A DNA stretch of 64,000 nucleotides from Desulfocapsa sp. (GTDB lineage Bacteria; Desulfobacterota; Desulfobulbia; Desulfobulbales; Desulfocapsaceae): NCBI GenBank assembly GCA_013792135.1, contig VMSP01000124.1, forward strand, positions 16,480 to 80,479, written 5' to 3'. The notes beneath the pieces were generated by a model. It was not told the DNA's origin and did no database searches. It worked only from the letters and a program-made list of their open reading frames with translations. This document shows positions 1 through 64,000 of the stretch, piece after piece; the stretch's first letter is position 1, and every line of letters starts with the position of its first letter. The translations under genes and the position numbers were made by a program.

Positions 1-540
1 CAATTTGGGTGAGTCGGAAGAGTGGGGTGAATGGCAGACGCTGCAGCCGTCAGCAGCTACGGGTCCATGAACAAATTTGCCACCAGTGATTTTTTTATCG
101 TGGCATCTTAAGCACAGAGCAGGGCCTGCACCTTTGAGTTGGAACTTATTGGCGGATTGGTGTGGATCGTGGCAACCTGTGCATTTTCCCTCTTTAACCG
201 GTTTATGCACAACCGAACCGTTGTTTAATTTGTCATGGCACTCGTAACAAAGAGATTCAACACTTTTAATCGGTTGAAATATGTGCTGGTCCTTTTTATC
301 CTGCTTATGGCAGAAGGAACAGTCGCCTGTGGCCACAGGCCCGTGGACAAACTTGTCTTTTCCCATGCCAGTGTGGCATTCAGAGGTAGCGCATGACTGT
401 CCTGCCTTTATCGATACGTTGCTGGATTTATCCTTTGCAGCACATGCCTCCAGTGCAAAAAAACTTAAAATACAGATAAAAGGGCACACCTTTAGCCATG
501 TTGACAATAGGTGTTTCTTCTTTCCTTTGTTTGTGTTCAT
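1..540 (-). CDS. Multihaem c-type cytochrome, partial (N-terminal 180 aa; C-terminus lies beyond the left window edge)
   Basis: Absent from the ORF track because it has no stop inside the window. Minus-strand translation from the ATG at 540 (RBS GGAGAGAGGA about 5 nt upstream) reads MNTNKGKKKHLLSTWLKVCPFICILSFFALEACAAKDKSSN... and stays open for all 180 codons to nt 1. It is a clear paralogue of the 663..1097 product. Motifs: CSFCH, CYECH, CTGCH, CLRCH, CSVCH plus CATSECH (CX4CH). Confidence 0.75.
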   Translation of the reverse strand, partial: MNTNKGKKKHLLSTWLKVCPFICILSFFALEACAAKDKSSNVSIKAGQSCATSECHTGMGKDKFVHGPVATGDCSFCHKQDKKDQHIFQPIKSVESLCYECHDKLNNGSVVHKPVKEGKCTGCHDPHQSANKFQLKGAGPALCLRCHDKKITGGKFVHGPVAADGCSVCHSPHSSDSPKL

Positions 541-662
541 ACGTTTCCTCTCTCCTGTTTGTAGGGAAGTTACCTCTGTTATGCTCCTGTTAGAGGCATA
601 CATTGTCGTCTATATCTTACAAAATTAACAGATCATGCTACAATTCTTACTAACGATTAGCC

Positions 663-1097
663 TCAACCAAGCCCGCCAGTTTGAACCTCTTTGAGCTGGA
701 ACTGGTTGGCAGATTGGTGAGGATCGTGGCATTTTGTGCACTTGCCGTCTGTAACCGGCTTATGCACTCCTACGCTGGTATTTAATTTTTCATGACACTC
801 GTAACAGAGTGCTTCAACATTTTTGATCGGCTGAAATGTGTGCCGGTCTTTTTTGTCCTGCCTATGGCAAAAGGAACAGTCGCTTGTGGCCACAGGACCA
901 TGGACAAATTTGTCTTTTCCCATTGTAGGGTGGCATTCGGAGGTTACACATGACTGGCCGGTTTTTATCGTCACGTTGCTTGATTTATCCTTTGCCGCAT
1001 AAGCATCTAATGTAAAGCAACTTACAAGACAGATGAAAGGGAATAGCTTACGCCATGTTAACATTTTGTATTTTTTCTTTCCTTTGCCTTTGGTCAA
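663..1097 (-). CDS. Small periplasmic multihaem cytochrome c (3 CXXCH + 1 CX4CH)
   Basis: Signal peptide (LFPFICLVSCFTLDAYAA). Motifs: CVTSECH, CSFCH, CYECH, CTKCH. The TTG start at 1097 aligns with the ATG of the upstream paralogue; an alternative ATG lies at 1064. Confidence 0.85.
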   Translation of the reverse strand: MTKGKGKKKYKMLTWRKLFPFICLVSCFTLDAYAAKDKSSNVTIKTGQSCVTSECHPTMGKDKFVHGPVATSDCSFCHRQDKKDRHTFQPIKNVEALCYECHEKLNTSVGVHKPVTDGKCTKCHDPHQSANQFQLKEVQTGGLG

Positions 1098-1206
1098 CGC
1101 TCCCTCACTGTTTATAGTAGGTGTTTCCTCTGGAATACCCCTATTAGAGATACGTTGTATTATCTGTGTTTTACAAGATTACCGAGCATTCATGCTGCAG
1201 TTGTCA

Positions 1207-2961
1207 CTATCGATTACCACCACCACCAGTACCTGATGGAATATGATGAATGTGCCCGTGACATGTAAGCGAACAAGCAGGTGAAGTAGTAGTGGTTCCT
1301 GGAATAAATGTAGTAAAGTCGGTGACTTCGATTGAATTAAAGTTAATCAGGTTGGGGTAATTGGAGGAGCCGTGGGGGTCATGGCAGGTCGCACATGATA
1401 CTACATCATTATTAATGCCCCCTAATGCAAGATGACCACCATGACTAAAAATCTTAGCCTGACCTCCGTTCTCTAACAAATCCCCCCCCTCAATAATTGC
1501 CTGATCATGGCACTTGTAGCAGAGCTCATGATCGAAGGCATTATATGCAGTCCCCACGTCTTGGGTTTTATAATTTGCCACAAGCAGGTGTGGATAGATT
1601 GAACCGTGCGGCCCCTGTGCCCCGACTGTGGGATTATCAGATCCATGGCAGTCGGTGCAGTACATATTACTGTTTGGGATTCTGTAGATAGCTTTCAGAC
1701 TTGGTGTATAGGTGCTGCCTGTCTTCTGGATTACCGGATGAGAGGAACTGCTGATGTCGTTGTTGATGTAGTTGAATTCAAGCCGGGTGTCCAACTGATT
1801 GGAGTAGCGGACAATTTCAGGGACGTCTGTTACATTTTTGGTAGCAGCGGCATGGCACTTGAAACATATTTCGTAGAGATACTGGGCATTCTGGGTCATC
1901 ACTCCATCGGCAGTAATCCCCTGCACGCCAATATTCTTTCCGGAAACGTAGGGTGCTACCGCCGTGGTATTCTTCACCTGGTGGGGGTTGTGGCAGTCTT
2001 CGCACTCTACATGGTCACCCTTTACGACTCCAGCGGGCCCAAAATCCTCGGCGGCATCGTGCACATCGGCGTAATTGCCGACGGAATGACGATACGACTT
2101 GGTAAGTTCGCTTGCAATATCGCTTGTTATTGCGACATTACCACTATGGCAGACAAGACAGTTATCCTCTTCATTGCTTTGTTTCAGCAACCGTTGATGC
2201 ATGCCCGCGGTGTGGGGCCTATGGCAGTTACCACAACCGTTCTCTTTCACCGTGGTGTAAGTGCTATTTGGCCACGGGTCAGGGGCAGTGCCGTTCCATG
2301 TAAGATCAGAGGTGTCGTGGGTGCTTCCCTCCCAGTTGCTTTTGTTATGGCACTTGAGGCAGAGTGCCGAATATTGATTGGTCATCACCAGAAATTTCCC
2401 CAAGGCATCGTTATGAGGATCGTGACAGGCCGTGCACTGGAGTTGGCCGGTGCTATCAAGTTGAACTGATGATGTCAATGCCGAGGCATCAACAAGCTCA
2501 GTGTTTCCCGAAGTAATGCTGCTCTGATAGCTAAAGGAAACGGGATGGTCATCACTGAGGTCGGTTCCAAGCAAACTGCTCCGGCCAGCAAGAGTTAAGC
2601 TGAATGGTATCTCTGTCGGCCTGGAAAGGACTGCTCCCAGGGCGATGGTCCCGTCATGGCAGCTCAAGCAGAGTCTTGAGGCGCCGGTGGGCTGGCCAAC
2701 AGTGGCGGACAGAGTGGTACTTTTATAGGGGGTGTAGGTGACTGGATCCCTCCGATTCCACAGATAGGGGATATCCTGGCGGGCATGGTGGGGAGTATGG
2801 CAGAAGATACACACCTCGCTTTCTCCTGTCGCCCTTATTTCATTCCCCCCGCTTGCGGAAAGATTATGCTTGCTGTCAAGAATGCTTTTCCCGTGGGCGA
2901 CTGCTCCCTGGCCAAGCAGCATTGCGGTGATCAAGATTAAAGTGTTTACTCTTTTCTTCAT
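1207..2961 (-). CDS. Secreted multihaem cytochrome c, about 12 haems (11 CXXCH + 1 CX3CH)
   Basis: Signal peptide MKKRVNTLILITAMLLGQGAVAHG. Motifs: CIFCH, CLSCH, CTACH, CLKCH, CGNCH, CLVCH, CEDCH, CFKCH, CTDCH, CYKCH, CATCH, CSLTCH. Repeated C..CHDPH/NPH pattern typical of paired-CXXCH cytochromes. 4-nt overlap with the upstream NHL gene. Confidence 0.9.
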   Translation of the reverse strand: MKKRVNTLILITAMLLGQGAVAHGKSILDSKHNLSASGGNEIRATGESEVCIFCHTPHHARQDIPYLWNRRDPVTYTPYKSTTLSATVGQPTGASRLCLSCHDGTIALGAVLSRPTEIPFSLTLAGRSSLLGTDLSDDHPVSFSYQSSITSGNTELVDASALTSSVQLDSTGQLQCTACHDPHNDALGKFLVMTNQYSALCLKCHNKSNWEGSTHDTSDLTWNGTAPDPWPNSTYTTVKENGCGNCHRPHTAGMHQRLLKQSNEEDNCLVCHSGNVAITSDIASELTKSYRHSVGNYADVHDAAEDFGPAGVVKGDHVECEDCHNPHQVKNTTAVAPYVSGKNIGVQGITADGVMTQNAQYLYEICFKCHAAATKNVTDVPEIVRYSNQLDTRLEFNYINNDISSSSHPVIQKTGSTYTPSLKAIYRIPNSNMYCTDCHGSDNPTVGAQGPHGSIYPHLLVANYKTQDVGTAYNAFDHELCYKCHDQAIIEGGDLLENGGQAKIFSHGGHLALGGINNDVVSCATCHDPHGSSNYPNLINFNSIEVTDFTTFIPGTTTTSPACSLTCHGHIHHIPSGTGGGGNR

Positions 2962-4040
2962 GGCAGCGGCTTGCCCTCTTTGAGATACTGGAAGATTTGA
3001 ACCCGTTTGTTATAGGAATCAGCGACATAGATTTTGTCATTCTGGTCAATCCATAACCCGGCCGGCATCCAGAACTCACCGTAGTCCTGGCCTGATCTGC
3101 CAAAGTCCATAAGCAGTTGCCCTGTTTTGTCAAAGATCTGGATGTTGTCAAAGAGGGCATCAGCCACATAAATGTTGCCGTCACTGTCGCTGGCGATACC
3201 GCGGGGCCGGGAAAAATGACCGGGACTGTCACCGGAGCTGCCAAATGTCCTCTGGAACTGTCCTTGGGCGGAAAAAATTTGAATTCGGAAGTTAAGGGCA
3301 TCGGTAATAAGAAGGGTGCCATCGCCGGTAACAGCAATATTGGTGGGGTTATTGAATTGTCCGGTTTCCACTCCCTTGCTACCAAATGTTCCCTTCAATT
3401 GGTGGTTGTCGAGATCAAATCTGAAGACCTGAGCCAGTTTTGTATCGACCACGAGCAGTTCATTGTTTGTTTGATTGATAGCTATACCGGTTGGCCGTTG
3501 AAAGAGGCCCTCGCCAATGGTTATTGGCGAGATGTCATCGGCGCCGTTAAAGACCTTGATAATATTATCCTTGGAGTCTGTAACGTAAATTGGGCCGCTC
3601 TTATCAACAGCAATACCAATAGGAGAAGTCATGGGGAGGTCATCAGCAGGTAAAACGGAGAATTCCCCGGCTGTCGTATCAAAGAGCTGAACCCTGCGCA
3701 GATAGGTGTCCACGACATACATTCTGCCGGCTCTATCCACCGTCACTCCATAGGGTGCTACCAGGGTATCATCTTCCTTGCCGATAACAAAATTCCAGAA
3801 GCGCATCAAAGCCCCTGGGGTGATCTGGAAATCTTCCGGTTTGGAGATGCTGCTGATAAAACGGATTCTTGGTTTTTCTCCACCTGTGGGCCAAACCAGA
3901 TCGACCGGTGGCACCACTGGTTCGATATTCGGGGACATACAGCCATAAAGCCCGAGAACAACAACGAGCAACAAGGATATGCGGCTGGCCCTGTGAGGGA
4001 AATGGTTTTTGCTCATTATTTTAATCAATATCTTTATCAT
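2958..4040 (-). CDS. NHL-repeat six-bladed beta-propeller lipoprotein
   Basis: Lipobox-like LGLYGC. Six NHL-type blades, e.g. GVTVDRAGRMYVVDTYLRRVQLFD, PTNIAVTGDGTLLITDALNFRIQIFS, PRGIASDSDGNIYVADALFDNIQIFD, AGLWIDQNDKIYVADSYNKRVQIFQ. Confidence 0.9.
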   Translation of the reverse strand: MIKILIKIMSKNHFPHRASRISLLLVVVLGLYGCMSPNIEPVVPPVDLVWPTGGEKPRIRFISSISKPEDFQITPGALMRFWNFVIGKEDDTLVAPYGVTVDRAGRMYVVDTYLRRVQLFDTTAGEFSVLPADDLPMTSPIGIAVDKSGPIYVTDSKDNIIKVFNGADDISPITIGEGLFQRPTGIAINQTNNELLVVDTKLAQVFRFDLDNHQLKGTFGSKGVETGQFNNPTNIAVTGDGTLLITDALNFRIQIFSAQGQFQRTFGSSGDSPGHFSRPRGIASDSDGNIYVADALFDNIQIFDKTGQLLMDFGRSGQDYGEFWMPAGLWIDQNDKIYVADSYNKRVQIFQYLKEGKPLP

Positions 4041-4049
4041 AGGTCAAGC

Positions 4050-6128
4050 CTACCACATAAAGCGGATGATTTCAAAACGAGCCAGTTGTTCTGTTCGCTG
4101 ATTGTCGGTCAGACTGTAATTTTGGTCGGTGAATTCATAGCTGAGGCGCGCCGTCCAGATGCGGTAGCGGAACTCAAGGCCTGCCTTGATGCCGTTATTT
4201 TCGGTTGCCTCAAAATCTCCCTGGCTGTTGTCATAATAGCCCTCGACACGAAGTTTACACCATCTGCTTAACAACCAGTCAAAGGAACTGACTCCGCCGT
4301 AAAAATCCCTGGTCTCATCATGGTCTTTATAATCGGTTTGACCAAAATAACCTGTCAGAGAAAAGTAAAACTGTCCCTGAGGCCTGTAGTACAGCGTTTC
4401 CCGTATTTCTCGCCGGGTATAGGATGAGGTGGATTGGCGGTTGTTGTCCTCGTAGCTGAGCGAGGTGTTTGACCAACCGATATCATAGCGGATATTGGCA
4501 TTATGAACGGTGTCATCAACCAGGTTCTGCGGCGCCTGACCAGAGAGGATATCCTGGGTAACCCGCAGGAAATTGTAGGAAAAAAGCCAGTCATGCCAGA
4601 GGTCGAAATTGATTCCGTAGTTCTCCGTCAATAAGGCATCATCATATTCTGCATCTCGAAGGTAACGGTAGTTGACTGAAACGATTTGCCCATCTGATAT
4701 CGCACCAAAAGGCAGTCGGCTTATCCGTACATAATCGTTGATTTTTTCAACTGTGTAATCAATGTTTACAATATAAACGATGGTCCCGGCACTGTTGGTG
4801 ACAACAATGGAGTCAAGGTTGACGTTGTAATGATTCAGATAAATTTCTTCATTGAAGCCCAGACTATGGGTCTCATTGGTCACCAGGGCATCAGAAGAGG
4901 TGAATCCGCTCCGGTCAGTGTAGAGGTAGTCCCAGCCGGTATACAAGCCCAGCGTCGTCCAGGAAAGGGGACGTTTGTAGGAAAAATTAAGGAAGCCATC
5001 GTATGCGTTCTCGTTGCCGGTGGAGTAATTATTCTGATTTGCTCTGCTGCCGACATTGGTGGTCAGGTTTTCATAAAGCAGGTGCGTCAAACTGGCCTCA
5101 ATATCTGTCATGTCGGAATTAAAATCACCTGATTCCTGCCGGTTGTGGGTAACTGAGTAATTAGACTGTAAATTTGGGCGATGGCGCCAGTTCAGGTGTT
5201 CTCTGAAATTGATATTTTGCGTATCATACCAGGTTGAGTCCTGGTTCCTGTAAGTCATGGACGAGTTCAAATTGATATTGTTGTCTTCAGTGATCTTATA
5301 GTTGTTGAACAGACTACTACTAAGGGTTTTTATTTGAGTCTCAAAATCATCGCTGTTTCTCTGGTCATCACTGTAGGTGGAGGTCAGCCAGGTATTGCTT
5401 GTTTCGGTCTGATGCCGGGATGACAGATTAAATTCATCGTGGATGTCTTGGGAGATATAGAAACCGGTCTGGTCGGTCTTATTGTGGGAATATCCAAAAG
5501 TGGTGGGCAGAACTTTATATTTGAGTTGTCCAGTGGCGCCATAGGAGTCGGTAATAGTTTCGGTGTTACCTGAAAAGGCTGCCCATACAGGTTCCTGCAG
5601 ACGGTTGGCAAAGATGTTGAGTGTATAGGGCTTTGGCTCAAGAAAGGTCGCTGTCATGGAATAATCCGGTGTAAAGGCACTCGTCCGGGTTGTATCCCCT
5701 GGGCTCATTTCTTCTTTAGTCTGGGTCAATTCTGGTGCAATCATCAGCGTGTATTGCATAAGTGCAGGGTGGTAGACCCAACCTGCTGTTTTGATCTCTA
5801 TTTGCTCTTTAAATTTATGGCTGGTGTCCGTGTCTGTTATACCGTTTGATGTTTGGGATTCATTTTGAAATTCGTATATGAGTTTCCCGCCCATGGTAGG
5901 CCGTTTGATAAAATAATATTGGCTTTGCTGTCCGTCTTTCGTCTGACTCGTCTTCCATTTACCAAGGAGTGCTGCGACCGCAGATGTCTCCCGGGCAACA
6001 TCATCATCTGGCACTGATTGTTTTTCTTCAGCCTGAAGTTCTTCAGTACCGACAAAAAAAAGCGTCAATGATGCAAGGGCAAGCAGGCCTAACGGAAAAA
6101 AATTTAAGCAAGAGTCTGAAATTTTCAT
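4050..6128 (-). CDS. Large outer-membrane beta-barrel protein (candidate porin of a porin-cytochrome conduit)
   Basis: Signal peptide (FFPLGLLALASLTLFFVGTEELQA). 692 aa rich in N/S/T/Y/D with alternating hydrophobic pattern. C-terminus ...RFEIIRFMW has aromatic/hydrophobic residues at -1/-3/-5 (OMP signature). Flanked by lipoprotein cytochrome and NHL genes. No family-level match recognised by eye. Confidence 0.7.
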   Translation of the reverse strand: MKISDSCLNFFPLGLLALASLTLFFVGTEELQAEEKQSVPDDDVARETSAVAALLGKWKTSQTKDGQQSQYYFIKRPTMGGKLIYEFQNESQTSNGITDTDTSHKFKEQIEIKTAGWVYHPALMQYTLMIAPELTQTKEEMSPGDTTRTSAFTPDYSMTATFLEPKPYTLNIFANRLQEPVWAAFSGNTETITDSYGATGQLKYKVLPTTFGYSHNKTDQTGFYISQDIHDEFNLSSRHQTETSNTWLTSTYSDDQRNSDDFETQIKTLSSSLFNNYKITEDNNINLNSSMTYRNQDSTWYDTQNINFREHLNWRHRPNLQSNYSVTHNRQESGDFNSDMTDIEASLTHLLYENLTTNVGSRANQNNYSTGNENAYDGFLNFSYKRPLSWTTLGLYTGWDYLYTDRSGFTSSDALVTNETHSLGFNEEIYLNHYNVNLDSIVVTNSAGTIVYIVNIDYTVEKINDYVRISRLPFGAISDGQIVSVNYRYLRDAEYDDALLTENYGINFDLWHDWLFSYNFLRVTQDILSGQAPQNLVDDTVHNANIRYDIGWSNTSLSYEDNNRQSTSSYTRREIRETLYYRPQGQFYFSLTGYFGQTDYKDHDETRDFYGGVSSFDWLLSRWCKLRVEGYYDNSQGDFEATENNGIKAGLEFRYRIWTARLSYEFTDQNYSLTDNQRTEQLARFEIIRFMW

Positions 6129-6299
6129 AAAAAGGTGGTGAGACAGCGAGCTTTGTTAATGTTTTTAAGTCATTGGAGAAGATATCTTCCAGATAAGCCG
6201 TCGTTCAAAAGCATCTGCTCATTCAATGTTATTAACGCAAAGTGGCCGTAATGAAATGGCTTAAGAGTATGTGTTATTTTTTAAGGCCCCTAAACATCT

Positions 6300-7007
6300 T
6301 CACCTGTCAGGTACCTGGTCTCCAGGGACGAGTACCACAGGCATCTTGATTTCTTTGTACTCTTTTGTCAAAATGTTTTTGTCGATACCCATATGCGGGT
6401 TGTGACAGGAGAGACACTCTTCCCCTTTTTGATGAACGGATGTTGCCAGGAACTTCCCTTCCTTGTGACAGGGGAGGCAGATGATGGACGGCGCCTGACG
6501 CAGGGTGTTCGCGATATTACTCTGGTGCGGATCGTGGCATGACAGACAGTCTCCCTTTGCTACGGTGTTGTGCAGCCACAGATTGTCGGCCATGGCCCGT
6601 CTTGGGGTTTTATCTTTATGGCATTGGATGCAGAGCTCATTTTTTGGAAGGGTCAATTTTCCAGGCATGCCGCCGCCTGTTTTGAAAACATGAGGTGATG
6701 ATTTTTGAGCACCGGGAGTGCGGAATACACCTGTACTTTCATGACAGGGAGTGCATGTGCCTGCCACCCAAACCGGATGGGAAAACAGGGGCTTGGGGGC
6801 TGATGGAACTGGTTTTTTGGCAATATTGGCAGCAGGGGGAGGTGTCGCCGGCTCCTGGATCTCAGCAGCCGGCGCTGATTCCTCATTCAGGGGAGGAACA
6901 CCGGTAAAGAAGAAGTTGAGTGCCTGGTGCCTGGTTTGCGGCTCGCATCCGGTCAGGGAGGCTGTCAATAAGATTAGCATAACTATCTGAGCTGAACCCC
7001 TGACCAT
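6300..7007 (-). CDS. Pentahaem cytochrome c lipoprotein
   Basis: Lipobox LTASLTGC followed by a Pro/Ala-rich linker. Motifs: CTPCH, CIQCH, CLSCH, CLPCH, CLSCH. Confidence 0.9.
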   Translation of the reverse strand: MVRGSAQIVMLILLTASLTGCEPQTRHQALNFFFTGVPPLNEESAPAAEIQEPATPPPAANIAKKPVPSAPKPLFSHPVWVAGTCTPCHESTGVFRTPGAQKSSPHVFKTGGGMPGKLTLPKNELCIQCHKDKTPRRAMADNLWLHNTVAKGDCLSCHDPHQSNIANTLRQAPSIICLPCHKEGKFLATSVHQKGEECLSCHNPHMGIDKNILTKEYKEIKMPVVLVPGDQVPDR

Positions 7008-7054
7008 TTTATTGTCCTTTTTGCCAATTCATAATACAATCTTTCGCTGAAGGA

Positions 7055-8137
7055 CTATTTACCTGTCCAGTCACCAAAACCGTAGACATTGATTTTATTG
7101 GGCCCACTCAGATTGCAGACATAGATGAGATATTTCAGCTTGAAATACTTGTCGGCAAACTTATTGAAAAACTCAATGTTGTCATAATCGATATGGACCC
7201 CTGCCGGCAGGTACATATTGCCGGGACCGACTCCAGGGCCACCGAAAAATAAAAGCATCCTGGCTTTTTCGTCAAAAATCTGCGCATATTCAGAGGCAGC
7301 ATCGACACTATACAGATGTCCTTCCCGGTCAATATCCAGCCCCTTGGGCCGGGCCATACCACCGACATGGTCGCCGTGAAAGCCAAAAACTCTGACGAAC
7401 TTTCCCTCGGGATCGAATTGCTGGACCCTGAAATTAAAGGCGTCATTGACAAAGAGATTGCCTTGGTCGTCAACGGTGATATGGGTTGGTTTGTAGAGTT
7501 GTCCCTCTGCAGAGCCACCTTTACCAATATAGAGAAGTGGTTCTCCGGAATCTTTGTCGAGAACAACAATCTGATTTTTTTTTATGTCGCAGACAAAAAT
7601 GCGGTTTTCGTGCACGGCAACATCGACAGGTTTCTCAAACAATTCTTTGTTGCCATAGGCTCGGACAAAGTTATTTTTGGCATCAAAGACCACGATCTGT
7701 TGTCGATTCATGTCGGCCACATACTTGACATTGTCCCGGCTGACCCAGATGCCGGCAGGGGTACGGAGAGTGCCGAGGCCTTTGTCGTCCAGCTTTTTGA
7801 AACTCTTTGCGGCCAAGTCAAAAATGAGGATCTTGTTAATCTCTCTGTCGGTAATATAGATGTTCCCTGGTGATGAGCTCACATCATAGGGTCGTCCTAT
7901 GGTGGCGAAAGATACATTAGGTCCCAGGAGAAAGTTTTCCAGACCAGTTTGCTTGCTTCCCGTATCCTCTTCCGAGGAGAGGGTGGTGAGAAACTGCAGT
8001 CTGGGTTGTTCCGGCGGTTGAGGGTAGAAGACAGCTGGCGCTTTTTCTTCAACGTGTTGGGCGCAAGCACTGATAATGAAAAGACAGAGCAGAGTGTATA
8101 TCAGCTGCTTGATGATAAAGAGTTGAGTTTTCGGCAT
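7055..8137 (-). CDS. NHL-repeat six-bladed beta-propeller lipoprotein (paralogue 2)
   Basis: Lipobox-like LFIISAC. NHL blades, e.g. PTHITVDDQGNLFVNDAFNFRVQQFD, PKGLDIDREGHLYSVDAASEYAQIFD. Confidence 0.9.
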   Translation of the reverse strand: MPKTQLFIIKQLIYTLLCLFIISACAQHVEEKAPAVFYPQPPEQPRLQFLTTLSSEEDTGSKQTGLENFLLGPNVSFATIGRPYDVSSSPGNIYITDREINKILIFDLAAKSFKKLDDKGLGTLRTPAGIWVSRDNVKYVADMNRQQIVVFDAKNNFVRAYGNKELFEKPVDVAVHENRIFVCDIKKNQIVVLDKDSGEPLLYIGKGGSAEGQLYKPTHITVDDQGNLFVNDAFNFRVQQFDPEGKFVRVFGFHGDHVGGMARPKGLDIDREGHLYSVDAASEYAQIFDEKARMLLFFGGPGVGPGNMYLPAGVHIDYDNIEFFNKFADKYFKLKYLIYVCNLSGPNKINVYGFGDWTGK

Positions 8138-8300
8138 GGTAGTTTTTGATGGTTCCGCTAAAAAAATATGCTAAAAATATTTTACCTGCAAAGCGGCTAC
8201 AGTTTCAAAATTGAGCCCCGGCGAGGGGATGCCACTGTAACTGGACAGTTCCACCAATAAAGCAGTAAAATATTTTTGGTCGCATGTCATTAGTTTTTTT

Positions 8301-8348
8301 AAAAAAAGCCGCCCCATACATTGAAAATGTCTTAGGGTATGGGGCGGC
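8301..8348 (-). terminator. Rho-independent terminator downstream of the 8382..9026 cytochrome gene
   Basis: Perfect 12-bp GC-rich stem (gccgccccatac 8308-8319 / gtatggggcggc 8337-8348). On the minus strand it is followed by T7 (plus-strand A7 at 8301-8307). Confidence 0.75.
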
Positions 8349-8381
8349 GACAGCAGGCAGAGGGCGAATCAGGCCATGCTC

Positions 8382-9026
8382 TTATTTGGTGTGACAGTTA
8401 ATACAAAGGGCCGATCCGAAATTGGTGCCATTGAGCAGTCCCGCTCCCAGAGCAGTATTATGTTTGTTATGGACATCATGGCAGGTCGCGCACTCCATCA
8501 TGCCGGCAAACAATGGCAGTTTCTGTACTCCCACAGTTCCGTCAGCGGAGGGGGTCACAAGGCCGACGACTCCGCTACCGGTAAGGGTATCTCTAACGAC
8601 AAGCTCGTTATTATAGAGGAACGAAACAGGATGGTCGTTGCCCAAGTTGTTCGTGCCGTCTCCGAGATTGGCGGCCCCGCTGATATAAGTAGTGCCTGGA
8701 TGGTCGGTATAGGCGTCAAGCGCTACAGTACCGTCGTGACAGGAAAGACAGAACTTGGATAAAGAAGCGGGTTGACCCGGAATTGCAATATCAAAAGTTG
8801 GACTGTCGTACAGAGTATAGGACGCTGTAGTCGGATTATGATTCCACAGGAGGTCGCCTGTGAGGTTTTGATTGTTATGCGGGGCGTGACACGGCATGCA
8901 GATCTGACCATTAGCCCATGATGTTAGGTGGAAATCATGGGCTGACCCAGTGATGACTGCAGGAGCTGTCGAGCAGATACCTAGACCACCAATAAGTGTT
9001 AATGATGCAACCAGTAGTTTTTTCAT
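8382..9026 (-). CDS. Tetrahaem cytochrome c (paralogue of the N-terminal part of the 1207..2961 product)
   Basis: The likely start is the internal ATG giving the signal peptide MKKLLVASLTLIGGLGICSTAPA; the ORF extends to 9086. Motifs: CMPCH, CLSCH, CATCH, CINCH. It shares FCLSCHDGTVALDA / NDHPVSFLY with the 584-aa cytochrome (LCLSCHDGTIALGA / DDHPVSFSY). Confidence 0.85.
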   Translation of the reverse strand: MKKLLVASLTLIGGLGICSTAPAVITGSAHDFHLTSWANGQICMPCHAPHNNQNLTGDLLWNHNPTTASYTLYDSPTFDIAIPGQPASLSKFCLSCHDGTVALDAYTDHPGTTYISGAANLGDGTNNLGNDHPVSFLYNNELVVRDTLTGSGVVGLVTPSADGTVGVQKLPLFAGMMECATCHDVHNKHNTALGAGLLNGTNFGSALCINCHTK

Positions 9027-9736
9027 TTCTCTTCCCCTTTCCCTGAATATTTTAAAATACTTCCATTGGCTGGACGTAAGGATCACCTCCGCAGTTCTTC
9101 AGCAAAGTCGAACAGAGGAGATAAAAATTTATTTTTTAATGCGTCCCTGAATATCCATTCTCCATGTACCTTTGTCACGCAACCCAGCCATGCGCCTTGC
9201 CAGCAACTAACCCTCTAAAATCACAACGACAACACAACAGTTTTCGCAGGCAAATGAAAAAAATCACAGACAAAACCTTAAACGGACCTTACTCTCTCCC
9301 TGCATTTCTTTTATTTAATAGTACTGTAGCCCTCATGAACAAAAAAGAGGGTTTTCCCTATTTCTGAGATGCTAAAAACCTCTGTTTTTTTTGTCAGGAT
9401 GCAGAATCCGTCCTGACTGTGTACAGAGACGTTTGTGAGGCGGTTAAGAAAATCGTTAGTCACGTCTCGTCTAATTATAGTGCTGGATTTCGAATCTTCT
9501 CTACATATCCAGAAACCATTATAATCTATATTACTGCTGTCTCATAAAAGATCAATCATAAATGGCCTAGATGAACCTGTTTGACCGTCGCCCGTTCAAC
9601 GAACGATTTAAATCTCCATGCAATCAACATGTGTTTTCTCCAAAGAAATTGATCTGGAAAAATTTATAAGTCAGCAGTGATCCCATTACCAGACTTGATA
9701 GCTTCACCTGACAGCCAAAGTGACATAGCGCTGGAC

Positions 9737-9776
9737 AAAAAAAGCCGAACTGCCTCTTTGATATGGCAGCCCGGCT
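9737..9776 (-). terminator. Candidate rho-independent terminator of the upstream cytochrome operon
   Basis: Minus strand reads agccgggctgcc-atatcaaaga-ggcagttcggct followed by T7-8 (plus-strand A-run 9737-9743). Confidence 0.55.
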
Positions 9777-9911
9777 AATTCACTTCTGAATCCCGAGGCA
9801 TTCCGTCCCTGCTTCACAACAGGTTTGGCTTTATTTCATATTGGTGAATGGAAAAATCTTGTCACATTCTTACTACACATTATGATATCTTTTTAATATA
9901 TAAAGTTTTCT

Positions 9912-9963
9912 TACTAACAGCAATAAAAAATGAATTGAAATTCATTTTTTATTGCTGTTAGTA
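9912..9963. repeat. Near-perfect 23-25-bp AT-rich inverted repeat (hairpin) 37 nt past the stop of the 18-haem cytochrome gene
   Basis: ctaacagcaataaaaaatgaatt (9914-9936), 2-nt loop, aattcattttttattgctgttag (9939-9961). Two extra flanking pairs. Confidence 0.8.
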
Positions 9964-9999
9964 CCGTCTCGTATCAATATTATTGCACTGCTGTCTATA

Positions 10000-12237
10000 T
10001 CAAGGTGCCGGCATGGGTTTTCTTTTTTTGCTGTCATGGTAATATTTAAATCGAAACAGCGAATCAAGGCCGTGACAATCCTTGCATATCATATTGTAGG
10101 TCTGTATCCGTAAAAAGCTGTTGGTGGCCTTGCCTTCGAGATTATTGCCGGTGCCCTGTGATGCCTGTTTCGGATCCCATTGATGGACATCATGGCATGA
10201 GGAGCAGGCAATATCGCCAACAGTTTTGAAGGCCCCTGTGGCATTGTCAAACAGGGGAAAGTAGTTTGCCTGGTCCTTGCTGTTTCTTCCTGGATTGGCA
10301 ATCAGTTGTTTTTCCGGGTGAGTGGATACTTTGGGCACCTTATTGCGACCCGATCCTGTCTCACTATGGCAGCTGTTACACATCCTGTCCATGATACCTT
10401 TACCGATGCCGTAGTCACGAGCCCAGAGGCGCACCTTGTTTTTCCCATTATGGATGATATGGCAGGCGCCGCAGACTCCGGATTCTGCTGGTGTCTGGCC
10501 CTGCATGTTTTTGGCTTTCGGAGCGGTTATGGTGAGATCGTGGTCTGTCTTTTCTACATATGCCTTTGCCCCATGGCAATTACCACACAAGACGGGTCTT
10601 GGTGCGACCTCAAGACGGAGAAAGCTGTTTTTGGCGTTGCCTTCTGGATTGTTACCGCCATGATCTTCTGGTTTTTGAGGATTCCATTGATGGGGATTGT
10701 GACAGGTAAGACAGGCGATCACACCGTTACCAGCCTTTTTTCCCTGCTTGTCATAGAGGGGAAGCTTGGTATTGATACCCTTTTTGGCAGGATCAATATC
10801 AACGGGATGGGAATGACCCCCGATCACCTTTTTATCGGCCTCCCCTTTGCTCTTATGACAGGTGAGGCAGAGGTCCTGGGCCGGAAAGGTACTCTTGCCA
10901 GGAACATTTCTGGCCCACAAATTCTCTGTCTGCGCTCCGTGCACCAGATGGCAAACGCCGCACACGTCAGACTCCAGAGCCGACTGGCCCCGATCATTTT
11001 TCGTTGTGGGTCCCGTATTCCGCAGATCATGATCACTCCCGACAATGCGGGCCTGTTGAACATGGCATTGCCTGCACAGCCTCTCCGGCTGACCACCTTC
11101 TACCCGGAGAAAACTGGAACTTGGAGGCGTCATCTTCGCCTGTCTGTCTGTTCCTTTCTGGTGCGGGTCATGGCAGGTGAGGCAGGTTAAGAGTGCCTCC
11201 TTTGACTTGAAGGGGATCTGTTTTCCCTTGAGATCATAAACTGGCAAATCAGGCGTCATCCCCTTGTCTTTGAGTGAGATATTGACGGGATGAGCATACC
11301 CCTTGAGGAGTTTTTCAGGGGCCAGTCCCTGCCTGTTATGGCAACTTATACAGAGGTCCTGGATCCTGTTTTCGCTCTTGTCTGGAAGCTCTCTTGCCCA
11401 GAGTGCCACTTTCTTTGCCCCGTGTACCAAATGACAGGCACCGCATATTCCTGACTTTTCCGGGTTCTGTCCCTTGCTGTTTTTTGAATTTGCTGCTGAG
11501 CGTCGCAGGTCATGCCCGGTGTTCAGGACGCCGCCCTTCTCCTCATGACAGTCGAGGCAGAGCTGGGCCGAATCGCGGTTGTTGTCCACGAGGAAATTGT
11601 CATACGGTGAACCATGGACCGTATGACAGGTCTGGCAGATGAGTTGCTTCTTGTCAGAGCCCTCGACACTGCCTCGGCTGAGCATCTTCTCGGGGATTGG
11701 ACGTTTGATTGTGCCAATGGGATGGTTACCGGCAGCAGGGCCGCCTTCCTTGCCCTTGTGACACATCATGCACATGGAAGAGTTATCGTTTGAGGCACGG
11801 ATAAAGACCGCCCTCTCTATCCCCATCTCGCTGGATACGCCGTGGGCGGTATGGCAGGTAAAACACTGCATGTTTCCCTTATCGTCCAGGGGGAAGATGG
11901 CCGGGATTTCCATGCCTGGGGGCGGAGGTTTGTTGATGGGATGACGATGATCGTTGTAGACCTTTCCTCTTGAGTCAGCCACACTGCCGTCATGGCAGGA
12001 AAAGCACATTTCCTGTGAGGCGACAGCCTTTGTTGTCTCCTCATAGGGAACCAGGTCTGTTCCCTTGCCATCGATGAAAAAGGTATCGATCCATCGATAG
12101 TGACAGATCGCACACTCTTTGGCTGAGTTCGGGTTGCGGGGAGGGGGCTGATCGGCGAGAGAGGACGTATGGTGCAAGAATATGGTGCTGAAAAGGAGGA
12201 AAAGGAGGAAAAGGAGGTAGGTTGAGGATCTGTTCAT
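10000..12237 (-). CDS. 18-haem c-type cytochrome with three tandem four-haem modules
   Basis: The likely start ATG at 12237 gives the signal peptide MNRSSTYLLFLLFLLFSTIFLHHTSSLA and avoids overlap with the upstream gene; the ORF extends to 12348. 18 CXXCH motifs counted. Three homologous ~165-aa modules each have the pattern C(G)xCHxxHG...LWAR...C.xCH...HP...C..CH(D/N)xHQ...SFLR...C..CH. Confidence 0.9.
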   Translation of the reverse strand: MNRSSTYLLFLLFLLFSTIFLHHTSSLADQPPPRNPNSAKECAICHYRWIDTFFIDGKGTDLVPYEETTKAVASQEMCFSCHDGSVADSRGKVYNDHRHPINKPPPPGMEIPAIFPLDDKGNMQCFTCHTAHGVSSEMGIERAVFIRASNDNSSMCMMCHKGKEGGPAAGNHPIGTIKRPIPEKMLSRGSVEGSDKKQLICQTCHTVHGSPYDNFLVDNNRDSAQLCLDCHEEKGGVLNTGHDLRRSAANSKNSKGQNPEKSGICGACHLVHGAKKVALWARELPDKSENRIQDLCISCHNRQGLAPEKLLKGYAHPVNISLKDKGMTPDLPVYDLKGKQIPFKSKEALLTCLTCHDPHQKGTDRQAKMTPPSSSFLRVEGGQPERLCRQCHVQQARIVGSDHDLRNTGPTTKNDRGQSALESDVCGVCHLVHGAQTENLWARNVPGKSTFPAQDLCLTCHKSKGEADKKVIGGHSHPVDIDPAKKGINTKLPLYDKQGKKAGNGVIACLTCHNPHQWNPQKPEDHGGNNPEGNAKNSFLRLEVAPRPVLCGNCHGAKAYVEKTDHDLTITAPKAKNMQGQTPAESGVCGACHIIHNGKNKVRLWARDYGIGKGIMDRMCNSCHSETGSGRNKVPKVSTHPEKQLIANPGRNSKDQANYFPLFDNATGAFKTVGDIACSSCHDVHQWDPKQASQGTGNNLEGKATNSFLRIQTYNMICKDCHGLDSLFRFKYYHDSKKRKPMPAP

Positions 12238-12265
12238 AGCAAACTGTTTGTTTGGTGATGCACTA

Positions 12266-13249
12266 TTATTGTGCATTGTCCAGGCTGAAGACGCTGAGTC
12301 GACCTGGAAGCATTTCCACAACATAGAGGCGCATTGAGTCGTCAACAAAGAGTCCCACCGGGGTAGTAAATTTTCTCACCCCACCGCTTACAGGATCACC
12401 GAGGACAGAATGAAATGTTCCTGTGATATTAAAGAGCTGAATCACTCCCATGTAGCTGTCGCTGACATAGGCGAGGCCTTTTTTATCAACAGTGACCCCT
12501 TTGGGCCTGAAGAATTGTCCCTTTTCCACACCCCAGCCTCCGACAAAGGTAACAAACTTGCCCTCTGTGTTCACCACCTGTACCCTGGTGTTGATCACAT
12601 CGACGATGTAGAGATCTTTGTTATGATGCAGATGCATGAGAAAGGGATAACGGAACTCCCACTTCTCAGCCCCTGGTTTTCCATAGCTGTTGACAAGCTT
12701 TTTTGAGCCAATATCAAATTTGAGAATACGGTGATTATTGTTGTCTGCCACAAAGAACCACTTGCCGGAATCATTTACGGCCACATCCGTTGGATCTGCC
12801 TTGTTACCGTTATCGTCCGGAACCGGGATCTCAGATATAAAATCTCCCTTGGCTGTGAATATCTGGATCCTGTGGTTTCTGGAATCGGCAACATAGATCC
12901 TGCCTGATTCGTCAATATCCATACCCAGGGGAAAGGCAAATTCGCCGGGTCCGGTTCCTGGGCGTCCGATGGTGAAAAGATAACTTCCTGATGGAGAAAA
13001 TGCCTGTATCCTGCCATTGACTCCGTCAACCACATAGATGGTACCATTCTTGGCAACGGCCACATCGCTTGGCTGGTTAAATGTACCCTTTATATCAAAG
13101 AGGTGTTTTGCCATGGTCAGTTCGAGTCCATAGGCAGCCGAGCCATAGGCAGTGAGCCAGAGGAGGATGGCAACGGAAAATATGCTGCTCCGTTGCCATC
13201 TGCACTTCACGAGGATTGTACGCCATCCAAGCATAATATCTTTATTCAC
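12266..13249 (-). CDS. NHL-repeat six-bladed beta-propeller protein (paralogue 3)
   Basis: Signal/anchor SIFSVAILLWLTAYGSAAYG. Blades, e.g. PSDVAVAKNGTIYVVDGVNGRIQAFS, PLGMDIDESGRIYVADSRNHRIQIFT, PKGVTVDKKGLAYVSDSYMGVIQLFN. Confidence 0.9.
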   Translation of the reverse strand: MNKDIMLGWRTILVKCRWQRSSIFSVAILLWLTAYGSAAYGLELTMAKHLFDIKGTFNQPSDVAVAKNGTIYVVDGVNGRIQAFSPSGSYLFTIGRPGTGPGEFAFPLGMDIDESGRIYVADSRNHRIQIFTAKGDFISEIPVPDDNGNKADPTDVAVNDSGKWFFVADNNNHRILKFDIGSKKLVNSYGKPGAEKWEFRYPFLMHLHHNKDLYIVDVINTRVQVVNTEGKFVTFVGGWGVEKGQFFRPKGVTVDKKGLAYVSDSYMGVIQLFNITGTFHSVLGDPVSGGVRKFTTPVGLFVDDSMRLYVVEMLPGRLSVFSLDNAQ

Positions 13250-13262
13250 TTGTTCCAGGTGG

Positions 13263-14210
13263 TTAGTGCTGTTTTGGCGGAAGTTCCGGCTGCTGTTTCG
13301 GCTGTAGTTCCGACTGCTGTTTCAGCAGTGGTTCAGGCTGCAGTTGCGGCAAGGCCGGTTTTTCACCAGGACTCAACATTTTCGGCATATGAAATTCTGT
13401 ATAGTTTCTTATCATTCCCACCACCTCTGTACTGGTGATAGAGTCAATCCGTGTCTGGGGATACCCAAGCTCAGCCAGGGGGAGGAGCGGTTTATTCTTT
13501 GTATGGCATGCTTCACAGGTCACCGGGGTCTTACTGATAATCTTATGGATAAGCTTCTTTGCCTTGGACTTCTGGCCTTCGCTCAAGACCTTTTCATTGT
13601 TCTTGTAATCAAGAGCAAATTGTATCTTTTCTTCACTGTCGATACGGACGAGTTTACCGTTCTCATCACGAACAAAGGGGATGATTTTTGCCTGATAGGT
13701 TCCTGGCGCAGCCCCATTAACCGGGCTGTCAACAATATCGCCGGTTTTGCGGTCATACCATTTATAGACGTTTGTCTTATCCTTTTCTTCGAGTTTGACA
13801 TGGCAGGTCTGACAGGCGACAAAGAAGGCGTGCATATTCAAAAAAGCACGAACATCCTTTACTTTATCGTGCGGCATGTCACCGTGGCAGGATCGGCAAT
13901 AGGACCTGTTATCCGGGCCTATATCAAAACCGATATGGTGAAAATGGCCCTCTATTCGTTGCTCTTCGAGCACACGGTAGCCGAGATAGTGCTTAACCCG
14001 ATCTTCGCTTTCAAGGATCATCGTATCAAATGTCTGTTTTCCTTTCTCCTTTTTGCCTGCTTCTCCCTCATGCTGAATGGAGACATCTCCCTTCCGGGCG
14101 TGGTATTCATGGATAAGATGGGCAAAGGTCAAGTTCCAGATGAGCACACCGAAAAAAACAACCAGCCCCATAAAAGCAAGGATGTATAACTTGGTAAAAA
14201 AACATTTCAT
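13263..14210 (-). CDS. Membrane-anchored trihaem cytochrome c with Pro/Gln-rich C-terminal tail
   Basis: N-terminal TM helix LYILAFMGLVVFFGVLIWNLTF. Motifs: CRSCH, CQTCH, CEACH. Tail PQLQPEPLLKQQSELQPKQQPELPPKQH. ATGA overlap with the upstream cytochrome b gene. Confidence 0.8.
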   Translation of the reverse strand: MKCFFTKLYILAFMGLVVFFGVLIWNLTFAHLIHEYHARKGDVSIQHEGEAGKKEKGKQTFDTMILESEDRVKHYLGYRVLEEQRIEGHFHHIGFDIGPDNRSYCRSCHGDMPHDKVKDVRAFLNMHAFFVACQTCHVKLEEKDKTNVYKWYDRKTGDIVDSPVNGAAPGTYQAKIIPFVRDENGKLVRIDSEEKIQFALDYKNNEKVLSEGQKSKAKKLIHKIISKTPVTCEACHTKNKPLLPLAELGYPQTRIDSITSTEVVGMIRNYTEFHMPKMLSPGEKPALPQLQPEPLLKQQSELQPKQQPELPPKQH

Positions 14211-15109
14211 GAGCTGATCCCTCCCTGCTGCATGGTATCATTCGGCTGTTCGGCATCGGTAGTGGTTGATGGACTGTTTTCGTCCGATAACGGTTTACCA
14301 CAGAAGGGCTTGTGGCCACCATGAGGTGGGAGGATTTCATCCTCCAGTCCCTCTTGTTTCATTACCCTGACATAATGTTCATAGTGCTCTTCAGCCATCA
14401 AATCCTCTGGGAGATAACCCGTCAAAAAAACCGTGCCCATTGGGAAGACGGATGTGGAAAAATGGACATTGTACCAGTGCCATATAAAGAGAAAAAGGGC
14501 GGCCAGCAGTGCCTCGTCGCTGTGGGCTATCAGGCAGAGGTTGATGAGCTCCCCTGGTATGACCTGGGTGGCAAGCACTTTGTTCCAGATAACGAGGCCG
14601 GTAAGACCAATGACAAACATACCCCAGAACGGTGCCCAGTAATCAAATTTTTCCTTCCAGGTAAATTCATCTCCATCAGGCCGTACAGTGGTAAAATAGA
14701 GGAGATACTTCATCAGCCCTATGATATCATAGGCGTCCTTCATGTTGGGGATCATCGGCTGCTTAACCAGTATCATGGAGACTCGACCAACACTCATCTT
14801 TCCCTCTTTTTTGAGGGGTAAAATCTGTTTAGTCACGATTTGGCTGATAACACGGATGACATGGTACACAAAGAGGATGAGCATAATGGCACCGGTTATT
14901 TTATGTATTGTCGGCGCCATCTTACTTCCACCGAAAATAGTATAAAGATACGGGGCCCAGCTTGCATCGCTGAATTTGAGAGGCATCCCTGTCAGTACCA
15001 GGATAATGACCGTTAGCGCCAGGATGATGTGCTGGATCCTTTGGTCCAGGTCGAATCTGAAAAAATATTTCTTTCCGTCTTTTCTTTTTATAGCTGGATA
15101 TCGTTTCAT
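14207..15109 (-). CDS. Integral-membrane b-type cytochrome (FdnI/HydC/PhsC-like dihaem cytochrome b)
   Basis: N-terminus KKYFFRFDLDQRIQHIILALTVIILVLTGMPLKF is typical of the Ni/Fe-hydrogenase / formate dehydrogenase cytochrome b family. At least 4 TM helices carry conserved His (IHKITGAIMLILFVYHVI, IAHSDEALLAALFLFIWHWYNVH). Translationally coupled to both flanking cytochrome c genes. Confidence 0.8.
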   Translation of the reverse strand: MKRYPAIKRKDGKKYFFRFDLDQRIQHIILALTVIILVLTGMPLKFSDASWAPYLYTIFGGSKMAPTIHKITGAIMLILFVYHVIRVISQIVTKQILPLKKEGKMSVGRVSMILVKQPMIPNMKDAYDIIGLMKYLLYFTTVRPDGDEFTWKEKFDYWAPFWGMFVIGLTGLVIWNKVLATQVIPGELINLCLIAHSDEALLAALFLFIWHWYNVHFSTSVFPMGTVFLTGYLPEDLMAEEHYEHYVRVMKQEGLEDEILPPHGGHKPFCGKPLSDENSPSTTTDAEQPNDTMQQGGISS

Positions 15110-16170
15110 TATTTCTCTTTCCTCCGACTAAAAGATGCATTGGGAAACAGGCGGCGAAGCAGGTCAAGAAACAGGATCGCCATCAGAGGCAACAGGGTAC
15201 CGCCGGTGAGAACGATGAAGAAGGTGGTAAACCAGTATATTACCGGGTTGCTTTTCTTATCGAATTCGGCATGGACCTTGTAATTCGCAAAGTCTGCGGA
15301 GGCTCCTGGATGACAGTCCACGGAGTTGCAAATTTTCCCTCTGTTGTCTTTATGGGTTGTGGCGCGAGGGTCCTTGTTCTCATACATCTGGTGTACGGAT
15401 TTTCCCTTGGGCACATGACAGTCAAGGCAATCTGGCACCGATTCGTCGAGAAGGTTGGCTGCCTTGCCGTGAAAGGTCTGACCATAGGAACCTCCAGCAC
15501 TGGTGGAAAGATTGTGCCTGGCGACCAGCTCCGGGTCATCATGGCATCGAGCGCACGACTCTGCAATATTTAGGGGGCTTCTGCTCTTGTGCAGCCTGGT
15601 GGTGATATGATTGTAAAACCTGGTGATAAATTCTTCTTGTGTGTGACAGACTCGGCAGCGCCCCAGAGCATCCTCGGCGACACCGGGTCTGACTTTTTTA
15701 ACAAAGGCAAGGGGTCTGAACAATGGGTCATCATGACAGTCCTTGCAGGTGGGCATATCCTCGCTGAACGGTTTTTCCTTGCCGTCCTTGCCCTTCTTGC
15801 TGTGAACACTGTCTTCCAGGGAGGTTGCAACACTCTTATGGGAGAACTTCTGCTCTGAAGTCGGTTCTATGATATGGCAAAGCACGAGGCAATCGACAGG
15901 CTTGGCTGGTTCATGGGGAATTTTGGTTATATCAGTATGACATCCCTCGCACTTGACCTTGCCATGGACGCCCTTGTTGTGAATTTCCTCATTGACAAAG
16001 AGAAGCCGCATCTCGCCATTCTCGTCAACCCTGCTTAATCCCGGGTACTTGTGACAGACAAGACAGTTGCCTGCATCTGCCCCAAAGACCCTTGCTGGCA
16101 TGAAATAGATGGTAAGCAGTACAAAAATACCAATGTAACCAAATGGTCCGAAACGTGACTTCAATCTCAT
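15109..16170 (-). CDS. Multihaem cytochrome c with C-terminal membrane anchor (6 CXXCH + CX3CH + CX4CH)
   Basis: Signal peptide. Motifs: CLVCH, CEGCH, CLVLCH, CKDCH, CRVCH, CARCH, CLDCH, CNSVDCH. C-terminal TM VIYWFTTFFIVLTGGTLLPLMAILFLDLL. Pairing with the downstream cytochrome b resembles the CbcA/CbcB-type quinol oxidoreductases described in Geobacter (architecture only). Confidence 0.85.
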   Translation of the reverse strand: MRLKSRFGPFGYIGIFVLLTIYFMPARVFGADAGNCLVCHKYPGLSRVDENGEMRLLFVNEEIHNKGVHGKVKCEGCHTDITKIPHEPAKPVDCLVLCHIIEPTSEQKFSHKSVATSLEDSVHSKKGKDGKEKPFSEDMPTCKDCHDDPLFRPLAFVKKVRPGVAEDALGRCRVCHTQEEFITRFYNHITTRLHKSRSPLNIAESCARCHDDPELVARHNLSTSAGGSYGQTFHGKAANLLDESVPDCLDCHVPKGKSVHQMYENKDPRATTHKDNRGKICNSVDCHPGASADFANYKVHAEFDKKSNPVIYWFTTFFIVLTGGTLLPLMAILFLDLLRRLFPNASFSRRKEK

Positions 16171-16271
16171 CTCCTCTCCTTTTTTTGTAACACTTTCGTA
16201 AGATCTACTCCGTTATGTAAACAACTGTACTGGTATAGGTTTCGCAGTGGTGCGAAGTTATTGTTCAATTT

Positions 16272-17201
16272 TTACATGTTATGGCATGCCACACAGATAC
16301 TGCCCCCTCCCCATGCTTTTCTCAGCCGACCCTTGTCGCTTGCACCGGCAGATGCTGCTTTTTCAGTGGGGATAACCCCGAGTTCATGGGGGTTGTGGCA
16401 GGTAATACAGGTGATTTTCCCCTCATCGTTCAGTGGCAGTATGATCGAGAGATTTTTCTCGGACCAGTGCATTCTGGTGGACACCTTTTCGGATGGTTTG
16501 ACGCGATGGTTTGTGCTGAGGGGGTGGTTTCCGGCTTTGTTATTGTGACATCGCAGGCAAAGCACTTCAAGATCACCGACAAGATGGACAGTATCTTCTC
16601 CGTTTTCTCGCGATTCCAGTGTCGCAGACTCCACGTCAGGCTTGGTTTCGTGGCAATAGAGGCATGACTCTGAGTTTATCGCCCCTGAGGCGTCCAGCTG
16701 TTTGTGCGGGTCAAGCATCTTGTACTGCTTTTCCTGATGGCATTGAAAACAGAGGAAGGTTCTGCCCAAGGAGGGGTCCGTTCGTAAAAATGCCTTATTG
16801 TGGCGTTTGAATTCAAATTTCGGCTCGCATTGCAACGCCATGTTGTGGCAGGTGGTACAGGTGATTTTGTTGTTTGTAAGGGGGAATTCTGCCGGGATAG
16901 TGGCCAATTTTTCGGCTGAGAGTGGTATGTCGACAGGATGGGTATAAGTGTCGGAAGTATATCCATGACACCTGCAGGCCAGTGTATAGTTTTCATATCT
17001 CAGCTGAACGGCATCACCTTTGTTTGGTCTTTGCAGATGACACTCAGTGCAGTAGTGTTCGTTGAAATGGACATTGGTTTCTGTTGTCACGCCGGGGTTA
17101 ATGAAAAGAAGATCCTGTTGGCTGTCGTTATTTGCCAATGTTATGCTGCTGACAGAGAGGAGAAACAAGGAGATATATGTTGTTTTTTTTATTGTCCTCA
17201 A
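16272..17201 (-). CDS. Periplasmic multihaem cytochrome c (7 CXXCH + 1 CXCH)
   Basis: Signal peptide MRTIKKTTYISLFLLSVSSITLA. Motifs: CTECH, CTTCH, CFQCH, CLYCH, CLRCH, CITCH, CVACH, plus ACRCH. First gene of the operon. Confidence 0.85.
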   Translation of the reverse strand: MRTIKKTTYISLFLLSVSSITLANNDSQQDLLFINPGVTTETNVHFNEHYCTECHLQRPNKGDAVQLRYENYTLACRCHGYTSDTYTHPVDIPLSAEKLATIPAEFPLTNNKITCTTCHNMALQCEPKFEFKRHNKAFLRTDPSLGRTFLCFQCHQEKQYKMLDPHKQLDASGAINSESCLYCHETKPDVESATLESRENGEDTVHLVGDLEVLCLRCHNNKAGNHPLSTNHRVKPSEKVSTRMHWSEKNLSIILPLNDEGKITCITCHNPHELGVIPTEKAASAGASDKGRLRKAWGGGSICVACHNM

Positions 17202-17655
17202 AAGTCAACTTTCCTTTTTAATCAATATGGTTACCTTCATGAATGGAAGGATCTTTGTTGGATTATTTGATGGTGTCAGATGGTAGCATCATGTAAGATA
17301 CTTTGGAAGGGGGTTTCCCCTATTTGTAGACCTCGAAATCCCTTATTGTGGTTTTAGGTGTGTGCAGATGAGGGGGAGAAGCGGGGTAGGGCAAGAAAAC
17401 AGGGAAGGCAGGGGAATGGATGAGGGAAAAGGTTTTTTTTTGATGCAGTGGGAGATTGCCCCAAGAACGTCAATGTCGTTACTGGGGATTCATTAATCTC
17501 TTTACAGGAAAAAGTTGAATATCAAAAAACAGGCAATTCCGAACTGCAGAATGACAAGGAGATATGCGAAATTCGATATTTCCTGGAGTCTTCGTCTTTC
17601 TGTAAGGTTACATTCAGTTCATTTTTAAGGTACCCTGCGGGCGACTCTCTCAGGG

Positions 17656-18297
17656 TTACAGCTCTGTCAGCCCTTCTCGGATGGCATATTTGACAAGTCC
17701 GGCCACGGAGTTAATCTGCAGTTTTTCCATGAGCCGCCCTCGCCGTCCTTCAATGGCCTTGACGCTGACAAAGAGTCTTTCGGCAATTTCTTTGGTCGAA
17801 CGGCCCTCGGCAATCAGTTGCAGCACTTCACGTTCTTTGGTTGTGAGGTTTTCTTCCTTGGCCTCGGAGAGCAGGCGACGTCGGTAATCGTGAACAACCA
17901 TACCGGCAATTTTGGGACTGAGATAGGTCTGCCCGCTACGGACTGCGTCAAGGGCCTGGTTGAGTTCCTGGAAGGCGCACTCCTTGAGCAGGAAGCCTGA
18001 TGCTCCGGCCTGAAGAGCACCGGTAATGAAGCGTTTATCCGAATGCATGGACAGGACAATGATCTTACAAGAGGGGATTTCTTCCATGATCGAACTGGTG
18101 GCATCAATACCGTTCATCTCCGGCATGCTGACATCCATGATGATGATATCAGGTTTTTCCCGACGTGCCACCTCGATGGCTTGCCTACCGTTTTCCGCCC
18201 GGCCGACGATGGTGTAACCGGAGAGTCCTTCGATGAGTGAACAGAGCCCGTCCCTGACAATTTTATGGTCATCAACCACAATAATTTTTAGTATCAT
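17656..18297 (-). CDS. NarL/LuxR-family response regulator (REC + HTH)
   Basis: Receiver domain (KIIVVDDH..., PDIIIMDVSMPEMNG). C-terminal LuxR-type HTH (LTTKEREVLQLIAEGRSTKEIAERLFVSVKAIEGRRGRLMEKL). 4-nt overlap with the kinase gene. Confidence 0.93.
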   Translation of the reverse strand: MILKIIVVDDHKIVRDGLCSLIEGLSGYTIVGRAENGRQAIEVARREKPDIIIMDVSMPEMNGIDATSSIMEEIPSCKIIVLSMHSDKRFITGALQAGASGFLLKECAFQELNQALDAVRSGQTYLSPKIAGMVVHDYRRRLLSEAKEENLTTKEREVLQLIAEGRSTKEIAERLFVSVKAIEGRRGRLMEKLQINSVAGLVKYAIREGLTEL

Positions 18298-20291
18298 ACT
18301 CGTTCACTGCCGGATTCCGTGCAGGCCTCTTTTATTGGAATTGTAATGATTATGGTTGTTCCTTGACCTTTTGGCGAATTAATCACCACTGTGCCGCCGA
18401 TGTTGACTACCCGCTCACGGACGCTGAACAGGCCAAAGCCTCCGCTTGTGTTTTCTCCGTCTTTTTGATTCCCGTCTTTCATGCCGCAGCCATTGTCCCT
18501 TACGGTTATACGGACACCTTTGCTTGTACATCGAACTTCTACCTCGGCAGTATCAGCATGGGCATGACGGACGACATTTATCAGTAATTCACGAATTGTA
18601 CGGTAAATAAGGGCCAGGAAGGCGGGAGTGGTGCATTTGGGACACGCATCACATGCGGACTTGATTGTGAGGGCGTATTTTTTTTGAAAATCTTCAGCGA
18701 GCCATTCCAGCGCGGCCTTAAGACCAAGCTCATACAAAATGGGCGGACTGAGTTCAAAGGTGAGGGTGCGGACATCCTGTACTGTTTGCTCAATGATGCT
18801 TGCTATGAGCTGAAGTCTCTCCTGGCTGACATCGTTTGATGTGGAGGAAATGAGTCCATCCACATACATCTTCACAACCGAGAGGGACTGCCCTACCTGG
18901 TCGTGGAGGTCAGTGGCAAGTTGGCGTCTTTCATTGTCTTCTATCTGCATGAGTTCCGATGAGAGGGCGCGAAGACGCTTCCTGTGGTTGATCAGTTCTT
19001 CTTCCTTCCCTTTGCGGGTTACAATTTCGATCTGCATTACCCTGTTAGCCTGACGGAGCTCTCTGGTACGTTTTTCGACCTGTTCTTCAAGGTTTCTCTG
19101 GACCTCGTGCAAGTCTTTTTCAATCTTCAGCCTCTCCTTGATCTCTTTGATCATCTGGTCATTCAGTTGACGACGTGAAGTTGTATGTTCATTAATGATA
19201 TTTTTTTGATGTTCGCTGGTTTGTGCAAAATCGGCGATCATGGAGCGGAGGTCATCACTTAATCTGGAAAATTCATCGGTGTTGAAGCCTATCGATAGTG
19301 GATTTTCTGGTTGTACTTTTATTCGAGACGGGAAGGCTTTATCGATAAGGTCTCGGAATGTCGAGGTTGCAGTCCTGAGCTGATTTCTGTAAACGATGAG
19401 GAGGAGAAGGAGGGTAATAAGGCCTATGCCAATGTTTGAGAATAGGACATAACGAAGGGTCTTACTGGATTGGTTGGTGATAGGGCGATCGGCCTGAACC
19501 TCAAGAAGCCACTTGGGTTTCTCCAGATAATCGGAAAGGAGGCTGTATACGGTGATTCTGTTTTCTGTATCATAAAAGACAAAGGGTGTCTCTGGGCCAA
19601 GTGTGGATATATCGGCAGGAATCTTGGAAAGAGGCTCTTGTTCATCGAGATCAAGAAGTCGGTAATTGACCTTGGTCTGTTTTTTTAATTTTGCCATTAA
19701 CTCCTTGGTGAGCAAGCGACCCAGCATCAGCGTTCCGACAATGGGCCCGGTGTTTTCACTGGTGATAATAGGGTGGGATGCGATCAAGAGTGGGCCGTGA
19801 GCTGTTTTGAGAATTCCACTGATTGAACTGTCCACTCCTGGATGGTGCAGCAGGGAATGATTTCTGGCCAGTCCGGTCGGCGGCAGCTCAGAGAGGCCCA
19901 TTTCCTCTTCTGTCTCAAGGTTGAGCAGTCGACTCAATACCAGCGATCCGTCGAGGCGAAATATGTACAACAGATTTAATTTGATATTTGTAAAGGTTGT
20001 ATTTCCTAGATTGGAGGTGATATATTCGGGGTTTACGTTCTGTACAAAATTATAGGTATCATCCCAGGCCGACCAGTCATGGGCGATGGTTACCAAACCC
20101 TCTTCTTCTCGTAGTAGCGCTTCAATAAGACGTTCCATCTCTTGTTGAGCCAGGTGATGTTCAAGTTGAAGATGGTGGGGGGAGACAATCAGCTTAATAA
20201 TGAAATAGTTGGCAAGTGAGTATATGGAAACTAAGAGCAAGAGGCTGAGGAACGCCTTGCCCTGTATTAATCTGATTTTCCCTAACATCAT
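18294..20291 (-). CDS. Sensor histidine kinase, HisKA_3 (NarX/DegS-like) class, with large periplasmic sensor domain
   Basis: Two TM segments bracket a ~260-aa periplasmic region (WDDTYNFV motif; a CHASE4-like guess only). Coiled coil. H-box LATDLHDQVGQSLS. ATPase motifs VRDNGCGM and GGFGLFSVRERV. Confidence 0.9.
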   Translation of the reverse strand: MMLGKIRLIQGKAFLSLLLLVSIYSLANYFIIKLIVSPHHLQLEHHLAQQEMERLIEALLREEEGLVTIAHDWSAWDDTYNFVQNVNPEYITSNLGNTTFTNIKLNLLYIFRLDGSLVLSRLLNLETEEEMGLSELPPTGLARNHSLLHHPGVDSSISGILKTAHGPLLIASHPIITSENTGPIVGTLMLGRLLTKELMAKLKKQTKVNYRLLDLDEQEPLSKIPADISTLGPETPFVFYDTENRITVYSLLSDYLEKPKWLLEVQADRPITNQSSKTLRYVLFSNIGIGLITLLLLLIVYRNQLRTATSTFRDLIDKAFPSRIKVQPENPLSIGFNTDEFSRLSDDLRSMIADFAQTSEHQKNIINEHTTSRRQLNDQMIKEIKERLKIEKDLHEVQRNLEEQVEKRTRELRQANRVMQIEIVTRKGKEEELINHRKRLRALSSELMQIEDNERRQLATDLHDQVGQSLSVVKMYVDGLISSTSNDVSQERLQLIASIIEQTVQDVRTLTFELSPPILYELGLKAALEWLAEDFQKKYALTIKSACDACPKCTTPAFLALIYRTIRELLINVVRHAHADTAEVEVRCTSKGVRITVRDNGCGMKDGNQKDGENTSGGFGLFSVRERVVNIGGTVVINSPKGQGTTIIITIPIKEACTESGSERV

Positions 20292-20292
20292 C

Positions 20293-20490
20293 TTATGCCT
20301 TTATTTCTTTTATTGCGGCAATCAGGTGATGTTGAATCTCATTGAAATTTTTAAATAAAATTTTACTATCCGTAGTATGAGATACACGTAACTCGTGAAG
20401 ACCATCCATCGCCTGCTGAAGGTAAGCCAGTGCTGCTGTAATTTTTTTTTCCAAAAATGCTGTCATAATATTAAAATCATTTACCACCAT
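20293..20490 (-). CDS. Small hypothetical helical protein (65 aa) tightly coupled to the kinase gene
   Basis: The ORF ends 1 nt before the kinase start codon. No recognisable domain. Coding status uncertain. Confidence 0.4.
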   Translation of the reverse strand: MVVNDFNIMTAFLEKKITAALAYLQQAMDGLHELRVSHTTDSKILFKNFNEIQHHLIAAIKEIKA

Positions 20491-20522
20491 CTGCTGTGGA
20501 TCGATGTGAAGAAACTGAATTA

Positions 20523-20677
20523 CCTAGGAGTCTGTCGGATTATCCGAATTTAAAAAAGATAACATATTGATATTGCTACATATAATACAAATTGCAAGTT
20601 GCGTAACATTTCTAGTAATTCTTTAAATATCAGCAAGTTACGAAAACTGAATCACCAAAATCCGACAGACTCCTAGG
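20523..20677. repeat. Perfect 18-20-bp inverted repeat enclosing ~117 bp of AT-rich DNA
   Basis: cctaggagtctgtcggat(ta) at 20523-20542 and (aa)atccgacagactcctagg at 20658-20677. It lies in the 650-bp AT-rich region upstream of the small-ORF/kinase/regulator operon. Confidence 0.7.
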
Positions 20678-21141
20678 GAGTCAAATGCCCACTCATTTTA
20701 TCAAGATGGTTAGAAAAGTGCTATAATGAACCGAAAACACGTCTTAACTAAAACAAGATAAAGATAATAGTCACAAGAGTAAGTAGTGCTGTAAGACATA
20801 GGTTAATACAGAGAAGAGCAGGCCCTGGTATTTGCCCGGAACTTAAAGCTTATATTGTAAGTATAGCAAAAAATACGTCTCTTGCAAATAGGGGGATAGT
20901 TTATGTGGAGTTTCAACAGAAATTCATCTTCGGTTTAGAATTCGTTCATAAATTAATCATTTTTTTGTATGGTTATCATAGGTATTCTCCACAGATGTCG
21001 AACCTATTGCAAAATGAAGAATTAAGTCCAAAAACTGAGATACTCGCGCAGGCTTGAATGTATAACGTGCTGAATTTGCAAAATGAATTCAAGATAAAAA
21101 CACTCTGGATGACATCTTAGTCATTTTGCAAGAACCTTATA

Positions 21142-22452
21142 TTAACTTTTCTTTTCATTTTGCAGACTTCTGCGATAGGCTTGGAGATACTTTTTTGATG
21201 CGGGTTTCATAGACACGGCGCAGGCAAACTGTTCTTTGGCTGCAGTTGTGTCACCTTTGGCCTGTAAGCATTTGCCATACCAATAATAATTATCGGCCTT
21301 AGATGGCTCTAATAATACCTTGTTATGGCTTTCCTCAATGGCTTTTTCCAAATGAATTCGGGCTTTTTCCTTCTTGCCGTTTTGCTGAAAGCTATGAAAT
21401 AACGAGAGATTAACCGCTATCTGGTGAGGATCCCGACTATAATGAATCATGTCAAGGCGAATGGCTTTACCATTGGTGGCAAGAAACCTCTGCTCATCCC
21501 CCATCTCTTTATAAGTTCGGGCCAAGCTGCGTAACAGAACCCTGTTTTCAGGACTTTTTCCAAGAAGGTCTTCATAGAGATAGGCCGCATTCTGCCAATC
21601 TCCATAACTGCAATAGCGCTTGGCAAATTTTTTCTCCCCAGCCGTGATGCGCTTTACCATTTGGCCATGCAGCTCCGGAGATTTCCAGCAATACCAACTC
21701 GCCGATCCTGCTCCAGCGAAACAGACAAGAACTACTCCGACCATTGCTATAGCCGGACCCCAGGGAGTTGCATGTGCCCGTTTTCCCTGGCTCAGCAGGA
21801 GATAGTGAAGGGTCAGGAAGGCCAGAGCCATGGCAATAAGGAGCTCTGCGATCTCAGCCTCGTTAAATAAAAAAAGACGAACTTCACACAGCGCCCCTGT
21901 GATAAAGTAGGGGCTGAGGTAGAGCGGCGGGACAGGCAGTCCGTGGTCTGCCAACCATTGCGCCAATCTATTACCGTTCCTCTGCAAGAGAGGGTAGATC
22001 AGACCATATCCTATCAAACCGGCAACAAGACCAATCTCAATGATTTTCTTTTGCCAGGTTGCTGTTGGGCCGGTGAGAAAGTTGTGGAGGTTGACCTCCT
22101 GCTGAAGATTATGGCGCTGAAAAAACTCCGGGCTTGCAAAGGAAAAAAGACGTTGGCCCCAGGAAATTTCCTCGCCTACCACATAGAAGCAGGCAAGGGC
22201 CAGGATAGCAAAAAAGAGACGGTAGGGATGTGTGTACCGTGTCAGGAGAAGGGAACCAATAAGGGTTGCCGCAAAAAAGAAGACCTGGGTCCATTCCCCG
22301 AGCAGATCCTCATAGGTGGCAAGGATGTAGAGCTGCGGAAACTTAACTGCCAGAATAACAAAGAGGGACACAACCCCAACAAAAAGAATGGTTGCTGTTA
22401 TCCCTGCAGTATTTCTCGCAGAAATCATAGTATTTCCCTGAGGGTCACTCAT
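21142..22452 (-). CDS. Polytopic membrane protein with C-terminal TPR-like domain, function unknown
   Basis: About 7-8 hydrophobic helices in the first ~250 aa. The remainder is soluble and TPR-like (AYLYEDLLGKSPEN..., YYWYGKCLQAKGDTTAAKEQFACAVSMKP). Confidence 0.75.
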   Translation of the reverse strand: MSDPQGNTMISARNTAGITATILFVGVVSLFVILAVKFPQLYILATYEDLLGEWTQVFFFAATLIGSLLLTRYTHPYRLFFAILALACFYVVGEEISWGQRLFSFASPEFFQRHNLQQEVNLHNFLTGPTATWQKKIIEIGLVAGLIGYGLIYPLLQRNGNRLAQWLADHGLPVPPLYLSPYFITGALCEVRLFLFNEAEIAELLIAMALAFLTLHYLLLSQGKRAHATPWGPAIAMVGVVLVCFAGAGSASWYCWKSPELHGQMVKRITAGEKKFAKRYCSYGDWQNAAYLYEDLLGKSPENRVLLRSLARTYKEMGDEQRFLATNGKAIRLDMIHYSRDPHQIAVNLSLFHSFQQNGKKEKARIHLEKAIEESHNKVLLEPSKADNYYWYGKCLQAKGDTTAAKEQFACAVSMKPASKKYLQAYRRSLQNEKKS

Positions 22453-22640
22453 GACATTCTCCTTTCACTTAAATTATTCTACCTCTTCTGAATCTGCAGC
22501 GCAGGCTTTTGATCAACTGACCAGCTATACTGATAGCCATAAAGCCAATTATAACCAAAACTACCAAACCAATATTTTCAGATACACCATCCATTTGATC
22601 TCTATCCTTTTAACACACTGTAATAATAGTAGGTGATAAG

Positions 22641-22687
22641 CAGAAAACGAAAACCCCCTTTTCCGGCCACTCAAGACCGGAAAAGGG
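22641..22687 (-). terminator. Rho-independent terminator after the acidic-tail protein gene
   Basis: Stem cccttttccgg (22656-22666) / ccggaaaaggg (22677-22687). On the minus strand it is followed by GGTTTTCGTTTTCTG. Confidence 0.65.
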
Positions 22688-22750
22688 TAAATATGTGGGG
22701 AGCTCTTGGATTACAGACTAACAAGACCCATTATTATGGAACGACCTTGA

Positions 22751-23230
22751 TTAATCTTCTTCAAGTCCACTATCGTCACTATCGCCATAAACTTTGACAA
22801 CTACAGCATCATCACTGTCATCATCATCATCATCATGATCTTCATCATCGTCGCTATCATCACTGTCATCACCATCATCATGATGATCACTGTCATCACC
22901 GACTACTTGATTGATGCAGGTACCGGCGACAACGACCTTGGAGCTCCAGTAAAGGCCGGTCTTATAGTTCGGAGCCTGCCAGCGAAAGGTCACTGTCTTG
23001 GTGGAATTTGCGCGCAGGTACTGCTCGCTGCAGACCTTACCCACCACAGTGCCGGCATCGTCATAAGCTGTAAGTTTAACAGCAGCTTTCAGGGCGTTGC
23101 TTGTTGTATTTTTAACATTCGCAGACACATACACGGACTCATTCATCTGCACTGAGCCGGCGGCCATGCCCATACTGGTGCTTGCTAAGGCGACTACCAT
23201 CGCCAAAAGAATTATTTGTACGATTTTCAT
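22751..23230 (-). CDS. Secreted small protein: beta-rich domain plus extreme Asp/His-rich C-terminal tail
   Basis: Signal peptide MKIVQIILLAMVVALASTSMGMAAG and RBS GGAGGA. Tail: GDDSDHHDDGDDSDDSDDDEDHDDDDDDSDD...DSDDSGLEED. Confidence 0.8.
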   Translation of the reverse strand: MKIVQIILLAMVVALASTSMGMAAGSVQMNESVYVSANVKNTTSNALKAAVKLTAYDDAGTVVGKVCSEQYLRANSTKTVTFRWQAPNYKTGLYWSSKVVVAGTCINQVVGDDSDHHDDGDDSDDSDDDEDHDDDDDDSDDAVVVKVYGDSDDSGLEED

Positions 23231-23278
23231 TCTATTCCTCCAATATTCAGAATAATCATTTTGTTAAAGAACCTTACG

Positions 23279-24712
23279 TTAGAGAACGGTGTTCGGGGCA
23301 TTGATACTGACCACGAATGCTGCAGGATCAGTAATGCCTGGCTCGGCCTGGGCCACAGTAGCGTCAAAGGTCGGAGTCGCCCTGATGGTAAAGCTGGCAT
23401 TGCCGTTACCATCTGCGGTGGGCCAATTCTGGGCGTTGGCTACAGAGATGAAGGCATTAATGTTGACGTTAGCCAGATCGTCGATATCTCCGGGGATCAT
23501 CAAGGGATCAGCCATCCAGGCAAGGATGGTGTCAGCATCAACCGGAATTGGGGGTCGGACATCGGTACCCACGGAAGGCGCGAGTTCTTTAGCAATTCCG
23601 TCGCCATCGTTATCATGAAGCTGATAATCCTCGCGGTAAGTCATCCACTGGCCTGTACAACCACCATTGGCGGCACCAGCCTGGCCAGCTACTTTATCAA
23701 AATCACCGTCGCAGTTGGCAACGATTAAATTATCAGTGTAAGGATTGCCATCGTCATCGTAGTAGAAAGCACCCTTCATCTGGTTGGATGGCAGCCATTC
23801 ACCGAACAGATCACGATGAACTGCACCGAGTTCTGTGGTGGTGATTGAGGTTTCTCCGGCCAGCAGGCCGAAGGTACCCCGGACATAGGGGTTGAAATAA
23901 CCGGTACCGGCGTGATGCTTGTCAGCGGCGCCGAACAGGCCGTGGGCCATGAGGGAATCAAGTTCTCCCTGATTCATCATCGTGCTTGGGGTGGGGTCGT
24001 AATCATCATAGATAGTGCCGTTTTTGGCACAGAAGGCAATACCTGTGCCGGGGGTGGCTTTTTGGAATTGACCATTAACGATAAAACCGATTTCCTGGGT
24101 ATAACCGGTGACCCGTTGACCAGTCTGGTTGCCATATTTCTGCAGGAGACGATATATATCTGTGTTGCCGTTGGCGCTGACATTAAAGGTCAAATCAACG
24201 GGGCCATCCAGCACATAACTCACCATCTTGAAGCGCTTACTGGATTGGAAGGGATCGGAACATTGCTTGATATCAGTACCCCAGGGCGATTCAGGCATCC
24301 ATCCTGCCGACATAATACAGTTTTCGTTCTTGACATCATCACCGGTGACCACGTTTATTCCTGGCCCCTGCGTATCTCTCTCTTTCCAGGTCATGGCACC
24401 GTTCTGGGTGGTCTTGGTGCTATCGGTAAAGATATTCGTCTTACCTCCGGCAAAGAGAGACCAGCCGCTGGGCATGAAACCGCCACTGGCAACGGCACCG
24501 GTGTTTGGGTCCGTCAGACTGCCCGGTTCCACATAGTTAAAGATGTCAAAGGTAAAAGGGACACCGGTCGCTGCAGCAACCTCCTGGGTCGTCGGCGCCG
24601 GAGATGTCAGAGACATATCCCACTGGCTGACAACATCCGCTTGAGCAACGCCAACTGCGCTCACCATCCCCAGTGCCGCAGCAGCGGCCATCAATTTTCT
24701 ACTTCGTTTCAT
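23279..24712 (-). CDS. Secreted protein of unknown family (477 aa), paralogue of the 25496..26659 product
   Basis: Signal peptide MKRSRKLMAAAAALGMVSAVGVAQA and RBS GGAGGAGG. Blocks shared with the paralogue: GAMTWKERDTQGPGINVV, NCIMSAGW, CSDPFQSSKRFKM, GYFNPY, YYDDDGNPYTDNLIVANCDGDF, GDIDDLANV. Confidence 0.85.
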   Translation of the reverse strand: MKRSRKLMAAAAALGMVSAVGVAQADVVSQWDMSLTSPAPTTQEVAAATGVPFTFDIFNYVEPGSLTDPNTGAVASGGFMPSGWSLFAGGKTNIFTDSTKTTQNGAMTWKERDTQGPGINVVTGDDVKNENCIMSAGWMPESPWGTDIKQCSDPFQSSKRFKMVSYVLDGPVDLTFNVSANGNTDIYRLLQKYGNQTGQRVTGYTQEIGFIVNGQFQKATPGTGIAFCAKNGTIYDDYDPTPSTMMNQGELDSLMAHGLFGAADKHHAGTGYFNPYVRGTFGLLAGETSITTTELGAVHRDLFGEWLPSNQMKGAFYYDDDGNPYTDNLIVANCDGDFDKVAGQAGAANGGCTGQWMTYREDYQLHDNDGDGIAKELAPSVGTDVRPPIPVDADTILAWMADPLMIPGDIDDLANVNINAFISVANAQNWPTADGNGNASFTIRATPTFDATVAQAEPGITDPAAFVVSINAPNTVL

Positions 24713-24909
24713 AGCTTTTCCTCCTCCAAGATTAATAAGGATACTACCCTTTGCTTAATCCTTGGGAATGCATAACACGTACCAGAAAGACACAAGGAAA
24801 TATTTTTGGCAGTAAAAAACTGTCAACTATACGTGATGACGATGTTATTCTTAAAAAAATGTTGTTACTAGAAAAAAACAGAGGGGAACATCACTCTCAG
24901 TGATTAGAA

Positions 24910-25015
24910 GCTGCTCATCAGCTCACTAGAATCTGGGGAGTGATTTTCAGGAGAAAAAAGTTTGGAAATCAAGTATGTGAAAAGGGAATGATGGAGGTAA
25001 AAAAATTAAGAAAGG
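24910..25015. repeat. Copy A of a ~110-140-nt dispersed repeat
   Basis: ctgctcatcagctcactagaatctggggagtgattttcaggagaaaaaagtttggaaatcaagtatgtgaaaagggaat...ggaggtaaaaa. Near-identical to copies at 27036-27165 and 27600-27745, same orientation. Confidence 0.85.
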
Positions 25016-25021
25016 CAAGGT

Positions 25022-25170
25022 GAACTTTGGCGAATCGTTCATTATAAGCATACGTGAATTCTTTGAAATGTCTATCCAGAAGATTCCACAGTGGGTATTC
25101 TTGCTGTGTGCGGGGATGACAGGCCGCAGGTGGTTTGACGTGCTCGGGCTTAAGCCACCGTCCCGGAAGA
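25022..25170 (-). pseudogene. Relic of an IS91-family (Y2) transposase N-terminus
   Basis: Minus-strand translation ...CHPRTQQEYPLWNLLDRHFKEFTYAYNERFAKV resembles, from memory, the conserved YRPR......Y..V.D.F..F...Y.E.F N-terminus of IS91-like transposases. It is cut off where repeat copy A begins. Confidence 0.4.
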
Positions 25171-25495
25171 AGTAAAGGCGGTTAAGATAAAAATCTCAAC
25201 CGCCTCTTTGATTGTTGGATTGTCACGGTTGAACCCGCTTCCTGACCCAGGTCATATTTATTGTTGTTTGTCGACGTCCGTAAATGTTCTGTTATCTTCT
25301 TCAACGCAACTTATCAGGCTGCATCAAGTGCAATAAGAGTCAAGATCAGGTCAGACGGGAGATCCTTACAAGTAGGAGGAGTTTGAACTCCTCCCGCTAT
25401 TGATGCGAAATATCACAGGTGTGAAGTGTATCTGCAGGGCTTGTTATTGACACAACCGATGTGCCGGTGTAATAGGCCTGCCGCTCTGGCCATTA

Positions 25496-26659
25496 TTAAT
25501 ATATCGGATAAAAGCGCATTACGAACTGGGTCGGGGTCGGCCATTTGGAGTTAGTTTTGCCAACCGTGATGTAGTAGTTCAAGCCAAGATTGGCAAGGTC
25601 TTCGATCGGGCCGTTCAAGTACAGATAGTTCGACTGCCAGGCTGCCAGTTCGTCTTCAGGAACAGGCTTCTTGATTCCGTCAGAGGGATAGGGAAGGCCG
25701 TTGGCATCAAGCCCAGCCTGACTGCGGTAGGTTACCCAGGTACCATCGCAGTAGCCAGTTTCCGCGATCGCGTCGGTCACCACGAAATTGCCGTCGCAGT
25801 TAGCCATCAAGATGTTGTCGGTGTTAACGTTGTCATCATCGTCATAGTAATAAGCCCAAGGGACACTGGCCAGGTTGTTCCAGTCGCCGAACATTGCATA
25901 GTAGTTGGAAGTGATCAGACCGGTGGAAATCGTGTCTTCCGTTGCGTTGAGCAGGTAACCCATGCGGTAGAGCGGGTCAAAGTAGCCGGTAGTTGGATGA
26001 TTGGCATCGGCAGGCCCGGCCAATCCTTGAGCGTAGACAGCAGAAAGCACATCGGCAGACTGAACAGTAGAGGTGGTCGTGGTGAAATATTTACCCTTGT
26101 TGGTGGAGAATCCAAGGCCGTCAAGAGACTTGGATTTGGTGAACACGCCGTTGACCATGAAGCCCAGTTCAGCCCTGAAGCCTTTCCACTTTCTGATATC
26201 GCCATCGGTCAGCTTCTGCATGGAGTTGTAGATGCTGACATTTGTGTCGATTGCAGTGGTGAAGTACACGTCGATCGGCTGGCCGTTGGTTCCCTTGACC
26301 TTCCAGCGCTTACTGGACTTTAACGGGTCGGTGCACATTTTGTCACTAAAGTCATAAGGGTTGTAGCCAGTGGTCATGATGCACTTGAGACCGCTGACAT
26401 CGTCAGCATTAACAATCTTCATGCCCGGAGCCTTGACATCGGTCTCTTTCCAGGTGATCGCGCCGTTGGTTGCAGTCTTGGCAGCAGTGGTGTAGAGCGT
26501 GCTGGGATAACTAACCCATTCAATATAGGGGGGGGGAGTTACGGTTACATTACTCATGTTCCACCCGGTGATAGTGCCGGCATTGACAATGGAAGCTGCG
26601 GCACATGTACCGAAGGCGGTGAGAAGAAATACGGCTGATTTATTAAATTTCTTTTTCAT
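25496..26659 (-). CDS. Secreted protein of unknown family (387 aa), paralogue of the 23279..24712 product
   Basis: Signal peptide [27 protein letters not shown]. Shared blocks: [77 protein letters not shown]. Confidence 0.85.
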
Positions 26660-26666
26660 TTTTTCA

Positions 26667-26850
26667 TCCTGATAGAATTGATTTTTAAAATACCTACCAT
26701 TAAAAAGATGCTAAAAAAATACCTGCCATTACTACGACGTAGCTTAGATTACCCCTCCTCCTGATAGAATTGATTTTTAAAATACCTACCATTAAATTGA
26801 TGTTATAAAAACATCTGCCATTACTCAGTCGTAGCCAAGATTGCCGCTCC
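26667..26850. repeat. Tandem direct repeat, 2 x 92 bp, abutting the start codon of the 25496..26659 gene
   Basis: Unit 1 (26667-26758) and unit 2 (26759-26850) both begin tcctgatagaattgatttttaaaatacctaccatta. They are roughly 80% identical. Each unit holds two copies of the 13-nt motif A(T/C)A(C/T)CT(A/G)CCATTA. Confidence 0.85.
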
Positions 26851-27035
26851 TCACGGTTTCAGGTGAGTAAACGAAAAACAAGTTTTCCATTTATGATGAA
26901 AAGTAAATGTTTGAAACTATTTCATGCAGAAAATGTACCATAACGATGCAGTAAAACATTAAGGAGGGAGTAACAGTTAACTTCTTGTAAATATGTATTT
27001 TTGTTTTTAACAAAAATAAAGTATTTATCAAAAAA

Positions 27036-27165
27036 CGGGGCCCATTGTTTCAATAACCAGAAACTGATCATCAGCTCACTAGAATCTGGTGAGCGATTTT
27101 CAGGACAAAACAAGTTTGGAGATCAAGTTTGTGAAATGAGAATTCTGGAGATAGGAAATTGGCTG
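27036..27165. repeat. Copy B of the dispersed repeat (long form with 5' extension)
   Basis: aaaaacggggcccattgtttcaataaccagaaactgatcatcagctcactagaatctggtgagcgattttcaggacaaaacaagtttggagatcaagtttgtgaaatgagaattctggagatag. Confidence 0.85.
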
Positions 27166-27169
27166 CGCA

Positions 27170-27595
27170 CTGGGGTTGCCAGTTGTATAGGGGGCTGGTC
27201 CGAGAGGTGACCCGGTCATTAGGACAGGTGAGCGACGAGAATAAGGTGGATAGCCTTCATGTTTATGCCGCCAGTTTAAAGATCGGTCCGGCGTAGCCGT
27301 ACCGGGGTCTTTGCCAATATGCCTCATCCGGTGTTTTGTTGTCCGATGGTAAAACGCGAAGAGACTGCCGAAAAACAGATCAATGCTAAACTGTTTTCCG
27401 GCCAGTAATGACAGGCCATTGATTGATTTGCTCATATCGGTCGAGACAAGTGCCACATAGGCCGTCACTTCAGGAGCTCGTCAGCATTGCCGCCCCTCCA
27501 GGACAAGTAATTTTTTCAACACCGTCGGAGAAAAGGTTTCCCCGACGTCAATGGCAAAGCACTTCTCTCATAGCAACAGCAAAATGCAGTTTCTA
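27170..27595 (-). mobile_element. Decayed IS66-family element fragment (tnpA 3' end plus tnpB relic)
   Basis: The minus ORF 27100..27468 contains VALVSTDMSKSINGLSLLAGKQFSIDLFFGSLFAFYHR. This resembles the IS66 Orf2/TnpB core (..TDMRKxxxGLaxLV...dPFsGhLFvFrgRR..) recalled from memory. Upstream reads ..IDVGETFSPTVLKKLLVLEGRQC*, resembling a TnpA C-terminus. No intact transposase; flanked by repeat copies B and C. Confidence 0.5.
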
Positions 27596-27599
27596 TATT

Positions 27600-27745
27600 A
27601 AAAAATGGGGCTCATTGTTTCAATGACCAGAAACTGCTCATCAGCTCACTAGAATATGGGGAGCGATTTTCAGGAGAAAACAAGTTTGGAAATCAAGTAT
27701 GTGAAAAGGAAATTCTGGAGGTAGAAAGTCAAGAAAGGAAAAGTA
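27600..27745. repeat. Copy C of the dispersed repeat (long form)
   Basis: aaaaatggggctcattgtttcaatgaccagaaactgctcatcagctcactagaatatggggagcgattttcaggagaaaacaagtttggaaatcaagtatgtgaaaaggaaattctggaggtagaaagtcaagaaagg. Confidence 0.85.
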
Positions 27746-27771
27746 TTTTGCATGGAAGGGTGGTTGAGAGT

Positions 27772-29448
27772 TTATATTTGATCTTGGACGAACAAGACAA
27801 AACGGTTACGGCCCTGAGCCTTGGCGGCGTACATAGCCATGTCGGCATTTTTTACCAGGTCATTCGCATTGCTAATCTCAGTCGAGGAAAGACAAATACC
27901 GATACTGATCCCTAAGGTGCTCTGGTCTCCACGGATAAGGAATGGCTTACCTATAATGTCCAGAATTTTGGTGGCCACCATTGTGGCTTCACCGGCATCT
28001 TTTATCCTGCTCAGCAGGATGGCGAACTCGTCACCACCAAGCCTGGACACGGTGTCAGAGTCACGCACTGTCTCTTTCAGACGTCTTGCCACTTCTTGCA
28101 GGGCAAGGTCTCCGGTTGGATGACCATACTTGTCATTGAGGGGTTTGAAGTTGTCGAGATCAAGATACAACAGGGCAAAGAGATGGTTATACCGCCTGGC
28201 CTCAGTTATGGTCACGGTCAGGCGGTCAAAAAAGAGATTACGGTTGGGCAGACCGGTGAGTTTGTCAAAATTTGCCAGAAATTCCAGGTTGTCACGTTGT
28301 TCTTTGAGTTCGCTGATATCACGGGCCATACAGGAAATACCTTGCAGGGTGCCGTCAGGAAGATAGATGGGGCTTGCTGAAAACAACACCGGGATGGGCA
28401 GTTCATTATAACCAGTATAAAAGGCCTCAATATTGGCAACGACTTTGCCTTCGAGAAACCCATGGAAGAGGGAATCGACAATGGACTTTTCATCATGGCT
28501 GAAAATAGTCCGGAAGGGACGGCCTTCTAATTCCTCCTTAGAGAAACGCAGGAGACTTAGGGTTGCGTGATTGGTGGTTTGAACAGTCAGGTCGGGGGTT
28601 AAGACAATGAGTGAATCTGACATATTGTTGATAATATTATCAACATAGTTCCGAGAGACAGTTATGAGCTGAAGATCGGAAGTCATTTGCCAGAATGAGC
28701 TTGCCAACTCCTGAATCTCATCTCCTCTTCGACTGCTCTGCGGTTTTTCGATAGTTCTTCCGCGACCAAAATTATCAATCATCAGTTTTAATTTCCCAAG
28801 AGGATCAATAATTTCCCTATTTGCGAGCCAGTTAACCACCACAATAGCTATAAGGAGAGACAGGGTAAAAACGATAGCAAGGAAGCGGGTGAGGAAATCA
28901 ATACGCTGCTTATTTTTCTCAAAATCCTCATTAATAATCTCCTGCAGCCTCCCGGCTACTTCTTTAAAGTCGACAGAAAGGCTTGCCTGTAGTTTTCCAA
29001 GCTGATGTATCTCGTTACGGAAGGCAAAGATATCATTCTTTTGCACCGCCTCTAAGTAATACTGAGAGGCCATAACGTAATAATTGTTGTATTCATCCCG
29101 TAAGGAAAGGATGCGAGGAGATAAATCATTATTATTATTGATATCAGACAATTGTACCATCTCATCCAGCAGGGGAGCTATCTGGTTATGAAGGATATTG
29201 GCCTGGTGTACCTCTACCTGCTCACCGGCGAGGAGGCCGTTTTCATACTCTTGACTCTGGGTGTTAAACAGGCTGTTAGCAAGATCCCCTTTAGAAAGGA
29301 GAGGCAGATCGATCCTTTGTGCGTGAGTGATGAAAATTTTAGTCTCGTTATTCACCCAGGTGGTAGCCAGAGTGGCAGCAAGATAACTCAGGAGGGCCAC
29401 GCTTCCACAGGCCCAAATTTTACAGCGAATACTGCAGAGGATATTCAT
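27772..29448 (-). CDS. Membrane-bound diguanylate cyclase (periplasmic helical sensor, HAMP, PAS, GGDEF)
   Basis: Two TM segments. HAMP-like linker. PAS region (LIVLTPDLTVQTTNHA...). GGDEF domain with RLGGDEFAILL and the DxLTGLPNR lead-in. Confidence 0.92.
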   Translation of the reverse strand: MNILCSIRCKIWACGSVALLSYLAATLATTWVNNETKIFITHAQRIDLPLLSKGDLANSLFNTQSQEYENGLLAGEQVEVHQANILHNQIAPLLDEMVQLSDINNNNDLSPRILSLRDEYNNYYVMASQYYLEAVQKNDIFAFRNEIHQLGKLQASLSVDFKEVAGRLQEIINEDFEKNKQRIDFLTRFLAIVFTLSLLIAIVVVNWLANREIIDPLGKLKLMIDNFGRGRTIEKPQSSRRGDEIQELASSFWQMTSDLQLITVSRNYVDNIINNMSDSLIVLTPDLTVQTTNHATLSLLRFSKEELEGRPFRTIFSHDEKSIVDSLFHGFLEGKVVANIEAFYTGYNELPIPVLFSASPIYLPDGTLQGISCMARDISELKEQRDNLEFLANFDKLTGLPNRNLFFDRLTVTITEARRYNHLFALLYLDLDNFKPLNDKYGHPTGDLALQEVARRLKETVRDSDTVSRLGGDEFAILLSRIKDAGEATMVATKILDIIGKPFLIRGDQSTLGISIGICLSSTEISNANDLVKNADMAMYAAKAQGRNRFVLFVQDQI

Positions 29449-29456
29449 GCCAAGAC

Positions 29457-29903
29457 CTACTGGAGAATTGAGACAACCTTTACTGCCTGAGTTACCGCAT
29501 CAGGGCTGACATAGCTGATGCCACCCACGTGCTCACCCACAAATGCAACAACATCTTTGTCCGTTTTGAGTGTGGGGGGCGGCATACCCTGGCCGCGAAA
29601 CAACATTTGCTTGCGGAAGACTAAAAACTGCTGTGATGATCGTCTCAGGACGGTATGGCTGAAAGAATCATAAATCTTTGGATTTTCGTTAATCACCACA
29701 CTAATATTTTTTCCATCAGGCCAGCTTCGTTGTTTGTTCAAGAAAATGAGTTCTGCATCTTTGCGGTTGATGGTGGTCACCTCATTATCAGCATTGACCA
29801 CCATCACAAAATCACCCTGTGGCTCTGCACCCCCTGCCCCTACGGCAAAAAGCCATATAACCAGAATAAGGCCACCTGTTCTCTTATTCAGCGTTATCAT
29901 CAT
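29457..29903 (-). CDS. Small periplasmic protein resembling one lobe of a PstS-type substrate-binding protein
   Basis: Signal peptide. DFVMVVNADNEVTTINRKDAELIFLNKQRSWPDGKNISVV...GGISYV resembles the (ivvn..n....l....l..if.Gk...W.dG..i) pattern of phosphate-binding-like PBPs. Only ~125 aa mature. Paralogue at 34868..35293. Confidence 0.7.
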   Translation of the reverse strand: MMITLNKRTGGLILVIWLFAVGAGGAEPQGDFVMVVNADNEVTTINRKDAELIFLNKQRSWPDGKNISVVINENPKIYDSFSHTVLRRSSQQFLVFRKQMLFRGQGMPPPTLKTDKDVVAFVGEHVGGISYVSPDAVTQAVKVVSILQ

Positions 29904-29905
29904 GA

Positions 29906-31111
29906 TTAGAAATTAAAAGAGAGTTTCAGAGTACCATACTGCCAGTATCGCTCAGCTCCCTGTGGATTGAAATACCCCGAGTAGAGGGCAGTACCATCTA
30001 CGGTATGCCATTCGGCCTTAAAGGTCCAATTCTCAGTAATATCATAACGCAGAGATACGGCCAGGTCCTTGCGCCAGGGGTAGGGGTTCAGGGATGTTGA
30101 TTCATAATGATTGTTTTTAAGTCGGAAATACTCATCATAGAGCAGGGAAAGGGTCAATACTTGAGTGGGGGAGTAGCTCAGGAGCATATACCAGGCTTGG
30201 GAAGGGGTATCCAATGTCGTGACATGGAACTGCTCCTGCCGGCGGTCAGTCTCACAATATTCGGTAGTAAAACTAAATTTTTTCCAGGAATATTCGAGAG
30301 AGGCGACAATCTTGCTTTTTATTCGCAGGCTGCTCACCTGGTATTCATTGAGCCACGAGTCGTCATCCAAAACCAACAAAGTCAAGGACCCGCGTAGTCC
30401 TTTAAGTGAGGGATTAAAAAACAGGGCAGCACCATAGACATAATTATTTTGTCGATCCAGATCCTCGGTGCTGAGAAACAACGAATATTGTTGATTGTAA
30501 CGGTTAACAAACTCTGTGGAAGCAAGGGTAGCCAGAGAATCATCTTCATACTGAATACGGCCGCCAAAGAGCTGGTAATCGATGTCCCCCCATTTACTCA
30601 AGAACAGATTGCCATACATATCACCGCCCCAAAGGGACTGCCAGGAATCACGAAGGGTCTCGTCATAAATGGATTGAGGAAGAAAGATGAGAGGACGCAG
30701 GAAGTCAGAATCACGCTCCATATTATAAAGGCCCATGGGCATCTTTACCTTGCCCAGCCTTACCCCAAAGGGGTCGGAAAAATGATAATCGGCCACCAGC
30801 CAGTCGGCGCGGACTTTATCTGTGCTTGCTGCCGGTAAATTACAATAAAGGGCCTGCCCGCCCAAACGAAATTTATCTGTAAGCTGGGCATTGATATTGA
30901 TGCCTATTTCCGTGAGCCGAAAGGTGCCATCCATGGTATCCCCGAGAAAATTATTCTCTACGCTCTCCATGTATCCCTGGGTCAAAAAGCCGTGCAACTG
31001 CACCTTGTTACCAGCTAAATCTATGGCCCAGAGTGATGTCGGCAACAACAGACAGAAAATGGTCGTAAGGAATAAAATCTGTGACCTTGCAGATGGAAAA
31101 AAAGAAGACAT
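29906..31111 (-). CDS. Outer-membrane beta-barrel protein (401 aa), paralogue of the 35304..36518 product
   Basis: Signal peptide. C-terminal ...GTLKLSFNF OMP signature. Shared block VADYHFSDPFGVRLGKVKMPMGLYNMERDSDFLRPLIFLPQSIYDE. The start overlaps the regulator stop by 1 nt. Confidence 0.75.
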   Translation of the reverse strand: MSSFFPSARSQILFLTTIFCLLLPTSLWAIDLAGNKVQLHGFLTQGYMESVENNFLGDTMDGTFRLTEIGININAQLTDKFRLGGQALYCNLPAASTDKVRADWLVADYHFSDPFGVRLGKVKMPMGLYNMERDSDFLRPLIFLPQSIYDETLRDSWQSLWGGDMYGNLFLSKWGDIDYQLFGGRIQYEDDSLATLASTEFVNRYNQQYSLFLSTEDLDRQNNYVYGAALFFNPSLKGLRGSLTLLVLDDDSWLNEYQVSSLRIKSKIVASLEYSWKKFSFTTEYCETDRRQEQFHVTTLDTPSQAWYMLLSYSPTQVLTLSLLYDEYFRLKNNHYESTSLNPYPWRKDLAVSLRYDITENWTFKAEWHTVDGTALYSGYFNPQGAERYWQYGTLKLSFNF

Positions 31112-32457
31112 CAGGATTCAGCTCGCTTTAAGTTATAATCAGTGATTTTTTTGCGGAGAGTGGTGGGTGAGACATCCAGGGTGAGAGCGGTATGGGTAAT
31201 ATTCCAGTTATGCTCAGCGAGTGCCTGGCGTATATATTTTCTTTCGGTGGCTGCCAAGGTGCCGGTTGCCGGACGGGCTGCCTGCTCCTGATTGTCATTC
31301 TGCCGCATGTTCAGGTCCTCGGCATCGATCTCCTTACCATGGGCCAGAACCATGGCCCGAGTCAGGGTGTTTTCGAGTTCACGGACGTTGCCGGGCCAAT
31401 TTCCAGCCCGCAGTTTCAGACGACCGGCAGTGCTGAGACGCAATGGTTGACGCCCCATCTTATAGGCAATTTTGGCAAGAAGATACTCGGCAAGATGGTC
31501 GATGTCACCCCGTCGCTCGCGTAGGGGGGGGACTTCAATGCTCACCACATTAAGCCGGTAAAAGAGATCCTGCCGGAAGGTCCCTTTACCCACCATTTCC
31601 TGAAGATTGCGGTGGGTTGCCGCCACAATCCGAGCCTCAAAAATCATGGTTTTGAGCCCTCCCACCCGGACAAATTCATCCTCCTGGAGAACCCGCAGCA
31701 GTTTACTCTGCAGATCTAGAGACATATCACCAATTTCATCGAGAAAAACCGTACCCTTACCAGCAAATTCCAGCTTCCCTTTCTTGACCTGATCCGCACC
31801 GGTAAAGGCCCCTTTCTCATAGCCGAAAAGTTCGCTTTCAAGGAGAGTGGAGACAAAAGCTGAACAGTTGATAGCAACAAATGGTTGATCGGGGGCTGAG
31901 GCCTCATGGAGAATATTGGCCACCAACTCTTTACCGGTGCCGGACTCCCCTGTAACAAGTACCGTTACTCTGCTGCGAGCCAGGAGACCGATCTGCTTAT
32001 GGATATCAATAATCTTCCGATCAGAACCAATCATTTGCAAAGGGACTACTTTGGGAAGAGGCACTTCTTGGTCATTATCAGCGGAAACATTTTTCCCCTT
32101 TAGCGATTCCACCTTGACCGTCATCTGTAATAGTTCGTCAAGGTCCAATGGCTTTCGTAGATAGTCAAAGGCACCGTCACGCATGGCATCAACGGCCTCA
32201 CTATTTTCCGTATTCCCGGTCATAATGACCACTGTCACGCCGGGCAGATTGGTGAAAATACCAGGCAACGCTTTCAGGCCGTGCTCATCAGGAAGATTAA
32301 GATCCAATAATACCAAGTCGGGGAGCAACTCTCCCAGAGCCGTCATGCCGTCCGAGACATTATGGGCCACGACGACTTGATGACCTTCTGCCTTGAGTTG
32401 AATTTCCAGAGATCTGGCCAAGGCCTGATCGTCATCGATGATAAGAATTTTAATCAT
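31111..32457 (-). CDS. Sigma54-dependent response regulator (NtrC family: REC, AAA+, Fis-type HTH)
   Basis: REC (KILIIDDD..., [14 protein letters not shown]). Walker [17 protein letters not shown] sigma54-contact loop. C-terminal [23 protein letters not shown]. Confidence 0.95.
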
Positions 32458-32463
32458 TACCCC

Positions 32464-34221
32464 TTAATCCTTAAAAATAAGTGAAAAGCTTGCCCCCCCA
32501 TCGGGATTGTTTGCAGCAAGAACCGATCCACCCTGGTAGTCCATTATTTTTTTCACATTTGCCAGCCCAAGACCTGTACCCAATGGACGGGTAGTGAAAA
32601 AAGGCTGAAACACTCTTTCCATCTGTTCCGGTCGCAAGCCAGGTCCTGAATCAGCTACTTTAATCAATGCCACCCCTTCGTTTCCAGTAGGACGCCTGCC
32701 GCTTATGGTGACAACGCTGCCGGGTTCAGACCACTGGATGGCATTGCCCACCAGATTAATCAAGGCTCGGCAAGTGCTTTCCTTATCAGCTTGGAAAAGG
32801 AAATCCTGGAGTTTGTCTTCCACTCGAAGGTCTACATTCTTCTTTTCTGCTTCAGGCTTTACAGTGGTTAAAAACTCATCCATCAGCTTAGCAAAAGTGA
32901 TTGATTCCATGTGAATTTCAATGGGCTTGCTGAACTGGAGTAGATCCTCAAACATTCCGTCAAGGCGACTGACCTGTATAAGCGAAATAGTTGCCATCTC
33001 GCTATAATCTTTGTCATCCCGGAGCTTTCTGGCGATGGCTTGAAGGTTGATCTTAATAGACGAGAGAGGGTTGCGCATCTCATGCACCAGGCTTGAACTC
33101 ATCTTGCCTATCGTGCTGAGGGTGGTGCTTTGGATGATAATTTGCTGCTGTTTTTCCAAAGCATTCATCATGGCATTAAAAGCCAGGCCCACCTCCTGGG
33201 CATATTCTTCTTTAAAAGGAGGCATCCGCTCATTGTGTTGGCCGGCACTAATTTGTCGGGCGACCCTTGTGAGCTCATCAAGAGGGGCAGAGAGACGTTT
33301 TGAAAGTTTTTGGGATAGAAACACAAGTATTATAAAGGTGAGGACGGCCGTGACTAAACCATAAAGGATATACTTCTCAAATTGCTGGAGAGTACTACCG
33401 GTTTCAAACTGACTGATGAGAAGCCATTTAAATTCTGCGATAGGAACAGTGATGAAGTAGTTCTCGGTTCCACAATTCTTGATTTTATGTACTTCCCGGG
33501 GAGGACTGGTCAGTATCTGCGAGGGGACAATATCCGAAACGCACTGTTCAGCGGGGGACCTTTTCTGGTCAGTAACCGAAATTTGATAGAGAATTTTACC
33601 TTTTTCAGAGGCAAGAATGTAGCTGCCTCCGGAGTTGAGATCAGATGCGTCAGCGAGAATAGGACCCAAAGAACGGTTAAGATTGATTTCGGCAACCAAA
33701 AAGGCTCCGATTTTACCCTGCGGGTTCAGCAGTCCCTGACCCACCGGCAGGATGACCTCCTTACCAACATTGCGATAATCATCATCAACAACAAACAGAG
33801 ACCCAGGGGTCTGGAGTTTTGCACGATACGTCTTTGAAGGAGATTGGACCTCATCCTTGAAGTCTTGGGGATAGCGAATGAGCAATGACCAGTCAGGTCG
33901 GTAGAGACTAATGGAGCGATAGGTGAGATGGCCAATGAAAAGTTTCCGGGCCGTTTGAAGAAATATCTCTTCGTCGCTCAGGTTTTTCTTGTCACTATTA
34001 TCCAAGGCCAGGTGATAAAAATCCCGGCGGGTATGGTTTACCCAGGTTCGTAGCCAGAGCTCGCGGGAGTGCAGGGAAAAGGCGAGATGCTCTTTTTCAA
34101 CATTCTCGATGGTCTGCCGAGCAAAATAGTGGTTTTGAAAGGCCATAACCAACAGAGGGAAAAGTCCGGAGAAGGCCATGGCCAGGAAGATCTGCTTGTT
34201 AAGTCCTGAAGATATTTTCAT
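32464..34221 (-). CDS. Sensor histidine kinase with periplasmic (Cache-like?) domain, HAMP, HisKA, HATPase_c
   Basis: Two TM segments flank a ~250-aa periplasmic region. H-box SSLVHEMRNPLSSI. N/G boxes LINLVGNAIQW, DSGPGL, GTGLGL. Confidence 0.9.
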   Translation of the reverse strand: MKISSGLNKQIFLAMAFSGLFPLLVMAFQNHYFARQTIENVEKEHLAFSLHSRELWLRTWVNHTRRDFYHLALDNSDKKNLSDEEIFLQTARKLFIGHLTYRSISLYRPDWSLLIRYPQDFKDEVQSPSKTYRAKLQTPGSLFVVDDDYRNVGKEVILPVGQGLLNPQGKIGAFLVAEINLNRSLGPILADASDLNSGGSYILASEKGKILYQISVTDQKRSPAEQCVSDIVPSQILTSPPREVHKIKNCGTENYFITVPIAEFKWLLISQFETGSTLQQFEKYILYGLVTAVLTFIILVFLSQKLSKRLSAPLDELTRVARQISAGQHNERMPPFKEEYAQEVGLAFNAMMNALEKQQQIIIQSTTLSTIGKMSSSLVHEMRNPLSSIKINLQAIARKLRDDKDYSEMATISLIQVSRLDGMFEDLLQFSKPIEIHMESITFAKLMDEFLTTVKPEAEKKNVDLRVEDKLQDFLFQADKESTCRALINLVGNAIQWSEPGSVVTISGRRPTGNEGVALIKVADSGPGLRPEQMERVFQPFFTTRPLGTGLGLANVKKIMDYQGGSVLAANNPDGGASFSLIFKD

Positions 34222-34301
34222 AACAGTTCAAAAATCCATTTAATAATCGATCTGTTTTTATTGAACTTTTTTTTATAATATTATTTTTTTAAAACAGTAC
34301 G

Positions 34302-34330
34302 AGGGTATCACCATTGATTTTGATTGTCAA
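34302..34330 (-). promoter_or_regulatory. Candidate sigma70 promoter of the kinase/regulator/barrel/PBP/cyclase operon, inside a conserved 37-nt element
   Basis: Minus strand: TTGACA-17 nt (ATCAAAATCAATGGTGA)-TACCCT, about 75 nt upstream of the ATG at 34221. The 37-nt element 34304-34340 is 33/37 identical to 36785-36821. Confidence 0.45.
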
Positions 34331-34867
34331 TTTAGGGTGCCCTTGACTAAATGCTTCATCACTCTCGCATATCCGGGAGTTTAAACAGGTAATTGCTTAG
34401 TTTTCTATAAAGCCACAATGTTTTATGTTTTAAGTTCAGAACTCGTAAACGGAGGTTCAAGATAGTGCAATTTTGAGAACATTTCATAGGTATGGCAAGC
34501 TCACTCATACCTGTTTGCCTTATTTTAACGTAACTATTCACTATAAAAAAGGAGTTTCAGAGTATTTGTTGCCCGCCATCCTGTTATCCAAGCTATGGAA
34601 CTTTTGGCTCGTTCCCCGGCAAGTTTGTCTCGTGTTGAAAAAAAGAGTTTTAGCTCGGCGTATGTTAAGATTGACATGATAAAACCGATAAAAGCCACAT
34701 TGACGCAGAGCCAGATTTTTTTTGCAGATTGTGTTGATCAGTTTCATCGTTGCCTTGTTGTTTTGGGGGAACCGTTACGAAATAGTCTCTGCATTATTTA
34801 ACATTTCCTTGCGGCTACTTATGCCGTTGCTGATATTCAAACAATCATATTGTTTTATGATAACGGC

Positions 34868-35293
34868 TTATTTCAACTGGATCCCTCTGACCGTATCATC
34901 AAGTTGCAAAATATCTATATAACCAATTGCTGCAGGATTGGCGGCAACTTCATTTTTTACGGACTGATCATCCGGATATTCCTTAGGCAGCATCGCTTTT
35001 CCGGAAAAAAGTTCCTGCAGCCAGTATATCGAAAGCTGACGAGGTGACTTACTCAGAATCTCCAGAACAAAGCCGCGGTGAACATCGCCATCAGTCTGCA
35101 GTAATACGTCTATACCATGGCCGTCGGACCAGAAAATCTTCTTGCCGAGAAAAATATTTTTGACCTCAGACTTGTATAGAGACTCAATCGGATTTTCTTT
35201 GTTCACCACCACCACAAAATCAGCGGCCTCAACGCGGTTGGACAGCAGTGTCAGGAGAAGAAAGAAAAGGGAGAGATGTTTTGACAATATCAT
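34868..35293 (-). CDS. Small periplasmic PBP-lobe-like protein (paralogue of the 29457..29903 product)
   Basis: Signal peptide MILSKHLSLFFLLLTLLSNRVEA. DFVVVVNKENPIESLYKSEVKNIFLGKKIFWSDGHGIDVL...AAIGYI. Confidence 0.7.
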   Translation of the reverse strand: MILSKHLSLFFLLLTLLSNRVEAADFVVVVNKENPIESLYKSEVKNIFLGKKIFWSDGHGIDVLLQTDGDVHRGFVLEILSKSPRQLSIYWLQELFSGKAMLPKEYPDDQSVKNEVAANPAAIGYIDILQLDDTVRGIQLK

Positions 35294-35303
35294 TTCCCCT
35301 CTC

Positions 35304-36518
35304 CTAAAAGTTGAATGAAGTTTTCAGAGCAAAATAGTTCCAGAGCCTTTCAACCCCCTGTGGATTAAAAATCGGCATCTGCAGAGCGGCTCCATCCACC
35401 CAGTGCTGTTCCGCCTTGATAATCCAGCGGTTGTTGATATCCCAACGCAGTACGACGCCAAAATCCTTGCGCCAGCCGAGAAAATCGGGCTGTCCATGGG
35501 TGACTAAATTATTGCCGTCAGGATCATTTTTGTCCGCATAAAAAACATCATAAACTGCTGACAGTGCCAACGGTTCAGAGAGATGGTAGCAAAGCTGGAC
35601 ATAGGCGCCCTGGGAACGGCCGTCAGGGATATCTCTGCCCAGAGCCTCCCTGTCTGAGGTGAATTCTGAGTACTCGACGGCAAATTTCCAGTCAGGCTGA
35701 GCGTATTCCAGTGACAGGACAACAAGATCTTTATTAGTGCCTCTGGCAGCACCATCTTTTGTCCCGACTTTAAAAGCAAAGTCGGTTTGCCCCGTAAAAT
35801 ATGAAACTCCCAGCCGCAGCCCGTCAAGCGGGGGAGAATAAAGCAGAGAGCCGCCATACACATACCTGTTGTCAGCCTCAAAATCAGACACCGGCCCAAG
35901 ACCTCTCTGCCGGGTCATCGTGTTTACCAGATATTCCATGCCTCGCGACTGCCCTGAATCCTCACGGAAATCAATTTTTCCGTAATAGGTCTGATAATCG
36001 AGATTACCCCTGTTGCCGAATGAGAGATTGCCGTAGATGCTGCCCCCCATGGCTGCAACAAGCAGGGATCGCTTGTTTTCGTCGTAGATACTTTGCGGTA
36101 GAAAGGCCATGGGCCGCAGAAAATCGGTGTCGCGGCTTTGATTGTATAAACCAATGGGAAGTTTCACCTTGCCAAGACGCAGGCCAAGCCAGTCCTGAAA
36201 GCGATAGTCTGCAACCGCCCAGTCAAGTAGAACATCGTTGTTTCCTTCTTCTCCCACATCACGGGAAAGAAGTTGAAGGCCTAAGCGCAGGTTGTCGTTT
36301 ACCACCGAGTTAACCGTCAGACCAAATTCGTTCAACTGAAACGAACCATCCAGTGAATTGCTCAGAAAATTGTTGTGGCTACTTTTAATGTAGCCTTGGG
36401 ATAAAAAACCGTTGATACTGAGTTGTTCATTGAAATTATAGGCTTGGCAGGGAGTAATCGTTTGCAGGAAGATGAGTCCGGACAGAAAGATGCAAAAAAC
36501 ACCCTGGTATCGATTCAT
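35304..36518 (-). CDS. Outer-membrane beta-barrel protein (404 aa), paralogue of the 29906..31111 product
   Basis: Signal peptide. C-terminal ...FALKTSFNF. Shared block VADYRFQDWLGLRLGKVKLPIGLYNQSRDTDFLRPMAFLPQSIYDE. Confidence 0.75.
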   Translation of the reverse strand: MNRYQGVFCIFLSGLIFLQTITPCQAYNFNEQLSINGFLSQGYIKSSHNNFLSNSLDGSFQLNEFGLTVNSVVNDNLRLGLQLLSRDVGEEGNNDVLLDWAVADYRFQDWLGLRLGKVKLPIGLYNQSRDTDFLRPMAFLPQSIYDENKRSLLVAAMGGSIYGNLSFGNRGNLDYQTYYGKIDFREDSGQSRGMEYLVNTMTRQRGLGPVSDFEADNRYVYGGSLLYSPPLDGLRLGVSYFTGQTDFAFKVGTKDGAARGTNKDLVVLSLEYAQPDWKFAVEYSEFTSDREALGRDIPDGRSQGAYVQLCYHLSEPLALSAVYDVFYADKNDPDGNNLVTHGQPDFLGWRKDFGVVLRWDINNRWIIKAEQHWVDGAALQMPIFNPQGVERLWNYFALKTSFNF

Positions 36519-36783
36519 GGAACCTCTATAAGATAATATTGCTTTTCAAACCCGTAAAAAGGCAGAAGATTCTTACCCATAAGACTTCTAATCTTTTTAT
36601 GGATTAGCAAAAATTGCACTCTTTTTTATGGTAATTCCAAAAAACATTCAAGTTGACATTGAGTAAGCGAGCCGCGCAGTGCAATCGACGAAGGTGCCAG
36701 CTTGAATGCACATTGGGATAACAATATTTTTGGTAAATTAACCATAAGCAAAGTGAACACTATGGAATTTATTCCTTAGTGTG

Positions 36784-36812
36784 AAGGTATCATCAATGAT
36801 TTTTATTGTCAA
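36784..36812 (-). promoter_or_regulatory. Second copy of the conserved promoter-like element
   Basis: Minus strand: TTGACA-17 nt (ATAAAAATCATTGATGA)-TACCTT, about 265 nt upstream of the barrel gene start at 36518. Confidence 0.4.
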
Positions 36813-36835
36813 TTTAGGATGCAATTAAAAGAGAT

Positions 36836-37029
36836 CTGGATTTCCACATGTTGAAATAGTTGCATAAAGAGGTTGAGGTAACTGATGAGTCTGTCTCTAT
36901 CCTTGATCCTGAGATGATCAAGGATGCTTTGGATTGGTGGGCGATCTGGCTCAGGCCGGGATAACAATGCTCTGTGTTACCCATGAGGTAACTATTCACC
37001 TTGCGCGCGAGCAAGCTATTATTCGGTGA
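36836..37029 (+). pseudogene. Relic of a polar amino-acid ABC transporter ATPase (GlnQ/HisP-like C-terminal part)
   Basis: Plus-strand frames give ..EVEVTDESVSILDPEMIKDALD and, after a frameshift, VGDLAQAGITMLCVTHEV..LAREQAIIR*. Compare the canonical ..[50 protein letters not shown]. Contains stops and a frameshift. Confidence 0.55.
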
Positions 37030-37232
37030 TCATGAATGGAGGAGATTTTCCCTCAAACAACAACCGTAATTCCTCTGTAGCACTGATTGCATGTTTGCGG
37101 CAAGTAGATAACTAACTGTGAATGCGGCAGAATATTTTGGCACTTTCCATTGACCGAATACAACCAGATATCTTCTGCTGAACCTTAGTCATTCGCAGAT
37201 CGTTTTCAGCCTGATTGTTGGAAAAGGGGACA
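37019..37232 (-). pseudogene. Relic of an IS66-family transposase C-terminus
   Basis: Minus strand: [68 protein letters not shown]. The NNxAExxLR and FCRIxSYLSTxxK motifs are typical of IS66-type transposases (from memory). In-frame TAG. The N-terminal ~85% of the gene is missing. Confidence 0.6.
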
Positions 37233-37244
37233 ATTCTCTCAGAT

Positions 37245-38150
37245 TTACGAAGTTTGTATCCTTGCCGATGCTGGCATGGGGTCCTGATGAATGGTCACAT
37301 CGGCACCTGGGAAGCTCTTCCAAATCAATTGTTCCACGTCTTTGCCTATACTATGAGCCTGGGAGAGTGGGAGGTCGGCGTTTAGATCCAGATGGAGCTG
37401 AATGATGGCGATTTGTCCGGATTGTCGGGTGCGCAGGTCATGCATCCCCAGAACCTGTTGATGGCTATGGACTATTTGCTGAATGAGCTCCCGTTGTTCC
37501 CGTGGTAGTTGGTGATCCATCAATAATTGAACGGCTTCACTGCCGATTTGCCAGGCACTGCGGAAAATGATCAGAGCAATGATCATGGAAAAAATGGGAT
37601 CCATGATCTGGCCCCAACTGAAACGGGTCAGTAATAGGGCAATGATGGTGCAGACATTAGTCAGGAGGTCTGTGGCATAATGCAGTGAGTCGGCCCGAAT
37701 AGCAGTGGAATTTGTCTGCTTTATTACATACCTCTGAAAGGCGATAAGGATGAGTGTGGCCAGAATAGAGAAAACCATGATGCCCAGGCCCAAGCCCAGC
37801 GATTGAATGGGGACAGGAGTTTTCAACCGTTCTATGCCATGCATGAAAAGGATCAGAGCAGAACCGGCGATAAAGCTTGCTTGGGCCAGTCCGGCCAACG
37901 CCTCTGCCTTGCCATGACCGAAACTGTGGTCATCGTCTGCAGGATTTAAGGAATAACGAATCGCCATTAAATTGATGAAAGAGGCCATGACATCCATCAG
38001 TGAGTCGATCAATGAGGCAAGGATGCTGAGGGAACCGGTGGCGAGCCAGGCGCCGAATTTGCTCCCGACCAGGAGCAGCGCGGTGGCGACGGAGGCATAG
38101 GTCGCACGCTTCAGGAGACGTCCTGTTTTATGGGAAGGTGTTTCGTTCAT
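37245..38150 (-). CDS. Cation diffusion facilitator (CDF) divalent-metal efflux transporter, FieF/YiiP-like
   Basis: [43 protein letters not shown]..., [27 protein letters not shown]-terminal cytoplasmic domain. Confidence 0.92.
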
Positions 38151-39700
38151 GTGACGATTCGTTCAATAATAGTTTTTGCCGTATCCGGTCCCCAGCTTCC
38201 GGCTGAATAGTTGTGGAGTCTTTGCGAACGGCCCTGACAGGTTTCACATTCATTGAGCAACGGAGTGAGAAGAGACCAGGACAGCTCGATTCCGTCCTGA
38301 CGCCAGAAAAGCATGTGGTCGCCCTGAATACAATCAAGGAGTACTTTCTCGTAGGCTTCTGGGGATGGCTCGGTGTAAAAGTCATCATATTTGAAGTCCA
38401 TGGTCATGGAGCGCATGCACATTTTGGCCCCGGGGTTTTTGGTTTGAAAGGTGAGGCTGATGGATTCTTTGGGGTAGATTCCAAGAACCAGACGGTTGGC
38501 AATGACTTTGGCTCCCAGAATATCCCGGAACAGAGAATGAGGAACATCCTTGAACTGAATTACGATCCGAGTCTCCTTGCGGGCCATCCTTTTGCCGGAA
38601 ACAAGGTAGAAGGGTACTCCCTGCCATCGCCAGTTATCCACGTATACCGGAAGCATGGCAAAGGTCGGAATCAGGGAATCGGATGAAACCCCCGGTTCCT
38701 GGCGGTAGCCGGGGACCTCCTGACCATCTATAACCCCTGGTCCGTATTGTCCCAGAACAATGTCCTCTGTACGATTATGCAGGGGGCGGATTGAGCGGAA
38801 TAGTTTGATTTTTTCATCCCGCACCCTTTCCGCTTCAAAATGGGAGGGTGGCTCCATGGCAATGAGCGACAGGAGCTGGAGCATGTGATTCTGGAACATG
38901 TCGCGGAGGACCCCGGATTGCTCGTAATACCCGGCCCGATGCTCCACTCCCAGTTTTTCCGCGGCTATGATTCCCACAGATTCGATATAACCACGGTTCC
39001 AGATGGGCTCAAAAATAGTGTTGGCAAAACGAAAAGTCAGGATATTTTGTACCGTCTCTTTTGCCAGATAATGGTCTATGCGGAAAATCTGCTTTTCATG
39101 AAAATGTTGATGCAGGGTCTGGTCAAGGGCAAGGGCAGAGTCCAGATCACGTCCAAATGGTTTCTCGATGACGATCCGGGTCCAGCCTTTGCCTTCTTCA
39201 AACTGGCTGGCAAGCCCTGCCTCGCCGATTTTGGTAGCAACTGCTTCGTAGAGGGATGGCGGCAGGGCCAGATCAAAGAGTCGGTTTCCCCTGGTTCCTC
39301 TTTGCTGGTCAAGGGTATTGAGAAGGCTGGCCAACTCCAGAAAGTCCGGAAGTGAATCGTAATTGAGAGGCGAATAATAAATCTTGTCCGCAAATTCGTG
39401 CCAGCGGGCCATGTCCAGTATTGGATCACTTGCGCAGGCGGCTTGCAGAAAGGTCCGGAAAGTATCATGGTTGTAGCCGGTACGGGCACAACCGACGATG
39501 GAGACCGGGGCGGGCAGGCTGGCGTTTAAAAACATCCGGTACAGGGCCGGGATCAGTTTTCTGGCAGTCAGGTCACCTGATGCCCCGAAAATGACAATGG
39601 CACAGGGGGCGAGTTCACCCACGGTCAGGCAATCACAGATATTGTCCAAATCGCAGATCTTCCCTTTGATGACAGTCTGCTCCATTTCTTTGCCTTTCAT
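38147..39700 (-). CDS. zwf: Glucose-6-phosphate 1-dehydrogenase
   Basis: NADP-binding IFGASGDLTARKLIPALY. Active-site motif RIDHYLAKE (canonical RIDHYLGKE). Typical length of 517 aa. Confidence 0.95.
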   Translation of the reverse strand: MKGKEMEQTVIKGKICDLDNICDCLTVGELAPCAIVIFGASGDLTARKLIPALYRMFLNASLPAPVSIVGCARTGYNHDTFRTFLQAACASDPILDMARWHEFADKIYYSPLNYDSLPDFLELASLLNTLDQQRGTRGNRLFDLALPPSLYEAVATKIGEAGLASQFEEGKGWTRIVIEKPFGRDLDSALALDQTLHQHFHEKQIFRIDHYLAKETVQNILTFRFANTIFEPIWNRGYIESVGIIAAEKLGVEHRAGYYEQSGVLRDMFQNHMLQLLSLIAMEPPSHFEAERVRDEKIKLFRSIRPLHNRTEDIVLGQYGPGVIDGQEVPGYRQEPGVSSDSLIPTFAMLPVYVDNWRWQGVPFYLVSGKRMARKETRIVIQFKDVPHSLFRDILGAKVIANRLVLGIYPKESISLTFQTKNPGAKMCMRSMTMDFKYDDFYTEPSPEAYEKVLLDCIQGDHMLFWRQDGIELSWSLLTPLLNECETCQGRSQRLHNYSAGSWGPDTAKTIIERIVT

Positions 39701-39899
39701 TTAAAATTCAAAGTATTCTTGAGATTCACGAATTTTTTTACGGCATGACCGCAAAATTCACGGCGCAGTGCTGCCAGCACTCTGTTTCAAAGACATTTGG
39801 CATTAGATTACCTTGGAAAATAGTCTTTTCACCCAAACTCTGCGTTATGCTTAAAATTTTATCCTCGTAATATTCATTATATGCCTGCGGTAAAATTTT

Positions 39900-40132
39900 G
39901 CGCATGTCTTGATCTTGGACGAAAATCCTTATTTTTCAAGGCACCCATTAGCCAGATAACCTTGGGGGAGAGAAGACTTTTCACCGGAGAAAGCTCTTAT
40001 AGCCCTTTCCTTGACCAGCTCTTCTGTCTTGTCGGAAGTGCGGTTAAAGGCCACAATTTGATGGCCGCCCTAGAGCAGCCTGCGCGCCATGTTCATTCCC
40101 ATCCGCCCTAGACCGATCATCCCTATTTCCAT
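39900..40132 (-). pseudogene. Decayed 6-phosphogluconate dehydrogenase-like gene (gnd/YqeC-type)
   Basis: A good RBS (CAGGAGAAC) precedes the ATG at 40132. Translation reads MEIGMIGLGRMGMNMARRLL*GGHQIVAFNRTSDKTEELVKE, with TAG at 40070-40072. The conserved PKVIWLMGA block then appears in another frame, and similarity is lost after that. Confidence 0.7.
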
Positions 40133-40156
40133 GAGAAAGTTCTCCTGCTTTGTTGA

Positions 40157-40384
40157 TTATTTTTTGCCCTTTTCGCCTTCCGGCCACTCCTGTTTTCTGG
40201 TATCAATCATATAGCAAAACCGGTTCCAGCAAAACTCTTTACCACTGACAGGGCAGTGTAAGGTGATTTTTTTGTCATCAAGGTCTGCCACTATCCAGTC
40301 CCCATGACGTGGTCCCTCGGAAATATGTATTTTTTCACCAATGGCAAAAGGGTAGGGGGTAAAGATCGTAACGGATGTCAGCAT
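40157..40384 (-). CDS. Small hypothetical protein (75 aa)
   Basis: ORF only. Cys-containing (HCPVSGKEFCWNRFC). No family recognised. Confidence 0.45.
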   Translation of the reverse strand: MLTSVTIFTPYPFAIGEKIHISEGPRHGDWIVADLDDKKITLHCPVSGKEFCWNRFCYMIDTRKQEWPEGEKGKK

Positions 40385-40578
40385 AGCATCTCTCCAGGAA
40401 AAAAATCAGATCAAAATAAGATTTAACTTGATTATTGCATACTCGAAAGGGAGAATAAAGTCCAAATGAAAGAGATTGTGACAGCGGGTTGATTGTCGGT
40501 TGATTATTGTCATTATTCTTTGCGATTGCATCAGCGTTGATTGTTAGAAAATATCTTTCAAAGAAGGAGTGTCATTGA

Positions 40579-41376
40579 GTGTATTCCATCATTTTGATTT
40601 ATTCTGCGCTCGGTGCGGTGGCTGGAATTCTGGCCGGAATGCTTGGTATTGGTGGTGGGCTGGTTATTGTCCCCATGTTGGTCTTTGCTTTCGGTTGGCA
40701 GCATTTTCCTGATCCTGTGATCATGCATCTGGCCCTTGGGACATCCATGGCCAGTATTATTTTTACCTCGGTGTCCAGTTTTTGGGCCCATCATAAACGT
40801 GGGGCAGTACAGTGGATTGTGGTTCGCCGCATTGTACCGGGAATTTTGGTGGGGACCTTTCTTGGCTCTTGTTTTGCTGCCAGGCTATCCACGAGTTTTC
40901 TGAAAGGATTTTTTGTGATCTTCCTTTATTACGTCGGTGCTCAGATGTTGGTGAACCGCAAACCAAAACCCTCCCGTCAGATTCCAGGATCGTCCGGGAT
41001 GTTTGGGGTGGGGAGTGTGATTGGTGCTTTTTCCAGTCTGGTTGGTATTGGTGGTGGAACTCTTTCTGTGCCTTTTATGATCTGGTGTAATCTTTCAGTA
41101 CATGCGGCTATTGGAACATCTGCAGCCATCGGCTTCCCCATCGCTATTGCTGGAACTTTTGGGTATATTTATAATGGACTGAATGTTCCGGGGCTCCCAG
41201 AATATTCAGTGGGATTTGTGTACCTTCCAGCTCTGGCTGGTCTGGTTTGTGCCAGTGTCTTGACCGCACCCTTAGGAGTACGTTTAGCTCATAGTCTGCC
41301 GGTTGATCGATTAAAGCGTGTCTTTGCCATTGTATTGTTTATTGTCGCAACCCGGATGGCATATGGCTTTTTATAA
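40579..41376 (+). CDS. TSUP-family (TauE/SafE, YfcA-like) anion exporter
   Basis: Duplicated signature GIGGGLVIVPML / GIGGGTLSVPFM. About 8 TM helices. GTG start as given by the ORF track. Confidence 0.9.
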   Translation: MYSIILIYSALGAVAGILAGMLGIGGGLVIVPMLVFAFGWQHFPDPVIMHLALGTSMASIIFTSVSSFWAHHKRGAVQWIVVRRIVPGILVGTFLGSCFAARLSTSFLKGFFVIFLYYVGAQMLVNRKPKPSRQIPGSSGMFGVGSVIGAFSSLVGIGGGTLSVPFMIWCNLSVHAAIGTSAAIGFPIAIAGTFGYIYNGLNVPGLPEYSVGFVYLPALAGLVCASVLTAPLGVRLAHSLPVDRLKRVFAIVLFIVATRMAYGFL

Positions 41377-41602
41377 ACGAAAAATGCAGTCATAGTGGAA
41401 TCCTTATGACTAATAAGGGAGAGGAATCATTTTTATTTTTTCGATTTTTGGACCTTTCTTTCCCTTGAAACGAGAAGTTCAGGATGGTACTATCCTTTTG
41501 TAACTTTTTAAAAATATTGATTAAGCTTCTTGCAAGCAATAGTTTTTTTATTTCATGATTGCCTTGTGGAAGAACGGTTGAAACTTTGAATGAATAAGCG
41601 AA

Positions 41603-41630
41603 AGCGAAGTGAAAGATTTTTCACTTCGCT
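41603..41630 (+). other. Perfect 12-bp hairpin between the TSUP gene and the REC-cyclase gene
   Basis: agcgaagtgaaa-gatt-tttcacttcgct. No U-tract follows, so terminator function is uncertain. Confidence 0.4.
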
Positions 41631-41728
41631 GACAGTCTCGCATGTTTGCTTGCCAGCCAGTGGCTTTCTTGGCTTAACTGTTTGATATAATTTATTAGAA
41701 TGGAAGTATTTGAGTAAGGGAAAGTTAG

Positions 41729-42787
41729 ATGCAGTCTCGAAAAATCTTAGTGATTGACGATGAGGTTATGGTTGCAGATGTAAGCAGAAGTACTCTTACA
41801 TATGCCGGCCACCAAGTCTTTTGCGCCTATAGTGGAGAACAAGCTGTGGAGATGGCCATGGCTCTGCGTTTTGATCTTGCTATTATTGATGCCATGTTGC
41901 CGGGTATGAATGGTATCGAGACTTTTGAGGTTGTCAGGCAAAGCTGCCCTCATATGAAAGGAATCCTGGTGAGTGGAGACCTGACGATGGACATGACCTT
42001 GGAGGCCATGGATAAAGGGTTCAGCAGGGTACTTGTAAAACCTGTACAAACAGGGTCTTTGCTCCGGGCTGTTCAGGCAGCTGTGGGAGAATCAGAGCTG
42101 CGAGAAGAAAATATCCGTCTGAATGAACGTGTTTTGAAGTTACAAACTCTCTTTGAGCAGTATATGGCTCCGGAGGTGGCTGCTATCCTGCTGAATAAAC
42201 AAGAGTCCATGTCTGAAGTTGTAGGCAAGGTTCAGGAAATTACCGTTCTCTTTGCTGATATTAGAAATTTTACATTTCTAGTTCAATATCTACCATTACA
42301 GGAATCGCGGGATTTTTTGACGGAGTTTTTTGATATTGTGGCAGATGTTGTCTCCTCATGGCAGGGAATTCTTGATAAATTTATTGGTGATGCTGCCTTG
42401 GCTATCTTTGGCGCACCGATGCCTCATGACTCACCTAATCTGTCTGCCGTGTCTGCAGCGCTGGAAATCCAAAAAAAGTTTGAAGTGTTGCGTGCCCGCT
42501 GGGCCCTGAAATCGGAACTTTTTATGCAGATTGGTCTGGGGATCGGGATAAGTCGTGGGAAGATGTTTTTGGGAAACGTGGGATCTGGTCGTCGTCTTGA
42601 CTATACGGTTGTTGGAGCTGATGTTAATATTGCGCAACGCCTTGCCTCGGAGACGGCAGCTGGGCAGATTCTTATTACTGAGTCAGTTTATTGTGATGTG
42701 GTAGGCAAAGTCTCAATTCAGGGGGAAAAGACCAGATTGCTTCGAGGGGTGGAGAAAAAGATCCAACTTTATTCAATTATCCCTTAG
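41729..42787 (+). CDS. Response-regulator receiver fused to a class III adenylate/guanylate cyclase domain
   Basis: REC (KILVIDDE..., DLAIIDAMLPGMNG). Cyclase motifs VLFADIRNFT, KFIGDAALAIFGAP, GIGISRGKMFLGNVGSGRRLDYTVVGADVNIAQRL. Confidence 0.9.
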   Translation: MQSRKILVIDDEVMVADVSRSTLTYAGHQVFCAYSGEQAVEMAMALRFDLAIIDAMLPGMNGIETFEVVRQSCPHMKGILVSGDLTMDMTLEAMDKGFSRVLVKPVQTGSLLRAVQAAVGESELREENIRLNERVLKLQTLFEQYMAPEVAAILLNKQESMSEVVGKVQEITVLFADIRNFTFLVQYLPLQESRDFLTEFFDIVADVVSSWQGILDKFIGDAALAIFGAPMPHDSPNLSAVSAALEIQKKFEVLRARWALKSELFMQIGLGIGISRGKMFLGNVGSGRRLDYTVVGADVNIAQRLASETAAGQILITESVYCDVVGKVSIQGEKTRLLRGVEKKIQLYSIIP

Positions 42788-42830
42788 GAAAATCTTTGTT
42801 TGAAGGTCTGTCCTTCGTCGCCGATATTTG

Positions 42831-43073
42831 TTATGCGTTTTTTTTGTAATCTATTACTGATAGTGTGTCTCCCATCATGACTTGGTCCCCATGGACCAGC
42901 TTTCTGCCCCGTCTTGTTTCCTGAACACCATTCACCCATATTTGACCATTTTGTATCTGAACTTTTGCCTCAAATCCATCTTGAACCAGGTTGGCTAATT
43001 TTAAGAATTGTCCAAGGCGAATAGGTTCTTCAGTGATGGTGATAATGTTTTGTTTTGAGGTCATGATGGACAC
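42831..43073 (-). CDS. S4-domain RNA-binding protein, YbcJ-like
   Basis: IRLGQFLKLANLVQDGFEAKVQIQNGQIWVNGVQETRRGRKLVHGDQV matches the YbcJ/S4 pattern. Confidence 0.8.
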   Translation of the reverse strand: MSIMTSKQNIITITEEPIRLGQFLKLANLVQDGFEAKVQIQNGQIWVNGVQETRRGRKLVHGDQVMMGDTLSVIDYKKNA

Positions 43074-43591
43074 GATGTGTGTTTAGATTTGTGGGTTGTG
43101 ATAGATGGTTGTTTCGTGAGTTCTCCTCTGCTGCCATTCCTGCCGCATTTGAATAAACTCCATTCCATAATGCTAACTGTTAACTACCTTGCCGACAAGA
43201 GTAACTTTATGGTCTGAGAGACAAGTGCTTGTCTGGATATCTTTAATAAAATATTGGGATATCCTTGATAATTATATCTTTGATATTTCCAGGAAACCAC
43301 AAGTATTGATTCGTACTCTATTACTAACTGAAAAATATTGAATTTACCGTACCTTTTAATTTCAGGAAAGTGTAGATGGTGGTAAAAGAGAGTTTCAATG
43401 GAAAAAATGTTATCGTTCAAAAATATGATATAGTGATATTGACTTATCAATGAACAATACATGAGTAATGACGCATTTTTTACTCTTTTTCACTGCTGAG
43501 TGCCTGTCTTCACATATCGCAGTCATAATGAGTATCAGCCGGATGAAAAAAATGGTTTTATTGATGGTGTTTTCAGTGTGAGGTGAGAACA

Positions 43592-45046
43592 ATGGAATTG
43601 AAAGATCCTGCTTTGTTCAGGCAGGAATGTTATATTGATGGCGCCTGGGTCACGGCGCAAGAATCCTTTGAGGTTGTTGATCCAGCCGATGGGCGGATAG
43701 TCGGGAGGGTTCCGTCCCTTGGTCAGGAGGCAACTAGACAGACCATTGCTGCGGCCAGTGCCGCCTATCCTGCATGGAAGGCTCTGACTGCCAAAGAGCG
43801 TTCCGCGATTATGAAACGTTGGTACGCCCTGATTGTTGAACATCAAAACGATCTGGCCATGATCATGACCAGAGAACAAGGGAAGCCGCTGGCAGAGGCC
43901 GCGGGAGAGGTGTTGTACGGCGCATCCTATATCGAGTGGTTTGCGGAAGAGGCTAAACGGGTTTATGGTGATACGATTCCCACGACCCAGAAAGGAAAAC
44001 GTATTATTGTCCTTAAGGAACCGGTGGGGGTCTGCGCCGCCATTACTCCCTGGAATTTCCCCTCAGCCATGATCAGCCGTAAGGCTGCGCCAGCCTTGGC
44101 TGCAGGTTGTCCGGTGATTGTCAAGCCTGCGGCCCAGACGCCTTTTTCTGCCTTGGCCTTGGCCGAGCTTGCTGGCCGGGCTGGTTTTCCCCCTGGCGTA
44201 TTTAATGTGATCACCGGTCCTGCAGCGGAGATTGGAGGCGAGCTGACGCGTAATCCTTTGGTGCGTAAACTGAGTTTTACAGGTTCCACGGCTGTAGGAA
44301 AACTCCTCATGGCTGCCTGTGCCGATACGGTCAAAAAGATTTCCCTGGAGCTTGGTGGACATGCTCCATTTATCGTTTTTGATGATGCGGATCTCGATCA
44401 GGCAGTGGCTGGGGCCTTGGCTTCCAAATATCGGAATTCAGGACAGACTTGTGTCTGCGCTAATCGTTTTCTGGTGCAGGAAGGGGTCTATGAACTTTTT
44501 GCCTCTAAACTGGCAGCCGCAGTCCGTTCTGATTTCCGGGTGGGACCAGGGGTGGAAAGAGGAAATAATCAGGGGCCTCTTATCGACCTGAATGCGGTGA
44601 TCAAGGTTGAGGAGCAGGTTCAGGATGCCCTGAAGAAGGGGGCCAGACTGCTAGCTGGTGGCAAGAGGGTTGGAGGAAAGGGCTTTTTCTTTGAACCAAC
44701 AGTGCTTGTTGATGTGACCAGTGAGATGAAGATAGCTCGGGAAGAGACCTTTGGTCCGGTGGCGCCGCTCTTTGTCTTTAAAGAAGAGGCGGATGCGGTG
44801 AGAATGGCCAATGATTCCGAATATGGGTTGGCCTCTTATTTCTATAGCCGTGATATCGGCAGGGCTTGGCGTGTAACTGAGGCCTTGGAATATGGTATGG
44901 TCGGTGTAAATACCGGAGTCCTTTCCTCTGAAGCCGCTCCCTTTGGCGGGATGAAGGAATCAGGCATAGGCCGTGAAGGATCAAAATATGGTATTGATGA
45001 GTATCTTGAGATCAAATATATGTGCATTGGCGGGATTGATTCATAG
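43592..45046 (+). CDS. gabD: NAD(P)-dependent succinate-semialdehyde dehydrogenase
   Basis: ATG at 43592 is preceded by GAGGTGA; the ORF track starts at a GTG at 43583. Aldehyde dehydrogenase catalytic motifs LELGGHAP and RNSGQTCVCANR. N-terminus LKDPALFRQECYIDGAWV is typical of GabD. Confidence 0.88.
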   Translation: MELKDPALFRQECYIDGAWVTAQESFEVVDPADGRIVGRVPSLGQEATRQTIAAASAAYPAWKALTAKERSAIMKRWYALIVEHQNDLAMIMTREQGKPLAEAAGEVLYGASYIEWFAEEAKRVYGDTIPTTQKGKRIIVLKEPVGVCAAITPWNFPSAMISRKAAPALAAGCPVIVKPAAQTPFSALALAELAGRAGFPPGVFNVITGPAAEIGGELTRNPLVRKLSFTGSTAVGKLLMAACADTVKKISLELGGHAPFIVFDDADLDQAVAGALASKYRNSGQTCVCANRFLVQEGVYELFASKLAAAVRSDFRVGPGVERGNNQGPLIDLNAVIKVEEQVQDALKKGARLLAGGKRVGGKGFFFEPTVLVDVTSEMKIAREETFGPVAPLFVFKEEADAVRMANDSEYGLASYFYSRDIGRAWRVTEALEYGMVGVNTGVLSSEAAPFGGMKESGIGREGSKYGIDEYLEIKYMCIGGIDS

Positions 45047-45179
45047 GTAGCAGTTTCTATCTTGTTTGGTGGTGACCTGGGATCAATAATATTCTCGACA
45101 AACTAAGCTCTTTAAACTAATTGTACTTTATGGTTAGAGTATAAATAATTATTTTATTCTAAAAAAGGGGGATTTTATT

Positions 45180-45650
45180 ATGCAATATATGAAGAAGAAT
45201 GCAGGTTTATTTCTACTTGTAGCTTTTATGCTGGTGTTGAATGGTTGTGCATCCATGGGAAGTCGTAGCGATTCCCCGCCCCCGATGGAGAATCTTCCGC
45301 CATTATCAAATTTTGTAGGGGAGTATCGTGATATTGAGCTTCCCATTGATATGAAATATAACCATAAAAAAAGCATGGTCGTTCGTACGGACTCCTTTAC
45401 CGGCGGGGTATTCTATTTTAGCGGCAAGGTAGAGCGCGATTCATTGAAAAATTTCATTCTTGCTTCCATGCAGAAGAATAAATGGAAACGTGCTGGTGAG
45501 GTCTCGTATGACAGTGTTCTCTTGGCCTTCACTAAACCTAACAAATCCTGCACTGTGGTCCTGGAAGAGGGCTTCGGTGGGTCATTAGGTTCAACGTATG
45601 CGGCTGTTTATGTGGCTGAAGATGTGTCCGCCGGTTCCGGTGGTAATTGA
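45180..45650 (+). CDS. Lipoprotein of unknown function
   Basis: RBS GGGGGA. Signal peptide with lipobox FMLVLNGC. Confidence 0.75.
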   Translation: MQYMKKNAGLFLLVAFMLVLNGCASMGSRSDSPPPMENLPPLSNFVGEYRDIELPIDMKYNHKKSMVVRTDSFTGGVFYFSGKVERDSLKNFILASMQKNKWKRAGEVSYDSVLLAFTKPNKSCTVVLEEGFGGSLGSTYAAVYVAEDVSAGSGGN

Positions 45651-45727
45651 TGTGATGACTGTTGTCCTGTCTTTGCCGGGCAGAGTCTGAATTACCGGCT
45701 AGAGTCAGGTTGTATTGTGAACTGCTA

Positions 45728-45952
45728 TTATGCCCCTTCAGGTGTGATGGCAGTTTTTTTTTTAAATAGCGCCGCAACTTTTTGTCCGCAACGTTTTGAT
45801 CCGCAGGATCCTCCGCCGATACCTGTTTCCTTAGCAATCTGCTCAAAGCTTGTGGCCCCCTGTTCAATAGCCTCAATAATTCGGTACAGTTTGATTCCTC
45901 TACAGATGCACCCGGGTTTCATTCGGGCGAGGATTTCTTCTTCAGTGGCCAT
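45728..45952 (-). CDS. BFD-like [2Fe-2S]-binding domain protein
   Basis: Cys pattern CICRGI...GGGSCGSKRCGQKV is typical of bacterioferritin-associated-ferredoxin-like domains. The start codon abuts the uvrC stop with no gap. Confidence 0.8.
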   Translation of the reverse strand: MATEEEILARMKPGCICRGIKLYRIIEAIEQGATSFEQIAKETGIGGGSCGSKRCGQKVAALFKKKTAITPEGA

Positions 45953-47878
45953 TTATGGTTTTTGCAGCGGTTGCCAAGATTGTTGGGCATCTTGATGAAA
46001 ATGTCGGTGGATATCCCGTGCCAGTTCCGGGCCGATTCCTTGAACTCCGGCCAGCTCTTCTTCAGAGGCCAGTTTGATTTGTTTAAGGCTTCCGAGGGTC
46101 TTGAGCAGGGTTTGTTTTTTTTTGGGCCCAATACCGTTAATGGTGTCAAGTTCAGAGGCCAGAGTCGATTTATTGCGCAGCTTGCGGTGAAAGGTTACCC
46201 CGTAGCGATGTGATTCATCCCGTATCCGCATGAGATAGAGTAACACTGGATTGTGGGCCGGCAAGATAATGGGATTTTTGCGGCCAGGTTTATACAACTT
46301 TTCCCCTTCAGCCTCTTTTTCCTTGGCAATCCCGAGCCAGTCGATGTCCTGGGCGTCTTCAACTCCTAGTTCGCGGGCCACGCGCATGGCGATTCCCAAC
46401 TGGCCTCGTCCGCCATCCACCATCAGAAGATCAGGCAGGTCATTTTCCGCGAGCCCACGTCTAAGCCTTCGTTGCAGCACTTCTTCCATCATTGCGTAAT
46501 CATCGGGTCCATCAACGGTACGGATCTTGTAGTGCCGGAAATGACGCCTGTCTGGTTCCCCCTGTTTAAAGCAGACCAGTGAGCCTACTGCCTGCTGACC
46601 GGAGGTGTTGGAGATATCCAGACATTCAATAGTCTCAGGGGGGCGACTCAGGTGCAAGCTTTTAACCAAGGCGTTCGCGAGTGACTGCCAAGATTGATCT
46701 TTTTTGTCACGTTCGGCAAAAACCTGCTCGGCATTTGCATTGGCCATGGTGATGAGCTGCAGGCGATCGCCGCGCTGTGGGATTTGGAGATGAACTAGCT
46801 CTCCACGCAAGTCGCTCAGACGCTCACTCAAAAGTTCTTTATCCTCGGGCTCACAGGGGAGGAGGATCTCTTGGGGTAGGTTGTCACCCTGGTCATAGTA
46901 CTGATTCAGAACCTGGGAGAGGATGCTCGCGTCATCGCCAATGGGGTCAGAGAGGAAAAATGTGCGGCTGCCGCTGATTGTCCCGTTTCTGACCAAGAGG
47001 ATAGCAAGGGCCAAAGATGCATCTTTTCTGGCCAGGCCAAAGATGTCCTGATCCCGGGAGTGTGCAGCTACGATTACCTGTTTTTCCAGGGTTCGGGACA
47101 GGGCCTGGATCTGGTCACGGATGAGGGCGGCCCGCTCAAATTCCAAGTCGTGTGCGGCCTCGGTCATCTGCTGGCCCATGGAAGTGATCAGCTCCCGGTT
47201 ATGACCTTCCAGTACCATGATGATCCTGGCCACCATCTTCTGATATTCGGCTCGTTCGGTCAGGCCCATGCAGGGGGCCAGGCAGTTGTGCATCTGTCCG
47301 TTGAGACAGGGCCGTGTCCTGGCTTGGACCTGACTGGTTTTGCATCTTCTCAATGGAAAAATTGAGGAGAGCAGTTTGAGGGTTGCCCACATGGCCGAAG
47401 AGGAGGAGTAGGGACCGAAATAGCGGGCACCGTCTTTTTTCCTCCGTCTGGTCATCAACACCCTCGGCCATTCTTCCTGGATCGTGACCTTGAGCAGTGG
47501 ATAATTCTTGTCATCACGGAGGACAATATTGTATCTGGGACGATGCTTTTTGATCAGCGAGGCCTCAAGGATGAGGGCCTCTTTTTCAGTTCGGGTGAGC
47601 AGAGTATCCACCTTGTGGACATGGGAGAGCATGACGGCCGTCTTGCCCTGTGTTGACTCAGCAAGCCGCGTGTAGGAGGCCAGCCGCTTGCGCAAATCCT
47701 TGGCCTTGCCAACGTAGATGACACCAGATTTTTTATCCAGCATCAGATAAACCCCTGGAGAATGGGGGATAGAGGCGAGAAGGTCGGGGGGGAACATTAT
47801 TTTATCAGATGCATCTGGAATTTTTATAAACGACTTTATGGCTAATGAAAATGGTGCGTAATTCTTTCCTCTAGTCAT
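45953..47878 (-). CDS. uvrC: Excinuclease ABC subunit C
   Basis: GIY-YIG motif PGVYLMLDKKSGVIYVGKAKDLRKRLASY. UvrBC-interaction region, endonuclease V-like domain and C-terminal (HhH)2 (GIGPKKKQTLLKTLGSL...GVQGIG). The start is ambiguous: 47896 (ORF maximum), 47878 (best RBS, AGGAAAG) or 47797. Confidence 0.95.
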   Translation of the reverse strand: MTRGKNYAPFSLAIKSFIKIPDASDKIMFPPDLLASIPHSPGVYLMLDKKSGVIYVGKAKDLRKRLASYTRLAESTQGKTAVMLSHVHKVDTLLTRTEKEALILEASLIKKHRPRYNIVLRDDKNYPLLKVTIQEEWPRVLMTRRRKKDGARYFGPYSSSSAMWATLKLLSSIFPLRRCKTSQVQARTRPCLNGQMHNCLAPCMGLTERAEYQKMVARIIMVLEGHNRELITSMGQQMTEAAHDLEFERAALIRDQIQALSRTLEKQVIVAAHSRDQDIFGLARKDASLALAILLVRNGTISGSRTFFLSDPIGDDASILSQVLNQYYDQGDNLPQEILLPCEPEDKELLSERLSDLRGELVHLQIPQRGDRLQLITMANANAEQVFAERDKKDQSWQSLANALVKSLHLSRPPETIECLDISNTSGQQAVGSLVCFKQGEPDRRHFRHYKIRTVDGPDDYAMMEEVLQRRLRRGLAENDLPDLLMVDGGRGQLGIAMRVARELGVEDAQDIDWLGIAKEKEAEGEKLYKPGRKNPIILPAHNPVLLYLMRIRDESHRYGVTFHRKLRNKSTLASELDTINGIGPKKKQTLLKTLGSLKQIKLASEEELAGVQGIGPELARDIHRHFHQDAQQSWQPLQKP

Positions 47879-48004
47879 GTATAGCTTTCCTGCCATTTGA
47901 TTGCAAGAATGGTCTTTCCTTTGCTTTACATTTTGCTGATCATTGGCTAAAGTGCTGTCGATTATTAAATGATATTTTCTAAAGGAATTCTTCCGGTGTC
48001 GTCC

Positions 48005-48200
48005 TGATTTTCAGGTCGGTGAAAAGGGAATACGGTGCAAAACCGTAACGTTGGGCCAACGCTGTGAGCGGGGACAAGGACTGCATGATGTCACTGTCTG
48101 TGATCCGGGTAACCGGATGATGGGTGGGAAGGCGTGGTCTGAGGCTGATCCGTGAGTCAGAAGACCTGCCGGAAGAAAAAAGGAATTCTTGTCCATGGAA
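48005..48200 (+). promoter_or_regulatory. Cobalamin (B12) riboswitch aptamer
   Basis: ggtgaaaagggaatacggtgcaaaaccgtaacgttgggccaacgctgtgagcgg matches the conserved GGTG.AA.GGGAA...GGTG.AAA.CC....C.G.CC.....CTGT core. B12-box-like gtcactg. 3' element gagtcagaagacctgcc (canonical AGCCAGGAGACCTGCC). P1 pairing caggtc (48012-17) / gacctg (48164-69). Confidence 0.8.
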
Positions 48201-48253
48201 GTCCGTATTGCGCCCTGAGGGTTGATCCCTGAGGCGCGGTACGGACTTTTTTT
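48201..48253 (+). terminator. Riboswitch expression-platform terminator
   Basis: A 14-bp stem (gtccgtattgcgcc / ggcgcggtacggac, with two G-U pairs) plus an inner 4-bp stem, followed by T7 at 48247-48253. Confidence 0.8.
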
Positions 48254-48289
48254 ATGCTCGGACGAAAAATAAGAAAAGGAAGGTTGACC

Positions 48290-49618
48290 ATGAAGACACA
48301 GATAGAACTGGCACGCGAGGGCATCATTACCGAGGCGATGAAAAAAGTAGCCATGGATGAGGGCTTTGGCCTTGATCCGGAGACCATCCGTCAGCGGGTG
48401 GCGGATGGTCATATTGTCATTGCCGTCCATCCCAACCGGCCTTTACAGAAGGTGGTGGGGATCGGCAAGGGACTGCGGACCAAGGTGAATGCCTCCATCG
48501 GCACCTCCTCCGATATCTCGGATATTGAGCTGGAGGTACGCAAGGCCAAGGTGGCTGAGGCGGAACAGGCAGACACCCTTATGGAGCTTTCCACCGGCGG
48601 TGATCTTAATCTGGTGCGGCAGCGGGTCCTTGGAGCCTGTAACCTGCCTGTCGGCAATGTACCCCTCTATCAGGCTTTTTCCGAGGCCAGCCGCAAATAT
48701 CATAATCCCAATAAGCTGGATAGCGAGTATCTTTTTGAGCTGATAGAGCGGCAGCTATCAGACGGGATATCTTTTATGGCCATCCATTGCGGGATCAACC
48801 GTTTTTCCATCGAGCGGTTGCGCAAGCAGGGCTATCGTTATGGTGGCTTGGTCTCTAAGGGTGGAACATTTATGGTCTCGTGGATGGAGTATAATAACCG
48901 GGAAAATCCCCTCTATGAGCAGTTTGATCGGGTATGCTCCCTCATGAAAAAGTATGACGCGGTTCTCTCGCTTGGTAACGGGATCAGGGCCGGGGCCATT
49001 CATGACAGCCATGACCGGGCCCAGATGGCAGAGATGGTGATCAACTGCGAACTGGCTGAGATCGGCCGTGACATGGGCTGTCAGATGATGGTGGAGGGAC
49101 CTGGCCATGTGCCCCTCGATGAGATTGAAGGTAATATTATGCTGGAAAAACGGATGAGCGGTGGCGCACCATACTATGTGCTCGGACCACTTCCCGCTGA
49201 TTCAGGAGCTGGCTATGATCACATCACTGCAGCCATCGGTGCGGCTAGCTCGGCCCGTTTTGGTGCCGATCTTATCTGCTATATAACGCCAGCCGAACAT
49301 CTGGCCCTGCCCAATGAAGATGATGTTCGGGAGGGGGTTCGGGCTACGAGACTGGCCGCCAGGATTGGCGATATTGCAAAGTATCCGGACCGTCGTGAAC
49401 AGGAAAAAAAGGTCGCCCTTTCCCGGCGTGATACCAACTGGAAGGAACATTTTCCCTTACTGATGTTTCCCGACAAGGCCCAGGAGGTGAGAGATAGTCG
49501 TACCCCAGAAAATATTGGCACCTGCACCATGTGCGGTGATTTTTGTGCCATGGAACGGGGACTTTCTCTTTTTCAGGATGATATCAAGGGGGATAAGAAG
49601 ACGTTAGGCTGCAGATAA
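48290..49618 (+). CDS. bzaF: ThiC-family radical SAM enzyme; context suggests 5-hydroxybenzimidazole synthase BzaF rather than HMP-P synthase ThiC
   Basis: Start ATG at 48290 with RBS AAAGGAAGG; the ORF-track ATG at 48254 lies inside the terminator tail. ThiC-family blocks: GIGKGLRTKVNASIGTSSD, MELSTGGD, VEGPGHVPLDEIE, GYDHITAAIG, CYITPAEHL, C-terminal CTMCGDFCA. It is preceded by a cobalamin riboswitch, not a TPP riboswitch. Confidence 0.85.
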   Translation: MKTQIELAREGIITEAMKKVAMDEGFGLDPETIRQRVADGHIVIAVHPNRPLQKVVGIGKGLRTKVNASIGTSSDISDIELEVRKAKVAEAEQADTLMELSTGGDLNLVRQRVLGACNLPVGNVPLYQAFSEASRKYHNPNKLDSEYLFELIERQLSDGISFMAIHCGINRFSIERLRKQGYRYGGLVSKGGTFMVSWMEYNNRENPLYEQFDRVCSLMKKYDAVLSLGNGIRAGAIHDSHDRAQMAEMVINCELAEIGRDMGCQMMVEGPGHVPLDEIEGNIMLEKRMSGGAPYYVLGPLPADSGAGYDHITAAIGAASSARFGADLICYITPAEHLALPNEDDVREGVRATRLAARIGDIAKYPDRREQEKKVALSRRDTNWKEHFPLLMFPDKAQEVRDSRTPENIGTCTMCGDFCAMERGLSLFQDDIKGDKKTLGCR

Positions 49619-49688
49619 CAGGAGTCATTGGGGGTGAGGGCGATGCTTCATTGAGCAGTCCTCTTCTTGACCTCAAGGTGTTTTTTGT

Positions 49689-51302
49689 TTAGTGCAGAGC
49701 TGCCTCGAACAATCTCCGGGTGTAGGCATGTTTGGGGGCGGCAAAGACCTCCCGGGCCGGTCCTGCCTCAACAATGCGGCCATGCTGCATCACTGCCACC
49801 TGATCAGCCATGGCCCGGATCACTCGTAGGTCATGAGAGATAAAGAGGTAGGTCATTCCGTAACGTTGCTGCAGATCCAGGAGCAGGTCGATGATCTGCT
49901 TCTGGATGGTCATGTCAAGTGCCGAGGTCGGCTCATCAAGGATCAGGAGCCGGGGTTTCAAGACGATGGCGCGGGCAATGGCGATGCGCTGACGTTGACC
50001 GCCGGAAAATTCGTGGGGATAGCGATAGGCCATCTCCGGACTGAGTCCTACCTCCGTTAGGGTCTCGGCAACGATTTCATGGCGTTGATGCGCGGTACCG
50101 CCCATATTGTGCACCCGCATTCCTTCTTCCACAATCTGCTCCACGGTCATCCGGGGGGAGAGTGAGGAAAAGGGGTCCTGAAATACCACCTGGAGTTCGC
50201 GGCGGAGGGGACGCATCTGGCGGCTTGTGAGCTGTTGCAGATCCCGGCCGTCAAAGTTAATCGTTCCATGGCTTTTGGTCAGCTTGAGAATAGCCATGCC
50301 GAGTGTAGTTTTCCCCGATCCTGATTCACCCACTACCCCGCAGGTTGTACCCTGATTGAGTGTCAGGTTGACATTGTCAACAGCCTTGATAGTCTTGATC
50401 TTCCTCTTGAAAAAAGTACTCCAGCCATCCTTGAGATGAAAATGGCAATCGAGGCCCTTGAGGCTGAGCAGGGGGTTTTGCCCTTGATTCTCATCAGGGT
50501 TACCCTGGGGAATTGATTGCAAGAGGTGGATGGTGTATGGGTGTTGCGGCTTGTCCAATAGACCTTTAGTCGACCCATGTTCGACAATCCTCCCTTCTTG
50601 CATGATATGGACATGATCCGCAATCTGTCTTACCATGGCCAGGTCGTGGGTGATCAGGAGCAGTGCCATTTTAAACTCATCCTGCAGATCACGGATCAGG
50701 TCAAGGATCTGGGCCTGGATGGTCACATCGAGTGCGGTTGTCGGTTCATCGGCAATGAGCAGGGAGGGGCGGCAGGCAAGGGCCATGGCGATCATCACCC
50801 GTTGCCGCTGTCCGCCGGAAAGCTGATGGGGATAGGTGTGAAGGCGGGCTGCCGGAGTGTCGATACCGGTACGGTCAAGGAGGCGGACAGCTTCCTTCTC
50901 TGCCTCTTTCTTGGTCAGGGATCGGTGCAGAAGCAGGGGCTCAATAAGCTGGTTACCAATGGTGTATACCGGATTGAGCGAGGTCATCGGTTCCTGAAAT
51001 ATCATGGCGATACGATTGCCACGAATGGCCCGTAACTGTCGGTCATCCAAGGTCAGAATATTCTTTCCCTCGAAATTTATCTGACCTGAGCTGTGCACTT
51101 GGCTCCCCTCTTCAAGCAACCGCAGAATCGAGAGGGCGGTTACCGATTTACCCGATCCTGATTCCCCGACCAAGGCCACGGTTTCCCCCTGGTCAACTGA
51201 AAGGGACACGTCATACAGAACCTGATTTACCTCGGGTTGCTGTCGGCCGGTGTCAAGAGTAAAGCTTACATTAAGTTTGTCAATTTCAAGGAGCATGATC
51301 AA
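49689..51302 (-). CDS. ABC transporter ATP-binding protein with two fused ATPase domains (peptide/nickel type, YejF-like)
   Basis: Two Walker A motifs (GESGSGKS twice), two LSGGQRQR signatures, two Walker B motifs ([16 protein letters not shown]). Confidence 0.93.
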
Positions 51303-51307
51303 TGCAG

Positions 51308-53281
51308 TTAGTTTGTAGTGGTGGGGATTGCGCTGGTGATGACTTTGATTAATTCATCAATCTTGAAAGGCTTGGAAAGAACGGCGCAAAAGCCATATTC
51401 CTGGTAGCTTGCCATAATGGGATCGTTGGCGTATCCACTGGAGACAACGGCCTTAGCTGTGTGATCGAGAGGGAGTAAGGCGGCAATAGCCTCCTTGCCA
51501 CCCATTCCTCCTGGTATGGTAAGATCCATAATAACAAGATCAAAAGGGACGCCTTCATTTTTTGCCTGAATGTAAAGCGCGATTGCCTCCTTTCCATCAC
51601 AAGCCTGATCTACACTGCATCCGATAAAATTGAGCATTGCCGTCATAATTTCTCGAACGGTTATGTCGTCATCCATGATCAGTATTTTGTGAGCTGCAAT
51701 TTTTGTGAATTCATCCTGTTTTCCGGGTTGATTTGTGTTTTTATTCAGGGTTGCCGGAAGGAGAATGGAAAAAATAGTGCCCTGTCCCAGTTTGGAACTC
51801 ACAGTAATCATTCCATCATGGTTTTTGATGATGGAATAGGAAATGGCCAGTCCCAAGCCAGACCCTGTGCTTTTACTGGAAAAGTAAGGATCAAAGATCC
51901 TGGAGATGTGTTCCGGGGGAATCCCTGTGCCGGTGTCTTGAAAAAGGAGTTCTATGTACTTGCCTGGTGGCAGGGTTGGATGCTCATCCAGAGAAAGAGT
52001 TTTGTTAGTTCCCTGAATTGTTATGGTGCCGCCTTTTGGCATAGCCTGACTGGCGTTGATGACCAGATTCTGGCTAACCTGACTCAATTGTCCTTCGTCA
52101 GCTTCAATGTCCCAGAGACTTTCATCGAAATGGTAATCGCATTTGACTTTTGATCCTCTGAGGACAAAACTGGTGGCATCCTTGATCAGTTCCGTGATTG
52201 TGGTGACAGTTTTGATGGGTGCGCCACCTTTGGAAAAGGTGAGTAACTGTTTGGTCAGGCCCTGGGCCCTGATGGAAGCTTTTTCTGTATTATCCAGATA
52301 TCCGCTAATAATATCATGCGGATTGGTATACATCTTGGCCAAAGAGATATTGCCAATGATCGCGGTGAGCAGGTTGTTGAAATCGTGGGCAATACCACCA
52401 GCCAAAACTCCGAGTGATTCCAACTTCTGGGCCTTGATCAGCTCTTCAACCATATGCCTTTTTTCGGTGACATCATTAAAGATACATTGGGTGGAGACGG
52501 GCTTTCCGTCCTCAAATTTACAGATGGCATTGCCTTCAATGATGACCTGCCTGCCGTCTTTGGTGGTAAAAACCGTGTCGAGATGATGAAGTTTTGGTTC
52601 GCTGATGATCTGTTGAAAGGTGGCTTGACAATGCCCCTGACAGTCAGTGGAGATCAGATCAAAAATGGAAAGGGTGGAAATCTCCTCTTCGCTGTAGCCG
52701 AATGTCTCCCGCCAAGCCCGGTTCACATACTTGAAATTGCCGTTAGGCATGACGATCTGGATCAGGTCGGAGGAGTTTTCAAAGAGATTTTTGTATTTTA
52801 TTTCACTCTCCCTCCGAGCCAGTTCGCTACGGGTCAGATCGCTCATGTCTCGGAAAATACCGGTCATGAAGAGTGGCTTACCATTTTCAAAATGAGTGGA
52901 ACAACGACCTTCCACGATCACTCTGTCGCCATTTTTGGCAATAAAGGTGGTGGCGTTGCGGTCAATCTTTTCGCCTTTCATCAGGTTTTTGAAGATAAGG
53001 GCGCATTCCCCCTTGCATTTATTATCGACAATATCTATGAGTGACAAATTTCGAATATCTTCTTCCGTGTAGCCGAGTGTGTCGCGCCAGGCCTGATTGG
53101 TATAGAGAAAGGCCCCATCTGGAGTCACGCTGTGGATAAGGTCACTGGCGCTGTCAATGAGTAAGCGGTATTGATCCAGTTCTGCACTGAGTTTCTCACT
53201 TTTTTGGACGAGCCCGTGATTTTCCATCTCCAGTTCTTTAACCTTGAGCAGGAGTGCTTCTGTGGTCAGGTTGGCAGGCAT
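51308..53281 (-). CDS. Hybrid sensor histidine kinase (coiled coil, 2 x PAS, HisKA, HATPase_c, REC)
   Basis: Two PAS units (NQAWRDTLGYTEEDI, NRAWRETFGYSEEEI). H-box GGIAHDFNNLLTAI. ATPase motifs DTGTGI and GSGLGLA. C-terminal receiver ILIMDDD...DLVIMDLTIPGGMGG. Confidence 0.92.
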   Translation of the reverse strand: MPANLTTEALLLKVKELEMENHGLVQKSEKLSAELDQYRLLIDSASDLIHSVTPDGAFLYTNQAWRDTLGYTEEDIRNLSLIDIVDNKCKGECALIFKNLMKGEKIDRNATTFIAKNGDRVIVEGRCSTHFENGKPLFMTGIFRDMSDLTRSELARRESEIKYKNLFENSSDLIQIVMPNGNFKYVNRAWRETFGYSEEEISTLSIFDLISTDCQGHCQATFQQIISEPKLHHLDTVFTTKDGRQVIIEGNAICKFEDGKPVSTQCIFNDVTEKRHMVEELIKAQKLESLGVLAGGIAHDFNNLLTAIIGNISLAKMYTNPHDIISGYLDNTEKASIRAQGLTKQLLTFSKGGAPIKTVTTITELIKDATSFVLRGSKVKCDYHFDESLWDIEADEGQLSQVSQNLVINASQAMPKGGTITIQGTNKTLSLDEHPTLPPGKYIELLFQDTGTGIPPEHISRIFDPYFSSKSTGSGLGLAISYSIIKNHDGMITVSSKLGQGTIFSILLPATLNKNTNQPGKQDEFTKIAAHKILIMDDDITVREIMTAMLNFIGCSVDQACDGKEAIALYIQAKNEGVPFDLVIMDLTIPGGMGGKEAIAALLPLDHTAKAVVSSGYANDPIMASYQEYGFCAVLSKPFKIDELIKVITSAIPTTTN

Positions 53282-53418
53282 CTGTTAACGCTCCTCTGTT
53301 GTCAAATCACTCATTGGAAGAGTTGTGAAAAAGGTTGACACCGGTTTTGGGTCGACTATTCTTGAGATTATTCAGGCTATCAGGCAGTTCCTAACCTTTT
53401 ATGATCAAATAAACTCAC

Positions 53419-54300
53419 TTGTATCCAGAATATCCTTTTCCTTCGCATTTTGCCACCATTGATGGTCACCTCCTTCATTATATTGACGAAGGGGCTGGAC
53501 GGGTCATTGTCATGGTTCATGGCAACCCCACCTGGTCTTATTATTATAGGCATCTTATTGCTCTGCTCTCCAAGACGTATCGGGTGATTGCCATTGATCA
53601 TCTTGGCTGCGGACTTTCCGATAAGCCGCAGAAGTATCCATATCAATTAAAAAATCATATAGATAATCTGCAGGCCCTGTTGCGTCAACTCCGGATCAAT
53701 TCCTATTCCCTGATTGTCCATGACTGGGGTGGGGCCATTGGTTTGGGTGTGGCGGGTAGGTATCCTGCCGCCATTGAAAAGCTGGTGATCCTCAATACCG
53801 CCGCCTTTCACTCACAACGGATTCCATGGCGTATCCGCCTCTGTCGCTGGCCGTTTATCGGTAGCCTTTTGGTGCGCGGGCTGAATGGATTTGCCGGTCC
53901 CGCGGTCTTTATGGCTGTGACCCGCCGCCTGCGTCCGGATGTGGCCAGAGCCTATCTGGCACCCTATGATTCCTGGCAGAATCGGGTGGCCGTCTATGGT
54001 TTCGTCCGGGATATCCCCCTTACCACTGCACATCCTTCGTATGCTACTCTGCAAAAGGTTGAGGAGGGACTACAGGCTCTGGCTGCAAGAGATGTCCCGG
54101 TATGTATTTGCTGGGGAGGCATGGATTTTTGTTTTAATGATCACTTCTATGAGGAGTGGCGCCGACGTTTCCCACGGGCTGAGTGTCATTATTTCAAGGA
54201 CGCCGGTCATTATGTGCTGGAGGATGCGCTGTCCGAGATCAAGCCACTGTTGGTGAATTTTTTTGCTGACAGCAGTTCAGTGTCAGGAAATGGTGGGTGA
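53419..54300 (+). CDS. oleB: Alpha/beta hydrolase of the haloalkane-dehalogenase-like OleB type (beta-lactone decarboxylase)
   Basis: HYIDEGAGRVIVMVHGNPTWSYYYRHLI...AIDHLGCGLSDKP...LIVHDWGG. TTG start with an in-frame stop two codons upstream. GTGA overlap with the next gene. Assignment relies on context with oleC/oleD. Confidence 0.75.
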   Translation: MYPEYPFPSHFATIDGHLLHYIDEGAGRVIVMVHGNPTWSYYYRHLIALLSKTYRVIAIDHLGCGLSDKPQKYPYQLKNHIDNLQALLRQLRINSYSLIVHDWGGAIGLGVAGRYPAAIEKLVILNTAAFHSQRIPWRIRLCRWPFIGSLLVRGLNGFAGPAVFMAVTRRLRPDVARAYLAPYDSWQNRVAVYGFVRDIPLTTAHPSYATLQKVEEGLQALAARDVPVCICWGGMDFCFNDHFYEEWRRRFPRAECHYFKDAGHYVLEDALSEIKPLLVNFFADSSSVSGNGG

Positions 54301-55931
54301 ATGTGAATATCGGCGAGCTTCTGGCTGAGCGGGCGCACGACCAGGCCGATGAGATCGGTCTGGTAGAGGCGGCCACGGGCAAGACTCTGAGCTTTCATGA
54401 ACTCAATGGTCGGGCTGATGCCCTTGCCTTCTATCTGCAGGCAAAAGGAGTGATGGCAGGCGAGCGGGTGATGCTCATGGTCAAGCCCTCTGCTGATTTT
54501 ATCTGTCTGACCTTTGCCTTGTTCAAGCTGGGGGCAGTGGTCATTCTCATTGATCCGGGCATGGGATACAGGAATCTGCTACGTTGTATTGCCGGGGTGC
54601 AGCCGCAGGTCTTTATCGGCATTCCAGTGGCCCATCTGTTTCGTAAGCTCTTTCGTGCTCCCTTTCGTTCTGTCAGGTCTTCCTTCTGCTGTGGCTCCTC
54701 TTGGGGGCTCTTAGGTCCGGACATATGCAAAGAGGCAGGAATATCCTCTCAACCATTCCCCGTTTATCCGGCTCGGCCTGATGAACTGGCCGCCATTATC
54801 TTCACCACCGGTTCTACTGGCCCACCTAAGGGTGTGCGTTACGAGCATGGAGTTTTTAATGCCCAGCTAAGGTTGATTCGAGATTATTATCATATTGGTC
54901 CGGGTCAGATTGATCAGCCTGGATTTCCGCTCTTTGCCCTGTTTTCAACGGCCCTCGGGGCCAGGGCTGTTATCCCTGATATGGATCCGACCAGACCTGC
55001 CATGGTTGATCCGCGAAAATTTGTCCGCTCTCTGCGTGAGCAGCAGGTGACCTATTCCTTTGGCTCACCTGCCATCTGGAATGTGGTCAGCCGCTATTGT
55101 CAGGAGCAGGGGATTGTCCTCGAGAGTTTGCAGCAGGTACTCATGGCCGGGGCTCCTATTCCTGGCGACCTGATAACTCGAATGCAGGCTGTTTTACCAA
55201 TTGGGGCCAGGATTCATACCCCCTATGGTGCCACCGAGAGCCTTCCCATCGTCTCCATGGAGGGAAAAGAGATCGTTGAGTCGACTTGGCCTCTTAGTCG
55301 CAAGGGTAATGGAATCTGTGTGGGGAGACCACTGCCGGGAATTGAAATTCGGGTGATTGCCCTCTCTGATGTCCCTATTCCTTTCTGGGACGATGCTGTT
55401 TGCCTGCCTGATGGTGAAATCGGTGAAATCGTGGTGCGTGGTGATGTGGTGACACGGGCCTATGAAAATAATACCGAAGAAAACAGGCTGGCAAAGATCA
55501 AGGACAATGCTTCCTTCTGGCACCGGATGGGGGATCTTGGATATCTTGATCAGCAGGGCCGTCTTTGGTTCTGCGGCAGACGTGCTCATCGCGTAAGGAC
55601 TATAGCCGGAACCCTATTTACCATCCCCTGCGAGGCTATTATCAATGAGCATCCAGATGTTTCAAGATCAGCCCTGGTCGGGATTCCTGATCCTCTTCAT
55701 CCTGGTTGGCAGCTCCCGGTCATGATTGTTGAAACTGTCAAGACCAGGAAAATAAACAGAGATAGGCTGCTTGCAGAGGTGAGGAAGCTGGCAGCAGACT
55801 CTGCCTTGACAGATTCCATCCAGCTCATTTTGACCCATCCTGATTTCCCAGTAGATATCCGTCACAATGCCAAGATATTCCGTGAGAAATTGAGTGACTG
55901 GGCACAGAAAAAGATAGAGGGCGGTGCATGA
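54297..55931 (+). CDS. oleC: AMP-dependent synthetase family, OleC-type olefin beta-lactone synthetase
   Basis: IIFTTGSTGPPKGV adenylation motif. Blocks recalled as OleC-typical: FALFKLGAVVILIDPG, VIPDMDPTRPA, TPYGATE, HRMGDLGYLDQQGRLWFCGR, HPDFPVDIRHNAKIFREKL. Confidence 0.85.
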   Translation: MNVNIGELLAERAHDQADEIGLVEAATGKTLSFHELNGRADALAFYLQAKGVMAGERVMLMVKPSADFICLTFALFKLGAVVILIDPGMGYRNLLRCIAGVQPQVFIGIPVAHLFRKLFRAPFRSVRSSFCCGSSWGLLGPDICKEAGISSQPFPVYPARPDELAAIIFTTGSTGPPKGVRYEHGVFNAQLRLIRDYYHIGPGQIDQPGFPLFALFSTALGARAVIPDMDPTRPAMVDPRKFVRSLREQQVTYSFGSPAIWNVVSRYCQEQGIVLESLQQVLMAGAPIPGDLITRMQAVLPIGARIHTPYGATESLPIVSMEGKEIVESTWPLSRKGNGICVGRPLPGIEIRVIALSDVPIPFWDDAVCLPDGEIGEIVVRGDVVTRAYENNTEENRLAKIKDNASFWHRMGDLGYLDQQGRLWFCGRRAHRVRTIAGTLFTIPCEAIINEHPDVSRSALVGIPDPLHPGWQLPVMIVETVKTRKINRDRLLAEVRKLAADSALTDSIQLILTHPDFPVDIRHNAKIFREKLSDWAQKKIEGGA

Positions 55932-56920
55932 ACAAGGCGCTGATTACCGGCGGCGGGGGGTTTGTCGGCAAGGCTATTGTCCGTCAGTTACTGGCGCATG
56001 GTGTCCAGTGTCTGGTGGTCGGCCGCCATGCGTACCCGGAGCTTGAATCCCTTGGGGTGACGTGTCGGCAGGGTGATATCATTGACTGTGGATTCATACG
56101 GGAGTGCTGTCAGGGAGTGGACACCGTTTTCCATGTGGCTGCCCTGGCGGGGATCTGGGGGAGGTGGCGGGATTATTATGCCACCAACGTCCTGGGTACT
56201 GAGAATGTCCTTGCCGGCTGCAGGGCGGAAGGTGTCAGGCATCTGGTCTATACCTCAACTCCGTCGGTAGTGTTCAACCAACATTCCATCTGCAATGGTG
56301 ACGAGAAGCTGCCCTATGCCGATCACTTTCTCTGTCATTACGCCAGGAGTAAGGTCATGGCGGAGCAGTTGGTCCTGGCTGAATCTGATTATGACCTGCA
56401 CACCTGTGCAATTCGTCCACATCTGGTGTGGGGGCCAGGTGATCCTCATCTGATTCCAAGGCTTATTGACAGGGGGCGGAAAGGACAACTCAGGCGGGTG
56501 GGAGATGGGCAGAATCTTGTGGATATCTCCTATATTGATAATGTGGCTCACGCCCACCTGCTGGCCGCGGATAATCTGGCTGGAGTCGGGACGGCCTCGG
56601 GGCGGGCTTATTGTATCAGCCAGGGAGAACCGATGAATTTGTGGCAGTGGATTAACGAGCTTTTTTCCCGACTTGACATTGCACCAATACGATCTAAGAT
56701 TTCATATCCGGTTGCCTATGGGCTTGGTGCCCTGCTTGAGTGGGGCTATCGTTTGTCAGGCTGTCAGAGGGAACCGCAGATGACCCGTTTTCTGGCGCAG
56801 CAACTTGCCAAATCGCACTATTTTTCCATTGCCCAGGCCAGACGTGACCTTGGCTATCAACCAATTGTCTCAACAGAAGAGGGGATGGAGCGTTTACTCG
56901 CATCACTCATGAAAAAATGA
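55928..56920 (+). CDS. oleD: NAD(P)-dependent 3-beta-HSD/epimerase-family reductase, OleD-type
   Basis: Rossmann motif ALITGGGGFVGKAI. YxxxK (YARSK). ATGA overlaps on both sides. Confidence 0.8.
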   Translation: MNKALITGGGGFVGKAIVRQLLAHGVQCLVVGRHAYPELESLGVTCRQGDIIDCGFIRECCQGVDTVFHVAALAGIWGRWRDYYATNVLGTENVLAGCRAEGVRHLVYTSTPSVVFNQHSICNGDEKLPYADHFLCHYARSKVMAEQLVLAESDYDLHTCAIRPHLVWGPGDPHLIPRLIDRGRKGQLRRVGDGQNLVDISYIDNVAHAHLLAADNLAGVGTASGRAYCISQGEPMNLWQWINELFSRLDIAPIRSKISYPVAYGLGALLEWGYRLSGCQREPQMTRFLAQQLAKSHYFSIAQARRDLGYQPIVSTEEGMERLLASLMKK

Positions 56921-58416
56921 AAAATAATTTTCAGAAAATCTGGGCCATTGTTCTGGTCTTCTCCTTCTTGCATCTTTCCTGCGCCCGGCCTGTTGCCGCT
57001 TTCACTGTTGGCGAGGAGCGAGAGGTGGGAGAAATTCTTTTGCATCAGATACGGTTGGCCTTTTCCCTTGTTGATGACCCTGATGTCTCTCAATATATTA
57101 ATGAACTCGGCGCTGAGGTGCTGCAGGTGGCGGGAGCTCAATATTTTGATTATCATTTTTTTGTGATAAAAAACAAGGAGTTTAATGCCTTTGCCGCCCC
57201 CTCCGGCTTGATCTTTTTTCATTCCGGTCTCATTGAGACCATGGGCAGCGAGGATGAACTGATTTCGGTCATGGCCCATGAGGTTGGTCATGTGGTCAGC
57301 CGCCATATTGCCTCCCGCATGGATAAAGGAATGAAGGTGGGCATTGGTGCACTTGCCCTGGCCATTGCCGGGCTGGCCCTTGGCGGTGGAGGTGCTGCCG
57401 GTCAGGCCCTGGTGGCAGGCTCGATGGCAGCCAATCAGGCCTTGAATCTGCATTTCAGTCGTCAGGATGAGGAAGAGGCAGATCTCCTCTCCTATGGCTG
57501 GATGAAAAAGCTCGAAAGAGATCCGGTGGCCATGGAAAAGATGTTGAAGACCATGCGGCGGATCACCAGGTATCGTATGGGTGATGTTCCCCCGTATCTG
57601 CTCACCCACCCTGATCCCGAGGCCCGTCTTGGCTATGTGCAATCTCTTATTGCCATTGAGAAGGCGCCTTTAAGTAATGTCAGTCAGCAGACTGATAATT
57701 TTGCTTTTTTACGTTTCAAATACCGGATTCTCTCCCAGATTGAAGATGATGGCCAGTTTCGCAATTTTCTGGCCACGAAGATTTCTGATCCAAAGTCCTC
57801 TCCTCCTGACAGAACCATGGCCAAGTATGGCTTATCGCAGGTAGAGAGAGAGGCAAATAATTACGAACGCGGTCGTGCCTTGTTGCTTGAAGTGATTGCA
57901 GCATATCCCAACAGATCAATCCTGCTGGTTGATCTGGGCCGCGTAGAACTTGCGGCCGGAAATAAAGAAAAGGCTTTGGAGCTGACCCAACAGGCTTTCA
58001 AACAGAATCCGGCAGATCTGTGGGCTGTCTTTCAGCTTGCAAAGGTCTATCTTGAGCTTGGCAAGCTGAAAGAGGCAGAAGTAAATCTCTTTACTGTGGC
58101 CCGAGAGATTCCCGAATATTCTAAGGTCTATTATGAGATCGGGAAACTGAGGTCAAGCCAGGGCAAGAAGGGTGAGGCTTCCTATTATCTGGGAAAACAT
58201 TATCTGTATGAGGGGCGTATTGAACTTGCCAAAGAAAATTTTGAGCGGGTCCTCAAGGATCAATCGCTTTCTCGTGATATTCGTGACAATGCTAAGGTGC
58301 AACTGGAGACGATAGAACGTCTGGAGGAAGGTCCGGGTTCAAAAAAAGAACAGGAAGAAGAAAAGAAAAGGAAAGAGGAGGAGGTAAGGAGAGATCGGAG
58401 GCTGGTGCCATTTTGA
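56917..58416 (+). CDS. M48-family zinc metalloprotease with C-terminal TPR domain (BepA/YfgC-like)
   Basis: Signal peptide. HEVGHVVSRH zinc motif. Downstream EEEADLLS. TPR repeats. Lys/Glu-rich tail. Confidence 0.9.
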   Translation: MKNNFQKIWAIVLVFSFLHLSCARPVAAFTVGEEREVGEILLHQIRLAFSLVDDPDVSQYINELGAEVLQVAGAQYFDYHFFVIKNKEFNAFAAPSGLIFFHSGLIETMGSEDELISVMAHEVGHVVSRHIASRMDKGMKVGIGALALAIAGLALGGGGAAGQALVAGSMAANQALNLHFSRQDEEEADLLSYGWMKKLERDPVAMEKMLKTMRRITRYRMGDVPPYLLTHPDPEARLGYVQSLIAIEKAPLSNVSQQTDNFAFLRFKYRILSQIEDDGQFRNFLATKISDPKSSPPDRTMAKYGLSQVEREANNYERGRALLLEVIAAYPNRSILLVDLGRVELAAGNKEKALELTQQAFKQNPADLWAVFQLAKVYLELGKLKEAEVNLFTVAREIPEYSKVYYEIGKLRSSQGKKGEASYYLGKHYLYEGRIELAKENFERVLKDQSLSRDIRDNAKVQLETIERLEEGPGSKKEQEEEKKRKEEEVRRDRRLVPF

Positions 58417-58432
58417 GAGTGATGGCCGGATC

Positions 58433-59164
58433 TTATGTCTCAAGGGTCAGATAAATCAGAAATTCGCTGTTTCCCTTGGGGCCGACAATGGGGGAGCGGA
58501 CTACTCCCCGGCTTTTCATTCCAAGTTTCTGGCAGAAGAGCTGGATCTTGTTTATGGCCTCTTCGTGGAGGGGCGGGTCGAGAACGACCCCGCCCTTGGG
58601 GACCTTCTCTCTGGGGAGTTCAAACTGGGGTTTTATCAGGGCAATCAAGTGGCTTTGTTTGCCAAAAAGGGGAAGAAGTGGCGGAATCAGTTTGGTAAGG
58701 GAGATAAAAGAGGAGTCAATGACAGCCAGATCAATGATTTCCGGGATCTGAGTTTTTGTGATCTTACGGGCGTTAAAGCGTTCAATCACCACCACCCTGG
58801 GATCCTGACGCAGTTTCCAGTCAAGTTGGCCATAACCAACATCGACAGCGTAGACCTTGCTGGCTCCATGTTGGAGCAGGCAGTCGGTAAAGCCACCACT
58901 TGAAGCGCCAATGTCAGCACAAATCTGTCCTGTTGGATCGTAATCGAAGGCATCAAGCCCGCCTTTCAATTTTAAGCCGCCTCGAGAAACATAGAGACAA
59001 CTTGGCTTGACCTGAATCCTGATATCCTGGGCGAACAAACACCCCGCTTTGTCAGCCAGCTGCTCATTGACCAGAACATGCCCGGCACCTATCAGTGCTC
59101 TGGCCTTGACCAAGGTGTCGGCCAAGCCAAAGGTGACAAGGAGCTCGTCAAGTCGTTGTTTCAC
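58433..59164 (-). CDS. tlyA: TlyA-family rRNA 2'-O-methyltransferase
   Basis: N-terminal S4 domain (RLDELLVTFGLADTLVKARALIGAGHVLVN). FtsJ-type SAM motif DIGASSGGFTDC. Confidence 0.92.
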   Translation of the reverse strand: MKQRLDELLVTFGLADTLVKARALIGAGHVLVNEQLADKAGCLFAQDIRIQVKPSCLYVSRGGLKLKGGLDAFDYDPTGQICADIGASSGGFTDCLLQHGASKVYAVDVGYGQLDWKLRQDPRVVVIERFNARKITKTQIPEIIDLAVIDSSFISLTKLIPPLLPLFGKQSHLIALIKPQFELPREKVPKGGVVLDPPLHEEAINKIQLFCQKLGMKSRGVVRSPIVGPKGNSEFLIYLTLET

Positions 59165-59182
59165 TGGATACGTTGGACGTCC

Positions 59183-60259
59183 TTACAAAGAAGAGAGTTT
59201 ACTTTTGGCCTGTCCTGCCTCGGGGCTGGAACCATAAGAGCTTATAATCTTCTGGTAAATGATCTTGGCGGTATCTTTGTCCGAGAGTTGTTCAAAGGCC
59301 ATGCCCTGTTTCAAGAGGGCGGCAGGTGTTTTCGCATGTTTGGGCTGACTGGCGATGATCTTTTGATACTGGAGGATCGCCTGATCGTATTCTTTCTGCT
59401 GATAGAGACATTCACCCATCATGTAGCGGGCCTGGATGGCATTGGTGCTACTGCCGTTTTTGTCAATATAGGACTCAAACATCTCATAGGCATTCTGGTA
59501 ATTTCCTGCTTCGTATTTCTTTTGTGCCTGATTGAATAGATCATCAGTTGGTGTTGCATTTGCAACTGGTGATTCTTGTGCCGTTTTGGGAGCCTGTTCA
59601 GTTACGGATGCGGCTAAAACTGCTGAGCTGGTATCCTCAGGAGATACTGGTTCTGCTGTCGGCTTTGGTTCTTCAGAAACGGTTGTGGTTGCGGCGGTAT
59701 TCTGTTTCACCGATGCCGGTTCCTGCCTTTTGAGCTGTTTTTTACGTTGAGCCTGAATTTGAGCAATGCCCTGATTGCTGCTTGCCATTTTCACCTTTAG
59801 CCTTGCGGCATCAGCTGCCTCGGCTGCAGCGCGCGCTTTCCGCTCTGCCTCGAGTGCACGAGCTGCCTGCAGGGAAGCCACGCTATCCTGTTGTTGCTTG
59901 AGCTGCTCATTAAGCTGCGTAATCTTAATATCGGTTTCAGAAGATTGCTTGGAAACTATTTCCTGAAGTGAGGTTTCAAGCTCTTTGTTCTGCTCCTGAA
60001 GCTGGCGATTGGTCATCGCTGTTGTCTCAAGCTCACCTTTCAGGGCCAGAAGTTCCTGTTGCATTTCAGTTAACTGTCCGGCTGAACTGGCCTGTTTCTT
60101 CTGCATCTTGTCTACGGTATTGGCCTGCATGTCCTCAAGTTTTTTATTCACCGCCCGTAACTGATAGGAGAGGGTTCTGACCTCATCCTGACTTGCGCAC
60201 TGGACAAGAAAAGGGGTTAAGGAGAGAAGGACAAGGAGGGTAAGGAAAGATTTATTCAT
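59183..60259 (-). CDS. cpoB: Tol-Pal system protein CpoB/YbgF-like (coiled coil plus TPR)
   Basis: Signal peptide. Long coiled coil (QLRAVNKKLEDMQ...). Ala/Pro-rich linker. C-terminal TPR block YQNAYEMFESYI...ARYMMGECLYQQKEYDQAILQYQKII...ALLKQGMAFEQL. Confidence 0.8.
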   Translation of the reverse strand: MNKSFLTLLVLLSLTPFLVQCASQDEVRTLSYQLRAVNKKLEDMQANTVDKMQKKQASSAGQLTEMQQELLALKGELETTAMTNRQLQEQNKELETSLQEIVSKQSSETDIKITQLNEQLKQQQDSVASLQAARALEAERKARAAAEAADAARLKVKMASSNQGIAQIQAQRKKQLKRQEPASVKQNTAATTTVSEEPKPTAEPVSPEDTSSAVLAASVTEQAPKTAQESPVANATPTDDLFNQAQKKYEAGNYQNAYEMFESYIDKNGSSTNAIQARYMMGECLYQQKEYDQAILQYQKIIASQPKHAKTPAALLKQGMAFEQLSDKDTAKIIYQKIISSYGSSPEAGQAKSKLSSL

Positions 60260-60294
60260 GGCATTTACCTGTTCAATGATATTTTTTATAAATA

Positions 60295-61593
60295 TTATTT
60301 TTTAGAGGACCAGCGGGGATAGGTCTGGTTGCCTTTTAACGAAAAAATTTGTCGCTGAAAAGTGCCGTTTTTCAGAATGGCATAAATTTTTCGCGCACCA
60401 CCTTCACGTTGTGAGTAGATCAGTTGTTTGCCGTCAGGTGACCAGTCTGGTGATTCGTGCTGATTTGCATCTTTTGTAACCTGGAAAGGTGTGGCACCTT
60501 GTTGGGGAGTGATGGTGCAAATCTGGTATGAGCCATTGGTCAGACTCGAGTAGGCCAGAAGATCCCCCTTTGGAGACCACGAGGGTTCAGCATTTTCTGT
60601 TCCTTTAAATGTGAGTCTCTGAACATTTTTACTACCGAGGTCCATAAGATAGATCTGTGGCTTGCCACTGCGGTCTGAGACAAAGGCAATTGTATTACCA
60701 TTCGGTGACCATGCTGCCGAGACATTGATGCCTGAGCGTTTAGTCAGTTGTTCCAGAACGTTCCCTTTACGGTCAAGCATATAGAGATCAGGATTTCCGT
60801 CTTTGCTCATGGTTAGAATCATCCTCTGTCCATCCGGTGACCAGGCAGGTCCCAGATTCATCCCTTTTCTCCGGGAAAGGACTTGGGTCGAGGTACTTTG
60901 ATTGAGATCGGTAATGTAAAGATTCTGATTGCCCTTGTGGTAGGAGGTATAGCTGAGGCTCTGACCATCAGGGGTAAAACGGGGAGAGATCACCAGATTT
61001 CGATGACGGGTTATTTGTCTTGTCTTATCACCGAGGATATTTGTCACGTAGGCCTCTTTAGCACCTGTGTTGTCTGAAATAAAAGCTATCTGGCTGGAAG
61101 CAATTCCTGGTTCACCGGTGAGCTCCTTGATGACACTGTCGCAGAATTTAAAGATTATTTCCTGTTTCTGCTCTGTCGTTCCCGTATATTTTTTACCGAG
61201 GACCATGTCGCCACCTCCCACATCCAGAAGGCGCATCTCATAATTGATCCCTGCTGGTGATATGGTGTAACTTCCCAGGATGGTATAGTCGGCGCCAACC
61301 TGTTTCCAATCAGGAGATGATGACCCGGAGTAATTTTGATTAGGAATAATAGAGATGATCCCATGGAATTCCAGCGCTTTTTCAAGAGTATTGGCCAGTT
61401 CACGGCCAAAGGCCTGTAACTCACCGGACTTTGCCGTGTTGGTAAACCAGGGTACGGCCATGTTGATCTTCCGTGTTCCTGACGCGGTAATGTCAAGATA
61501 GACCTTGGTATCTGCTTGTGCGAAATTAGTGGTATTGCCAAGGATCAGAAGAAGACCCACGAGGAGCGTAACTAAAAAGCGTATCGGATTCAT
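60295..61593 (-). CDS. tolB: Tol-Pal system beta-propeller protein TolB
   Basis: The ATG at 61593 gives the signal peptide MNPIRFLVTLLVGLLLILGNTTNFAQA. The ORF can be extended to a GTG at 61671 overlapping the tolA stop. N-terminal TolB domain plus repeated WSPDG-type blades (AWSPDGQRM, AWSPNGNTI, SWSPKGDL, DWSPDGKQL). Confidence 0.93.
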   Translation of the reverse strand: MNPIRFLVTLLVGLLLILGNTTNFAQADTKVYLDITASGTRKINMAVPWFTNTAKSGELQAFGRELANTLEKALEFHGIISIIPNQNYSGSSSPDWKQVGADYTILGSYTISPAGINYEMRLLDVGGGDMVLGKKYTGTTEQKQEIIFKFCDSVIKELTGEPGIASSQIAFISDNTGAKEAYVTNILGDKTRQITRHRNLVISPRFTPDGQSLSYTSYHKGNQNLYITDLNQSTSTQVLSRRKGMNLGPAWSPDGQRMILTMSKDGNPDLYMLDRKGNVLEQLTKRSGINVSAAWSPNGNTIAFVSDRSGKPQIYLMDLGSKNVQRLTFKGTENAEPSWSPKGDLLAYSSLTNGSYQICTITPQQGATPFQVTKDANQHESPDWSPDGKQLIYSQREGGARKIYAILKNGTFQRQIFSLKGNQTYPRWSSKK

Positions 61594-61667
61594 AATGTGA
61601 TGAAGGGTAAAAGGAAAAAAGGAATGATTCGAATATTCACAGAGTGTACCACTTATAGATGAAAAAA

Positions 61668-62699
61668 TCACTGAATTCCGCTTGGTTTGAAGCGGAGCCC
61701 TATTTCAATGCGCTGTTTTTGCAGGGCTGGTGGTGGTGCGGGTAGGGGATTGGCCGCCTCCAGGGTCTTGAGCACAAACTGATCAAAGAGGTTATCCCCG
61801 GATCCCTGCTCAAAGTTCTGGCTGACGATCTGACCATCGCTGGCAATGGTGATGCTGACCACCGCTAAAATATTGGGATCCCAGGTCTTGACATCGGGTG
61901 GCTGCCAGTATTGTTGAATATGGCCCATGATTGTCGCATAATATTGCTGTTCAAGTATGCCCATGCTTTGTGCATTACTGGTTCCAGTCTGTGAGGACGT
62001 TTGTGATGTACTGGTAGGGGTTGAAGCCCGGAGCTGATCTCGCAGGGCATTCTTGGCGTCTGCTGCCAACATTCTGGCCTCCAGCTCCGCACGTCTGGCC
62101 TCCTCGCGGGCTGCAGCCAGCTGTCGCTGACGTTTGATGGTTTCCTGTGCCGCAGTTTCTTTTTTTGCCTCTTCCTGGAGTTTATTGGTAATGCTTTTCA
62201 ACTCATCTTTACGAATCTTGGCATCTTCAACCTTGGTGTCAGGGATATCTTTGATTATTTTTTTCAGCTTTTGCTTTAACGGCTTAATCGAAATGGCCTC
62301 GGCTGGTGCCGGGGGTGCAACCGGTTCAGGAGTAGCCGTTGGTTCTGGAATGGGAACTGCATCCGGCGTTTCAGGGGGGAGAGGAATCTGCTTCGTTTCT
62401 ACCGGTTTGATAGTCTCCGCCGGTTTAGGCGGCGGTGATGGGGCTATTGCCTTTTTTGATTCCTGCTTTATGGCCGTAGGAGCAGCAGGTTTACTTGGGG
62501 CAGCCGGTTCCCCCATGCTGACCAGATCAATGGTGGTAATTTCCGGGAGGATGGTTCGTTGATCCAACAGGCCAGGAAGCACCATGGCGCAAAACAGGGC
62601 CAGAAGATGGAGACCGATTGCCAGGTTAATCGGCAGTTTCCATTCGTTGGGCCGGGCGTGGAAGAATGCTTGATTCGCAGGCACGTTACTTTTTTTCAT
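61668..62699 (-). CDS. tolA: TolA-like envelope-spanning protein (TM anchor, Pro-rich and Lys/Glu/Ala-rich helical region, TonB/TolA C-terminal domain)
   Basis: TM INLAIGLHLLALFCAMVLPGLL. PAAPSKPAAP...PPPKP. KKETAAQETIKRQRQLAAAREEARRAELEARM. Position between tolR and tolB. Confidence 0.8.
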   Translation of the reverse strand: MKKSNVPANQAFFHARPNEWKLPINLAIGLHLLALFCAMVLPGLLDQRTILPEITTIDLVSMGEPAAPSKPAAPTAIKQESKKAIAPSPPPKPAETIKPVETKQIPLPPETPDAVPIPEPTATPEPVAPPAPAEAISIKPLKQKLKKIIKDIPDTKVEDAKIRKDELKSITNKLQEEAKKETAAQETIKRQRQLAAAREEARRAELEARMLAADAKNALRDQLRASTPTSTSQTSSQTGTSNAQSMGILEQQYYATIMGHIQQYWQPPDVKTWDPNILAVVSITIASDGQIVSQNFEQGSGDNLFDQFVLKTLEAANPLPAPPPALQKQRIEIGLRFKPSGIQ

Positions 62700-63114
62700 C
62701 CGAGGGTTTAGTGACCATCCCCAGTTTGGTAAACCCTGCGGCTTTAATGTCAGCCATAATTGAGGCTACCTCTCCATAGGTGATATTTTTGTCCGCCTTG
62801 AGCAAAATGAGTTCTTCTTTTCCCTTTTCAGCAAATATCTTGGCCAGTTGATCGCGAAGGACAGGCTGAGTGTATTCGATTTTTCCCAGCATGATCTTGC
62901 CGTCCTTGTCAACGCTTACCACCTGGGGATCTTCTTTCTGCCGCAGCGAATTGGCTGTGGTCTCAGGCAGATCAACATCTAACCCCTGAGTCATCATCGG
63001 CGCGGTTATCATGAAGATGATGAGCAGCACCAGCATAACATCTACCAGAGGTGTGACGTTAATATCGGCGACCAATCCTCTCGTGCCATTTCCCCTGCTT
63101 GATCCCATTCCCAT
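62686..63114 (-). CDS. tolR: Biopolymer transport protein TolR (ExbD family)
   Basis: ADINVTPLVDVMLVLLIIFMITAP is the ExbD/TolR signature. 142 aa. Confidence 0.9.
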   Translation of the reverse strand: MGMGSSRGNGTRGLVADINVTPLVDVMLVLLIIFMITAPMMTQGLDVDLPETTANSLRQKEDPQVVSVDKDGKIMLGKIEYTQPVLRDQLAKIFAEKGKEELILLKADKNITYGEVASIMADIKAAGFTKLGMVTKPSDEKK

Positions 63115-63137
63115 TTGATTTGTATCCAGTTTAAAAA

Positions 63138-63210
63138 AATTACGAATTACGAATTACGAATTTAAAAAAGACGAATTGTAATTCGTAATTTCTAATTCGT
63201 AATTCCTAAT
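63138..63210. repeat. Intercistronic heptamer-based inverted repeat between tolQ and tolR
   Basis: (attacga)x3 at 63139-63159. Central palindrome acgaatt-gt-aattcgt. Complementary taattcgtaatt units at 63179-63205. Confidence 0.8.
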
Positions 63211-63217
63211 TAGTTCG

Positions 63218-63919
63218 CTATCCGCGGCTTATCATGTCGCGTTCAACAAGGTTGAGAAAATCGGTGGAGAAATTCTGCATTTCGCCGTCAATATAGGTCA
63301 GTTTGTTGGCGAAATAATTATAGAAGATAACTGCTGGAATGGCAACAGCAAGACCTGCGGCTGTTGCGATCAATGCCTCGGATATACCAGGGGCGACAAC
63401 GGCCAGGGAAGCGGAGCCACGCATGCCGATATCGTGAAATGAGGCCATGATACCCCAGACCGTACCAAAAAGACCAATAAAGGGGGCGGCGCTACCGGTG
63501 GTAGCGAGAAAAGGCAGGTATTTTCCCATTTCAGTAATCTCCTGGGATTCTGCCTTGCGGATGGCCCGTTTCAGATTATCCATGGTGGCCATTTGCATAT
63601 CAAGAGTTTCCGGCTGATTGCTTCCATCCTTACGGCTGCGAATCTTGTTGATCTTTTGCAGCTCGGTAAATCCTGCTGAAAAGATAGTCGCCTCAGGACT
63701 GTATTCATAGTCCTGGGCAGTGTCATAGGCATCGCTGAGTTTGCTTGAAGACCAGAAAGCCTCAAGGAAATCCTGAGTGTCGGTAGAAATTTTTTTGAAC
63801 AAGCGTGCCTTAATAAAGACAATGGACCAGGAGATAACAGAAAACAGAAGGAGAACAAGCATGACCAGTTGTCCAATTGGACCGGCATGTAAAATCATAT
63901 TGGCGATAGATAGCTGCAC
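63218..63919 (-). CDS. tolQ: Tol-Pal system proton-channel protein TolQ (MotA/TolQ/ExbB family)
   Basis: Three TM helices. Conserved LATTGSAAPFIGLFGTVWGIM and ALIATAAGLAVAIPAVIFYN. Confidence 0.93.
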   Translation of the reverse strand: MQLSIANMILHAGPIGQLVMLVLLLFSVISWSIVFIKARLFKKISTDTQDFLEAFWSSSKLSDAYDTAQDYEYSPEATIFSAGFTELQKINKIRSRKDGSNQPETLDMQMATMDNLKRAIRKAESQEITEMGKYLPFLATTGSAAPFIGLFGTVWGIMASFHDIGMRGSASLAVVAPGISEALIATAAGLAVAIPAVIFYNYFANKLTYIDGEMQNFSTDFLNLVERDMISRG

Positions 63920-64000
63920 GTGTGTATTCCTTTAAGTGTTTGTCTTTGTATTATTTAATAAAATGTAAGGTAGTAGATTTTATTAATGAAAAAATACTTT

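What the first reader, a model, noticed from the sequence alone, without database searches (positions are those of the whole stretch)
48005..49618. Cobalamin riboswitch controlling a ThiC homologue: probable BzaF (anaerobic benzimidazole lower-ligand synthesis), not thiamine synthesis
The leader has the B12-riboswitch core, a B12-box-like element, the 3' AGxCAGxAGACCTGCC signature and a strong terminator, not the TPP (THI-box) pattern expected for thiC. ThiC paralogues (BzaA/B/F) that convert AIR to 5-hydroxybenzimidazole are established to sit behind cobalamin riboswitches in anaerobes. Automated pipelines usually label them ThiC. Here the gene stands alone, with no bzaC/D/E or cobT nearby. 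That would imply a 5-hydroxybenzimidazolyl cobamide, or partner genes elsewhere.
Basis: partly seen in the sequence, partly recalled or inferred. Interest (0 to 1): 0.6.

Follow-up and report, generated by a model that had tools for sequence, protein, structure and literature searches.

The report
B12-switched BzaF gene mislabelled ThiC

Summary
Rfam finds a full-length Cobalamin riboswitch at 47977-48187 (98.7 bits, cut-off 31.5). A strong terminator follows (about 48198-48247, T7 at 48247-48253), then a ThiC-family gene at 48290-49618 (442 aa). No TPP riboswitch was found anywhere in the genome.

The BzaF reading is supported.
- The genome (99.99% complete) has a second, better-scoring thiC on another contig, only 43% identical.
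- The window protein has Asn230 where ThiC has the AIR-binding Asp (AtThiC D383). This is the published ThiC/BzaF difference. It also has Ser69 where ThiC has AtThiC N228.
- It groups (support 1.0) with the RefSeq-named BzaF of Trichlorobacter lovleyi (67% identity).
- All 80 orthologues carry the Asn. 77 have the riboswitch signature directly upstream. Some sit in cobT-cbiB or btu operons.
- The genome has cbiD and cobC-cobU-cobT-cobS. No BluB, no BzaD/E-type protein and no clear BzaC were found.

The predicted product is 5-hydroxybenzimidazole, giving a [5-OHBza]cobamide as in Geobacter.

This is a known system (Hazra 2015). Shelton 2018 already lists BzaF in Desulfocapsa and Desulfopila. 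This scan noted the same pattern in at least 30 other genomes. Interest is low.

Side lead: another B12 riboswitch in this genome (contig C92) controls only a conserved 36-aa ORF.

The parts
47925..47953 (+). Candidate sigma-70 promoter, TTTACA-17-TAAAGT, 24 nt upstream of the aptamer
   Evidence: Consensus scan, (9 of 12 matches). The number of sites is not above shuffles, so this is a candidate only.
47977..48187 (+). Cobalamin riboswitch aptamer (RF00174, full length)
   Evidence: 98.7 bits, E 1.9e-23, model 1-189. Motif coordinates. The same family lies directly upstream of 10 of 13 orthologues tested, and heads the operon in the other 3.
48198..48253 (+). Expression platform: intrinsic terminator, a roughly 23-bp hairpin followed by T7 (48247-48253)
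   Evidence: hairpin about -33 to -39 kcal/mol. A hairpin plus T-run is present in 78 of 78 leaders, and stem sequences differ between lineages while staying paired.
48278..48283 (+). Ribosome-binding site GGAAGG, 6 nt before the ATG
   Evidence: Read from the sequence.
48290..49618 (+). bzaF (5-hydroxybenzimidazole synthase, ThiC-family radical SAM), 442 aa. Carries S69, N230, E269 and Cys412/415/419.

Best explanation
The gene at 48290-49618 encodes BzaF, the ThiC-paralogous radical SAM enzyme. BzaF rearranges aminoimidazole ribotide (AIR) into 5-hydroxybenzimidazole, the lower-ligand base of anaerobically made cobamides.

It is a single-gene transcription unit under an OFF-type cobalamin riboswitch. 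When the cobamide coenzyme is plentiful it binds the aptamer (47977-48187). The terminator (about 48198-48253) then forms and transcription stops before bzaF. When cobamide is scarce, transcription reads through and BzaF is made.

The base would then be activated by the genome's single CobT and joined to the corrin by CobS. CobT and CobS lie, with CobU and CobC, in a cluster on contig C80; a cbiD on contig C41 points to de novo corrin synthesis.

No bzaD/E-type gene, no bluB and no clear bzaC are present. The predicted cofactor is therefore 5-hydroxybenzimidazolyl cobamide (Factor III), as in Geobacter sulfurreducens. Thiamine pyrimidine is made by the separate canonical ThiC on contig C175.

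Shown: the riboswitch, the terminator, the paralogy, the signature residues, the clade membership and the gene inventory. Inferred: the enzyme's product, the OFF logic, the antiterminator (not identified) and the final cobamide.
For: Riboswitch and terminator:
- Present in the window.
- 77 of 80 orthologue leaders have the riboswitch signature directly upstream. All 78 leaders counted (77 plus the window) have a hairpin and T-run.

Two PF01964 genes in a 99.99%-complete genome:
- C175 copy: 645 bits on Pfam, 646 and 613 bits on the NCBIfam ThiC equivalogs.
- Window copy: 570, 560 and 511 bits on the same models. The two are 43% identical.

Signature residues:
- PMC12661338 and PMC11117688 state that AtThiC Asp383, which H-bonds AIR N3, is Asn in BzaF.
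- The window protein has N230 aligned to CcThiC D374, which equals AtThiC D383.
- N is found in 83 of 83 clade members; D in 59 of 59 ThiC-type sequences.
- S69 replaces AtThiC N228, the AIR 3'-OH ligand.
- E269 and the three cluster cysteines are conserved.

Named reference and tree:
- Trichlorobacter lovleyi SZ pGLOV01 WP_012471694.1 is annotated '5-hydroxybenzimidazole synthase BzaF'. It is also in Shelton's BzaF HMM list at 648 bits against a cut-off of 564.
- It is 67% identical to the window protein. The best ThiC-annotated plasmid gene is at most 45% identical.
- It joins the window clade with support 1.0 and shares 8 of its 9 signature residues (Ala, not Ser, at position 161).

Cob context of orthologues:
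- L063: riboswitch-cobT-cobD/Q-cbiB-bzaF.
- L088: riboswitch-btuB-btuF-btuC-btuD-btuF-bzaF-cbiB-cobD.
- cobT lies within 6 kb in 5 loci.

Distribution: the ThiC type is found in nearly all of 41 relatives, while the BzaF type is patchy across the order.

Genome inventory:
- cobC-cobU-cobT-cobS present; cbiD present.
- BluB: 33 bits against a cut-off of 150.
- TIGR04385: 68 bits against 450.
- No homologue of the T. lovleyi bzaF-adjacent methyltransferase.

JGI names 82-86%-identical proteins '5-hydroxybenzimidazole synthase'.
Against: - No biochemical data exist for this protein or any Desulfobulbales orthologue.
- NCBIfam has no BzaF model, and the protein passes both short-form ThiC equivalog cut-offs. 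HMM naming therefore says ThiC.
- AtThiC D383N keeps partial ThiC activity (PMC11117688). The Asn alone does not exclude HMP-P synthesis.
- Shelton's BzaF, BzaA and BzaB HMMs could not be run here.
- The antiterminator was not identified.
- Related sulfate reducers are reported to make 5-methylbenzimidazolyl cobamide rather than the 5-OH form: Desulfobulbus propionicus, and Desulfobacterium autotrophicum, which has BzaF. The final ligand is therefore uncertain.
Confidence: 0.9

Rival explanations
1. The gene is a second, B12-regulated ThiC isozyme that still makes HMP-P for thiamine.
For: It passes the NCBIfam ThiC equivalog cut-offs: 559.6 against 410, and 511 against 460. AtThiC D383N retains partial ThiC activity. 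The genome has no TPP riboswitch, so thiamine genes must be regulated in some other way.
Against: - A better-scoring canonical thiC exists in the same genome and in nearly all relatives.
- Two AIR-contacting residues differ from every ThiC examined: S69 and N230.
- The protein clusters with named BzaF, not with ThiCs from thiamine operons.
- Orthologues are embedded in cobT/cbiB/cobD and btu operons, never in thi operons.
- No rationale is known for B12 control of thiamine pyrimidine synthesis.
Confidence: 0.04
2. The gene is a BzaA- or BzaB-type subunit that needs a second ThiC-like partner to make 5-hydroxybenzimidazole.
For: BzaA and BzaB are also ThiC paralogues behind cobalamin riboswitches. 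The protein gives 488 bits on the BzaB model TIGR04386.
Against: - 488 bits is far below the BzaB cut-off of 700, and lower than the genome's own ThiC gets on the same model (560 bits).
- The genome has only two PF01964 genes, on different contigs, and one of them is canonical ThiC.
- The protein clusters with a single-gene BzaF.
Confidence: 0.02
3. The riboswitch acts mainly on translation, or is a relic, and not by transcription termination.
For: No antiterminator helix was identified. The best alternative pairing with the terminator's 5' arm is weak (-18 kcal/mol).
Against: - A strong hairpin plus T-run lies between aptamer and RBS in 78 of 78 leaders. Stem sequences differ between lineages while staying paired.
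- The RBS lies about 25 nt beyond the T-run and is unpaired in the predicted folds.
- The aptamer scores 85-113 bits wherever it lies directly upstream of the orthologue.
Confidence: 0.04

Closest known systems
BzaF / HBI synthase (5-hydroxybenzimidazole synthase, EC 4.1.99.23). Characterised in Geobacter sulfurreducens GSU3005 and Desulfuromonas acetoxidans (Hazra 2015; Mehta 2015). The named reference used here is Trichlorobacter lovleyi SZ WP_012471694.1.
   Same: - ThiC-fold radical SAM of about 440 aa with the C-terminal Cys cluster.
- Asn at the AtThiC D383 position.
- A single gene, not a tandem pair.
- Coexists with a true thiC.
- Linked to a cobalamin riboswitch or to cob genes.
- 67% identical to the T. 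lovleyi protein and in the same well-supported clade.
   Different: Here, and in about 35 of 81 loci, the gene is an isolated riboswitch-controlled monocistron between uvrC and an ABC ATPase gene, not part of a cob cluster. No BzaC-like methyltransferase lies next to it, unlike in T. lovleyi. Activity is untested.
ThiC (phosphomethylpyrimidine synthase): Caulobacter 3EPM, Arabidopsis 4S25
   Same: Same Pfam family (PF01964) and same substrate-binding scaffold. E269 corresponds to AtThiC E422. The cluster cysteines are conserved. About 40-45% identity.
   Different: - N230 in place of D383, and S69 in place of N228.
- Seven further clade-specific substitutions: E99, S161, A164, A234, C253, S290, I329.
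- Cobalamin instead of TPP control.
- Never found in thi operons.
- The genome has its own ThiC elsewhere.
BzaA/BzaB (Eubacterium limosum, Moorella thermoacetica), NCBIfam TIGR04386
   Same: ThiC paralogues for the same step of anaerobic benzimidazole synthesis, also behind cobalamin riboswitches.
   Different: They occur as an adjacent pair, usually with cobT and bzaC/D/E. Here there is one gene only, and the BzaB model score of 488 is below its cut-off of 700.
Cobalamin riboswitch RF00174 with an intrinsic-terminator expression platform
   Same: Full-length match with all conserved blocks. The terminator lies downstream.
   Different: Nothing unusual was noted. It is one of six cobalamin riboswitches in the genome. 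Four of the others precede cobamide or cobalt uptake and chelatase genes; the sixth precedes only a 36-aa ORF.

Membership tests
BzaF (5-hydroxybenzimidazole synthase) | ThiC-family radical SAM fold with a C-terminal Cys cluster | tested here: met
   PF01964 at 570 bits. Cys412, 415 and 419 are invariant in 83 of 83 clade members.
BzaF (5-hydroxybenzimidazole synthase) | Asn in place of the AIR-N3-binding Asp of ThiC (AtThiC D383), as published in PMC12661338 | tested here: met
   N230 aligns to CcThiC D374, which equals AtThiC D383. N in 83 of 83 clade members, D in 59 of 59 ThiC-type sequences. The named BzaF has N, and four named ThiCs have D.
BzaF (5-hydroxybenzimidazole synthase) | Clusters with accepted BzaF sequences, apart from ThiC | tested here: met
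   Clade with T. lovleyi WP_012471694.1 (RefSeq-named BzaF, also in Shelton's list), SH-like support 1.0. 67% identity to it against 43% to the genome's own ThiC. The characterised GSU3005 and D. acetoxidans sequences themselves were not available.
BzaF (5-hydroxybenzimidazole synthase) | Score above the trusted cut-off (564.1 bits) of the Shelton et al. 2018 BzaF HMM | not testable with these tools
   The HMM exists only as supplementary text, too long to retrieve within the look-up cap. Species of related genera (Desulfocapsa sulfexigens, Desulfopila aestuarii) have proteins above that cut-off in the paper's table. MAGs labelled with those species names carry orthologues 82-86% identical to the window protein (L021, L044).
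BzaF (5-hydroxybenzimidazole synthase) | Single gene, not a bzaA-bzaB tandem; coexists with a separate thiC | tested here: met
   The genome has two PF01964 genes on different contigs, and the other is canonical ThiC.
BzaF (5-hydroxybenzimidazole synthase) | Association with cobalamin riboswitches or cobamide genes | tested here: met
BzaF (5-hydroxybenzimidazole synthase) | Converts AIR to 5-hydroxybenzimidazole | not testable with these tools
   Needs an enzyme assay, or heterologous expression with LC-MS.
ThiC (HMP-P synthase) | Conserved AIR-binding Asp (AtThiC D383) and Asn (AtThiC N228) | tested here: not met
   N230 and S69 stand at these positions. The N228 mapping rests on a constant numbering offset of 9 between CcThiC and AtThiC.
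ThiC (HMP-P synthase) | NCBIfam equivalog score above cut-off | tested here: met
   PRK13352: 559.6 against 410. TIGR00190: 511 against 460. These models do not separate BzaF: L029, L063, L088 and P0122 also pass. This explains the ThiC label in databases.
ThiC (HMP-P synthase) | TPP riboswitch or thiamine-operon context | tested here: not met
   No TPP riboswitch in the window or the genome. The neighbours are uvrC and an ABC ATPase gene.
BzaB (TIGR04386) | Score at or above 700 bits, with an adjacent bzaA | tested here: not met
   488 bits. No adjacent paralogue.
Cobalamin riboswitch (RF00174) | Covariance-model score above gathering, over the full model | tested here: met
   98.7 bits against 31.5, model positions 1-189.

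The most novel reading that the evidence does not exclude
In this Desulfobulbales lineage 5-hydroxybenzimidazole may not be the final lower ligand. Desulfobulbus propionicus and Desulfobacterium autotrophicum are reported to make 5-methylbenzimidazolyl cobamide, and D. autotrophicum has BzaF. The biosynthetic route to that base is unknown. The lone bzaF here could feed an undiscovered, unlinked tailoring pathway from 5-OH to 5-methyl benzimidazole. No BzaD/E-type protein, no clear BzaC and no conserved neighbour gene were found.
Probability: 0.12. Interest if true: 0.5.

Novelty: new member of a known kind. Interest (0 to 1): 0.12.

Why it matters
The practical value is a corrected annotation. 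In this genome, and in hundreds of Desulfobulbales MAGs, the gene labelled 'ThiC' is the marker for anaerobic benzimidazole (B12 lower-ligand) synthesis. These organisms should therefore be scored as producers of a benzimidazolyl cobamide, probably [5-OHBza]Cba, in community B12 budgets, and not as carrying two thiamine genes. The residue pair S69/N230 against N/D separates the two paralogues cleanly across 142 sequences and could serve as a simple annotation rule. Nothing here changes what is known about the family.

Tried and rejected
- **BzaF papers.** Hazra 2015 (PMC4553811) and Mehta 2015 (PMC4753784) are not held. I used PMC12661338, PMC11117688 and Shelton 2018 instead.
- **Shelton's BzaF HMM.** Rebuilding it from the supplement would need more look-ups than the cap allows.
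- **Names for representative proteins.** Cluster look-up gave none.
- **Second homologue search.** I queried with the 'Geopsychrobacteraceae' orthologue L029, hoping for RefSeq-named Geobacter BzaFs. It returned only the same Desulfobulbales-like set.
- **BzaB reference.** None of 10 representatives reached the BzaB cut-off. No BzaA or BzaB sequence could be placed in the tree; they are excluded by gene count and model score.
- **Antiterminator.** Only a weak candidate pairing was found.
- **Recurrent partner genes.** A survey around bzaF in 81 loci found only syntenic uvrC and an ABC ATPase gene, plus unrelated genes (GGDEF-PilZ, AFOR, DAHP synthase).
- **Regulatory RNA upstream of the true thiC.** No Rfam hit and no conserved sequence across families.
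Full report
**Observation**

Rfam (cmscan, gathering thresholds) gives two hits in the window. One is a full-length Cobalamin riboswitch (RF00174) at 47977-48187 on the + strand: 98.7 bits against a threshold of 31.5, E 1.9e-23.
- P1 strands at 47988-47996 and 48169-48177.
- GGTGCAAAACC at 48034-48044.
- GTCACTG at 48090-48096.
- AGTCAGAAGACCTGCC at 48155-48170.

A long G+C-rich hairpin (about 48198-48247, loop TTGAT) is followed by T7 at 48247-48253. The leader region folds far better than shuffled sequence (z = -5.4, 0 of 200 shuffles as good).

The open reading frame listed from ATG 48254 over-extends. The RBS GGAAGG (48278-48283) and the N-terminus MKTQ(I/L)E, shared by 80 orthologues, place the start at 48290. 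The product is 442 aa and matches PF01964 (ThiC radical SAM) at 570 bits.

No TPP riboswitch was found in the window or in the 4.2-Mb, 99.99%-complete genome at E <= 0.001.

The neighbours are unrelated: uvrC upstream on the opposite strand, and an ABC ATPase gene and a PAS histidine kinase gene downstream on the opposite strand.

**ThiC or BzaF?**

NCBIfam would name the protein ThiC. It scores 559.6 on PRK13352 (cut-off 410) and 511 on TIGR00190 (cut-off 460). The only Bza model in the library, BzaB TIGR04386, gives 488 bits against a cut-off of 700. That library has no BzaF model, and other members of the clade (L029, L063, L088, P0122) pass the ThiC models too. The label is therefore uninformative. 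Five lines of evidence point to BzaF.

1. *A second, canonical thiC.* The genome has a second PF01964 gene on contig C175. It scores higher on every ThiC model: 645 bits on Pfam, 646 and 613 on NCBIfam. It is only 43% identical to the window protein. Among 41 related genomes, this high-scoring type is found in nearly all. The lower-scoring type is found in 18 of 20 same-genus genomes but only 6 of 16 from other families of the order. That is the pattern expected of a housekeeping gene beside an accessory one.

2. *Active-site residues.* PMC12661338 and PMC11117688 state that AtThiC Asp383 hydrogen-bonds N3 of AIR, and is one of the few active-site differences from BzaF, where it is Asn. In the alignment to Caulobacter ThiC, the window protein has N230 opposite D374, which corresponds to AtThiC D383.
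   - Asn is present in 83 of 83 clade members. Asp is present in 59 of 59 ThiC-type sequences.
   - AtThiC N228, which binds the AIR 3'-OH, is Ser69 in 82 of 83 clade members and Asn in 53 of 59 ThiCs. This mapping rests on a constant numbering offset.
   - Seven more positions separate the two groups.
   - E269 (AtThiC E422) and the cluster cysteines are retained.

3. *Phylogeny with a named reference.* A tblastn search of PLSDB found one plasmid gene at 67% identity: Trichlorobacter (Geobacter) lovleyi SZ pGLOV01 WP_012471694.1. It is annotated '5-hydroxybenzimidazole synthase BzaF', lies next to cobT and a methyltransferase gene, and appears in Shelton's BzaF table at 648 bits against a trusted cut-off of 564. 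All ThiC-annotated plasmid genes are at most 45% identical.
   - The FastTree analysis used 13 orthologues, 10 ThiC paralogues from relatives, 53 full-length representatives of 50%-identity clusters, and four named ThiCs.
   - Three of the named ThiCs come from thiamine gene clusters. The fourth (B. thuringiensis) carries a TPP riboswitch, which serves as a positive control.
   - The window protein groups with the named BzaF at support 1.0. The genome's own paralogue groups with the ThiCs.

4. *Conserved regulation and context.* 77 of 80 orthologues (77-98% identity; mostly Desulfobulbales, plus Holophaga and two MAGs labelled Geopsychrobacteraceae) have the riboswitch 3' signature 105-200 nt upstream. 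Rfam confirmed the riboswitch in 13 of 13 loci tested. The three exceptions have it about 5 kb upstream, heading an operon. Two of them were annotated:
   - L063: riboswitch-cobT-cobD/cobQ-cbiB-bzaF.
   - L088: riboswitch-btuB-btuF-btuC-btuD-btuF-bzaF-cbiB-cobD.

   cobT lies within 6 kb of bzaF in five loci. None of the annotated neighbours is a thiamine gene.

5. *Source annotation.* JGI names several 82-86%-identical proteins '5-hydroxybenzimidazole synthase'. Shelton et al. list BzaF in Desulfocapsa sulfexigens, Desulfopila aestuarii, Desulfofustis and Desulfobulbus species.

**Mechanism**

A hairpin followed by a T-run lies between aptamer and start codon in 78 of 78 leaders. Stem sequences differ between lineages while staying paired. 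The expression platform is therefore an intrinsic terminator, and the switch is most likely OFF-type: cobamide bound, termination, no BzaF. I did not identify the antiterminator, so that step is inferred.

Downstream steps are encoded elsewhere in the genome: a cobC-cobU-cobT-cobS-(cobD/Q) cluster on contig C80 and cbiD for anaerobic corrin synthesis.

No BluB (33 bits against 150), no BzaD/E-type TIGR04385 protein (68 against 450), no convincing BzaC, and no homologue of the T. lovleyi bzaF-adjacent methyltransferase were found. By the rules of Hazra 2015 and Shelton 2018, bzaF alone predicts 5-hydroxybenzimidazolyl cobamide, as measured in G. sulfurreducens and Pelobacter propionicus.

One caveat applies. 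Desulfobulbus propionicus and the BzaF-carrying Desulfobacterium autotrophicum are reported to make 5-methylbenzimidazolyl cobamide. The final ligand in this lineage is therefore not certain.

**Rivals**

- A B12-regulated ThiC isozyme is not strictly excluded by sequence, because AtThiC D383N keeps some activity. It is contradicted by the second thiC, the clade, the residues and the cob context.
- BzaA/BzaB is excluded by gene count and model score.

**Novelty**

This is the known system in a new genome. Earlier notes of this scan record the same pattern in at least 30 other genomes, and every follow-up shown judged it an ordinary re-annotation.

In about 35 of 81 loci the gene is an isolated riboswitch-controlled unit between uvrC and an ABC ATPase gene. 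That is a detail of gene organisation, not a new mechanism.

**Side observations**

The genome has six cobalamin riboswitches. Four of the other five, judged from the sequences of their downstream ORFs, precede TonB-dependent receptor, BtuFCD-like, CbiM-like and CobN-like genes. These four were not run against Pfam.

The sixth, on contig C92, precedes only a 36-aa ORF with its own RBS and terminator. The unit is conserved, and the ORF stays open, in 16 same-genus genomes. It has no Pfam match.

The canonical thiC has no recognisable or conserved leader element in this lineage.

Noticed in passing
Own genome contig C92:45269-45879 (locus L008 1150-1760, minus strand); outside the window: A sixth cobalamin riboswitch (96.8 bits) controls only a 36-aa ORF, MILQERVMVKMMLFSIKDWDSFQRVMRSWRRGGLGC. 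The unit has a terminator-like hairpin after the aptamer, an AGGAGG RBS and its own strong terminator, and it converges on an FeS/NrfD-like operon. The unit is conserved, and the ORF stays open (34-38 aa), in 16 same-genus genomes at 75-91% DNA identity. No Pfam match at E <= 10. It reads as a B12-repressed micro-protein of unknown function.
   Followed up: partly
window 9762-9839 (-): c-di-GMP-I riboswitch (RF01051), 57.5 bits against a gathering score of 35. The downstream gene was not examined.
   Followed up: no
Own genome C175:76282-77613 (L001 1489-2820) and the whole genome: The canonical thiC has a leader of about 390 nt with no Rfam hit. The genome has no TPP riboswitch at all, although it is 99.99% complete and has thiG. 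Upstream regions of the orthologous thiC in 10 Desulfobulbales families share no conserved block. Only a divergent thiC type (L114) has a TPP riboswitch. Thiamine genes in this lineage appear not to be riboswitch-controlled.
   Followed up: partly
window 48254-48289: The ORF list and the database cluster P0002 (454 aa) start the gene at ATG 48254, directly after the terminator T-run. The conserved N-terminus and the RBS put the true start at 48290, so the gene model is 12 codons too long.
   Followed up: yes
L029, L031 (MAGs labelled Geopsychrobacteraceae): Their bzaF is 84% identical to the window protein and 86-88% to other Desulfobulbales-type sequences. The BzaF of the Geobacterales bacterium T. 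lovleyi is only 67% identical. This suggests horizontal transfer of bzaF or a mislabelled MAG.
   Followed up: no
Own genome C158:37832-46604 (-) and L130 11443-19305: Behind a cobalamin riboswitch lies a run of ORFs ending in a 1300-aa CobN-like ORF, with small ORFs before it. By order and size it resembles the T. lovleyi pGLOV01 cluster (tandem riboswitches, TonB receptor, DUF2162, ExbB, DUF2149, CobN). The own-genome ORFs were not run against Pfam, so the DUF and ExbB assignments are inferred from that resemblance. This looks like a conserved B12-regulated uptake/chelatase module.
   Followed up: no
G013 (a same-genus genome): It has three PF01964 genes: one ThiC-type (643 bits) and two BzaF-type (562 and 554 bits), a possible bzaF duplication.
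   Followed up: no
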